Positions 1 through 41,879 of a stretch of 41,879 nucleotides of DNA are shown one piece after another (the stretch's first letter is position 1; each line of letters opens with the position of its first letter). The notes under the pieces were generated by a model. That model searched no databases and was not told the DNA's origin. It saw only the letters and a program-made list of their open reading frames with translations. The position numbers and the translations under genes are program-made. The stretch comes from a virus (Duplodnaviria > Caudoviricetes), in IMG/VR virus record IMGVR_UViG_3300020059_000003, positions 1 through 41,879 of that record; one strand, written 5' to 3'.

Positions 1-119
1 TTGGTGCTGGGATCAATTCATCCAACTTAACACACTTCAAGAATACAACTGGGCCATTACAGAACTTAAAAAATGGATTCAACCAAACGACAATCACCAT
101 CAAATACTCGACTAACACT

Positions 120-335
120 ATGCAAACTAACAAACGTCAACGACTCACAACAATAAAAATCCTGGGTATCCGAAATTCAATCATCAAAACTGATCTCGGC
201 TACATCAATCCCAAAATGAATCACCTCATCATCAAATCTCTCGGTGAATACCAACTCATCGATGATCGATTCATTGCTCGCACAGCACACCATCAATTCC
301 CTGAACTAAAGGAAAAATTCCATGCGATCATATAA
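120..335 (+). CDS. hypothetical early protein
   Basis: 71-aa ORF co-oriented with neighbours, A-rich upstream. Confidence 0.55.
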   Translation: MQTNKRQRLTTIKILGIRNSIIKTDLGYINPKMNHLIIKSLGEYQLIDDRFIARTAHHQFPELKEKFHAII

Positions 336-418
336 AAAAATCAAACGCATTAAAATCACATTTCCACATCCAACATTCTTCTGGATTTCTATCAAACACC
401 GCAAACCAATAATAACAT

Positions 419-787
419 ATGAAAACACAAACCATTGAACTTAAACTCGCATTAGCATTCATCTGGAATATACGACTTAAACTCCGTGCCGAAAGCAACA
501 AACTCCGTGCCGAAGGCGACAAACTCCGTGCCGAAGGCGACAAACTCTGGGCCGAAGGCAACAAACTCTGGGCCGAAAGCGACAAACTCCGTGCCGAAGG
601 CGACAAACTCCGTGCCGAAGGCAACGAACTCCGTGCCGAAGGCGACAAACTCTGTGCCGAAGGAGACAAACTCTGGGCCGAAGGAAACAAACTCTGGGCC
701 AAAGGTATCATATCTTTTATTGGTAATATCGAAATTAATTGGACCAACAATGGATGCAAAATCCAAAATATGGAATTTCTTAACTAA
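419..787 (+). CDS. Heptad-repeat (KL[RW]AEG[DN]) coiled-coil protein
   Basis: 11 tandem 7-aa units; AACAT-ATG start context like other genes. Confidence 0.8.
   Translation: MKTQTIELKLALAFIWNIRLKLRAESNKLRAEGDKLRAEGDKLWAEGNKLWAESDKLRAEGDKLRAEGNELRAEGDKLCAEGDKLWAEGNKLWAKGIISFIGNIEINWTNNGCKIQNMEFLN
479..706 (+). repeat. 21-bp coding tandem repeat, ~11 copies (AAACTCCGTGCCGAAGGCGAC-like)
   Basis: Directly visible, no spacers between units. Confidence 0.97.
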
Positions 788-819
788 CACCGCAAACCAA
801 CAATAAACTAAACAAACAT

Positions 820-1452
820 ATGGCAAAATCCAAAAAAGCAAAAATCCAAACAGTTCCCAGCATACCTGAAATGTATCGCACACTCAAACAAGATCCTACA
901 GTCACAAAAAACTGTATCGTGGAAGATGTTCATTTCCAATTCTTCAGGTTCAACCATCCATCAGAAAATCATATTGTCAAAGATGCTGTTCAAAATATCT
1001 GGCCAACCTTCGACAAGTTCGCTGAAACACCAAAAGCCCAGCTTCTCACATATCATGCTCAACTCTTCAAAAGCGAACCACCTGAAACCCAAGACCTCAC
1101 CATCACAGCACTTATGGTCTGGTATAAGCTCGCAGAAATAGCAACCAATCGGACCTTCAAAGCGCCAACAGATCCCATATCCGGAAAGAAATCCACAACC
1201 AGTGCATCCACCTACAAACTCGGATCCATTGTCACACCAGAACTTGGTCTCATCAAAACACCTCAAGCACTTGCATGTTACAAAATCTTTAAGGAAACTC
1301 TTGCAGCCAGGGACTTCATTACCGAGGCCGAACTCAAGGTTGCAGTAATCGCACGTGCTGGGGAACTCCGCACTCGTCAAGATCCGTGGCGTATCTTCCA
1401 ATACTATCGCCCCACACTCATCAAACTCCTTGTCCTTCGTCGCGAAGGATAA
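820..1452 (+). CDS. hypothetical protein with C-terminal putative DNA-binding (wHTH-like) domain
   Basis: 210-aa ORF; C-terminal PQ..C..EL..L.TRQ...RI..YY motif shared with 3181..3537. Confidence 0.75.
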   Translation: MAKSKKAKIQTVPSIPEMYRTLKQDPTVTKNCIVEDVHFQFFRFNHPSENHIVKDAVQNIWPTFDKFAETPKAQLLTYHAQLFKSEPPETQDLTITALMVWYKLAEIATNRTFKAPTDPISGKKSTTSASTYKLGSIVTPELGLIKTPQALACYKIFKETLAARDFITEAELKVAVIARAGELRTRQDPWRIFQYYRPTLIKLLVLRREG

Positions 1453-1495
1453 CATTCATCGGATCGAGGAAGTTACTAACTTTTTCCAACTTACT

Positions 1496-1885
1496 ATGAT
1501 TATACCAATTCTCGTAAACTTCATAATGGATGAAGAACAATGCGGATCAGTGTTCTGGACTGCTCACAACTTTCCATGGAACATTTATGCAACTCCTTTC
1601 TATGAAGACTCAAACAATCTCGAAATCTGCATCATGACTGCAGAAGGAGATACAATTCTCACCCATAGTTTACCATATCCATGGGCAAGCCACAAAGAAT
1701 ACTGGAATAAAGGCCAATTCCAATACGAAGACCGCGAACTTCGCATGTATATGGAATGGATGACACATAAACTTCCTGAAATCATACAATTCGGCATCGA
1801 CAGAGAAAATGGTAACAAACCACAAATTAGTCTTTCCGACCTTACACTAAATAAGATCCGCACGATACTCGAAGAAACCAAATGA
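1496..1885 (+). CDS. hypothetical protein
   Basis: Start moved from 1355 to ATG 1496 to avoid overlapping the previous gene; stop forms an ATGA overlap with the next ORF. Confidence 0.65.
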   Translation: MIIPILVNFIMDEEQCGSVFWTAHNFPWNIYATPFYEDSNNLEICIMTAEGDTILTHSLPYPWASHKEYWNKGQFQYEDRELRMYMEWMTHKLPEIIQFGIDRENGNKPQISLSDLTLNKIRTILEETK

Positions 1886-2034
1886 AAACAATCATCCAAA
1901 TAAGCATCACATTATGGACTCTAACACTCAAACTAAGAATCCTCGGAAAGAGTCCGAAGACCCACAAACAATTCGTAATCGCACAAAACAAAATGCATTA
2001 CGAAAACTCGCGACCTTATTCATCTGTCACGTAA
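1882..2034 (+). CDS. small hypothetical protein (50 aa, MKTIIQISITLW...)
   Basis: Translated by hand; ATGA coupling to the upstream gene; below the ORF-track cut-off. Confidence 0.4.
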   Translation: MKTIIQISITLWTLTLKLRILGKSPKTHKQFVIAQNKMHYENSRPYSSVT

Positions 2035-2079
2035 TCCTAATAATCCTCTGCTTCACTTGCAGAAACATACACAAATAAT

Positions 2080-2325
2080 ATGTGGCGAACTGAATACACA
2101 GTCGAAGGCATCGGACACTTTCCATTCGATATGCTTCGATACGACTGCAGTCATCCAATCTCCGATCATCTCGGATCAATCGGAAATTTCGAAGGAAAAG
2201 AACGCAGAACAATCAAACTCTGCAAATCTGTTCCTAAATCCTACCTTAAATCTTCCGCAGGACCAACCATCGATCGATGGAAATCCTTCGGATGGAAAGT
2301 CACCGAAGTAAACACAACACATTAA
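2080..2325 (+). CDS. conserved phage hypothetical protein
   Basis: TVEG.G.FPFDMLRYD...PT..RW.SFGW.V pattern recalled from other phage early genes. Confidence 0.75.
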   Translation: MWRTEYTVEGIGHFPFDMLRYDCSHPISDHLGSIGNFEGKERRTIKLCKSVPKSYLKSSAGPTIDRWKSFGWKVTEVNTTH

Positions 2326-2332
2326 CACTAAT

Positions 2333-2584
2333 ATGAACAAAACAACAAGGCCTATAGATCCAAACGCACAGCAACAAACAATACGTCTTCACTTCCCGAC
2401 TCCTATAAAACAAATCGATGAACAAATCATCGAAATCAAAGTTGAAGAACTTCCGTTTGGAATCTTCACCGATCAATTCATCAAACACCTCGCCGAAAGA
2501 ATTGGCACCGAAGCATGCTATACCAAACTCGATGAAATTGACCACAAACTCACACTCGACTCCATCTTAAGACAAGTTAAGTAA
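2333..2584 (+). CDS. hypothetical protein
   Basis: 83-aa ORF followed by a terminator. Confidence 0.7.
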   Translation: MNKTTRPIDPNAQQQTIRLHFPTPIKQIDEQIIEIKVEELPFGIFTDQFIKHLAERIGTEACYTKLDEIDHKLTLDSILRQVK

Positions 2585-2603
2585 CACCTTACCTCATCCC
2601 TCC

Positions 2604-2641
2604 AAGCCAGGAAGCCTCCAAGGTCTCCTGGCTTTCTTATT
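2604..2641 (+). terminator. intrinsic terminator ending the early operon
   Basis: AAGCCAGGA...TCCTGGCTT stem followed by TCTTATT. Confidence 0.75.
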
Positions 2642-2680
2642 GTCTATAATTCCGTTTACAAATAATTTCAGCTACTAAAT

Positions 2681-2721
2681 CAGCAGAATAATACGATTCC
2701 CAAAACAGCAGAATAATACGA
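2681..2721 (+). repeat. 16-bp direct repeat CAGCAGAATAATACGA x2 (2681-2696, 2706-2721)
   Basis: Exact intergenic repeat with 25-bp period. Confidence 0.85.
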
Positions 2722-2804
2722 GACCTAACGGGTCAACTTCAAGACTTGCACAACAACGGCATATCGACATCCCATTCCGCGCTGCAGAAATAGGCATTTT
2801 CTAG

Positions 2805-2833
2805 TTTACTTGTTACAAATCATATGTTATGTT
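2805..2833 (+). promoter_or_regulatory. sigma70-like promoter TTTACT-N17-TATGTT (extended -10 TG)
   Basis: Matches the GTTTAC[AT]-N17-TAnnnT pattern recurring in this genome. Confidence 0.55.
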
Positions 2834-2841
2834 GTATGCAT

Positions 2842-3063
2842 ATGAGTGAACGAAATGTAAATGTATCTGAGTCGCCCAAAACAGGCAATATACTCCTTGA
2901 GTTTCGAGATGATCTTGAACTCAGACATATCCTTGATTGGGATACCATGACAGCTATTAAATTGGGACAACAAGCTAGGTGCGCAATCGCACTTGGAATC
3001 GTCATAGCGGATTGGGTGATCCTGGGCAAGGTTCCGCCGCTTTCTTCGTTTATTAAATCGTAA
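2842..3063 (+). CDS. hypothetical protein
   Basis: MSERNV... start just downstream of the predicted promoter. Confidence 0.6.
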   Translation: MSERNVNVSESPKTGNILLEFRDDLELRHILDWDTMTAIKLGQQARCAIALGIVIADWVILGKVPPLSSFIKS

Positions 3064-3094
3064 CAGGAAAATGCATAATTGCATCAATTCCAAG

Positions 3095-3123
3095 TTTACA
3101 AATCAATTTACAGGCTCTATAGT
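3095..3123 (+). promoter_or_regulatory. sigma70-like promoter TTTACA-N17-TATAGT
   Basis: Near-consensus hexamers with 17-bp spacer. Confidence 0.7.
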
Positions 3124-3180
3124 GAGCATTGTAAGATAAGTGTGGCAATTACGCCCGCTTAAAACAGAAAGAACAAACAT

Positions 3181-3537
3181 ATGGCAAAAGCAAAACAAAC
3201 AAAGACTGCTCCGGAAGCCGCTGATACTTCCAAGGCCCCTGCTGGTGAATCCATCGCCGCAAAGGCGGAACGCAATGCGAATGACCGATTCACTCGCGTA
3301 TTCGGCAAAGACGGCAAAGCAGTTGTGCCGACTGGCAAAGTGCCTCCTCAAGTGGCATGCATCCTCAACGTTCTTGAAGCTGCTGGTCCTGAAGGTCTCA
3401 TGCGCGAAGAGCTGAGCAAGAACCTCAAGGGAGTGCTTGTTACTCGTCAACCTGAAAGTCGCATTGTGACCTATTACCAGAAGCTCATGGTTGAGTCTGG
3501 AGCAGTCACTCGCACTACTGGTGCTCCTGCGGCGTAA
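3181..3537 (+). CDS. putative DNA-binding protein (domain paralogous to C-terminus of 820..1452)
   Basis: Own promoter and terminator; Ala/Lys-rich N-tail; PQ..C..EL..L.TRQ...RI..YY motif. Confidence 0.8.
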   Translation: MAKAKQTKTAPEAADTSKAPAGESIAAKAERNANDRFTRVFGKDGKAVVPTGKVPPQVACILNVLEAAGPEGLMREELSKNLKGVLVTRQPESRIVTYYQKLMVESGAVTRTTGAPAA

Positions 3538-3546
3538 CCAATCAAC

Positions 3547-3590
3547 GACGAGTCTTCCGGGACCTCATCTCGGGAGACCGTCTTATTTAT
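3547..3590 (+). terminator. probable intrinsic terminator
   Basis: GTCTTCCGGGA/TCTCGGGAGAC stem (with G-U pairs) followed by TTTATTT. Confidence 0.6.
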
Positions 3591-3815
3591 ATGCCTCCGA
3601 CAAATGTAAAAATTTCTGAGCTCTTTCGAGTCACTCGCAGGATGGAGCTTGTCAAGCGGTCCTTCAAATGTAAAAAGTGGGAATCCAAGCAAGATCAGAT
3701 CGAATATGGTCGCTTGGTCGAGGAATCTCTCTATGAAATGTCAATAACACATAAACCTGCATCACCTGTCGCATCTATAAGCAACGGAGTTGATGCGGGA
3801 TTAAATAAGTCATAA
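3591..3815 (+). CDS. hypothetical protein
   Basis: 74-aa ORF only. Confidence 0.45.
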   Translation: MPPTNVKISELFRVTRRMELVKRSFKCKKWESKQDQIEYGRLVEESLYEMSITHKPASPVASISNGVDAGLNKS

Positions 3816-3850
3816 TAACACATAGTCAAATTTATCCCGTAACTCATATG
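3798..3850 (+). promoter_or_regulatory. 53-bp repeated upstream element, copy 1
   Basis: 41/53 ungapped identity to 15645-15697; both end at an ATG. Confidence 0.75.
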
Positions 3851-4006
3851 AAATACGAAGAATATCGACGCCGCGTTTTGGAGTGGTTGTGGCACTATAC
3901 AACCCTTGACACATGGTTTTACACTGAGAAAGCTCTCAAACTCCAAATGGAAAATGAAATATCTGCTGAGGATTCCGCCCTCGCAATTATCGCTGGAGGA
4001 GTATGA
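3848..4006 (+). CDS. small hypothetical protein (52 aa, MKYEEYRRRVLEWLW...)
   Basis: Translated by hand; ATGA overlap with the ligase start. Confidence 0.7.
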   Translation: MKYEEYRRRVLEWLWHYTTLDTWFYTEKALKLQMENEISAEDSALAIIAGGV

Positions 4007-4968
4007 ACTTCCGCCCCATTCTTGGTGTCGCATATGAGAAACTTAAGTCAGTAAAGTTCCCTGTTATCGCTTCATCAAAGATCGATGGCATTAGGTGTTT
4101 AACACTTGATCGAGCAGATGGTCCCAATGTTCTTTGTCTTCCAGTTTGTCGTAGTCTGAAACCTATTCCCAACATTGAGATCAGAACCAAGATGGGGATA
4201 ATGCTTTCACCTGGTCTTGATGGTGAGCTTGTAACTTATACAAACGGGAAACTTGATCCATTCTATGGGGTTGGTGGAATCCAATCCAAGATTATGGCGC
4301 ATAACTGGCATAATGTCGAATTTAAGTTAATGGTGTTCGATTATTGTCACCATTTAGGTTTTCCTCACGTAGGGTTTACTCAACGTCTTCGAGACTTAAA
4401 TAATTGGCATTCCAGTCAATATCTTACAATGATTCACATCCTTGAACAGCACACTTGTAACAATTTGGAGGAGTTGGAGGAGTTTGAAGCACGATGCGTT
4501 GCGGAGGGGCATGAGGGCATCTGTTTCAGAACCCCTGACTCCCCCTACAAGTTTGGTAGATCATCTCCCAAAGAACAATACCTCGTGAAAATGAAAAGGT
4601 TTCAGACATCCGAAGCGGAAGTAATTGGGGTGTATGAAGAGATGGCTAATAATAACCCGACATCTCTTAATGCCTTAGGATATGCGGAAAGATCATCTCA
4701 TAAGAAACAAATGGTGGGGAAAGGTACCCTTGGGGGTCTGGAAGTTCGGACCCCCGAGGGCGTCGAGTTCAGTATTGGAAGTGGGTTCAATGCTATCCAG
4801 CGTGATGAATTCTGGAAGTTATCTCCTACACTTATTGGGAAGATTGTTCAATACAAGCATCAACCGCATGGAGCAGCAGAAAAGCCTCGTATACCAATTT
4901 TTCTTGGGTTTCGTGATTCACGAGACATGAGTCCCATAACAAAGAAACAACAGGAATTAGACATATGA
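4003..4968 (+). CDS. lig: ATP-dependent DNA ligase
   Basis: KIDGIR motif I, LDGEL, VFD, EGICFR, LVKMK, OB-fold IGSGF and PRIPIF. Confidence 0.95.
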   Translation: MNFRPILGVAYEKLKSVKFPVIASSKIDGIRCLTLDRADGPNVLCLPVCRSLKPIPNIEIRTKMGIMLSPGLDGELVTYTNGKLDPFYGVGGIQSKIMAHNWHNVEFKLMVFDYCHHLGFPHVGFTQRLRDLNNWHSSQYLTMIHILEQHTCNNLEELEEFEARCVAEGHEGICFRTPDSPYKFGRSSPKEQYLVKMKRFQTSEAEVIGVYEEMANNNPTSLNALGYAERSSHKKQMVGKGTLGGLEVRTPEGVEFSIGSGFNAIQRDEFWKLSPTLIGKIVQYKHQPHGAAEKPRIPIFLGFRDSRDMSPITKKQQELDI

Positions 4969-5345
4969 GTAAGAAAACACAAGTAAAAGTATTCGAGAAT
5001 GAAGCACTTTCCACACTAGCGGGAGAACTTGAAGCGCACATACTTACTGGAGATATTGTTCCAGTAGGATTATATCATATCGTAAGTGCCACAACATCAG
5101 GGTTTGTGAAGCATGTTGTGGTGCTGGAATATGAAGAAGGTGAGACAGCGTCCAAAAAGGAAATCCTGTCACTGCAGACTAATACGCTTCAGAAGTTTGA
5201 ACATGCAATTCAAGAGTCCCGTGCTGTGAAAGGAAGTTTAGAAGAGCATTTAGCATGCTACAATGTCATGATGCTTGGTCACGGCATATGCTATTACACA
5301 CTCCTCGTGTATCGTGAGTGGATTCCATCAAAGTCTAAGTCGTAA
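4965..5345 (+). CDS. hypothetical protein
   Basis: 126 aa, ATGA-coupled to the ligase. Confidence 0.7.
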   Translation: MSKKTQVKVFENEALSTLAGELEAHILTGDIVPVGLYHIVSATTSGFVKHVVVLEYEEGETASKKEILSLQTNTLQKFEHAIQESRAVKGSLEEHLACYNVMMLGHGICYYTLLVYREWIPSKSKS

Positions 5346-5354
5346 ACAATTTCG

Positions 5355-5383
5355 TTTACTAATGTAAATTCGGATGATACTAT
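5355..5383 (+). promoter_or_regulatory. promoter TTTACT-N17-TACTAT with extended -10; leaderless geometry
   Basis: TGaTACTAT ends at 5383; ATG at 5390. Confidence 0.7.
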
Positions 5384-5389
5384 AATTAT

Positions 5390-5587
5390 ATGAGTATGCA
5401 ACACACACCAGTCAATAGCTCAATGATTCAGTCTGTGGGACATGACCCAGAGACTCTAGTCATGGAAGTCAAGTTCAAAAGCGGAAAAACTTATCCATAT
5501 CAGAATGTTGATGTGGAAGAGTTTGAAGCATTACGAGATGCACCCTCAGTGGGAAAGCATTTCAATGAGTTTTGGAGGGAACGGTGA
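5390..5587 (+). CDS. KTSC domain protein
   Basis: PV.SS.I.SVGHD.....EV.F.SG..Y.Y..V.......L..APS.GK.FN is the KTSC signature. Confidence 0.9.
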   Translation: MSMQHTPVNSSMIQSVGHDPETLVMEVKFKSGKTYPYQNVDVEEFEALRDAPSVGKHFNEFWRER

Positions 5588-6474
5588 ATGCTCGAGGAAA
5601 ATCCGTCGACAAAACTTATCTTTCAGTGGATCAAGCTGAAAAAAGGGGTTTCATACATCGTGACTATCTCGCCCACTGTTTGAGGTGGTCTCATGTATGT
5701 AAATGTCTCTACCAGAAGAAATTATACGAGTCCGCCATCATCCTCGACGTTGGATGCGGACGAGAACTCCCTATGGCAAAGATGCTGTATTCTTCTCGCC
5801 TCATTCCTCGTCACTACTTTGGTGTGGACGTGGGTCCTCATGCGGATCAGGCGTGTCGCGCAATAGGGAATGGTAAGTTCCCACATACTGTGTTCGAGAA
5901 CACGAATCTATTGGAACTGCAAATCAAGGATATTTGTGAGGTGAGTAATCGAGTTCAAGAGTGGGGAAAAGATGTTGCACCCAACATTGTCACTTGCTTT
6001 GAAGTTCTCGAACACGTGGAACCCAAAATGATGATCGCGATGCTCAAGCATCTACGAGCCATAACGTCTGACGACTGTCGATTCTTCTTTAGCACCCCCT
6101 GCTGGAATCGAATTGACTGTGCGGACAATCACGTAAATGAGATGACTTACGAAGCACTTGGTTCTGTATTCGAAAGATGCGGATTTATTATCCAGAACGT
6201 ATATGGAACATTCGCAAGCATTCGAGATTATGAAACGCAACCTTACATGATGCAGTATCAGAAATTATTTCAAGAGCTCCGAGCTTATTACGACTCAAAC
6301 TTTTTGTCCTGCATCTTTGCTCCACTATTCCCAGCTCAAAGCAGAAATTGCCTGTGGGAATTAAAGAAAAACAAAACGGGAGAACCAATTCTCGATGGGA
6401 AGTTCAAACTACTAACAGCACAACCTGAGCCTTGGGGCTCATCAACACTATGGAGGGAAATGTGGCAACCATGA
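5584..6474 (+). CDS. class I SAM-dependent methyltransferase
   Basis: ILDVGCG motif I, YFGVD, CFEVLEHV, FFSTP; GTG start overlapping the KTSC stop. Confidence 0.88.
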   Translation: MNARGKSVDKTYLSVDQAEKRGFIHRDYLAHCLRWSHVCKCLYQKKLYESAIILDVGCGRELPMAKMLYSSRLIPRHYFGVDVGPHADQACRAIGNGKFPHTVFENTNLLELQIKDICEVSNRVQEWGKDVAPNIVTCFEVLEHVEPKMMIAMLKHLRAITSDDCRFFFSTPCWNRIDCADNHVNEMTYEALGSVFERCGFIIQNVYGTFASIRDYETQPYMMQYQKLFQELRAYYDSNFLSCIFAPLFPAQSRNCLWELKKNKTGEPILDGKFKLLTAQPEPWGSSTLWREMWQP

Positions 6475-7004
6475 CTGATAAGCAAGGAATAAAACATAAT
6501 CTTTTAATCTTACGAAGAGATGGTATTCCAGGATTTTTTGTATGCATGTCCGATCAATGTAAAGAACCTATCTCTGTGTATCGTGGAGATATTATTGGAT
6601 GGGAAGAACCAAAAGTAATTCCCAATGTTTTTCAAGATGTAGTAGATTTTCATAAGAAATATGGAATCCAATATGATGGTCCACCGCGTCGTCTTCCTAA
6701 AGATGTCGAAGTGTTTCGTGATGCACGACTTGTGGAAGAACTTGAAGAGATTCAAGATGCGTATGTTCACCAAGATATGACTGGAGTGCTTGATGGATTC
6801 GTTGATCTTATTTACATTGCACTTGGAACATTGCACTTACATGGTTACGATTTCAATGAAGCATGGAAACGTGTTCAGCAAGCAAACATGTCGAAAGAGC
6901 GAGCATCAAACAAAAACCCTGGAAAGTATCAGAAACTGGGGTGCAATCAAGATATTGTAAAACCTTTAGGATGGGTCGCTCCTGATTTGAAAGATTTGGT
7001 ATGA
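6471..7004 (+). CDS. MazG-like / PRA-PH family NTP pyrophosphohydrolase
   Basis: V.DFH..YG, EELEE, D.FVDLIYIALG, V..ANMSK, KP.GW..PDL. Confidence 0.88.
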   Translation: MTDKQGIKHNLLILRRDGIPGFFVCMSDQCKEPISVYRGDIIGWEEPKVIPNVFQDVVDFHKKYGIQYDGPPRRLPKDVEVFRDARLVEELEEIQDAYVHQDMTGVLDGFVDLIYIALGTLHLHGYDFNEAWKRVQQANMSKERASNKNPGKYQKLGCNQDIVKPLGWVAPDLKDLV

Positions 7005-7540
7005 GTCGTTTGTTTATCATCGAAGGTGCAGATTGCACTGGTAAGTCTACCCTTGCACGATACATGTCAAGAACTCTTCAAGCAGCTTATATGCATGCAT
7101 GTGGAAAACAATCTCTCCATACTGCAATGGAAGATTACCACATGAGTATACTTGACAATGTGCGAGTATGCTTGGATAGTAATATCCACGTAATTCTTGA
7201 TCGTCATTGGCCATCCGAATGGTGTTATGGACGAACCCTCAGAATGCATATCTCCGCTGGATACAGATATTCAAATATCTGGGAAAAATTATCTGACATG
7301 GATCCGCATTATGTCTTTTGTTTCAGAAACAATGCACATGATATTCAAGTAAGTTCTCCAGACAACGATCATCCATATTGCAGTTCTGATTATGCACAAG
7401 TGTATGGCGAATATAAAGCACTCTGCACAGACATGGAACTTGGAAAGATATTCGCAATTGATAAGCCACGAATCACTCGACACCAGTTCGAGGAATGGAA
7501 AGATAAGCCAGGTGAGTTTATTGAAAAGGTAATGGTATGA
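7001..7540 (+). CDS. P-loop dNMP kinase-like protein
   Basis: IIEGADCTGKST Walker A and LDRHWPSE (thymidylate-kinase-like DR motif). Confidence 0.85.
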   Translation: MSRLFIIEGADCTGKSTLARYMSRTLQAAYMHACGKQSLHTAMEDYHMSILDNVRVCLDSNIHVILDRHWPSEWCYGRTLRMHISAGYRYSNIWEKLSDMDPHYVFCFRNNAHDIQVSSPDNDHPYCSSDYAQVYGEYKALCTDMELGKIFAIDKPRITRHQFEEWKDKPGEFIEKVMV

Positions 7541-8361
7541 TCTCTGCAAATGATGCTTGGAGAAGGATACTTGATGAAGTTTCTCTTGGAGCAATTGTTA
7601 CTCCACGAGGAATCGAAACTAGGGAACTTCTTGCTTATCAATCCAGGGTTTGGATGGGTTCCCCGTTACTCACTGTGAGTGAAAGAAATTTGAGTTATAG
7701 ATTCGCCGCTGCTGAAGCATTGTGGATTCTTACTGGAGATAATCGACTTGGTCCACTGATCAATCACGCTCCAAGCTATGGTCGATTTTCAGATGATGGT
7801 CGAACTCTCGATGGTGCATATGGTCCTGAAGTTGTAACTCAATTAAGATATGTCGTAGATTGCTTATGTCTAGAATCTCAGACCAGACAAGCCGTTCTTA
7901 CTATATGGAGAAAGAATCCTCGTCCAAGTAAAGATATACCGTGCACAATTTCTATGCAGTTTCTTTTACGAGCAAACTTACTACACTGTGTAGTGAATAT
8001 GCGATCTTCTGATTCGTGGCTTGGATGGCCATACGACATATTCAGTTTCACAATGATCGCATCTTATGTGGGATTGCTTTATACTAAAAACATGAATTGT
8101 CCGATACAACTTGGAATGCTCACACTGAATTCTGGTTCCCAACATATTTATCAAAGTAATTATGAGAAAGTCGCAAAGATCATTAGTCGAGCCACAATGG
8201 AGCGGGATATTTCAACCTATGTATTGACACACCTTAATTCACCCGATCACCTATTGGTATGCCTAGGAAATGTTAGGGATACCCCTAATAAGTCATGTCA
8301 TGTCAAATTCTTTGACGATATGGGAAGTATGGTTTCAATTAAAGAAGGAATTCCAACATGA
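7537..8361 (+). CDS. thymidylate-synthase-fold enzyme, probable dCMP hydroxymethylase/methylase
   Basis: PRG, AYG, TRQA, catalytic DIPC, MRSSD..LGWPYD, SQHIY; Asp at the E. coli ThyA Asn177 position. Confidence 0.85.
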   Translation: MISANDAWRRILDEVSLGAIVTPRGIETRELLAYQSRVWMGSPLLTVSERNLSYRFAAAEALWILTGDNRLGPLINHAPSYGRFSDDGRTLDGAYGPEVVTQLRYVVDCLCLESQTRQAVLTIWRKNPRPSKDIPCTISMQFLLRANLLHCVVNMRSSDSWLGWPYDIFSFTMIASYVGLLYTKNMNCPIQLGMLTLNSGSQHIYQSNYEKVAKIISRATMERDISTYVLTHLNSPDHLLVCLGNVRDTPNKSCHVKFFDDMGSMVSIKEGIPT

Positions 8362-8519
8362 CTATTCCTTGCAAGAAATGTAAGATGAAAACGCTTTACG
8401 ATGATACTCGTGATGGATGGTGTTTGCAATGCATTTGGGAAAAGATGAAACGATTGGAAAAACAGATTAAGAAACTTACTAAGGAGAATCAAGCTTTTAG
8501 ATCGGCATCACTCAGATGA
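8358..8519 (+). CDS. small Zn-finger / coiled-coil protein (53 aa)
   Basis: MTIPCKKC...WCLQC; ATGA overlaps at both ends; absent from the ORF track. Confidence 0.75.
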   Translation: MTIPCKKCKMKTLYDDTRDGWCLQCIWEKMKRLEKQIKKLTKENQAFRSASLR

Positions 8520-10450
8520 AGAAGTCCAAGAAAGACAAACACAATGGAACTAATAGCGTGTGCGGAGTATTGTTTGAACCAAGTTCCGATTGGACACCTC
8601 CCAAGAGTTTTCCTAATCTTAAAAGCGAAAAGCAGATTGGAATTGATATAGAAACACGAGATCCTGATCTGAATTCTCATGGACCTGGTTTCATACGAGG
8701 AAATGCGGAAGTTGTTGGAATTACGGTTGCAACAAATGATTGTTCTTGGTATTATCCTATCGCACACCTAGGAGGAGGAAATGTTGATCGAGTTCCTGTC
8801 ATCAGGTTCTTGGGAGATATTCTTAAAGATCCGAAACAATATATCGTTGGTGCTAATTTACAATATGAGCTTGAAGGACTATGGAGTTTGGGAATTGACG
8901 TTAAGTGTCGTTGCCTTGACATCCAAGTTGCTGAAGCGCTTATCGATGAAGAGCGAGAAGGTGGATATTCCCTCGATGCTTTAGCACGAGATTATCTTGG
9001 TGCACCAAAAGACGAGATATTGCTTCGTGAAGCTGCATCTACTTATGGTGTTGATCCAAAAGCTGGATTGTGGAAACTTCCATCCAAATACGTTGGGGCT
9101 TATGCTGAATGGGATGGTCTCGCTCCACTTCAGATACTTAAGAAACAGATGGTCGAACTCAAGAAACAGGATCTCTTGCCAATCTTTGAGTTTGAGTCTA
9201 GGCTTCTCCCAATTCTCTGGAAAATGCGAAAGCAAGGAATACCAATTGATCTTGATGCAGTAGATAAACTTAGTAAAGAACTTAAAAAGCAAGAACAAGA
9301 TGCTAAACAAGGATTCAAATTATTAGAAGGATACGATATTGATCCGTGGTCAGGACCGCAAATAGCAAACCTTTGTAAGAGACGGGGAATCCAGCATCCT
9401 ATTACTCTTAAAGGAAATCCATCATTTACTGGTGAATGGCTTGAGGAGTTTAGTGATCCTGCAATTCAATGTATTGGAAAAATACGTGCAGTAAACCGAA
9501 TGCGTTCTACTTTTGTAGATGACTGGTTCAGCAATAACATTAAAGGAAGAATCCATCCACAATGGAAGCAACTTGCATCTGATGATGGCGGTACAAGAAC
9601 TGGTAGAATGGCTGCTGCAAATCCCAATCCTCAGCAAGTTCCAGCTAGTAAGTTCAGAAAATCTGGAAGTATAAATGAAATCGGAAAAGCAATACGTGCA
9701 TGTTTCGCGCATCCGATAATACCGTGGTGCAAACTTGATTATAGTCAACAGGAACCTCGTATCCTAACTCATTTTGCAGCAGTGTGTGATTTTACTGGAG
9801 CGAAACTTGCTCAAATGGCATATCAAAAAGATCGTAAAATGGATTTTTACGACTTTATGGTAAAGATATGTCAAATTGATAGGCGTCCAGCAAAGGATTT
9901 GTTTCTTGGTCGATCATATGGAATGGGTAAAGATAAACTTGCAAGGAAACTTGGAAAATCAGTTAAGGAAGCAGCTGAGATTCTAAGGCAGTTTGATGCA
10001 AATATGCCATTCATGAAAGAAATTGCTGATTCATGTATGCGTAATGCTCAGAAGCGTGGTTACATCAAAACCCTGTTAGGGCGACGAAGACATTTTGATT
10101 CTTGGGAACCTGTTGATAGTTATCAAATGAGAAAAGATGGTCAAGATACCAGACCATTGAATTTAAAAGCAGCGGAAGCAAAATGGTCAGATAAACGATT
10201 ACAAAGATCTGAGACCCACAAAGCTCTTAATGCGTTGATACAGGGTTCTGCTGCGGACATGCTTAAAGCTGCGATACTTAATATCCACAATGAACTGGGA
10301 ATTGTGCCTTATATGGCAGTGCATGATGAACTTGATTTGGGAGTTGTGGATGAAAAGCAAGCAAAGGAATGTCAGAAACTTGCAGAGAATTGTGTAGAAA
10401 TGACTGTCCCAATACGGGCAGATATGGATTACGGAAAACATTGGAAGTAA
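8516..10450 (+). CDS. polA: family A DNA polymerase with 3'-5' exonuclease
   Basis: ExoI DIET, TRTGRM...PNPQQ, motif A DYSQQEPR, motif B R..AK...LG..YG, motif C VHDE. Confidence 0.97.
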   Translation: MKKSKKDKHNGTNSVCGVLFEPSSDWTPPKSFPNLKSEKQIGIDIETRDPDLNSHGPGFIRGNAEVVGITVATNDCSWYYPIAHLGGGNVDRVPVIRFLGDILKDPKQYIVGANLQYELEGLWSLGIDVKCRCLDIQVAEALIDEEREGGYSLDALARDYLGAPKDEILLREAASTYGVDPKAGLWKLPSKYVGAYAEWDGLAPLQILKKQMVELKKQDLLPIFEFESRLLPILWKMRKQGIPIDLDAVDKLSKELKKQEQDAKQGFKLLEGYDIDPWSGPQIANLCKRRGIQHPITLKGNPSFTGEWLEEFSDPAIQCIGKIRAVNRMRSTFVDDWFSNNIKGRIHPQWKQLASDDGGTRTGRMAAANPNPQQVPASKFRKSGSINEIGKAIRACFAHPIIPWCKLDYSQQEPRILTHFAAVCDFTGAKLAQMAYQKDRKMDFYDFMVKICQIDRRPAKDLFLGRSYGMGKDKLARKLGKSVKEAAEILRQFDANMPFMKEIADSCMRNAQKRGYIKTLLGRRRHFDSWEPVDSYQMRKDGQDTRPLNLKAAEAKWSDKRLQRSETHKALNALIQGSAADMLKAAILNIHNELGIVPYMAVHDELDLGVVDEKQAKECQKLAENCVEMTVPIRADMDYGKHWK

Positions 10451-10452
10451 CT

Positions 10453-10860
10453 ATGAATAGCGAAGTAAAATTTAATGCATGGATACAAACACTGTTTCCT
10501 CACCCAGCGGATGCAAGAAGAATAGAAACTACTACTGAATCAGGAATGCCTGATCTTAATATATGTTATCAAGGAATGGAAGCATGGGTCGAATCCAAGG
10601 TGCTCTATCCAAAAGGAGTGTTACTCAGAAAGGAGCAATGGGCGTGGAGTAATCGGCGCGCGAATGCTGGTGGAAGCGTATTCGTGCTTGCTTGGGATGA
10701 ACAATTTGATGAAGTGCTTGGGTGGAAGTTACCTAACATTACTGTATTCCCAAGTGGAGATCATAAGACTCTTGTGATTCAAAATAAAGCAGATTTCAGA
10801 CAAGTAAGAGATTCCACCTGTAAGAAACTATTGGTTAAATTTCTGTTTCCAATGTTCTAA
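10453..10860 (+). CDS. PD-(D/E)XK nuclease (VRR-NUC / Holliday-junction resolvase-like)
   Basis: N-terminal E, RIE, GMPDL, WVESK, EQ..W...R...GG.VFV. Confidence 0.85.
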   Translation: MNSEVKFNAWIQTLFPHPADARRIETTTESGMPDLNICYQGMEAWVESKVLYPKGVLLRKEQWAWSNRRANAGGSVFVLAWDEQFDEVLGWKLPNITVFPSGDHKTLVIQNKADFRQVRDSTCKKLLVKFLFPMF

Positions 10861-10864
10861 ATGA

Positions 10865-10893
10865 GTATACGATAATAAATTCCATGATACAAT
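10865..10893 (+). promoter_or_regulatory. extended -10 promoter (TGaTACAAT); leaderless geometry
   Basis: -10 ends at 10893; ATG at 10900; shares TAAATT..ATGATAC with the 5355 promoter. Confidence 0.6.
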
Positions 10894-10899
10894 ACTAAT

Positions 10900-11463
10900 A
10901 TGAGTAAAGAAATAATAGATTATCAGAAACTTGCAAAACCTACTATTACCGATGAAGCACTAGCTAGTGTAGCTGTTCTTGCTGAGAAACAAATTTCTCA
11001 TGAGAAACGAATTTCTGATTTGAATCTTCTTCTCGAAACTGAACAAACACTTCTTCGCACTCTTATGGAAGTTACACTTCCTGATGCGATGTTAGAACTT
11101 GGAATTGAATCATTTGTTCTTTCAGATGGCACTGCAATCAAGATTAATAAGTTCTATGCTGCGAGTATTCCTGCAGATAAAAGAGTAGAAGCATTTGCAT
11201 GGCTTCGCAATGGTGGATTCGAATCTCTTATTAAACGCGAGATTAAATGCAAATTCGGAAAAGGAGAAGATAAGATGGCAAGCAAAGTTCTTGCGGAACT
11301 TCAGAAATTGAAAGTTCTTGCTGAGGATAAGGAAAGTGTGCATCCTCAAACACTCAAGGCGTTTGTGCAAGAACAAATTGAAGGTGGAAAAACTTTACCA
11401 ACAGAGTTACTGGGAGTGTATGTTGGGAACAGATCAAAGGTTACTCCCGCAAACAACAAATAG
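10900..11463 (+). CDS. conserved phage replication-module protein
   Basis: LP.AM.E.G, AFAWLR..G...LIK, VHPQTLKAFV.E pattern, typical upstream of SSB in PolA/SNF2 phages. Confidence 0.8.
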   Translation: MSKEIIDYQKLAKPTITDEALASVAVLAEKQISHEKRISDLNLLLETEQTLLRTLMEVTLPDAMLELGIESFVLSDGTAIKINKFYAASIPADKRVEAFAWLRNGGFESLIKREIKCKFGKGEDKMASKVLAELQKLKVLAEDKESVHPQTLKAFVQEQIEGGKTLPTELLGVYVGNRSKVTPANNK

Positions 11464-11472
11464 TTAATAGTT

Positions 11473-12279
11473 ATGGCAAAACAAACAAAGAGTCCGGGTC
11501 AAGCATCTCCCGGCAAACAGTCAGATGCAGCATCAGGTTACGACTGGAGTAAAGTCGGAGCTACAGGGTTTGAGAATGTTCAACGTGAAGATTTGGGGAT
11601 ACCATTTTTTTCGATCGTTGAATCGAAAAGTCCTGAGTTTGACAAAACAAACAAGGAATATCAAGCTAAAAAGATTGTGGGATGTGGTCCAGGAGATGTG
11701 TTTAACAATCTTAGTCGAGAGATACTTCATAAGTATGAGGGAACTCCAATGATTGTGGTTCCATGTTCCTTTGAGAGAGCATATGTTGAGTGGAAGCCTC
11801 GCAATTCTGGTGGAGGCTTAGTTCGAGTTCACAAGAATCCGCGCATTCTCAATGAAGCAGAGCGAAATGAGAAGAATCAAGACATTCTTAAGAATGGAAA
11901 TCTTCTAGTTACAACTGCTTACTTTTATTGTTTACTACTTAGTGGACAAGATCGTATTCCAATGATCTTGGGAATGAAATCCACGCAACTAAAGAAAGCT
12001 CGTTTCTGGCTCAATCTTCAGCAAGGAATCAAGTTTACCAATCCTCGCGGAGAGAAATATACTCCTCCAATGTTCAGTCATTCGTATGAACTTTCCACTG
12101 GACCTGAAGTTAATGAAGAGGGAAGTTGGTTTGGTTGGAAGATTGCGACTCATGAGCAATTAAAAGATCCCTTGTTGATTGCCGATGCGATTGAAACTTC
12201 GAAGAAAGCAATTACTGGTCAACGCATTGCTCTTCCAAGTCCTACTGGTAAAACTGAAGACGATGTTCCGTTTGCTTGA
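11473..12279 (+). CDS. putative single-stranded DNA-binding protein
   Basis: GFENV...DL.IP, YVEW.PR..GGG, MKSTQLK..R.W, acidic-aromatic tail EDDVPF. Confidence 0.75.
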   Translation: MAKQTKSPGQASPGKQSDAASGYDWSKVGATGFENVQREDLGIPFFSIVESKSPEFDKTNKEYQAKKIVGCGPGDVFNNLSREILHKYEGTPMIVVPCSFERAYVEWKPRNSGGGLVRVHKNPRILNEAERNEKNQDILKNGNLLVTTAYFYCLLLSGQDRIPMILGMKSTQLKKARFWLNLQQGIKFTNPRGEKYTPPMFSHSYELSTGPEVNEEGSWFGWKIATHEQLKDPLLIADAIETSKKAITGQRIALPSPTGKTEDDVPFA

Positions 12280-12340
12280 TGCGGCGAGCGGACTAACCGC
12301 CGCAGGAGTTCCCTGGCCAGAGGACTCCTGCGGCATCTTA
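12280..12340 (+). terminator. GC-rich intergenic hairpin(s), terminator or attenuator-like
   Basis: GCCGCAGGAGT (12299-12309) pairs with ACTCCTGCGGC (12324-12334); weak U-tract. Confidence 0.6.
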
Positions 12341-12364
12341 CGGTAAATATGAAACTATTGAATC

Positions 12365-13879
12365 ATGCATCCCAGCATCCAAGAACTAATGTCATTGTTC
12401 GAGGGATACAAGCACGCTTATGGTGCCTACAAATTAACTGGAGAGGTGGATCACGGTAAAGTTTTAGGAAAAGCATACAGTCTTAAAGGTGATGTTACAC
12501 TTGAATTGTGGCATGATCACTTGATGGGTAAGCAAGGATTGGGAATCATCCCGATCAATGAGGATAGTAAAGTAAAATTTGCAGCGATTGATATCGATCA
12601 GTATCCCCTCGATCTACATGATCTCAACGAAAGAGTCCAGAGAGATAAACTTCCCCTAACAGTGTGTCGAACAAAATCTGGTGGTGCTCATCTATTTATT
12701 TTCTTTACTGAATGGATTGATGCTAAGTTAGTTCAATCGAAAATGCGAGAGTTGTCTGCCTTCCTTGGATTCGGAGATTCAGAGATATTTCCAAAGCAAA
12801 CGAAGATTATCGTGGAGCGTGGAGATGTTGGTCAGTGGATCAATATGCCATACTTCAATGTAACGAGAACTGATCGTTACGCCTTTACTACAAGTAGTAA
12901 GAAAACTGATCTTGAAGGATTCGTTAAAGAAGCGATGATAAGACGAATCACTTTAGATGACTTAAACAAGTTATGGTCTTCTAAGAATGATATTCTTAAA
13001 GGTGGACCACCATGTCTGAATCTATTGTGCGCATCCAACTTTCCAGCAGGCACTAGGAACAACGGCTTATTTAATCTTGCAGTGTATGCTAGGAAGAAAG
13101 ATCCTGATAACTGGATGAGATTAGTCGAGGACATGAATACTGAGTATCTGGATCCGCCACTCAGTGCAACTGAAGTCTTGGGAGTTATTAAGTCGGTTCA
13201 AAAGAAAGACTTCCAATATATGTGCACCCAAGCACCTATAAAGCAGTTCTGTAACAAAGAGATTTGTAAAACCTGTCAGTTCGGAGTTGGTGGATCAGCA
13301 AATGGATTTCCAAAGTTTGGAACACTTACTAAACTCATGACTGATCCTCCAATATGGTTTCTTGAAGTCGAAGGTGGCGGTAGACTTGAACTTAGCACAG
13401 ATGATCTTCAATCTCCAATGAGATTCCAGAACAAGTGTATGGAACTACTTAACATCATGCCACCACTTCTTAAACGAGATAACTGGACTGATATTGTCCA
13501 GCAACTCTTGGTTGATGTAAATGAAGTAGAAGTTCCATTAGAAGCAACTCCGAAAGGGATACTTTATGGACATCTTGAGATGTTCTGCACTTCTAAAGTT
13601 CAAGGTAAATCGCATGATGAACTTTTGCTTGGTAAACCCTGGACGAATGATCACCAACATTATTTCAGAATGACGGACTTCCTTGAGTATCTTGATCGTA
13701 GAAAGTTTCGTGAATTCAATCTTAGTCAAATCGCGGTTTACATTAAAGAACTTGGAGCAGTTAAAAAGTTCTTTAATGTTCGTGGAAAAGGAGTAAATTG
13801 TTATATGATACCAGAATTCCAAAATCAACAATCGGAACCATTTGAAGTTCCAGAACAGGGAAAGGAAACACCATACTAG
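12365..13879 (+). CDS. AEP-superfamily primase with PriCT-like domain
   Basis: AIDID, RTKSGGAHLF, EIFPKQ, G.WINMPY, PPCL, G.RNN.LF, Cys cluster. Confidence 0.88.
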   Translation: MHPSIQELMSLFEGYKHAYGAYKLTGEVDHGKVLGKAYSLKGDVTLELWHDHLMGKQGLGIIPINEDSKVKFAAIDIDQYPLDLHDLNERVQRDKLPLTVCRTKSGGAHLFIFFTEWIDAKLVQSKMRELSAFLGFGDSEIFPKQTKIIVERGDVGQWINMPYFNVTRTDRYAFTTSSKKTDLEGFVKEAMIRRITLDDLNKLWSSKNDILKGGPPCLNLLCASNFPAGTRNNGLFNLAVYARKKDPDNWMRLVEDMNTEYLDPPLSATEVLGVIKSVQKKDFQYMCTQAPIKQFCNKEICKTCQFGVGGSANGFPKFGTLTKLMTDPPIWFLEVEGGGRLELSTDDLQSPMRFQNKCMELLNIMPPLLKRDNWTDIVQQLLVDVNEVEVPLEATPKGILYGHLEMFCTSKVQGKSHDELLLGKPWTNDHQHYFRMTDFLEYLDRRKFREFNLSQIAVYIKELGAVKKFFNVRGKGVNCYMIPEFQNQQSEPFEVPEQGKETPY

Positions 13880-13880
13880 T

Positions 13881-14105
13881 ATGAGATCAAAAAATAGAAT
13901 TATAAGAGCAGCAAAAGGTTTATTACGGTGTGCCTGTAGTGGTAAATCTATTGGTATGAGTGCTGGACATCCCATTTGTAAACGTTGTTTAGAAATAGAA
14001 ACTAATCAACGTAATTATGTTACTAAATTACAACACCAACTTCTTGGTAATAAAATGCCACTAGAAGCAACTGATCTTGAAAAAGGAATCGACAATGAGC
14101 GTTAA
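13881..14105 (+). CDS. small Zn-finger protein
   Basis: CxC...CxxC; fills the gap between primase and helicase. Confidence 0.6.
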   Translation: MRSKNRIIRAAKGLLRCACSGKSIGMSAGHPICKRCLEIETNQRNYVTKLQHQLLGNKMPLEATDLEKGIDNER

Positions 14106-15603
14106 TATTATTTATGGTCCGCCAGGCACGGGAAAAACAACAGAACTTCTTAATGTTGTCGAATTACTTCTTGAAGATGGATTCAATTCTACTGAAATCG
14201 GATTCATTGCTTTTACTCGTAAAGCAGCTAATGTTGCAAAAACTCGGGCAATGGAAAAGTTCTCATTACATGAGGATAATCTTCCATGGTTTCGCACATT
14301 GCATAGTCTTGCATTTCACCAACAAGCACTTAGTAAAGATAAAGTAATGGGAGTAAATGATTACATAAACATTTGCAATCAACTTGGTCTTCGAATTACC
14401 TTCAAAGGAGTAAATGAAGATGGAACTTTTTCCGGTCTCACGAAAGGTGATCGTCTCTTCTTCATGGAGAATATGTCTCGTGCGACTAAGGTATCTTTGC
14501 GAGAATATTGGGAAGCACGACCTGATGAAGACGTTTATTGGTATGAACTTGAGCGATTACATGAAACCATTAAGCAATATAAAATTGAAAACGATCGTAT
14601 GGACTTTACTGATATTATAGTGAACTTCATTGAAACAAAAACCTTGTGTCCACCAATCAAGATTCTAATAGTTGATGAAGCGCAAGATCTTTCACCACTG
14701 CAGTGGGATATGGTAGAACTCTTAATGAACAATGTCGATGAGGTTTATATTGCTGGAGATGATGACCAAGCAATCTTTAGGTGGGCAGGAGCGGATATAG
14801 ATAAATTCATTAATCTTGAAGGAGATAGGCGTGTTCTAGACCGCTCATATAGGTGTCCTCAAGTAATCCAGGATTTAGCTTTGGATATAGCATCAAAGAT
14901 AATTACCCGCGTCCCTAAGATATGGAAACCTCGCTCAAAAGGAGGAGTTGTGGAAAGAGTAACAAGTGTTGAGCATGTTGATATGTCTAAAGGGACATGG
15001 TTCTTGCTAGCACGTAATGTTTACTTGCTACAACAATTTAATGATCATTGCATCCAACAGGGTTATGTCTTCGACTCCTCCCTAGGTTCACCAGTCAGGG
15101 GGAGCTCATTCGTGTGCATTAAGCATTGGGAAGAACTTCGAAAAGGAAAAAGTATTAGATTCTCCCAAGCAAAGAAGATATACGATCTTATGACAACCAA
15201 GATTGGAGTCGCGTATGGATTCAAAACCAAGATTGAAAAAGAACAAGATACGGGAATGGTGGATATTAAGAGACTTAAAGCGGAATTCGGATTAACAACT
15301 GATGCAATATGGCACATCGCCTTAGACAAATTAACTCCACAAGAAGCTGAATACTTTATTGCCGCACTTAAACGAGGAGAAAAGTTATTGAAGGAACCTC
15401 GAATTAAGATCTCTACTATTCATGGTGTGAAAGGCGGAGAAGCAGATAACGTTTTACTTTGCCCAGACATGGCGCAAAGAACATATCAGGAATTTCAACA
15501 GATGCCAGATGATGAGTGGCGCGTCTGGTATGTTGGTGTAACAAGAGCAAGGGAACGAGTCCTGATTTTATCACCTCAAACAAATATATGCATTGACATA
15601 TAA
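14095..15603 (+). CDS. UvrD/Rep-like SF1 helicase
   Basis: GPPGTGKT, FT.KAA, TLHS, VDEAQD, GDDDQAIF, SYR, STIH..KGGE, YVGVTRA. Confidence 0.95.
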   Translation: MSVNIIYGPPGTGKTTELLNVVELLLEDGFNSTEIGFIAFTRKAANVAKTRAMEKFSLHEDNLPWFRTLHSLAFHQQALSKDKVMGVNDYINICNQLGLRITFKGVNEDGTFSGLTKGDRLFFMENMSRATKVSLREYWEARPDEDVYWYELERLHETIKQYKIENDRMDFTDIIVNFIETKTLCPPIKILIVDEAQDLSPLQWDMVELLMNNVDEVYIAGDDDQAIFRWAGADIDKFINLEGDRRVLDRSYRCPQVIQDLALDIASKIITRVPKIWKPRSKGGVVERVTSVEHVDMSKGTWFLLARNVYLLQQFNDHCIQQGYVFDSSLGSPVRGSSFVCIKHWEELRKGKSIRFSQAKKIYDLMTTKIGVAYGFKTKIEKEQDTGMVDIKRLKAEFGLTTDAIWHIALDKLTPQEAEYFIAALKRGEKLLKEPRIKISTIHGVKGGEADNVLLCPDMAQRTYQEFQQMPDDEWRVWYVGVTRARERVLILSPQTNICIDI

Positions 15604-15644
15604 AGGCAATACTCTATGCATTCTAACCGAAACCTAGTTGAACA

Positions 15645-15697
15645 GGATTTAATAAGTCATATCAATACATAGACAAAATATCCCCGCAACACAAATG
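15645..15697 (+). promoter_or_regulatory. 53-bp repeated upstream element, copy 2
   Basis: 41/53 ungapped identity to 3798-3850. Confidence 0.75.
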
Positions 15698-17170
15698 ATC
15701 ACTACTCCTAGCACTCACTTATTCAAGATGCGAACAACTCCATACAAGCATCAACAACAAGAATTCGAGAAATCCCGTGATATGGAATACTATGGATTTC
15801 TGTGGGAGATGGGCTGCGGGAAATCAAAACCTTTAATAGATACAATGGCATGGCTTTATCTTAAACAAGAGATCGATGGAGTATTAATTGTATCTGATAA
15901 GGGAGCTTATCTAAATTGGTATTTTGAGGAAATAACGAAGCATATTCCTGAGGGAATATCATATCGACTCGTTTATTGGAGTAGCTATATGAATCGCCTT
16001 GAGCAAGCAAAAGTCGACGTTGTGATGACTGCAAGAGATGATTGCTTAGACATCATGTGCATGAATGTTGAAGCACTTGGGTTCCAACCAAAGAAGAAAC
16101 AAACAAGGGCATTTGACATCGCGAAACAGTTTATTAAAAACCATTATTGCATGATGATCGTGGATGAGTCAACAAGCATCAAGAATCCTAAAGCTGATAG
16201 GACAAAAGCGTGTTGGGAACTCGGAGCGTTGTGTGATTATCGTCGTATAGCAACAGGCACTCCAATCACACAATCACCACTTGATCTTTTCGGACAGTGC
16301 CAGTTCCTCAAGCAAGGAGTTCTGGGATACCATAGTTTCGTAGCGTTTCGTGCATACTACGCTGAGATGATAACAATCAATCTTGGAACTCGATCATTTC
16401 AAACAATTGCTGGATTCAGAAACCTTGACCAACTTTCACAATCCATCAAACCATTTACTAGTCGAATTCTTAAAACAGAATGTCTAGATTTGCCACCCAA
16501 AGTATATGAAACAATTTACATAGAGCAAACAATAGAGCAAAAGCGTGCCTATGAAGATTTGAAAGAAAAGTCCCTGTTACAGTTTACACAAGGAATGCTT
16601 ACTTCCACAAGTGCTTTAACTACCATAAATAAACTTCACCAGATTAATTGTGGTCACGTGAAGATAGACGATGGAACTACAATAGATATTCCCAGTAATA
16701 GAATTAAGGTAATGGTCGGGATATTGAGTGATATGGATCCACGAATTAAGGTAATCATCTGGTGTGGATTCCAAAGGGATGTAGAATTGATAGTTGCTGC
16801 ACTTGAAGAAGTCGATGATAAGCGATATCCAGTACACTATTATGGAAAGACAGGAGATAATGACAGGCTTGCAGCATTATCTATGTTTAGAACAGATCCA
16901 CTATGTTCTTGGTTTGTTGGAACTGCTGCAACAGGAGGTAAGGCGATTACTCTTGTAGAATCAAATTATACATTTTACTATTCCAATACTTATAATCTTG
17001 AGGATCGATTACAATCTGAAGATAGGAATCATCGCATTGGACAAGTAAGCAAAGTTACTTACGTTGATCTTATAGTTCGGGGAACCATAGATCAACGAAT
17101 TGTAAAGGCATTAAGAATGAAACAGGACCTTGCCTCCAAGGTCCTTGATGATTACCGCGAATTGATTTAA
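15695..17170 (+). CDS. SNF2-like SF2 helicase
   Basis: EMGCGKS, VDEST.IKN, TGTPI, QSEDRNHRIGQ. Confidence 0.95.
   Translation: MITTPSTHLFKMRTTPYKHQQQEFEKSRDMEYYGFLWEMGCGKSKPLIDTMAWLYLKQEIDGVLIVSDKGAYLNWYFEEITKHIPEGISYRLVYWSSYMNRLEQAKVDVVMTARDDCLDIMCMNVEALGFQPKKKQTRAFDIAKQFIKNHYCMMIVDESTSIKNPKADRTKACWELGALCDYRRIATGTPITQSPLDLFGQCQFLKQGVLGYHSFVAFRAYYAEMITINLGTRSFQTIAGFRNLDQLSQSIKPFTSRILKTECLDLPPKVYETIYIEQTIEQKRAYEDLKEKSLLQFTQGMLTSTSALTTINKLHQINCGHVKIDDGTTIDIPSNRIKVMVGILSDMDPRIKVIIWCGFQRDVELIVAALEEVDDKRYPVHYYGKTGDNDRLAALSMFRTDPLCSWFVGTAATGGKAITLVESNYTFYYSNTYNLEDRLQSEDRNHRIGQVSKVTYVDLIVRGTIDQRIVKALRMKQDLASKVLDDYRELI
17124..17145 (-). terminator. probable terminator of the late arm, embedded in the SNF2 3' end
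   Basis: Perfect 9-bp stem AGGACCTTG/CAAGGTCCT; followed on the - strand by GTTTCATTCTT. Confidence 0.55.
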
Positions 17171-17436
17171 GGTTTCTTTAATCGAATCATTTCAAGTTCT
17201 AAAGCATCAACTTTAGTTCGTATATAAAGGATTTGAGCATCCTGTCTAATCATATCTTCTTTACGCATCATAAGTTGTGCTTCCACTTCTTGACGTGGCA
17301 TAATCAACAAATGAGTTGTATTGATAGAATGCTTTACATCCTCTAGTTGTAATTTTGCGAGATATCCAACTACTCCAACCAAACACCCTACAAATGCAAC
17401 AACAAACGTATTAAAGTTAATTTCTGGAACTTTCAT
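17167..17436 (-). CDS. membrane-anchored coiled-coil protein (holin- or i-spanin-like)
   Basis: One N-terminal TM helix plus a heptad region; end of the late operon. Confidence 0.6.
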   Translation of the reverse strand: MKVPEINFNTFVVAFVGCLVGVVGYLAKLQLEDVKHSINTTHLLIMPRQEVEAQLMMRKEDMIRQDAQILYIRTKVDALELEMIRLKKP

Positions 17437-17550
17437 TTAGTCTCCGTAATGATCGTGACTTACTCCTATTTCTTTAGGAGACTCGATCCTGAGACCATGA
17501 GATTTGCATCCCAGGATGAGTAACAAAAGAATGAAAACTACTAGTTTCAT
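17437..17550 (-). CDS. 37-aa lipoprotein (o-spanin-like)
   Basis: MKLVVFILLLLILGC lipobox; ATGA overlap upstream, abuts the next ATG; not in the ORF track. Confidence 0.7.
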   Translation of the reverse strand: MKLVVFILLLLILGCKSHGLRIESPKEIGVSHDHYGD

Positions 17551-18302
17551 CCTTTCTCAACAGTTACTACTGGTGGAACTGTAGTTGATACAGGAGTCGC
17601 TGCGACTGTGATTTCAGTAATAACTGGAAGTTCGGCTTTAATCATTGCTGCAGCTCCTTGTGCAGCAGAATTATTCACATTATCAGCAACAAGATTAGAC
17701 ACTTGCTTGAGCACACCAGCGGCTTCCTGATGGTCTTTTAGGTATTGCTTGAATTTCGCGTCGAGTTCTTGACCTTGAGGAGTATTTGAGATTACTTCTC
17801 TTGCAGTTTCAATTCCTTGAGTAAGCACTCCATTGATCTTGTCAGAAGTTTTGAGCGTACTTCGCATTTTACCATAAGCTCCAGCAGCACCAAGTAATAC
17901 AGCAGTTACAAGCCCACCAATTCCTGGTATTCCAAGGTTGGAAAGTGTTCCACTAATGGTTGCTACAGTTCCAGTAGTCTTGTTTGGTTTATAATCATAT
18001 GCTTCCACCCAATTTGTTGCTACAATCGTATTTGTTTGATTCACAGTCTTATACTCATAAGTTGTGTTGATTTGTGGAATCACAAGACCTGTTGTGTTTG
18101 TTACCGTAATGGTTTGAGTAACGACATTAGTCATAAATACTGGAACCAAAACTTGATTTGTCACATACCGTGGAACAAAATTAGTAGTGACATCGAAAAA
18201 TTTTGATTCCATAGCTGTTGGCGCACTCGGATTGGAACCGAACATCTTACATCCTGTACACAGTAGTGCGAGAGTAGCGATTAATGATAATACTGTCTTC
18301 AT
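17547..18302 (-). CDS. Thr/Asn-rich lipoprotein with a second hydrophobic segment
   Basis: LALLCTGC lipobox, repeated TN motifs, GIGGLVTAVLLGAAG segment. Confidence 0.8.
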   Translation of the reverse strand: MKTVLSLIATLALLCTGCKMFGSNPSAPTAMESKFFDVTTNFVPRYVTNQVLVPVFMTNVVTQTITVTNTTGLVIPQINTTYEYKTVNQTNTIVATNWVEAYDYKPNKTTGTVATISGTLSNLGIPGIGGLVTAVLLGAAGAYGKMRSTLKTSDKINGVLTQGIETAREVISNTPQGQELDAKFKQYLKDHQEAAGVLKQVSNLVADNVNNSAAQGAAAMIKAELPVITEITVAATPVSTTVPPVVTVEKG

Positions 18303-18532
18303 AGTTTTCTTTCTTTAGTTTCTTGTTTTTGTTCTTCTTTACCCTCCGTTTTGGAGAGACTTTTTTCAGCTTTCAAAAGTTCAGTCATACGACCATTGAT
18401 TTCAGTTTTGACAGTATCAAGTTTACCGGCCAAAACTCGACGATTTAAGATGCTAGTTAGTATTGTTGGAATTGCCACACTAGCTCCAGTAATAATAGCT
18501 ACTAAAACAACATCACTCATTTTGTGTTCCAT
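18299..18532 (-). CDS. small membrane protein (holin-like)
   Basis: N-terminal TM helix, charged C-tail, V...INGRM..L pattern. Confidence 0.65.
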   Translation of the reverse strand: MEHKMSDVVLVAIITGASVAIPTILTSILNRRVLAGKLDTVKTEINGRMTELLKAEKSLSKTEGKEEQKQETKERKL

Positions 18533-18849
18533 CCACTAACTTTTCCAGTAACTAAATCTCTAAAACGACATTTGAAGAATTCCGCTGGTTTGTTTGCAGG
18601 AATAGTGAAAGTCATAGTGGCTACTACATCTGTGGCTAAATACCAGTTCTGTTCTGATAGATTTGTACAACTCCACCATTCAACTCTTAGCGTTTGATAA
18701 TCACATGCCCAAGTAATAGTTTGAGGAAGTTGGTTTGTGTTGACTGCATACTTTGGCTTGACGAAATTGTTAGTTGGTGGCAACGGTGGTTGTGCTTGGA
18801 TGAGCACCACGATGCAGGCAAAGAGGAGGAATGTGGTGGGGAGTTTCAT
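18517..18849 (-). CDS. secreted protein with signal peptide
   Basis: ATG 18849 overlaps the upstream stop; MKLPTTFLLFACIVVLIQA; S.TNL...W...FF..R pattern. Confidence 0.7.
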   Translation of the reverse strand: MKLPTTFLLFACIVVLIQAQPPLPPTNNFVKPKYAVNTNQLPQTITWACDYQTLRVEWWSCTNLSEQNWYLATDVVATMTFTIPANKPAEFFKCRFRDLVTGKVSGWNTK

Positions 18850-20183
18850 GGCCCTGCGATCTTGTTGGTTGCTGCCCAAGCCGTGCTGTTTGGCGTCGAG
18901 GTCAGGATGTATACCGTGGCGTTACTATTAACTATTGCATAACCACCATGTGATCTTGCTGACGTTGGCCATTTAGATGTGTGGTTGGTTGCGCCAGAAG
19001 TGGGAACAAGGACTTCAAACTCTGCGCTATTTCCTCCCCACGCTCGAAAGGTTTCATTGGTTCGGTCAATGCTATAAGGCGTTCCGTCCTCAGCATCAAA
19101 ACCAGTGTTTTGTTTGTAAGCTAACGCCCAATAGTAAGTCCCGCTCGGAGCATTGGTAGTCACATACACCGAGTAAAATCCGGGATAATGATACTGAGCA
19201 TTAACAGACCCTATCATGCCTCTGGTTCTAAAAAACTCTGGTAAAGAATTATTTAATCCTGAACCCAGAACTCCACCGGTTCCACTATATTGATGGTAGA
19301 TGTAACTTACTCCGGGGTTAATCCCAGCTATACCAAATTGAAGTTGGTTCCCAGCTATAGCTATCCGATTGAATGTGAAAATAGCCTCACTATTCGCAAA
19401 ACTTGGAGAGCCTGAATGGTCTGGCCACAGGGCAATGTTTCCGTAGCTAGTCGCTCCACCAATGTCTCCAAAAGCACTGGCGAAATTTAGGTTAAAATGA
19501 CTAGCCCCCAAACTGATAAAATTTAGAAATTGTGCAGTTCCAGTGTTAGTGTATTCAATCCCTCCATTTGGCCCTAATAATTCAAATGTCGCATTAGTCT
19601 TCTCATTAAGGACAACTTTAACTGGCGAGTAAGAGACTGAGGAGTTGGTTTTGAATTGGAATATGCCGTCAGAATAGGTAACAATACCATCTCCACTTAT
19701 CCACTGTGCACTTGCGAATACTGCAAGCCCGTTTGTGAACAAAGAATTGCCTCCATCCATAAAAGCCCAACAGTCAGATGACACATCCAAGTTTGTGTAG
19801 AAGCTCCAACATGGAGCAAGTTCTTGGAAGTTATTCGTGCTCCAAAACCAATAAGCGGGCGGCAGCACGGAATTAGTTAAAATGAGCGGATTAGTCTGCT
19901 TCACAAACCACTGCTTACTATTGTAGGAAGAAACGTCGATAGTTTCACTAGCTGCGTTTTTAGCAGTGGTAAACCCGCTACTATATCCAACAGTAACGTC
20001 ATACACACTGTTGGTCGTCACGACAACCAGTTTATCGGTGGGCAAATTCGTCAGCGCCGCGCCACTACCAGTAGGATTAACTCCACCACTACTTGGTGGA
20101 GGTCCAATCGGACTTCCTCCACCAATTGCTCCACTTACTGATCCGCAAACCAATGCCAATATCAATGTTAGCAAGTATTTCAT
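18846..20183 (-). CDS. tail-fibre-locus protein with Sec-like signal peptide
   Basis: MKYLLTLILALVCGSVSGA start; GSGAALTNL fibre-type motif; G/S/T/N-rich beta composition. Confidence 0.65.
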   Translation of the reverse strand: MKYLLTLILALVCGSVSGAIGGGSPIGPPPSSGGVNPTGSGAALTNLPTDKLVVVTTNSVYDVTVGYSSGFTTAKNAASETIDVSSYNSKQWFVKQTNPLILTNSVLPPAYWFWSTNNFQELAPCWSFYTNLDVSSDCWAFMDGGNSLFTNGLAVFASAQWISGDGIVTYSDGIFQFKTNSSVSYSPVKVVLNEKTNATFELLGPNGGIEYTNTGTAQFLNFISLGASHFNLNFASAFGDIGGATSYGNIALWPDHSGSPSFANSEAIFTFNRIAIAGNQLQFGIAGINPGVSYIYHQYSGTGGVLGSGLNNSLPEFFRTRGMIGSVNAQYHYPGFYSVYVTTNAPSGTYYWALAYKQNTGFDAEDGTPYSIDRTNETFRAWGGNSAEFEVLVPTSGATNHTSKWPTSARSHGGYAIVNSNATVYILTSTPNSTAWAATNKIAGP

Positions 20184-20184
20184 A

Positions 20185-20451
20185 TTAAACTCCTTGTAGT
20201 CGAACTTCTTTGTCACCAGATGCCCCGTGAATGGCATACACAGCTTTGTTGTAAATCATCTTGGGTCCCGTGTTATCGAGCGTAATGGACTGGTTAGGCG
20301 CGACTGGCAGTCCTTCAGCAACTGTGGCTGCTGCAGTGCCATCATAACAGACGTAGATCGTCGTGTCAGAGTTGTTGACCATGTGAAAGAAGTCACGATT
20401 ACCAGCTATTGCTAATAATGTGCTTGTTGCTTGAACTTGAACTGCTGTCAT
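20185..20451 (-). CDS. small virion beta-sandwich protein (tail or decoration)
   Basis: R....VNNS...IYV......A....G..V.P pattern common in virion accessory proteins. Confidence 0.65.
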   Translation of the reverse strand: MTAVQVQATSTLLAIAGNRDFFHMVNNSDTTIYVCYDGTAAATVAEGLPVAPNQSITLDNTGPKMIYNKAVYAIHGASGDKEVRLQGV

Positions 20452-20455
20452 ATAT

Positions 20456-23002
20456 TTATTGGCTTACTGTAGCTGATGGACGCATCCAGTATTCTTGGTG
20501 GTTTTTCCGCTCCACCGCGGATTCACGTTTTCGTAATGTTCCTGGACTTAGCATTTCTTCAAGATTCCAGAGAACAAAATAATTCAAGACAGGTCTTAAG
20601 TAAAACAAATTGATCCAGGGAGCGTTGTCCAGAAGTAACTTTCCCGCAGGAGCTGCTATATTTTTCCCTCGCGCGACATCTCCTTTTAGTGCAGCAATAG
20701 AATCAAATTGACCTACAATTGGTCCAGACAAAGTTCCAAGGAAACTTTTATAGTTTCTATCATAATCAGAAAGTAATACATCTCCTAGTATCCCGAGACT
20801 TCCACCACGAATAGCGGCATCATTTACTGCAGCCCAATTTAATCCACCTTCAGGTGTTGTAAGTGGTTTAGGTTCTTTTCCAGCAAGCGCATCTCTCACT
20901 ACACCAGACAAATAACCTGCTGCTGTTCCCATAGCAACTAACATCGCGAGATTGAACTTACCACGATGATCTGAAAGCATCCATTCTTTAAGTGAATTCG
21001 CTCCGTTTCCATAAATATTACGTGTTACGATTTTGTCCATGATTGTTATTGGAAATGACTTAAACAGGGTTATGAGGCGGACTGCTTCTCCAAGCGGTGT
21101 TCCTGCTTGGCTGTTCAATGTTGTATACATGCGCTCTTTCGCACCAGGTGTTGGAATAGCAATATCGATACGATCAGCAAAGTATGTGCGTAATGATGTT
21201 TCGATTTGATCTCTCTTACGAAGAATATTTGCCTCAGATGGATTCTTATCGTCTTGAATTACTAATTTACTAATAACCTCATCGGGTATCTGGTGAACCA
21301 TGTCAGGTGTTATAACTTTTCCAACACTGTTATCTGGCGCATACACAGTGGATCTTAGGGCATCCCAAGTGGAACCATGAATGTCATACAATGATAACAC
21401 CTTACTCAAATCATCCGGTAACTCTGTGGATGAGAAATGTGCATGTTCTCCTAAATGTGCAGCCATGAGTTCCCCAGCACTGGCTTTATTCGCGTCCGTC
21501 CATGCATTAAGAAGATTCAGGTCAAAGAAGGACTTCTGTGCTTTATGTGCCCAACCACTCATGGTCGAGTGATTTGAGTAACGAGATAAGGCATTTCCAA
21601 GCAATCCATCCATTGCAACTCCCATCAATCTTAAAAAGGACTTTTGTTCTGCTCCACGAGGAAACATTCCAGTGAGTTGCTTTCCAAGTACTTGAAGTGA
21701 CGACATTCCTTGAAATGCCATTTCAGATTGTAGAAATGCTTTATCAGCAAATGATGAAAGAGTGACTGCTCCCATCTTTGAAAGTTGCAAAACAGTCTTT
21801 ACAGTCGAAATAAATCTATTAAGTCCTGGATTTGAAGGAACCTCATTACGACCAGTAAGTTCATTCATTGCAGCTTGGATTCTCCAATCATTAAGAGAAT
21901 CAAGTTGCACAGCAGCATCATCACGTGATCGTGCTTCAAATTTAAGTTCCTGAATCATATCCCTCAAGTTACCTTCAGGTTTTGATCCAAGATTCTCCAT
22001 AAGTGCTATAGAGCGAGTTCGTTGGTGAAGATCAGTAAGAATTGCTTCCTTAAAGTTTCGTATACCAAATGCCTGATTATACTGATAAGCTGCATCGGCA
22101 TCCTTAAAGTGAAGAACACGCTCCTCAGAAATCTTGTCTGCAAGAGAACCTACGACTCGTACACCAGACACATTTGCTTCATCACGTGCAGGTCCATGGA
22201 TTCCTGAATAAAGAGCTTCATGGATATTACGCATGATCTTATCAGCATCTCCACCTTTGAAGGTTGCTACAGGATCTAATAGAGGTAAGGTGAAGTTAAC
22301 CCAAGATTCACGTGATCGTTCGAGTGACTGCTTATTGGAACCAATTCCACCAAGTGCTCGTATTGCATCTTGATCATGTGTCTGACGAGTAATATAACCA
22401 GCAAGACGTTCAATATATGCCCCGGCACGATTTTGACGAGCAACAAGTTCTGAATAAATACTGTCGATTGTTTTAGCAACCTTGAACGCAGATTCATTCT
22501 TGGTTACTGGTCCAGTATTCTCATCTCCTGGTCGCAGTGCACCCATTTCACGATACACGTCTCTAACGAAATCCTTATCACTAGTGATGAACTCGTGAAG
22601 AACTCCTTCTTTTTCAAGTGAATCCACTAAGTAACCAAAGTATTTTCCATGAAGCGATTTCGCTTGATAATCAATTGATCGACGAGCACCTGGAATGTTC
22701 TTGTTGCCTCCAACTAATAATGAGTAAACTCCCTCACCAAAAGTCTTGAATCGCTTAGAAAAGTCTTTACCATTTCGTTTTGCTTGAATATCAAGTAATC
22801 CATTGCGTTCAGCGACCTTGGACATTACGAGTTCTTTATTCTTATATTCTCCAGCAATATTCTTGAGTGCTTCAGTGATAGGAATCTTATCACGCTCAGA
22901 TACTTGTGATGCTTCACGCATCATTCGAGCGGCAAGTTGATCAGCGTCTTCAATTGGGACGTCACCAGCTCCTGAAATGTTTGGTCCGCAAGGTGTTTTC
23001 AT
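20456..23002 (-). CDS. internal virion (ejection) protein
   Basis: Large helical protein; GY...THD, FKSFP, GG.LG..GD motifs; position in the module. Confidence 0.8.
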   Translation of the reverse strand: MKTPCGPNISGAGDVPIEDADQLAARMMREASQVSERDKIPITEALKNIAGEYKNKELVMSKVAERNGLLDIQAKRNGKDFSKRFKTFGEGVYSLLVGGNKNIPGARRSIDYQAKSLHGKYFGYLVDSLEKEGVLHEFITSDKDFVRDVYREMGALRPGDENTGPVTKNESAFKVAKTIDSIYSELVARQNRAGAYIERLAGYITRQTHDQDAIRALGGIGSNKQSLERSRESWVNFTLPLLDPVATFKGGDADKIMRNIHEALYSGIHGPARDEANVSGVRVVGSLADKISEERVLHFKDADAAYQYNQAFGIRNFKEAILTDLHQRTRSIALMENLGSKPEGNLRDMIQELKFEARSRDDAAVQLDSLNDWRIQAAMNELTGRNEVPSNPGLNRFISTVKTVLQLSKMGAVTLSSFADKAFLQSEMAFQGMSSLQVLGKQLTGMFPRGAEQKSFLRLMGVAMDGLLGNALSRYSNHSTMSGWAHKAQKSFFDLNLLNAWTDANKASAGELMAAHLGEHAHFSSTELPDDLSKVLSLYDIHGSTWDALRSTVYAPDNSVGKVITPDMVHQIPDEVISKLVIQDDKNPSEANILRKRDQIETSLRTYFADRIDIAIPTPGAKERMYTTLNSQAGTPLGEAVRLITLFKSFPITIMDKIVTRNIYGNGANSLKEWMLSDHRGKFNLAMLVAMGTAAGYLSGVVRDALAGKEPKPLTTPEGGLNWAAVNDAAIRGGSLGILGDVLLSDYDRNYKSFLGTLSGPIVGQFDSIAALKGDVARGKNIAAPAGKLLLDNAPWINLFYLRPVLNYFVLWNLEEMLSPGTLRKRESAVERKNHQEYWMRPSATVSQ

Positions 23003-25800
23003 GCTATTTTCTTAAGGATGCATTCGAGCGCCGCGTCAATGGCCTCCGTGCGTGGGTTCATGGATTCGATCTTTTGGTTTAATGAATCAGATCTTAAAAA
23101 AGTTTCTTCAGGAGTGAGTTTTTGATGGTCACCAATTAAGTTTCCATAATCTTCATCCATTACACTTTTAGGAATCTTATCTGTTTCTAAAAGTTGTTTT
23201 GCATCTAAATCTTGAAGAGAAATATGTCCAACTGGTTCCCCATTTTCAATTCTAATAATTCTCCAAGTTCCTTCACTTCCTGGTTTAACATCACGAACTA
23301 AATGTAATTGGGAAACAGTTTCTGGATCATTTTTAATTCCACCGCCTTCAAAATTCCATGATTTACCACGTAATGCTTCTATATCCGTAGCACCAACCTC
23401 CTTGAACAACGCCTCGCGAATTTGGGTGTCGAGGTCCTTGGATTCGGTGGATTCAGGTTTCTTCAATTCTGCTACTTTTTGCTCAACTTCTTTAATTTGC
23501 TCTTTAACTTTTTCGATTTTGGCATCAATTTCTTCCCGTGTTGGGGGATTGAATGGACCATCATCTTCAAAGAAAGTTGGATCATTTCTGTTTCGTTCCA
23601 ATCGATCAAGCTGTTGTCTCAAGTGACTTGCTTCATTTTCGTGAGATATTTTGATTGAAGATTTAGGTGGATTCTCTTTGAAGAACTTCTCAAACTTCAA
23701 ATCTTTAATGTCTGAAATTTTCAACCCTAAATTCAGAATATCTTGACCAACAACTTCCATCACAGATTTAAGAAATTTAGGATCTTTTCGTAATTCAGGT
23801 AATGCTTTAATTGCATTTTCATGAATTTCCTTTACTGAAGCTTCTGGGTGAAAATTTGCATCAAAAGCATGGGCCATTTCATGTGAATCAAATAAGCTTT
23901 TTGCTAATTCATTAACATCCAACCCTTTTGGTATATTTCCTAATTTTGTTATATCGATTGGCAGCTGACTTACTGCCGCAGCCTTAATCATGCGGTCCAA
24001 GAAACTTCGACGTGACATGCCTTTTGGCTGATCACGCTTCATCCTAATATACTCCATCGCGTGATCAATCGCCTGAGAGATTGATATGCCAGCACGTAAT
24101 GCCTCACGAATCACGATAAGCGCGCCACGAGCAATTGGACGACTGACGAGGTCAAGGAGTGTCGTGGCGCCAGTCTCACCAGTTGACTTTCTAGTATACT
24201 GCTCAGGCTTTGAAAGCTCTTCAATTCGCTTTTCCACTTTAGCAAGTGCTTGTGCAAAAACTCCCTGTTGGTTTTGTGGAACCTCTGGTTTAGGTGTAGA
24301 CTCCTTTAATCCTTCAATATCTTTCTGAATCTTATCAACCTCAGCAGGATCTTTTGCAATATGTGTATGTTGATCCTGTTCCACCTTACTCAACACTGGT
24401 TTAATAGGTTCCTGAACAGGTTTCTCCTTAAGTTTGGTTAATGCGTCCTGAATTTGCTTATTACGTTCCTCAGCGACATTTCGCTGAAATCCGGGGTCTT
24501 CACGAAGGGAAATCTCTCGACGCTCAGCACGAGATGCTGAGATCATCTGTCGAGCCTCGGAATTTGAGTATCCTTCATGAACGAGCTCCTCAAGAGTAAA
24601 TTCATCATTCACTCCGATTCCACTATCCATGTGATCGGAATGCATTGGTTCAGTGAGCCCCGACATTACCATCGACTCGTTCCTGCCAATGAATCTCCCC
24701 GTATCAGTCACAAACCCCCGATACTCATCTGGAAATTCAACTCCCTCATGAATCCCCATCTCTTCTGCATACTTATTCAGAATCTCATAGTGAGGACTCT
24801 TGGGATTTGACCCAGTATAAACTTTTCCCGTTATAGGGTCCTTAACAGCTGTGCTAGCAATTTGTTCCCCATACTTTTCTCTAACGACACGCTCTACGTC
24901 TTTAATATCTACGGACTTAAATGCCTCTGCAAGTTGCGACATGTGTCGCCCAACCATTGCACCTCTTAATGCATTCTCATCCAATTTCGCCAACGATTCG
25001 ACATCAATTTCATTACCAAGAAGAGTGTCAGATAATGCTTTACGAAGCATCAACTCCCTAGTTTCAGGTCTCAATGTTTGGTAAAGTCGAATAGCGGAGT
25101 GTATACCAAGATGTAATGCACCAGCAAACGCTCCACCAGCAAGCACATTTGTCATGAATTGCTTACTAGTATATTCACCACCTTCTTGCCAGGTTGCAAG
25201 AGCGTTTGGGATTTCCCACATCGCTTGACCAACTGATCCCTGAATCATCGATGAAGTTAATCGTGGAAATGGTATTCCTGTTCTTGCTATTCCTTCAACA
25301 GACAAAGCACCTCGAGCAAGTGATTGTCTAAGTGCGCTTCGACCAAGAACTGATGCTTGAAGAGCTAGTTTTTCTTCACCAACAATTGGTATGAAAAGCA
25401 TTCCAAGATCAAGTGGATTTGACATTCCACCAATAAATGAAGCAGCAAGACCAGGAGCAGTTCTTAATAGTGAAGAACCATTCTGGATAATGAAATCACG
25501 ATCAATTTGATCTTGCGTTCTCTTTCTCATGAGTTGTGCGACAGTCTCACGAGTTGGACGATCAAATTTAAGATGGCCAGGAATTCCATATTGTTTATTC
25601 GCATCTTCAGGTTGTATAATTGGAGATGCATCATCTCCTGCTTCAAGAGAATACTCAGTCATTCGACTAATCGAATGATATGCAGAATCATGTTCCCCTT
25701 GGTGAAACATCGCACCAAGATAATCACCAATAGGAGTTGGTAACTGAGTCACTCGTCCTGATGTTTCGGGATCTACTTGACTAAAGGCGAATCCACTCAT
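22999..25800 (-). CDS. internal virion protein, multi-domain
   Basis: ATGA-coupled start at 25800; NPLD...FIP.VG hydrophobic region; inserted domains. Confidence 0.78.
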   Translation of the reverse strand: MSGFAFSQVDPETSGRVTQLPTPIGDYLGAMFHQGEHDSAYHSISRMTEYSLEAGDDASPIIQPEDANKQYGIPGHLKFDRPTRETVAQLMRKRTQDQIDRDFIIQNGSSLLRTAPGLAASFIGGMSNPLDLGMLFIPIVGEEKLALQASVLGRSALRQSLARGALSVEGIARTGIPFPRLTSSMIQGSVGQAMWEIPNALATWQEGGEYTSKQFMTNVLAGGAFAGALHLGIHSAIRLYQTLRPETRELMLRKALSDTLLGNEIDVESLAKLDENALRGAMVGRHMSQLAEAFKSVDIKDVERVVREKYGEQIASTAVKDPITGKVYTGSNPKSPHYEILNKYAEEMGIHEGVEFPDEYRGFVTDTGRFIGRNESMVMSGLTEPMHSDHMDSGIGVNDEFTLEELVHEGYSNSEARQMISASRAERREISLREDPGFQRNVAEERNKQIQDALTKLKEKPVQEPIKPVLSKVEQDQHTHIAKDPAEVDKIQKDIEGLKESTPKPEVPQNQQGVFAQALAKVEKRIEELSKPEQYTRKSTGETGATTLLDLVSRPIARGALIVIREALRAGISISQAIDHAMEYIRMKRDQPKGMSRRSFLDRMIKAAAVSQLPIDITKLGNIPKGLDVNELAKSLFDSHEMAHAFDANFHPEASVKEIHENAIKALPELRKDPKFLKSVMEVVGQDILNLGLKISDIKDLKFEKFFKENPPKSSIKISHENEASHLRQQLDRLERNRNDPTFFEDDGPFNPPTREEIDAKIEKVKEQIKEVEQKVAELKKPESTESKDLDTQIREALFKEVGATDIEALRGKSWNFEGGGIKNDPETVSQLHLVRDVKPGSEGTWRIIRIENGEPVGHISLQDLDAKQLLETDKIPKSVMDEDYGNLIGDHQKLTPEETFLRSDSLNQKIESMNPRTEAIDAALECILKKIA

Positions 25801-28193
25801 CGTTGAATCCTCTGGAACCATGTAGGCCAGTTAGTGGTTGAATCTTCAAATGCAGAAGATTTAGGAGCATGGAGCATAACATCCCAGTTTGTGTGTTGAA
25901 CCATTTTAAGATCTTCAGGTCGCAAACCCATTTGAGTAAGATCAATCTTTTTACCAGTTAATGGATTCACAGTTTCTTTCATATTAACTGTAAATGCCGG
26001 GAGATCATCAAACATGATACGAAAAGCACGGTTCTGCTTATCACGTAATTCGAATGGGTGCTTATCATCTCCCATCGCATAGAGTGTAGCAGATTGACCA
26101 TCATTTGAAGTTTGAAAGAACCCACGTTGATGTATAAAGGTTCCGAGAGTTCTCATCTTGAGATTCTCAGACACTGGTTGTCTGAGTGTGGGAAAGATTG
26201 ATTGTCCATGAGTTTCGATATTAATTTCTGATGGATTGATGATTTGAAGCGCCATTTCCATACGTCGACCATAGTCCTGAATCTCATCATCAGTTCTATA
26301 AGGTTTTCCTGGTCCACGAGACTTCTGAAGCATAACTGTTTGACCATTCATGCTTGTGAATCCCAATTCAGAAGCAATAAGCATTTGAGTAGCAGACTTA
26401 ATTGCAAGATCAGGTGATTCACGATTTTGTGTAGCACGAGCGATTGCATAAGACATGATTCCACGTTTGAATCCATCAACTTCATCACCACGTTGAAAGT
26501 TGTCTCCCATTGTTGAGTGAGAAAATTGAAGCCACGTAGGATTAGAGTTCAGTGCAGTGTCGAAATCCTTCTTCTTATCTGAATTAACATCTTTGAGTGC
26601 TTCAGAATGCTGAATCGCACCAAGATAATCCTTAACCCACCAAGAATCCTTATGAAGAAAGGCAAGTTGATATTCTTGCTTAATTGCTGAACCAGATTTA
26701 GGCAAAGTCACCATATCATTGAATGCAATGTCTTGGTGTTTTGAATCTGGATACCGTGCCATCACTTGCTGAATATTATTAAGCATCTCTTGCGGACTAC
26801 CTTTATTAATCTCATCAGCATTCTGTTCCGCTTCCTCTACAGTCATGAGGTGACGATCATTAGTCGCTTTTCCAAGATATTGCTTACGGTCAATCTTAGT
26901 ATCGACTGCCATCATGTAACCTGTTTTCGGATCTTCCTTAAAGACCATTGGACCAACTTCATCAATCGCAGGAGCATGACCCTGATACTTCAATTGAAGA
27001 TCATAAAGCTCTCCCATTGTCTGAAGACGAGTCTTATCAGTCGATTGTTGAGCACGTTTTAATGCTTCTGCAACTACAGGGTTGTTTTGTTGTAGCCACG
27101 ACACTGGATTCTTCTCTTGAAGCTGAATCGACTGATGGACACGCTGGGATGCAATATCTAAGATGTCTGCATTCTCAGCAGTCTTACTATTACGGAGCAC
27201 AAGAAGTTCCCTACCTTGATCTTCTGAGTTCCAGGACTTGATTCGATCAATGAAGTCATTGGCTTTGTTAAATGTGTCAATCTGGGCATCATCTTTGGAC
27301 TTCTGTGCAACGGCCTTGTCACGGGTATAATAAGGTTGATATAATGATAGGTCAATTTTTCCCCGATCCAAACCAGTATATGCTTCTTTTAGTTTCTTTT
27401 CACGAAGTTGGTCAAACGCTGTGTGTTCAGCAGATGATTTCGACAATGATGCATTATCAATATGCTCATTGATTGTAAAACGTTCGTGCTCATCAAGAGT
27501 TTTTGAGGATTTGAGCAATTCCCGTGCAAATTGAGGATCCTCAGACATCGTTGCATAGGTCGCATCAACAATTGCCTTCTCCTTGAGCTTCTGTGCCATG
27601 GTTGGAGAGATTACTCCAAATGTCTTATCGATACTATCATTGATTTGGGAGAGATTATTCCTAAGACCCTGCCTAGCATCAACATTGGGAGTATCACGAG
27701 CAGATCGATAACTGTCTAAAGCCATCGCAGACTGCTGATCAATTGCTAGTGCGGCGGAATTGAGGTGGTTTGTTACAGAAACATGCAAAGCTTCATTGTA
27801 ACTGGTTCCAAGAAAAGATAACATTCGGAGCTTGAATTGCTGCAGTGCTTTTGTCGATGGAGCTTTACTAGAATTTGCGGCAATCCGTTCTTCTCCAAGT
27901 TTCTGCAAATCATCTGCAAAAGAGGATTTGGTATTGTTCTCTCCTTTAGACCTCCACAGATTTATGTAATTCTCTTCTTGTTGAGCGGCAGTTCCTGCCC
28001 ACACCAAATCATCCAACTTCTTCTTTTCAGCTTTGAGTGTGTATATATGTTCAATCTGGGAAGTATCTTGTCTTAGTGATTGCGCTGCTTGACCAACTGC
28101 TTCACCTATACCAAACTCATCAGGAGATGCTTGTGGTCCAGTTGATCCAGTTTTTATTGGATCATTTGCTAAGATTGTTGGTATTTGCGCCAT
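25797..28193 (-). CDS. internal virion protein (gp15 position)
   Basis: MAQIPT start, helical composition, synteny. Confidence 0.78.
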   Translation of the reverse strand: MAQIPTILANDPIKTGSTGPQASPDEFGIGEAVGQAAQSLRQDTSQIEHIYTLKAEKKKLDDLVWAGTAAQQEENYINLWRSKGENNTKSSFADDLQKLGEERIAANSSKAPSTKALQQFKLRMLSFLGTSYNEALHVSVTNHLNSAALAIDQQSAMALDSYRSARDTPNVDARQGLRNNLSQINDSIDKTFGVISPTMAQKLKEKAIVDATYATMSEDPQFARELLKSSKTLDEHERFTINEHIDNASLSKSSAEHTAFDQLREKKLKEAYTGLDRGKIDLSLYQPYYTRDKAVAQKSKDDAQIDTFNKANDFIDRIKSWNSEDQGRELLVLRNSKTAENADILDIASQRVHQSIQLQEKNPVSWLQQNNPVVAEALKRAQQSTDKTRLQTMGELYDLQLKYQGHAPAIDEVGPMVFKEDPKTGYMMAVDTKIDRKQYLGKATNDRHLMTVEEAEQNADEINKGSPQEMLNNIQQVMARYPDSKHQDIAFNDMVTLPKSGSAIKQEYQLAFLHKDSWWVKDYLGAIQHSEALKDVNSDKKKDFDTALNSNPTWLQFSHSTMGDNFQRGDEVDGFKRGIMSYAIARATQNRESPDLAIKSATQMLIASELGFTSMNGQTVMLQKSRGPGKPYRTDDEIQDYGRRMEMALQIINPSEINIETHGQSIFPTLRQPVSENLKMRTLGTFIHQRGFFQTSNDGQSATLYAMGDDKHPFELRDKQNRAFRIMFDDLPAFTVNMKETVNPLTGKKIDLTQMGLRPEDLKMVQHTNWDVMLHAPKSSAFEDSTTNWPTWFQRIQR

Positions 28194-28195
28194 AA

Positions 28196-28771
28196 CTATA
28201 CATTGAAATCCGGATTACTTCCATACCTAGTTGCAGACGATGCTCCACTCAAAATAGAACTTCCAGCACTAATATACCCAGAGGTTTGTGCATTTCGACC
28301 TTGCATTCCATAGAGACGTGCTTGAGAAACAGACGCTCCTGCTCCAACTCGACCAGTGTAAATTGCTGCTGCAACATCAAGTTCTCCTTGGATACTAGAA
28401 TCCATTAAAACATCAGACGCAGAACCATCTTCAATTGACACTCCAGATTTTGCAAAAGATGCACGTGCTTGTCCAAGCATTGCACGGTTTCGTGTTCGAA
28501 TTCTATCAGCTTCATATTGTGCTTGTTGAGCTTGTGCTTGAGCATTATTGGTTGCAACTTTCGCATTAAAGGAAGCAGCGTCATGTTGTGCTTGACCAGA
28601 GGATACTGCTCCATATGCCCCAACAGCTGCTGATACAATTGCAAGAACAACAAGTGTTGTCGACACATACCACGCCTTGGGGTCCATCGTTATAGGACAC
28701 TGAGTCCGATAAGTTTTGACTATTAGTTTAGCTTGTTGAAGACATCGATTAAATTGTTCCTCATGAGTCAT
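28196..28771 (-). CDS. internal virion protein (gp14-like) with N-terminal leader
   Basis: Hydrophobic AIVSAAVGAYG, A.FNA.VA..NA, G..RA.FA.SGV...GS..DV; start 28771 overlaps the GNAT stop. Confidence 0.85.
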   Translation of the reverse strand: MTHEEQFNRCLQQAKLIVKTYRTQCPITMDPKAWYVSTTLVVLAIVSAAVGAYGAVSSGQAQHDAASFNAKVATNNAQAQAQQAQYEADRIRTRNRAMLGQARASFAKSGVSIEDGSASDVLMDSSIQGELDVAAAIYTGRVGAGASVSQARLYGMQGRNAQTSGYISAGSSILSGASSATRYGSNPDFNV

Positions 28772-29219
28772 TGAGATCCTTAATATACATAGTTTGCAGT
28801 TTTCGATACTCATGAGAAGTATAAAACTTCTCAAGTTTCTCAGGATTCAATTCCTGCATGCAAGACATCGTCATACTGTGAGCACCAACATCACGAGCCC
28901 ATTCCTCAGCTGCGACAAACAACCTTAATCCATCACGACCTCTGTGTTCAGGATCAACAAACCAGAAAGTTTCTTCAGCAAGTGTTCTACCATCCATGAT
29001 TCCAAAAGAAAGTGACATTCCAATAATCCCTGTAATCACTTCATCTTTCTTAGTGACCCACGTTGCTGCAATACCCATTGATAAGCACTTGTTCCACATC
29101 ACTGAAAATGTCTCATGTCTGAAGGATCCTGAAAGACCAGTTTTAGAATAAAACTTTTCACCTAATCGCGCTACTTGCACAACAGTCTGATGATCAAGAA
29201 ATAGTAGTCGTTGTATCAT
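28761..29219 (-). CDS. GNAT acetyltransferase (gp13 position)
   Basis: E.FWFVDPEHRG..G..L....E.WA...G, KFY...Y. Confidence 0.88.
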   Translation of the reverse strand: MIQRLLFLDHQTVVQVARLGEKFYSKTGLSGSFRHETFSVMWNKCLSMGIAATWVTKKDEVITGIIGMSLSFGIMDGRTLAEETFWFVDPEHRGRDGLRLFVAAEEWARDVGAHSMTMSCMQELNPEKLEKFYTSHEYRKLQTMYIKDLNDS

Positions 29220-31645
29220 TCGTTCGTGTTAAGTTGTGGCATCAACGCTGTTACATTCAAAGCAACTGGTTCGTCTTGACTAATGACATAACTTCCACTC
29301 AAACCAAACCCTTGGTCAAGAGTAAATCGAACATCTCCAGTCTTTAGTGCAGTAAAATCGCTTTGATTGATTTTCGTCAAGTGTTGTTCATCTGGTCCAT
29401 GCTTGAAAGGCATCGAATCTTTTAGTCGAGCGGTTAGAACACTAATACGTTTCACTTTACCTTGGGAAGTTCCAGCTTGAGAACCACCTTCAGGGTCAAG
29501 AGTAACTATAGTAGCGGTAGTTTTGTATCCGACATGAACCTTTGAAGCAGCGGTTGTGAGGGTAATGGTTCCTCCTCCAGATACGACCTTAGTTCCAATA
29601 TAAATTCCATCAGCAAGAACTTGAACAGTCTCTCCAACCAAGTGTGTAAGACCCGAGATTGTTGTGGCAGGACTTCCAGAATAGCTCAATCCACAGTCCA
29701 CAAAAAACATACTAGATTGAACTACTCCTGATACATCAGTATCGAAAGCATTCTCAATATATTCAACATAGTGGCATTCTGATCCATTGACAGTTCGTTT
29801 TACCATCAAATAAACATCATCTGGACCAGAAGTAGTAGGAACACAGCAAATAGATTCAACAATTCCAGAACCTCCAATAATGTGTGAACTCCAAGCAACA
29901 ACATCTTGGTCCCGTTCGTATGTCATTGCTGCAAGATTACCATTATTAAGTATCATCCAAACCACAATCACTGGTTCCTTTTGGAAAGTAGAACGAAATC
30001 CACCAGTTCCTCTTCTTAGAATATGTTCAGCAAGAATGTTTAGATCTTTCGATTCAAAAGCATCGATCTGAAAGTTATATGTCATTTCACGAAGTTTGTT
30101 TCCACCACGCTGAAGATAAAGAACTGAAGAACCAATTCTATGCGGACGATGAGTCGATTGAGATCCAAAACTTGTTTGTTCCTTCGTGTCAATGTTCGTT
30201 GGAGTAATGGGTTGATTAAGCGCAGTTGCTTTCATCTGGTGTTCAGCACCTGCAGTTCCAATAAGCATTACTGGTCCACTCTCCATCCAACACAATGGAT
30301 TCGCCTTATTAGAAGCGAGAGTATAATTAACAGCATTATCAGCGACAACCGTCAAATCATCTTCAGTTGGAGCCATGTTCTCATAATCTCCAGATCGAGA
30401 TCCCCAAACAGTTTGTGGTTGTAAAGTAGTTTTTCCAAAAAATAAACGTTGCTCATGAAAAGTATTGATACTTGGCCAGTTTCCAACATACCATCCACCA
30501 TACCTGTGCTCATCAGCTGTTGCATTATTGTAAAGATTATCAGCATTTTCTGGATCAGGAGGTGGAACTTCATCAATAGTCACGCTCACAACAGTGGCTG
30601 AAGTAAAAGCAGTGATAGTTGCTACAACAACATTTACTCCATAAACTAACCGAATTACTCGACCAACATCATTTGTAGTAAATGCAGCTCCAGTGAGAGT
30701 AGCTGTGAGAGTAGCAGAAATGGTTCTAGTGTGTTTTACCATTGTGCTAGTCGGATAGGTATAAGTATACATTGTTGTAACAACAGTAGCAGTCATCCTT
30801 GAAGAACCCACATACCCAGTCAAGTGATACCAAACCCCAGTTGTTGTTGTTCGAATATACTTACCTTTATCTTGTGTAGTAAAGATTCCAGTTAAGTCAG
30901 AATTGATATTTGGACTGGTAAATGAGATTTCAGCAGCTATGTTTGGATCCATTACTGTATCAATCTGATCTACAGTCACCAACTTCGTATTTACAAAAGT
31001 CAAGATTACTCCAAATCTCCATTTCCCATTCTCTTTCCACTCGACATATTTTCCAACATCTCCAGCCGCAAAAACTGCAGCTCCTGATTGAATGAAAAGA
31101 TTTGAAGAATCTGTAATACCAGAAAGTGTCATCCTCGCAACAGAAGAATCAGGAACCAAATACGGTCCATCTGTTGGTGAGTATAGTGAAATAGTCCACG
31201 CAGTATGACTCGTCCGAGTTATCTTTCTAGTTTGATAACTTGGATGCGACACGTAAAGGACATCAGCAGATTGAATAAAGTAAAGCTGATCAAGATCAGC
31301 AGCTGCCCAAGGAGTAGAGATCTCTACTTGAACACCAGATCCAGGAGAAGTTTCTATGTATCCACGATCCTTATACACCCTCATGTATGAGGCACCAAAC
31401 TCTAAAACGTATGTTTGTATGTCCGAAAAAATGAATGATTGAAGTATAGAATGAGCATTACTTAATTTTGCAGCTTTTACGAACCTCGTTCCAGATCGAC
31501 GCCATGCCCCACCTTGGGGTCGAACAATCATGTTTTGAAGTTTTCTTGCTCCATTGAAGTATTTGTTTACATCAACACGACCATACATCAAAGGAGAGAC
31601 TTCTCCACTAGTGAAGTTCGTTTGTATGACATTCGCGCGTGCCAT
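29216..31645 (-). CDS. tail tubular protein B (nozzle, T7 gp12-like)
   Basis: QTNFTSGEVSP...GR.D, QGGA.RR.GT, Y.LEFG, QSADV, FHEQRL.F, AW..H. Confidence 0.93.
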   Translation of the reverse strand: MARANVIQTNFTSGEVSPLMYGRVDVNKYFNGARKLQNMIVRPQGGAWRRSGTRFVKAAKLSNAHSILQSFIFSDIQTYVLEFGASYMRVYKDRGYIETSPGSGVQVEISTPWAAADLDQLYFIQSADVLYVSHPSYQTRKITRTSHTAWTISLYSPTDGPYLVPDSSVARMTLSGITDSSNLFIQSGAAVFAAGDVGKYVEWKENGKWRFGVILTFVNTKLVTVDQIDTVMDPNIAAEISFTSPNINSDLTGIFTTQDKGKYIRTTTTGVWYHLTGYVGSSRMTATVVTTMYTYTYPTSTMVKHTRTISATLTATLTGAAFTTNDVGRVIRLVYGVNVVVATITAFTSATVVSVTIDEVPPPDPENADNLYNNATADEHRYGGWYVGNWPSINTFHEQRLFFGKTTLQPQTVWGSRSGDYENMAPTEDDLTVVADNAVNYTLASNKANPLCWMESGPVMLIGTAGAEHQMKATALNQPITPTNIDTKEQTSFGSQSTHRPHRIGSSVLYLQRGGNKLREMTYNFQIDAFESKDLNILAEHILRRGTGGFRSTFQKEPVIVVWMILNNGNLAAMTYERDQDVVAWSSHIIGGSGIVESICCVPTTSGPDDVYLMVKRTVNGSECHYVEYIENAFDTDVSGVVQSSMFFVDCGLSYSGSPATTISGLTHLVGETVQVLADGIYIGTKVVSGGGTITLTTAASKVHVGYKTTATIVTLDPEGGSQAGTSQGKVKRISVLTARLKDSMPFKHGPDEQHLTKINQSDFTALKTGDVRFTLDQGFGLSGSYVISQDEPVALNVTALMPQLNTNE

Positions 31646-32277
31646 TATGTCTGAGGGTCACGAACAAATCCTTGACTTGGTCCCAATCTCGATCTCATCC
31701 ACACATCATTATCGATTGATAGACCAGGGTTTTCTATGGAGTCCACAAACTTCGCTTTAGATACTGCAGCAAGAAAATCCTTCCACAATTGATCCTTAAG
31801 TGTATTGGATTGCGTAAGTTTATAACTGATTACCCATGCAAGATTAAGAGCAAGACAGTTAAAGAATACTGGATCGAAATCATCAACATCAATAGCATCC
31901 TTCACATACCGAATCCATAATGTGTCAGTGTTAGTAAGAACACACTTTCCTTCAAGTTGCCAATCAGCAAAATTCAATACATCGATACCAGCAGAATCCA
32001 TTACATTTGTAAGACGAAGATAATCAAGTGGAAGGTAAAGACTATAAAGATAATCAAATGAGGGAGCAACTGGATTCTGATCATTTGTGATGGTAAGAAT
32101 CTTCCTTGACATAGCAAAATTCCAAGGATGCATCCTAAGAACTGCTTGACGACAAATATTATAGTTACGACTACAAATCAATCCTTCAGGAGTCGTATCA
32201 GTGATTGCTCCTAGAGTTGAAGTCCCAATCATGTCAAGGGACCGATTCGCCACATCAACTGAAGTTCGCACTGGCAT
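31645..32277 (-). CDS. tail tubular protein A (adaptor, T7 gp11-like)
   Basis: N..L..IG, HPWNFA..R, Y.LP.D.LR, FDP.F...L...LA. Confidence 0.92.
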   Translation of the reverse strand: MPVRTSVDVANRSLDMIGTSTLGAITDTTPEGLICSRNYNICRQAVLRMHPWNFAMSRKILTITNDQNPVAPSFDYLYSLYLPLDYLRLTNVMDSAGIDVLNFADWQLEGKCVLTNTDTLWIRYVKDAIDVDDFDPVFFNCLALNLAWVISYKLTQSNTLKDQLWKDFLAAVSKAKFVDSIENPGLSIDNDVWMRSRLGPSQGFVRDPQT

Positions 32278-32284
32278 AAGTTAA

Positions 32285-32321
32285 CCGCCCCTTGAGGAAC
32301 ACACCAAGACTCAAGGGGCGG
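32285..32321 (-). terminator. strong hairpin after the capsid gene cluster
   Basis: Perfect 12-bp stem CCGCCCCTTGAG/CTCAAGGGGCGG, then TTAACTT on the - strand. Confidence 0.75.
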
Positions 32322-32328
32322 ATGGAAC

Positions 32329-32913
32329 TTAGTCCACTGTATAGGCAATCCAACCCCGAAGAGTTTGAGTGCCGATCGTGGCAGTGGCCGTAGTCACGGT
32401 CACCCACAGCTCCTTTGTAGTTTCATACATGCAACTCAGAGCATAAGTTGCTGCAAGACGGACAATTGCTGTTGTGGTGATGGTTTGAGCAGCCAGCAAG
32501 ATGGCATTATTGTCCGATACAGTCGCACCGACAGTATCGTCAATGAATCCTGTTCCATCTTTGCCCATAAGACCGAATGCGAATGTGGTTGAACCACCAG
32601 AGGCACTCATATGAGCTTCACCACTGATAATACGTGCACCCTTGGGAAGGACACACAATGCTGTATCATCCCCTGCAGCTTCTGAAGCATACACGCGAGT
32701 AAACATAGCAAACCTCATGCGTCCACCAGCCTGATTCGGCTTTAGTGGAGCATAAGCAGATGCAACATTTCTAATCGCTCCAGCTTCAGTTCCATAGGTG
32801 TCGATTGTTGTAGCCGTAGCTTGAGGATCGAAACCCTCAGGAGCTTGGCTCCGATATCCAGAGACAATTGCTCCGGCGATTCCACACAAAAGGAGGAAGT
32901 CTTTTCGTTTCAT
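32329..32913 (-). CDS. capsid decoration/cement-like protein with N-terminal leader
   Basis: GGR.R...F, GD...L..LP.GARI jelly-roll pattern ending in Y..D; downstream of the capsid gene. Confidence 0.75.
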   Translation of the reverse strand: MKRKDFLLLCGIAGAIVSGYRSQAPEGFDPQATATTIDTYGTEAGAIRNVASAYAPLKPNQAGGRMRFAMFTRVYASEAAGDDTALCVLPKGARIISGEAHMSASGGSTTFAFGLMGKDGTGFIDDTVGATVSDNNAILLAAQTITTTAIVRLAATYALSCMYETTKELWVTVTTATATIGTQTLRGWIAYTVD

Positions 32914-32925
32914 AGTTTCTTTCTT

Positions 32926-33207
32926 TTAATGATTTGCAACAACGTCCTCAAGAACTTCATCAGCGGAAATGTCCACTCCGGACAAATTCACGTCAGCATT
33001 CCCAGAGAACAAGTCAAGGAAGTTAATGAGCAAGTTAAAGTTTTCCTGGCTTCCCTCTTGTCGAAACGGAACTACAAATGACCAAGGAACATTGAAGTTG
33101 TAATCCGTCTGTCCACTACGATCAATCGCCTGTGGATTAGGTTGACCAGAATCTCCAGCAACTACTGGAGTAACAGTAACTCGAACTCTTCCAGAAATAA
33201 CAGCCAT
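32926..33207 (-). CDS. hypothetical virion-associated protein
   Basis: 93-aa ORF tightly packed in the capsid operon. Confidence 0.7.
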   Translation of the reverse strand: MAVISGRVRVTVTPVVAGDSGQPNPQAIDRSGQTDYNFNVPWSFVVPFRQEGSQENFNLLINFLDLFSGNADVNLSGVDISADEVLEDVVANH

Positions 33208-33211
33208 ATAG

Positions 33212-33451
33212 TTAAGCAGTTATGTTTGTGATTGCTGTCTCCGCCGTGGTTAGGTTTGTGGCATAACCAAGGTTGAGTTTCGCCAGAAGTCGCAGAGCAA
33301 AAAGCATATGAGCAGGAGTAGTTTGCACAATTCCCACTTTAATGCTCCCCATCGCTGTGATATCAGTGTCAGGAGCTGGTTTGTTGAACGAATGCTCCTC
33401 CACAGTTGTTCCGGAATCAACTCGTTCAAAGGTTACTTTCCACGCATCCAT
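33212..33451 (-). CDS. hypothetical virion-associated protein
   Basis: 79-aa ORF immediately after the capsid gene. Confidence 0.7.
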   Translation of the reverse strand: MDAWKVTFERVDSGTTVEEHSFNKPAPDTDITAMGSIKVGIVQTTPAHMLFALRLLAKLNLGYATNLTTAETAITNITA

Positions 33452-33455
33452 AAGT

Positions 33456-34439
33456 TTAGGCAGTTTCGTCGCATTTCACTCGAAGAACCTTCTCCTCCCA
33501 CATACGAGACGCACCGAAATTCCCACAGGCATACACCTGAATAGAATTACGTTTATCACGACGAGGACCGACATCGACCTTGATTTCCTGGGCAGTTGCA
33601 AGCAGCAAACCTTGACGTTCAAAGAAGATGCACTCACGAATCGAGGATGCGACAGTAAGACGATTCGACTTCACGAATTTGAAACCCATGAATGTATCAA
33701 TCTCACCAGCCACAAGTGCTTTGATTGTGTTGTAATCTGAGTTGGTAACCTCAGTAGTTCGCAACAGACCCTGAATTTGGGAAGGATCAACGATTGCTGC
33801 GAGGTCGAATTGACCTTCAGTCGTTGCTTCCGCTTTGTCCAGGAGATAACGAACTCGACGAAGTTTTCCAATCGTCAAATTGGAATTAGCTGCTGTTCCG
33901 GATTCCACATAATTCACTGCCACTTCAGATGCAGCTGGGAACGTCACTGACGTTGCACCAGTCTTACCTGTGTAAGCAGTTCCAAATGCAGCTTGGATAA
34001 GCACATCATCACATGCACGACCAAGTGCATAGACCGCATTGGTTACGTAGGAAGATGTAGGATCCGCCAACATACGCAATTTGTCTTTGTTATCGATCAA
34101 ATCCGCGAAGTCAAAGTCGCGAAGACCAACACGCCGACGGTCATGTGGAGTGGAGATGAGTGGAGTATCACCATGACGTGTGGTAACTTCCACAGCATCA
34201 ACGGCACCGATACGATCATAGAAATCAAATTCAGCGTGCTGAGTCTCATTTCGAACATACGGACGAATACGAGAACCCATCTGCTGGAACTTGATCTCTA
34301 TATTGGCCTTATACGACTGGACCAACGCAGTATCAACCTGAAAGCTGTTTTGAGGATCGAAACCAATTGGCGCTTCAGCACGATAATCGGCAACAATCCC
34401 TTTAGCAACTTCGAGGAAGTATTGCAAGTAGAGATTCAT
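33456..34439 (-). CDS. major capsid protein (BPP-1/HTVC010P-like) with N-terminal leader
   Basis: SFQV.TA.VQ.Y, QQMGSR.R, RHGDTP, D..DKLR.L.DP.S.Y, TNSDYN.IKALV.G.IDTF.GF.F, GA.R..E..V. Confidence 0.93.
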   Translation of the reverse strand: MNLYLQYFLEVAKGIVADYRAEAPIGFDPQNSFQVDTALVQSYKANIEIKFQQMGSRIRPYVRNETQHAEFDFYDRIGAVDAVEVTTRHGDTPLISTPHDRRRVGLRDFDFADLIDNKDKLRMLADPTSSYVTNAVYALGRACDDVLIQAAFGTAYTGKTGATSVTFPAASEVAVNYVESGTAANSNLTIGKLRRVRYLLDKAEATTEGQFDLAAIVDPSQIQGLLRTTEVTNSDYNTIKALVAGEIDTFMGFKFVKSNRLTVASSIRECIFFERQGLLLATAQEIKVDVGPRRDKRNSIQVYACGNFGASRMWEEKVLRVKCDETA

Positions 34440-34575
34440 ATTAAGTAATTCTGAACTGACTGCTAATCAGCAGAGTTACCCGTCGCCGGACTCGCCTATC
34501 GAACGCGGTCGGTTAGCCGCCTGAGCTTTCCTCAGGAGCAGTTGGACTGCTACGAATAACAGTTATCCAACAAGT
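34440..34575 (-). promoter_or_regulatory. structured 5' leader of the capsid mRNA
   Basis: Hairpins GCAGT/ACTGC, CCTGAG/CTCAGG, GCGG/CCGC, GAGTCC..GGGTAACTC, CTGCT/AGCAG. Confidence 0.6.
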
Positions 34576-34624
34576 CGAGGTCACTCTAATCCAGAGTGAC
34601 CTCGATGTAAACTACTATTTTACT
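34575..34624 (-). promoter_or_regulatory. capsid promoter TTTACA-N17-TAGAGT overlapped by a 13-bp inverted repeat
   Basis: -35 at 34606-34611, -10 at 34583-34588; repeat arms 34575-34587 and 34593-34605; 18-bp box shared with 40458-40475. Confidence 0.7.
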
Positions 34625-34642
34625 GGTGATTTACTTCCCCGC

Positions 34643-34912
34643 TCAGGCAGGTTTCGGTTCATCGTCGATGATCTCAAGCGACTCAGAGGGAAGGAGTACA
34701 AGCTTTCGGAGTTGACCTGCTGGAGCTTCCAAAGCAACAATCACTTGACCATCCTCCTCATTAAAAAGGGATTTACCAATCACTTCTCCAGTTTCCCCAG
34801 CAAGTGTTGCCCGAACACGATCTCCTTTGGAAACCTGTGCATCTGCGGTCTTCTTTTCTTCTGCTGCAGTCTTCTTCTCGGCCGCAGTAGTCTTTACTAT
34901 TGGTTTTGCCAT
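34643..34912 (-). CDS. hypothetical protein, possible KOW/SH3-like fold
   Basis: K/A-rich N-tail, GDRVR.....ETGEV. Confidence 0.7.
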   Translation of the reverse strand: MAKPIVKTTAAEKKTAAEEKKTADAQVSKGDRVRATLAGETGEVIGKSLFNEEDGQVIVALEAPAGQLRKLVLLPSESLEIIDDEPKPA

Positions 34913-34948
34913 ATATGGTATCTTTCTGTTAGGAATTAAGCTTTATGC

Positions 34949-35779
34949 TTACTCCGATTGTTTTCCAGGATAAGCTACCTGGTGCAACCTCAACCAACGT
35001 TCCACAGAGGCTTTGTGTCCAGGATCACTTGGTTTATTAAGTGATGCCTGAAAATCTTTATCAATCGTAAGAGTTGCGATCTCTTGAATCGCCCTTGTTG
35101 AGTTATTGATGTTGAAGTCTGCTCCACCGCCTTTGGCAGTATCTTCAGTAATCATTGTGCCAACCTTCGCAAGCATTCGAATCAACTGAGAGTTGTTACC
35201 CATTCCAGTTGAATCAATATATGCCATGAACTTCTCATCACCAAATTTTCTCACAACTGCCTTTGCAAGATCGACATTTGCATCATATTTGTCACCCCAT
35301 TCAGTTTTCAATTCCGCTTGGGCAGTAGCAACTTCCTGAGCTGACGCAGATGACTGTCCTCTCGCTCCTTCATTCATGACGTTCATATAATACTCCATGA
35401 CACCTCTGGCTTGCTGAGTAGATAATCCCAATTTGTGGAAGTGTCCTTTAACTTTGGTAAGTTTGTCACCATCAAGAGCAAGTCCAGGTTCCATCTTAAT
35501 ATCAGGAACCTCATACTTCTCTGGTAGATCAGGACGACCAGTCTGGGAGTAGAACTCATTCCACTGAGCATCGGTCCATGATTTCTCAGGAATAGGAAGA
35601 CGTTTCGTTCCAATCATTCTCTGGGCATTAAGGTAGTTTTTCCCAAGTGTAGGAACATCAGGAATGTCTTTGAAGACTGATTCCCCACGAATATCCTCAG
35701 GAAGTGTATTGAGGAATGCTGCGTTTGCGGGCGGTGCTCCGCCACCTCCACCAAGAGGATTTGGATCATATAGTATCAT
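34949..35779 (-). CDS. capsid assembly scaffold protein
   Basis: LPED.R, K.Y.NAQ.MIG, GRP..P..Y, GL...QA, L..EWG..YD; between portal and capsid genes. Confidence 0.9.
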   Translation of the reverse strand: MILYDPNPLGGGGGAPPANAAFLNTLPEDIRGESVFKDIPDVPTLGKNYLNAQRMIGTKRLPIPEKSWTDAQWNEFYSQTGRPDLPEKYEVPDIKMEPGLALDGDKLTKVKGHFHKLGLSTQQARGVMEYYMNVMNEGARGQSSASAQEVATAQAELKTEWGDKYDANVDLAKAVVRKFGDEKFMAYIDSTGMGNNSQLIRMLAKVGTMITEDTAKGGGADFNINNSTRAIQEIATLTIDKDFQASLNKPSDPGHKASVERWLRLHQVAYPGKQSE

Positions 35780-36047
35780 CGATATTTCCTTGCTCTAGTT
35801 GTTTTACGAATTCGACATGATCCTTGCTCAAAAAAGCAATGATCGAGAGGACCATTCGTCTAGACCCCTCATTAAGCAACGTCTGGTGCGGATCACCTGC
35901 AACAAATGTCGTGCTCAGCACGAATCCACTTTTTACAAGGTGCCTCAATACCCGCTGTCCATCCGGTGTCTCAAAAATCCTAATGTAAGACGCATGCAAA
36001 TGAATCTTATCTGCAATCTTATCTCGTATGTCTTTTGCAATTTTCAT
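35766..36047 (-). CDS. conserved head-module protein (BPP-1 Bbp19-like)
   Basis: Y...F.T.DG..VL..L, DP..T..NEG.R...L.I. Confidence 0.8.
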   Translation of the reverse strand: MKIAKDIRDKIADKIHLHASYIRIFETPDGQRVLRHLVKSGFVLSTTFVAGDPHQTLLNEGSRRMVLSIIAFLSKDHVEFVKQLEQGNIDDTI

Positions 36048-37666
36048 GAACCAAGTCCTAGCATTCCCCCAGATTTCTGAGCATCAGCAAGGTTCTTCAC
36101 AGCTTTGGAAGCAGGTTCAGCAATCTGCGTCAACTGCTGCACAGCTTGTTGCTTGTTCCTCACATCTCTTAGTTCAGCAATCTCATCAGCACCTCTCAAG
36201 ATGATCCTAGGAGTTCCTCTTGCAATAGCCAATGCCTGCACATATTTATCAAAATCAACAGCATCCATGATTCCAGGGTTTATTTGTAGTAGTGGAATCA
36301 GTTCAGATATGAATCGTCCCATCGCCATTGCTTTCACTCCAGTTTGTGCACGTGATGCTGGAGACATGTATCCTACCTTGAGTCGTTTACCTTGGATAGT
36401 TGCTGGAGCAAGTGGAATCCTTCCATGATTGTTCAATAAGTAATATGATCGCTGAATCATTGGACCAAGTAATTCAGATGCAAGACGACCAAGCATTGGT
36501 GCCATCATGCGAAGTTTCTCCTCACGACGATCAGCAACCTCATACGCTGTCATCTCAACATTCTGCTTCTCCATTTTGATCCAATCAGCATAGAAGCATT
36601 TGTTAATGAATTCGCGTTTTCCATTTGCTTGCTCAAGACCCCATGGAAGATTACCTTCGAATTTCAAAGGCATAGGATCCTCAGTCCCAGCTTCTTTATA
36701 TATGAGTGCTCCAGGAGTAGTCCTAATAGGCAATAGGAATCCCTCATCTTGGATTACGGTTGGAGGATCAACCGCCTTCTGACCGGCTTTCAGAAGAGTC
36801 TTCTCCATTGCATTAAGCATCTTAATGTCAGGTAAGCACTTCTTTGCTGGACTCCGACCATATACCTCACCAGAAAGTTTCGTCCATCTTGGAGTATGGT
36901 AACATAGTGTATCGTATCCGTCCTCACGCAACAGTTCCTTTGTCGTCGTACAAATCCAAACAGAAGCGAACTTCTTATTCAGTTTTGATGGATTCACCGG
37001 ATTACGATCTGTTCGAGGATACACACAATGTAAGACGTCAAATGCTTTATCAGCATTCTTTTCCTTCATGATGTCTGGTGGAAGATCACCAAACTCTTGT
37101 TCCAATTGACGTTTTGTCCAAACAGTCTTTCGATAAATCGTATCGACTCGACCTTCAGCATTCTCGAGCAAGTAGCAGTCACTGATTGGTTTGGAACTGA
37201 AAATCAGATCTTGATTGTTCTGACTCCATTCTTGTCCCATGATCGCTGTTCCAAAGGATCCAATATCAAGGAACACTTCATGGAGTGCAGTGTTCAGCAT
37301 CACGTCCTCACGCTTGTATGAGTCATATATGATGTCTGAGCATCTTTCCAACCACTCAAGAGCATCTGGATCTTGAGTGGCATCAAAGTTCCCCTCAACC
37401 TCCAACTCAAAAAATCGTTCCGCTGGATTAGTAAGATATGAATGCAATGCTGCTGCTAATTGTTCCAGTGCATCTGGTGCGGTGCCATCATACATGAATT
37501 CTGTTCGAAGAGTAACATAAGTCCCAGACATCTTGTGATATCCTACTGAAATCGGACGAACAAGATCCCGAATATCCATCCAATCATTTTCGAATGGAGC
37601 ACGGTCTGATTGCAGTTTCTCATACCGCATAATCAGAAATTGAACTAGTGGAACAGGTTGTGCCAT
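36044..37666 (-). CDS. portal (head-tail connector, T7 gp8-like)
   Basis: YD.TA, L.NPA..FF, FGTA, PRW....GE.YGRSP, MTA.EV..R.EE...L.P...RL..E.L.P. Confidence 0.95.
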   Translation of the reverse strand: MAQPVPLVQFLIMRYEKLQSDRAPFENDWMDIRDLVRPISVGYHKMSGTYVTLRTEFMYDGTAPDALEQLAAALHSYLTNPAERFFELEVEGNFDATQDPDALEWLERCSDIIYDSYKREDVMLNTALHEVFLDIGSFGTAIMGQEWSQNNQDLIFSSKPISDCYLLENAEGRVDTIYRKTVWTKRQLEQEFGDLPPDIMKEKNADKAFDVLHCVYPRTDRNPVNPSKLNKKFASVWICTTTKELLREDGYDTLCYHTPRWTKLSGEVYGRSPAKKCLPDIKMLNAMEKTLLKAGQKAVDPPTVIQDEGFLLPIRTTPGALIYKEAGTEDPMPLKFEGNLPWGLEQANGKREFINKCFYADWIKMEKQNVEMTAYEVADRREEKLRMMAPMLGRLASELLGPMIQRSYYLLNNHGRIPLAPATIQGKRLKVGYMSPASRAQTGVKAMAMGRFISELIPLLQINPGIMDAVDFDKYVQALAIARGTPRIILRGADEIAELRDVRNKQQAVQQLTQIAEPASKAVKNLADAQKSGGMLGLGS

Positions 37667-37667
37667 A

Positions 37668-37940
37668 TTAAGATCCTAGTAAAGATTTCTTCACCACATT
37701 TGGAGTGCTTGTATCTCCCATTCCTCCAGTAAGAATTGTTGAAGCAAATCCCTGTGGTTTACGTTTATTAAGTTGTTCTCGTGCGGCACCAGCAGCATCT
37801 GCAGTGGTAGGTGGAGCAGGTGGCTTTGGCGCACTTGGAGTTCCACCAAAATTAAACACATCGAAGTTCGCAGGACATTCGTCCCGGCGAGACTGAACCA
37901 CCAGATTCGCAACTACCAACCAATAATTCATGTTTCGCAT
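37668..37940 (-). CDS. small virion protein upstream of the portal, with putative N-terminal leader
   Basis: FGG.PSAPKPPAPP, G.ASTILTG, K.LLG ending; alternative GTG start at 37859. Confidence 0.8.
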   Translation of the reverse strand: MRNMNYWLVVANLVVQSRRDECPANFDVFNFGGTPSAPKPPAPPTTADAAGAAREQLNKRKPQGFASTILTGGMGDTSTPNVVKKSLLGS

Positions 37941-38235
37941 ATTTCGTTATCCTCTCAACTGTTTCTGTTCGGTGCCACACCACTGCTGACCGACCCCTCG
38001 CTGCGCGAGCCCAGCCAATATATGGTAATCTATATGGCATTAACGACCAAAATGTCTCAAATCCGACACCAACTGCCAAGCGAATAAACCAACCATCCCC
38101 AACGTGACGAGCAAGTAAAGCATAACTAGGAGTAATATGAGCATGCCCTGTTCGAGCATATTCCTCAAAATCTGAACTAAATGAGAGTTCTGGACAAGTT
38201 TCATAGAGTTCTCGAATTTTCTCATACGTACTCAT
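37852..38235 (-). CDS. hypothetical protein, possibly GNAT-like
   Basis: WFI.LA.G, P..LPYIGW.R pattern; ATGA-coupled to the terminase. Confidence 0.65.
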   Translation of the reverse strand: MSTYEKIRELYETCPELSFSSDFEEYARTGHAHITPSYALLARHVGDGWFIRLAVGVGFETFWSLMPYRLPYIGWARAARGRSAVVWHRTETVERITKYAKHELLVGSCESGGSVSPGRMSCELRCV

Positions 38236-39602
38236 GTTTCCACCAGCTCTCTTGCATTGAGATAGTCGTAATCATCAAGTGCACTCTTCTGTGGTGCTTC
38301 CTTGTGCTTAGGTCGATCCCTTCGGCCCATTGCAAAATATCTAAAGGCATCAGCACCGTTCGACGTCCAATCATGTAGAGGATGGTTCCTGAAACACTTA
38401 TGCTTATCATCCCACTCTTTGCGATACTGTCGAAGTGCCTCGATTCCCCTTTTGCATTTCTCCTGGTCAAACCAACAAGTCGCAAGAACATTTCGCACTG
38501 CCTCAATACCGTCCTCAACCTCATGACGTCTACAAACCATAAACTTCAAACCCAAACTCTTGGCGGTCTCGATCCTTGTTTTCCCTGTCCCAAGTTCTTT
38601 GACCTCGATGTCGTGAGGACCCGTGTGACGACCGTAGGCATATTGTGTCCTGTGTTCTCCCCCATCGATATTTCCCCGAAGAACTTTAACATAGTGTTGT
38701 AAACCCTCACCTGACGCCTCATAATAATCGATGATCCGATTCTCAAACCCATGGACTTGCACAAACCAAATCGCAGTGGCGTCACGCACACCCAAATCCC
38801 AGTAAGTGTCGACAAGCAATTTTGGTTCATAAGGCACTATAGTAATACGTAAATCCTTCTCAGCACGTAACATCTGAGAGCCGTAGTAAGCACCCACAAA
38901 TGGACTTTCGAAACTACAAAAGAATTCCTGTTGGACCATTTCCTCTGGCATTCCTGCTTCACGTTCATCTTGAATCACCTCATCACTTATAACCGCAGTG
39001 CCATCTGGTCTTTTCGTTCCAGCATCTCCAGCAACGAGAACCTCACTAAACCATCTCTTATTCTTCTTTGCCATTTCAAGAAGAGTATATCCATGGTTCT
39101 TTCCCCTGGCCGTATAGATGAATAGTGCCCAACCACCATTTTCTGCAAGAATTGGTCGAATAAAATCCCATGCACCAGGGTCATGAAGAGAATACTCACT
39201 AAAGATGCATCCAATAGGATTCGTTCCTACAAGTGAATTGATGTCATCCGTTCCCACAACCTGGTAATGTGCACCATTGTAGAATGTGATCCTCATTTCT
39301 GTCCCATTCTTACCTGCTACCAAGTCGGGATGAAAGTGATCCAAGAAGGGACGTCCGTCGCGGGTGTGTCCATTCCACACAATGGCCCTGCCTTGCTTGT
39401 ATGTGGGGAGAAGATGCCAATATGTACCCACCCGTTCTGGTATCTTCGTGCTAACGAGATTGATCCCGAATAAGTCCTTGCCGGCCCGTCGATGCCAGAC
39501 GGCCACGCCCCGTTTACCCTCACTGGGACCTTGAAAATGTCTCCAGGCTGGAAGCTGATAATCGCGAGGCGTCCACTTGTATGGGAGGACGATGTCACTC
39601 AC
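38232..39602 (-). CDS. terL: terminase large subunit
   Basis: HRRAGKD Walker A, IFSEY Walker B variant, QEFFCSF, WDLG..D.TAIW, HDW.S..ADAFRY. Confidence 0.96.
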   Translation of the reverse strand: MSDIVLPYKWTPRDYQLPAWRHFQGPSEGKRGVAVWHRRAGKDLFGINLVSTKIPERVGTYWHLLPTYKQGRAIVWNGHTRDGRPFLDHFHPDLVAGKNGTEMRITFYNGAHYQVVGTDDINSLVGTNPIGCIFSEYSLHDPGAWDFIRPILAENGGWALFIYTARGKNHGYTLLEMAKKNKRWFSEVLVAGDAGTKRPDGTAVISDEVIQDEREAGMPEEMVQQEFFCSFESPFVGAYYGSQMLRAEKDLRITIVPYEPKLLVDTYWDLGVRDATAIWFVQVHGFENRIIDYYEASGEGLQHYVKVLRGNIDGGEHRTQYAYGRHTGPHDIEVKELGTGKTRIETAKSLGLKFMVCRRHEVEDGIEAVRNVLATCWFDQEKCKRGIEALRQYRKEWDDKHKCFRNHPLHDWTSNGADAFRYFAMGRRDRPKHKEAPQKSALDDYDYLNARELVET

Positions 39603-40102
39603 TTAGTCGCCTCCACAACCTCATCTACCACTACGGCATCAGGTATTGGTTGCTCTTTTGCAACTGGATGATTGGGTGCTAAACCTCTAGACTCTCTTCG
39701 CACAACACCATCCTCACCATATCGCACAATAATGATCTCATGCTTATGGTTCACGTTGCCAGCAACCTCCACCGACTTGAGTTTGGGCATTCGATACTGA
39801 ACCAGATCTGACAGTATCTTTATCCGCTGATCATTGGTCAATACCCATGCACCTACAGAGTCTTTCTCCATCACCATCTTCACAAGCTCTTCTGCTGGCT
39901 CCATTCCATACTTCTGCATGATAAGGTCCAGTCCTTCTTGGATTTCAGCAGTTGTTCGTCGTGGACCTTTAGTGACGAGACTTCGGACATCCTGCTCAAG
40001 TTTCGATATTCTATCCGCTCCCGCGACAATTAATTTTTGACTTCCACCACCTCGTGCACTGAGAAATGCACGTATCTCGTCTGGTGATGGAACACGCGTC
40101 AT
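39599..40102 (-). CDS. terS: terminase small subunit (probable)
   Basis: Directly upstream of and coupled to terL; P.E.L...R.....L..Y..PKLKSVEV.G pattern. Confidence 0.75.
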   Translation of the reverse strand: MTRVPSPDEIRAFLSARGGGSQKLIVAGADRISKLEQDVRSLVTKGPRRTTAEIQEGLDLIMQKYGMEPAEELVKMVMEKDSVGAWVLTNDQRIKILSDLVQYRMPKLKSVEVAGNVNHKHEIIIVRYGEDGVVRRESRGLAPNHPVAKEQPIPDAVVVDEVVEATK

Positions 40103-40108
40103 GTGCTC

Positions 40109-40393
40109 TTATACTGGGACAAGGGTGAAATCGACATAATACTCACGACCACTGATGAAGACGCCTTTGGCAGCAGGATTCTCAATGGTGATAGCAACAC
40201 TGGCGGATGGAGTTGCAATAGCAAATGATTTGTTTTCCTCGCTTCCACTTGTTACTGCTGAGAGTTGAACAAGTTCTTGGTTTCCAATTGGTTCAATCTT
40301 TGAACATTCCATCTTTGCACGAATCCTTGTGGCCACTGGATCTGGTTTCTTCACATCAGATTTCTGTGCTTCAGGTATTGTATTCTTATTCAT
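40109..40393 (-). CDS. conserved phage hypothetical protein
   Basis: RAK..C, L.AV....EEN..F..ATPS......I.NP.A...F..G..YYVDFT. Confidence 0.8.
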   Translation of the reverse strand: MNKNTIPEAQKSDVKKPDPVATRIRAKMECSKIEPIGNQELVQLSAVTSGSEENKSFAIATPSASVAITIENPAAKGVFISGREYYVDFTLVPV

Positions 40394-40457
40394 ATGATCC
40401 TTTGTTAACGGTTTGTTGCCTATACACACATATAATATGTGCATGTGATTGCGAAAA

Positions 40458-40475
40458 GTAAACTACTATTTTACT
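40458..40475 (-). promoter_or_regulatory. late promoter box AGTAAAATAGTAGTTTAC
   Basis: Exact 18-bp copy of 34607-34624 at the head of the late arm. Confidence 0.7.
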
Positions 40476-40506
40476 ATTGTAATATTTTCCCGTTTACTCT
40501 TAAAGC

Positions 40507-40569
40507 AAGCTTCTAGGATCTCTATTCTTGGAGTTTTACTTGTGATCTCTTATCGTAAGCTTCTAGGAT
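40507..40569. repeat. 13-bp direct repeat AAGCTTCTAGGAT x2
   Basis: Copies at 40507-40519 and 40557-40569. Confidence 0.8.
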
Positions 40570-40899
40570 TAGCGGCCAGAGATTGTGGGTTGGTGTCAAC
40601 CCAAGTTCGGCCATTCTGGGGCCCCCATGGCCATCACCATAACACAAGAAACACAGACCGATCAACCGGAATTAAGAATGATACTCAGAGGACCACTAAT
40701 ACGATGCCACCAAATGAAATAGCAGGATCTATCTCATCACGGAGCATTGATAATCGTGACACTTATTCTCAATTTACACATCAAGGATCATGACGACCAA
40801 ATTACAATTCATCCGCACCCGTCCTGTTGATCATAAAAATAAACCGTGAGATCCATACAGGACACCCGTTCTCATGCCATTATTACAGTGCATTACAAA

Positions 40900-41220
40900 G
40901 CTAACACCCGTAAGTTATTATCATTATTAGCTAGTTATTAGGTACAGGACATAAGTCTTATATAATAGAAGTAATACAATGGTTCATCGATATTAAGGTT
41001 ATTAGGTCTAAAATATTTTCACCATTTTCAATAAACACAGCTTATTAATCGTAAAACAGATATAACTTAAATTAATATTAAACCCCATTAAGATCCTAAT
41101 AACCTTAATAACATAGTCTCAAATATAATATAAGCACTTATAAATAAACCACTTACAACATATTATGGACCTAATATCCCCGTAATATCTCTAATATCCG
41201 CACAACCAATATTCCATATC
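40900..41220. other. candidate replication origin
   Basis: AT-rich and non-coding; 16-bp perfect inverted repeat 40991-41006/41095-41110; TATTA units on the left, TAATA units on the right. Confidence 0.55.
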
Positions 41221-41337
41221 CAACGACGCTACGATCTCCTTCGTTTCTCCCTCTTCATTTTTATATTTTCGTTTCACACAAGTAAGTGCTTAAAAGTTAT
41301 CATCCTCATTACATGTATCGGACTGCACAAATGTCGC

Positions 41338-41438
41338 CAAACAGTGTGGATACAGCATATTAGACACTGTTTGTCACCATTTCTGCTAACTTTTACTTCC
41401 GAATAAGTGTATGTGAGATAAGGAAACTTATTCGGAAG
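41338..41438. repeat. two inverted repeats upstream of the first early gene
   Basis: CAAACAGTGT/ACACTGTTTG (41338-41373) and CTTCCGAATAAGT/ACTTATTCGGAAG (41396-41438). Confidence 0.85.
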
Positions 41439-41460
41439 CCACACTTACTTGTTATCTTCG

Positions 41461-41859
41461 ATGAAACGAAAATCTAAAAACAAAGCTTCTTCCGAACCGA
41501 ACGAGCTCTCCGCTCCAATATCAACCACCAACCCTCAACCAATCGCCACACGTCCAGACATCATCGCTCAAAACTTCAAACGCCTCAATCAACGTATCAT
41601 AGCCAACAATTCCTTCGCAGCTGAAGGTAAACTCATCGTCACTAATAACGACGACAACACAGTAACATACGGTTTCACAGACCTCCGCGTCTGGAACCCT
41701 CTTACTAAGGTTAATAAAAACCTCACAGTCAACGACGCTGATAAATTCCTCGTCACACAGGAATCTTACGAACTCGCCAAATCAGAATTCTGGGGCCGAT
41801 GGAAAATCTTCATCCAACACCTTTTCAAATGCAACTACATCAAAATCGATCAAATATAA
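41461..41859 (+). CDS. hypothetical early protein
   Basis: ATG at 41461; same A/C-rich composition as 1-2600. Confidence 0.7.
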   Translation: MKRKSKNKASSEPNELSAPISTTNPQPIATRPDIIAQNFKRLNQRIIANNSFAAEGKLIVTNNDDNTVTYGFTDLRVWNPLTKVNKNLTVNDADKFLVTQESYELAKSEFWGRWKIFIQHLFKCNYIKIDQI

Positions 41860-41879
41860 TCCTATGCAAATACTATCCA

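Follow-up and report, generated by a model that had tools for sequence, protein, structure and literature searches.

Four unrelated structural proteins of an uncultured phage, namely the major capsid protein, a decoration-like protein, a gp14-like ejection protein and a small pre-portal protein, share an N-terminal leader of about 30 residues (Table 1). The window, i.e. the whole stretch of 41,879 nucleotides that was analysed, carries all four leaders with the positions and sequences that a first-pass annotation had given, and the motif ends at residues 30, 31, 32 and 29, respectively. The scaffold and the portal of the window have no long leader.

Table 1. Leaders, leader-bearing genes and neighbouring genes in the window
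Feature	Position	Strand	Remark
Major capsid leader, residues 1-31	34347..34439	-	Asn31 at the position of the relatives' start Met
Major capsid protein, PF19821 / phrog_3437, 327 aa including leader	33456..34439	-	most close relatives 296-300 aa
Decoration-like protein leader, residues 1-32	32818..32913	-	15 bases identical with capsid leader
Decoration-like virion protein, 194 aa	32329..32913	-	weak phrog_8455 match, E 0.0011
gp14-like ejection protein leader, residues 1-33	28673..28771	-	followed by Gly/Ala-rich hydrophobic stretch
gp14-like internal virion protein, 191 aa	28196..28771	-	phrog_418
Small pre-portal protein leader, residues 1-30	37851..37940	-	divergent FDVF-N variant
Small pre-portal protein, 90 aa	37668..37940	-	phrog_831
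GNAT acetyltransferase	28761..29219	-	stop overlaps gp14-like start; leaderless relatives have GNAT too
Minimal GNAT-fold protein, 98-residue core	37852..38235	-	tail overlaps pre-portal leader in another frame
Scaffold-like protein	34949..35779	-	no long leader; opens with short LYDPN motif

When the first 50 residues of 50 ORFs in the window were compared, the six pairs among the leader proteins took ranks 1-6 of 1225, with scores of 63, 48, 41, 39, 34 and 33 against 31 for the next-best pair. The two weakest scores (33 and 34) both involve the pre-portal protein and do not exceed the best chance pair per shuffle (mean 34), so that its leader is not significant pairwise. With N-termini shuffled, the four-way score of 247 was reached in 0 of 248 shuffles (best scores 120 in 60 shuffles and 138 in 188), and the motif is thus significant. 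An HMM was built from 103 outside leaders, excluding the window proteins and their closest orthologues (9 identifiers). Among 590 six-frame segments of the window, it retrieved exactly the four leaders (E 4e-13, 9e-12, 6e-10 and 3e-6), the pre-portal member being significant here. The next segment reached only E 4.2, and hence there is no fifth leader in the window. Family profiles start directly past the leader, at residues 31 and 35 of the capsid protein, 34 of the gp14-like protein and 35 of the pre-portal protein. The FDVF-N variant of the latter recurs in P0080, P0092, P0095, P0096 and P0114, and decoration-like orthologues (L001, P0038, P0049) are likewise leader-bearing.

The leader is made up of a predicted helix and, behind it, YRx[EQ]APxG[CF]DP[QKVL]-[NA]. 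In a structure model, the helix spans residues 2-23 (pLDDT 90). Among 111 distinct leaders, the R and the first P are invariant, but the pattern used to locate the leaders fixes both; the D is present in 109 and the second P in 105. The motif ends at residue 32 in 42 of the 111 leaders, and between residues 28 and 37 in 91. It is followed by N (77), A (23), G (4), C (4), M (2) or D (1), and the second residue after it is T in 38 cases and S in 27. A hydrophobic 19-mer directly follows the leader in 59 of 110 proteins. Identity at codon positions 1, 2 and 3 is 0.69, 0.71 and 0.36 in 16 leaders with DNA, 12 of which were found by patterns fixing positions 1-2; in the same sample, identical residues share a codon in 552 of 1486 pairs. 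The longest DNA run common to two leaders is 15 bases for the capsid and decoration-like pair and 7 bases for other pairs, and Rfam gave no match in the window. In view of the free third codon positions, the short common runs and the lack of an Rfam match, a DNA repeat or an RNA element was rejected. Judged from these sequences, the leader is conserved as a peptide, not as DNA.

The 15 identical bases look as if copied, and close capsid relatives do without the leader. Both observations would suit an uncut aid to expression or solubility, in which a good translation start and a soluble helix spread as a DNA cassette and stay on the protein. We regard this as highly improbable, since near-invariant R, P, D and P with free third codon positions across unrelated phages imply a specific partner, and since almost all recognisable leader carriers are virion proteins.

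The first-pass annotation had itself raised the possibility of internal translation starts. This objection appears mostly answered. At the leader junction, the capsid and decoration-like genes lack a start codon (the next are TTG 39 and ATG 66), Met29 of the gp14-like protein is replaced by Thr in a 70% identical relative, and a Shine-Dalgarno-like AAGGA or GAGGA precedes the upstream ATG in both small genes.

For the capsid protein, alignment with homologues confirms that the leader is an extension ahead of the family start. Of 124 close capsid relatives that were retrieved by homology of the body, only 6 have it, which makes it an add-on, and proteins 90-91% identical to the window capsid are called without it. 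All six leader-bearing relatives have DP[QL]-N-S where the others have M-S. That Asn so exactly takes the place of Met points to a putative cut site. A capsid tree (40 of the 124 rows) needs two changes in leader state. It favours two independent gains, yet a single capsid origin is not rejected (AU test, p 0.21).

Conservation in relatives extends well beyond these families. The leader heads 115 proteins, many of them unrelated to one another, from unrelated phages; they are mostly ejection-type proteins plus three recognised capsid families (phrog_3437, phrog_247 and phrog_1328), and 114 leader-bearing bodies fall into 36 BLAST groups. It is found on one protein each in all five other records that were searched whole and had a clear match (three are less than 40% complete), and in about 4 of 90 gp14-like homologues, the window not counted. 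Pattern scans gave true leaders in 2 of 2, 3 of 4, 13 of 31 (plus 2 from the window's own record), 0 of 7, 2 of 26 (both known) and 2 of 7 stretches. A homologue search with residues 1-50 yielded nothing beyond the query protein (1 of 13 candidates), and a search with the decoration-like protein found no viral locus. For 16 leaders, there was no relevant match in Pfam, NCBIfam, PHROGs or PDB sequences. One leader, run against cultured phages and plasmids, matched two phage records at E 9, neither convincing, and no plasmid. Atlas had nothing for the leader and only sub-threshold hints of a host, and the main texts of open-licence PMC and bioRxiv papers yielded no description of it.

The first-pass annotation had proposed a cleavable propeptide or docking tag that coordinates head assembly. 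The evidence favours the first part of this reading, but head assembly is too narrow, because the carriers are mainly ejection-type proteins, usually one per phage, and capsid proteins 90-91% identical are called leaderless. A docking or packaging tag resembling the T4 capsid-targeting sequence, in which the helix would bind a host chaperone or a component of the procapsid and govern loading or timing of the protein, with removal secondary or absent, is possible, though we would not favour it. In T4, the sequence directs proteins to the scaffold core, and the phage protease gp21 cleaves it. Like the leader, it is conserved and portable and tags a variety of internal proteins at the N-terminus (the internal location being deduced here from the protein families). 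Most carriers of the leader are internal and ejection-type, and the leader is longer than a cut site requires. In P0051, it stands ahead of the original Met in a protein that shares 53% identity with the product of an early-region gene of the window (3181-3537), and the carriers P0070, P0073 and P0082 resemble cargo. In contrast to the T4 tag, however, the leader occurs without a recognisable head protease and across unrelated phage groups. Phages with unrelated capsids and scaffolds keep it, so that a receptor on the phage side would have to be shared. It also sits on capsid and decoration-like proteins, which require no loading tag, and the exact Met to Asn replacement suggests a cut site instead. 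The spread across unrelated phage groups argues for one common partner, probably the host's.

The statement that no phage protease is recognisable held up in that no peptidase family was detected in the 48 ORFs of the window or in the 32 ORFs of a second complete leader-bearing phage. In particular, the window has no M3 peptidase, and Prp (PF04327) is absent from its phage (0 of 1; the control was positive in 3 of 14 genomes). The scaffold does match a PHROG labelled 'protease' (phrog_458) and conserves His115, Glu212 and Asp213, but no Ser or Cys is conserved among 53 homologues, and the label is unsupported. Next to the leader gene, some phages have a GNAT and others a cupin. For the GNAT-fold protein encoded beside the pre-portal gene, family similarity ends at the position of the pre-portal ATG. 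The best structural matches of this neighbour are N-terminal acetyltransferases (Z 6.5, rmsd 3.4, 89 residues aligned), and Foldseek gave no match at E <= 0.001. As a protease it was rejected, having a GNAT fold and no invariant catalytic residue in 13 sequences.

A phage-encoded enzyme that reads or cuts the leader, be it the GNAT or cupin (as in RiPP enzymes), the scaffold or an unrecognised small protease, could explain why leader genes are coupled to GNAT or cupin genes and in some cases fused with them. It is nevertheless unlikely. The two neighbours have unrelated folds, occur in leaderless relatives as well and are missing beside capsid leaders. Moreover, two complete leader-bearing genomes share only three extras beyond two complete leaderless ones, namely a lipoprotein-like gene, a tail-fibre stretch and a GNAT-fold gene.

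The peptide might also cut itself, for instance at Asn-Ser/Thr like the C-terminal end of an intein, or make the ribosome release the chain. No enzyme would then be needed, in keeping with none having been found and with the missing host counterpart, and the frequent Asn followed by Ser or Thr would be accounted for. Internal copies occur in in-frame fusions of cupin, leader and ejection protein (P0094, P0107 and P0121; DNA seen at L249:9395-10771). These fusions, which would also fit removal by a host peptidase (see below), appear to be weak evidence, given that an in-frame ATG at the leader start is retained in the L249 fusion, and also in P0036 and P0086. We consider self-processing very improbable. 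Thirty residues are small for autoproteolysis, Asn is absent in 34 of the 111 leaders, and an element independent of the host should be less confined than the leader is, both among gp14-like homologues and with respect to cultured phages. A broader variant is doubtful: the leader might be a self-sufficient processing element that frees the following chain, at the start or inside a polyprotein, without a phage enzyme, either by self-cutting at Asn-Ser/Thr or through a novel Verrucomicrobiota endopeptidase, with no motif protein in the host. Unrelated phages would then swap the leader so as to provide virion and cargo proteins with clean N-termini, which the coupled GNAT-fold proteins may acylate.

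We favour, with a probability of roughly 55%, a portable propeptide that would be removed by a peptidase of the host. The host is probably a member of the Verrucomicrobiota, to judge from weak hints and from the one named source, a Verrucomicrobiaceae genome with P0094; this narrow basis counts against the reading. A further difficulty is that hosts with Prp-type systems share the motif (in L27), whereas a search of 1.84 billion representatives gave 76 real hits (E <= 0.001), none of them a housekeeping-like cellular protein; a host protein matching no more than the ten-residue core would miss this threshold. A genome pattern scan for the leader gave seven matches, all by chance. A leader-bearing prophage (G008) has an M3 oligoendopeptidase gene among its virion genes. 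Within the host-peptidase reading, such an M3 oligopeptidase is the first candidate enzyme, although this single lead is more probably wrong than right. The gene occurs in one of five records searched and may be inserted host DNA, and M3 oligopeptidases would be poorly suited to cutting inside a fusion.

If a host peptidase does remove the leader, the helix face formed by F, C, L, A, I, V and Y would dock on the enzyme, although the hydrophobic moment of the helix (0.335) exceeds that of shuffles (0.272) only modestly. The cut would fall at DP[Q]-N, most likely past Asn/Ala, and would free a Ser/Thr/Ala terminus such as leaderless relatives gain by Met removal. The original task, on ejection proteins, would be to shield the hydrophobic N-terminal stretch until the procapsid is reached. 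The capsid and decoration genes would have acquired the cassette afterwards, and their products can probably fold without it.

Few systems are known in which a host enzyme cuts leaders off phage virion proteins. The leader could serve as bait for a new processing enzyme in Verrucomicrobiota, and as a sequence marker it may assign uncultured phages to such hosts. Pairs with and without leader (capsids 90% identical) allow one to ask what leaders do. If the leader did cut itself, or were cut within fusions, it would amount to a compact tag that can be removed.

The leader matches no family or open-licence paper that we found. By sequence comparison, it is longer and more conserved than the leaders of phages 80alpha and P22, and is found on far more protein families. 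According to PMC5744158 and PMC9405229, the leaders of the 80alpha capsid and scaffold proteins, 13-14 residues long and shared with ribosomal L27, are cut by host Prp (C108), and their purpose is still called unclear. The motif has been noted on capsid and tail proteins of other phages, and the phyla listed there for Prp do not include Verrucomicrobia (PMC5744158, PMC9405229). As in 80alpha, one leader precedes the normal start of non-homologous virion proteins, and a phage protease would not be needed. In contrast to 80alpha, the leader has 30 residues with a helix and DPQ, the scaffold is leaderless, and the searches described above turned up no host protein bearing the leader. The Prp motif, MLxx(D/N)LQ(F/L)F'A(S/H)KK (PMC9405229), is not seen in the leader columns and differs from the leader, as the first-pass annotation had said. 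LYLQYF, with which the capsid leader begins, loosely resembles the Prp motif and is absent from the other leaders.

In P22, the leader of the ejection protein gp7 is removed by the host oligopeptidase OpdA and is largely dispensable, its deletion leaving about 60% of the burst (PMC8402733). It has 20 residues, and its gene lies directly past the small gene 14 (NC_002371 annotation; PMC8402733). Both the gp7 leader and the one described here head an ejection protein, and in either case the ejection-protein gene has a small gene upstream to which it is coupled; in the window, the gp14-like gene follows the GNAT gene, and elsewhere such genes follow cupins. The gp7 leader differs in its length and in being known from one protein, as opposed to about 30 residues and dozens of groups including capsids. 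The gp7 leader scores -7.0, below the shuffled mean of -5.9, and the window protein does not match family PF25688, which argues against a relation in sequence. It is likely that the leader works like those of the P22 gp7/OpdA and 80alpha/Prp systems while being unrelated in sequence to either, and as a precedent for the leader-bearing ejection proteins our analysis places gp7/OpdA closer than Prp.

The shared leader is real. The four N-termini read as stated in the first-pass annotation, and among 1225 pairs of window N-termini the six pairs formed by the leaders take ranks 1 to 6. Their four-way score of 247 compares with maxima of 120 (60 shuffles) and 138 (188 shuffles) for shuffled N-termini; the pairwise scores of the pre-portal leader are without significance. 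A profile built from 103 leaders of other phages recovers all four (E values from 4e-13 to 3e-6) and finds no fifth among 590 segments of the window. Family profiles of the leader-bearing proteins begin at residues 31-35, and start codons at the junction between leader and family-typical body are absent from the capsid and decoration-like genes. The capsid leader occurs, with substitutions, also in the independent assemblies P0003 and P0005, which rules out an assembly error. The window, a single virus record, is rated complete, and its minus strand carries a podovirus-type virion module of terminase, portal (PF12236), scaffold, capsid (PF19821), tail tubes and ejection proteins.

Coordinates of the leaders and of other features discussed in the text
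Feature	Position	Remark
Capsid leader	window 34347..34439 (-)	
Decoration-like protein leader	window 32818..32913 (-)	
gp14-like protein leader	window 28673..28771 (-)	
Pre-portal protein leader	window 37851..37940 (-)	
Scaffold	window 34949-35779	opens MILYDPNP
First GNAT-fold gene	window 37852-38235	98-residue minimal GNAT, no listed family
Second GNAT-fold gene	window 28761-29219	
Small basic early-region protein	window 3181-3537	kept in relatives
Repeat ORF	window 419-787	122 residues
Methyltransferase to thymidylate-synthase-like genes	window 5572-8361	common to relatives
M3 oligoendopeptidase	L255:3010-4836 = G008:C1:31010-32836	G008 virion operon
AAA ATPase and S8 peptidase	L254:12245-13426 and L249:75-2906	between G008 terminase and portal

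The leader is widespread and, as far as searched, undescribed. The same peptide was first located in unrelated phage contigs with degenerate codon patterns. A search of 7998 candidates with a 16-leader profile then gave 44 matching proteins; 1.84 billion representatives gave 77, of which one is a chance match. The pooled set holds 115 registered proteins with 111 distinct leaders; P0108 and P0116, which do not fit the locating pattern, were left out. Pfam, NCBIfam, PHROG and the PDB have no entry describing the leader, and open-licence PMC and bioRxiv texts yielded no description of the motif. The consensus is F-x2-C-L-x2-A-x2-I-V-x2-Y-R-A-[EQ]-A-P-E-G-[CF]-D-P-Q, followed by N or A. In 42 of the 111 leaders the last motif residue is number 32, and in 91 it falls at 28-37. 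It is modelled as a single helix up to YR with a short tail. In the leader DNA, third codon positions are free (16 leaders, 12 of them found by patterns fixing positions 1 and 2), therefore it is the peptide that is kept. That the leader is an uncut expression aid seems very improbable.

The leader-bearing bodies (n=114) fall into 36 BLAST groups. A hydrophobic stretch directly follows the leader in 59/110, as in ejection proteins; other carriers are capsids (three PHROG families), decoration-like, pre-portal and scaffold-like proteins. A few may be non-structural. In P0051 the leader precedes the Met of a protein 53% identical to the window early-region protein, whose homologues P0051 and P0053 have gained it. 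P0070 and P0082 are related 235-residue proteins of no family, with leader, hydrophobic segment and Cys/Trp-rich tail.

By sequence comparison, the leader is an add-on, gained and lost one protein at a time, as its distribution on capsids, in the relative L001 and on gp14-like proteins indicates. It is absent from the capsids of all 43 loci translated upstream (of 80 capsid loci), and present in 6 of 124 close capsid proteins. All six leader-bearing capsids read DP[QL]-N-S, whereas the others read M-S. A careful capsid tree (40 of the 124 rows) needs two changes, with one-change trees in 0/200 bootstraps; an AU test does not reject a single origin (p 0.21). The L001 capsid, 84% identical to that of the window, is leaderless; in L001 the leader heads the decoration-like, gp14-like and, in degenerate form, pre-portal proteins. 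Among about 90 gp14-like homologues, only those of the window, L001, L008/L176 and L168 (shortened) carry it.

Leaders seem to be exchanged within the window's phage group. The relatives L001-L027, L152 and L168 have other short N-terminal extensions on scaffold (LRAP-EG, LRIPDP-G, LLDPDP, LRDPN, FAD-G), pre-portal (RC[CFY]-FGGG-like ends) and decoration proteins, and the L016 capsid and L005 decoration protein have 20-25-residue extensions of a different kind. The opening of the window scaffold lies ahead of a Gly run; it is not significant against the leader profile and is possibly a minimal DP-N form of the junction.

We favour a propeptide that would be cut by the host (probability about 0.55). 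The most likely cut would fall after the Asn/Ala standing in for Met, because the product would then have the Ser/Thr/Ala terminus found in leaderless relatives; alternatively, it may fall before that residue. Shortened leaders (L001, L007, L168) retain both helix and DPQ, suggesting that the one docks and the other marks the cut site. Docking could also be the whole function, and a packaging or docking tag is an unlikely, though the next best, explanation. Self-processing is very improbable.

A phage enzyme reading or cutting the leader is improbable. As annotated earlier, no phage protease is recognisable: none of the 48 window ORFs matched a peptidase family, nor did any of 32 ORFs of a second complete leader-bearing phage and L001. 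Prp and M3 are both absent from the window, and the scaffold, labelled 'protease' in PHROG, lacks a conserved nucleophile. Genes coupled to leader genes are of GNAT type in the window's group and cupins in other groups; the GNATs are also present in leaderless relatives. One peptide is kept across phages without a common gene of this kind, which would point to a host-side partner. Both GNAT-fold genes of the window are coupled to a small leader-bearing gene, and the first is fused to a leader protein in L086 and P0086; the coupled proteins may acylate N-termini after leader removal. Elsewhere in the window, the repeat ORF consists of seven-residue repeats (LRAEGDK type), predicted to form a coiled coil, and a block of adjacent genes (methyltransferase, MazG-like pyrophosphatase, kinase-like, thymidylate-synthase-like) may produce a modified base.

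As a hint at the host, P0094 comes from a Verrucomicrobiaceae genome, and the Thr/Asn-rich lysis-region proteins presumably have a Verrucomicrobia-like look. In the leader-bearing prophage G008, which starts near a tRNA-Ala gene, the leader lies within a cupin-leader-gp14 fusion and opens with an in-frame ATG. The G008 M3 gene lies on the same strand between ejection and capsid genes, with the GC of phage genes; its product scores 525 bits against TIGR02290 (cut-off 562) and above cut-off against PF01432. OpdA, the host protease of the P22 leader, is an M3 member. Few phage records contain an M3 gene (18/50,697; among the matches listed, most are unannotated), and of the records searched here 1/5 has one. 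The G008 gene is a single case and may be a host insert. The other strand nearby encodes a membrane protein and an alpha/beta hydrolase. The AAA ATPase and S8 peptidase look like an Iet-type defence pair, the latter with a weak IteS match (110 bits, cut-off 900).

Given the reach and conservation of the leader, its enzyme and purpose are directly testable. The class of shared leaders is already known. According to PMC8402733, P22 gp7 matures by OpdA cleavage, and about 60% of the burst is left once the 20-residue leader is deleted. For 80alpha, PMC5744158 describes a Prp cut at F|A in a leader common to L27, its role unclear; the Prp motif and phyla are treated in PMC9405229. Both resemble our leader in mode of working, with cleavage here proposed from sequence. 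The profile matches include no housekeeping protein, which tends to speak against a strict Prp parallel, and both Prp motif and Prp gene are missing here. The gp7 leader gives no match to the window type, and the T4 targeting sequence (PMC3012670) is alike in portability. The leader thus appears to be a member of none of these three systems.
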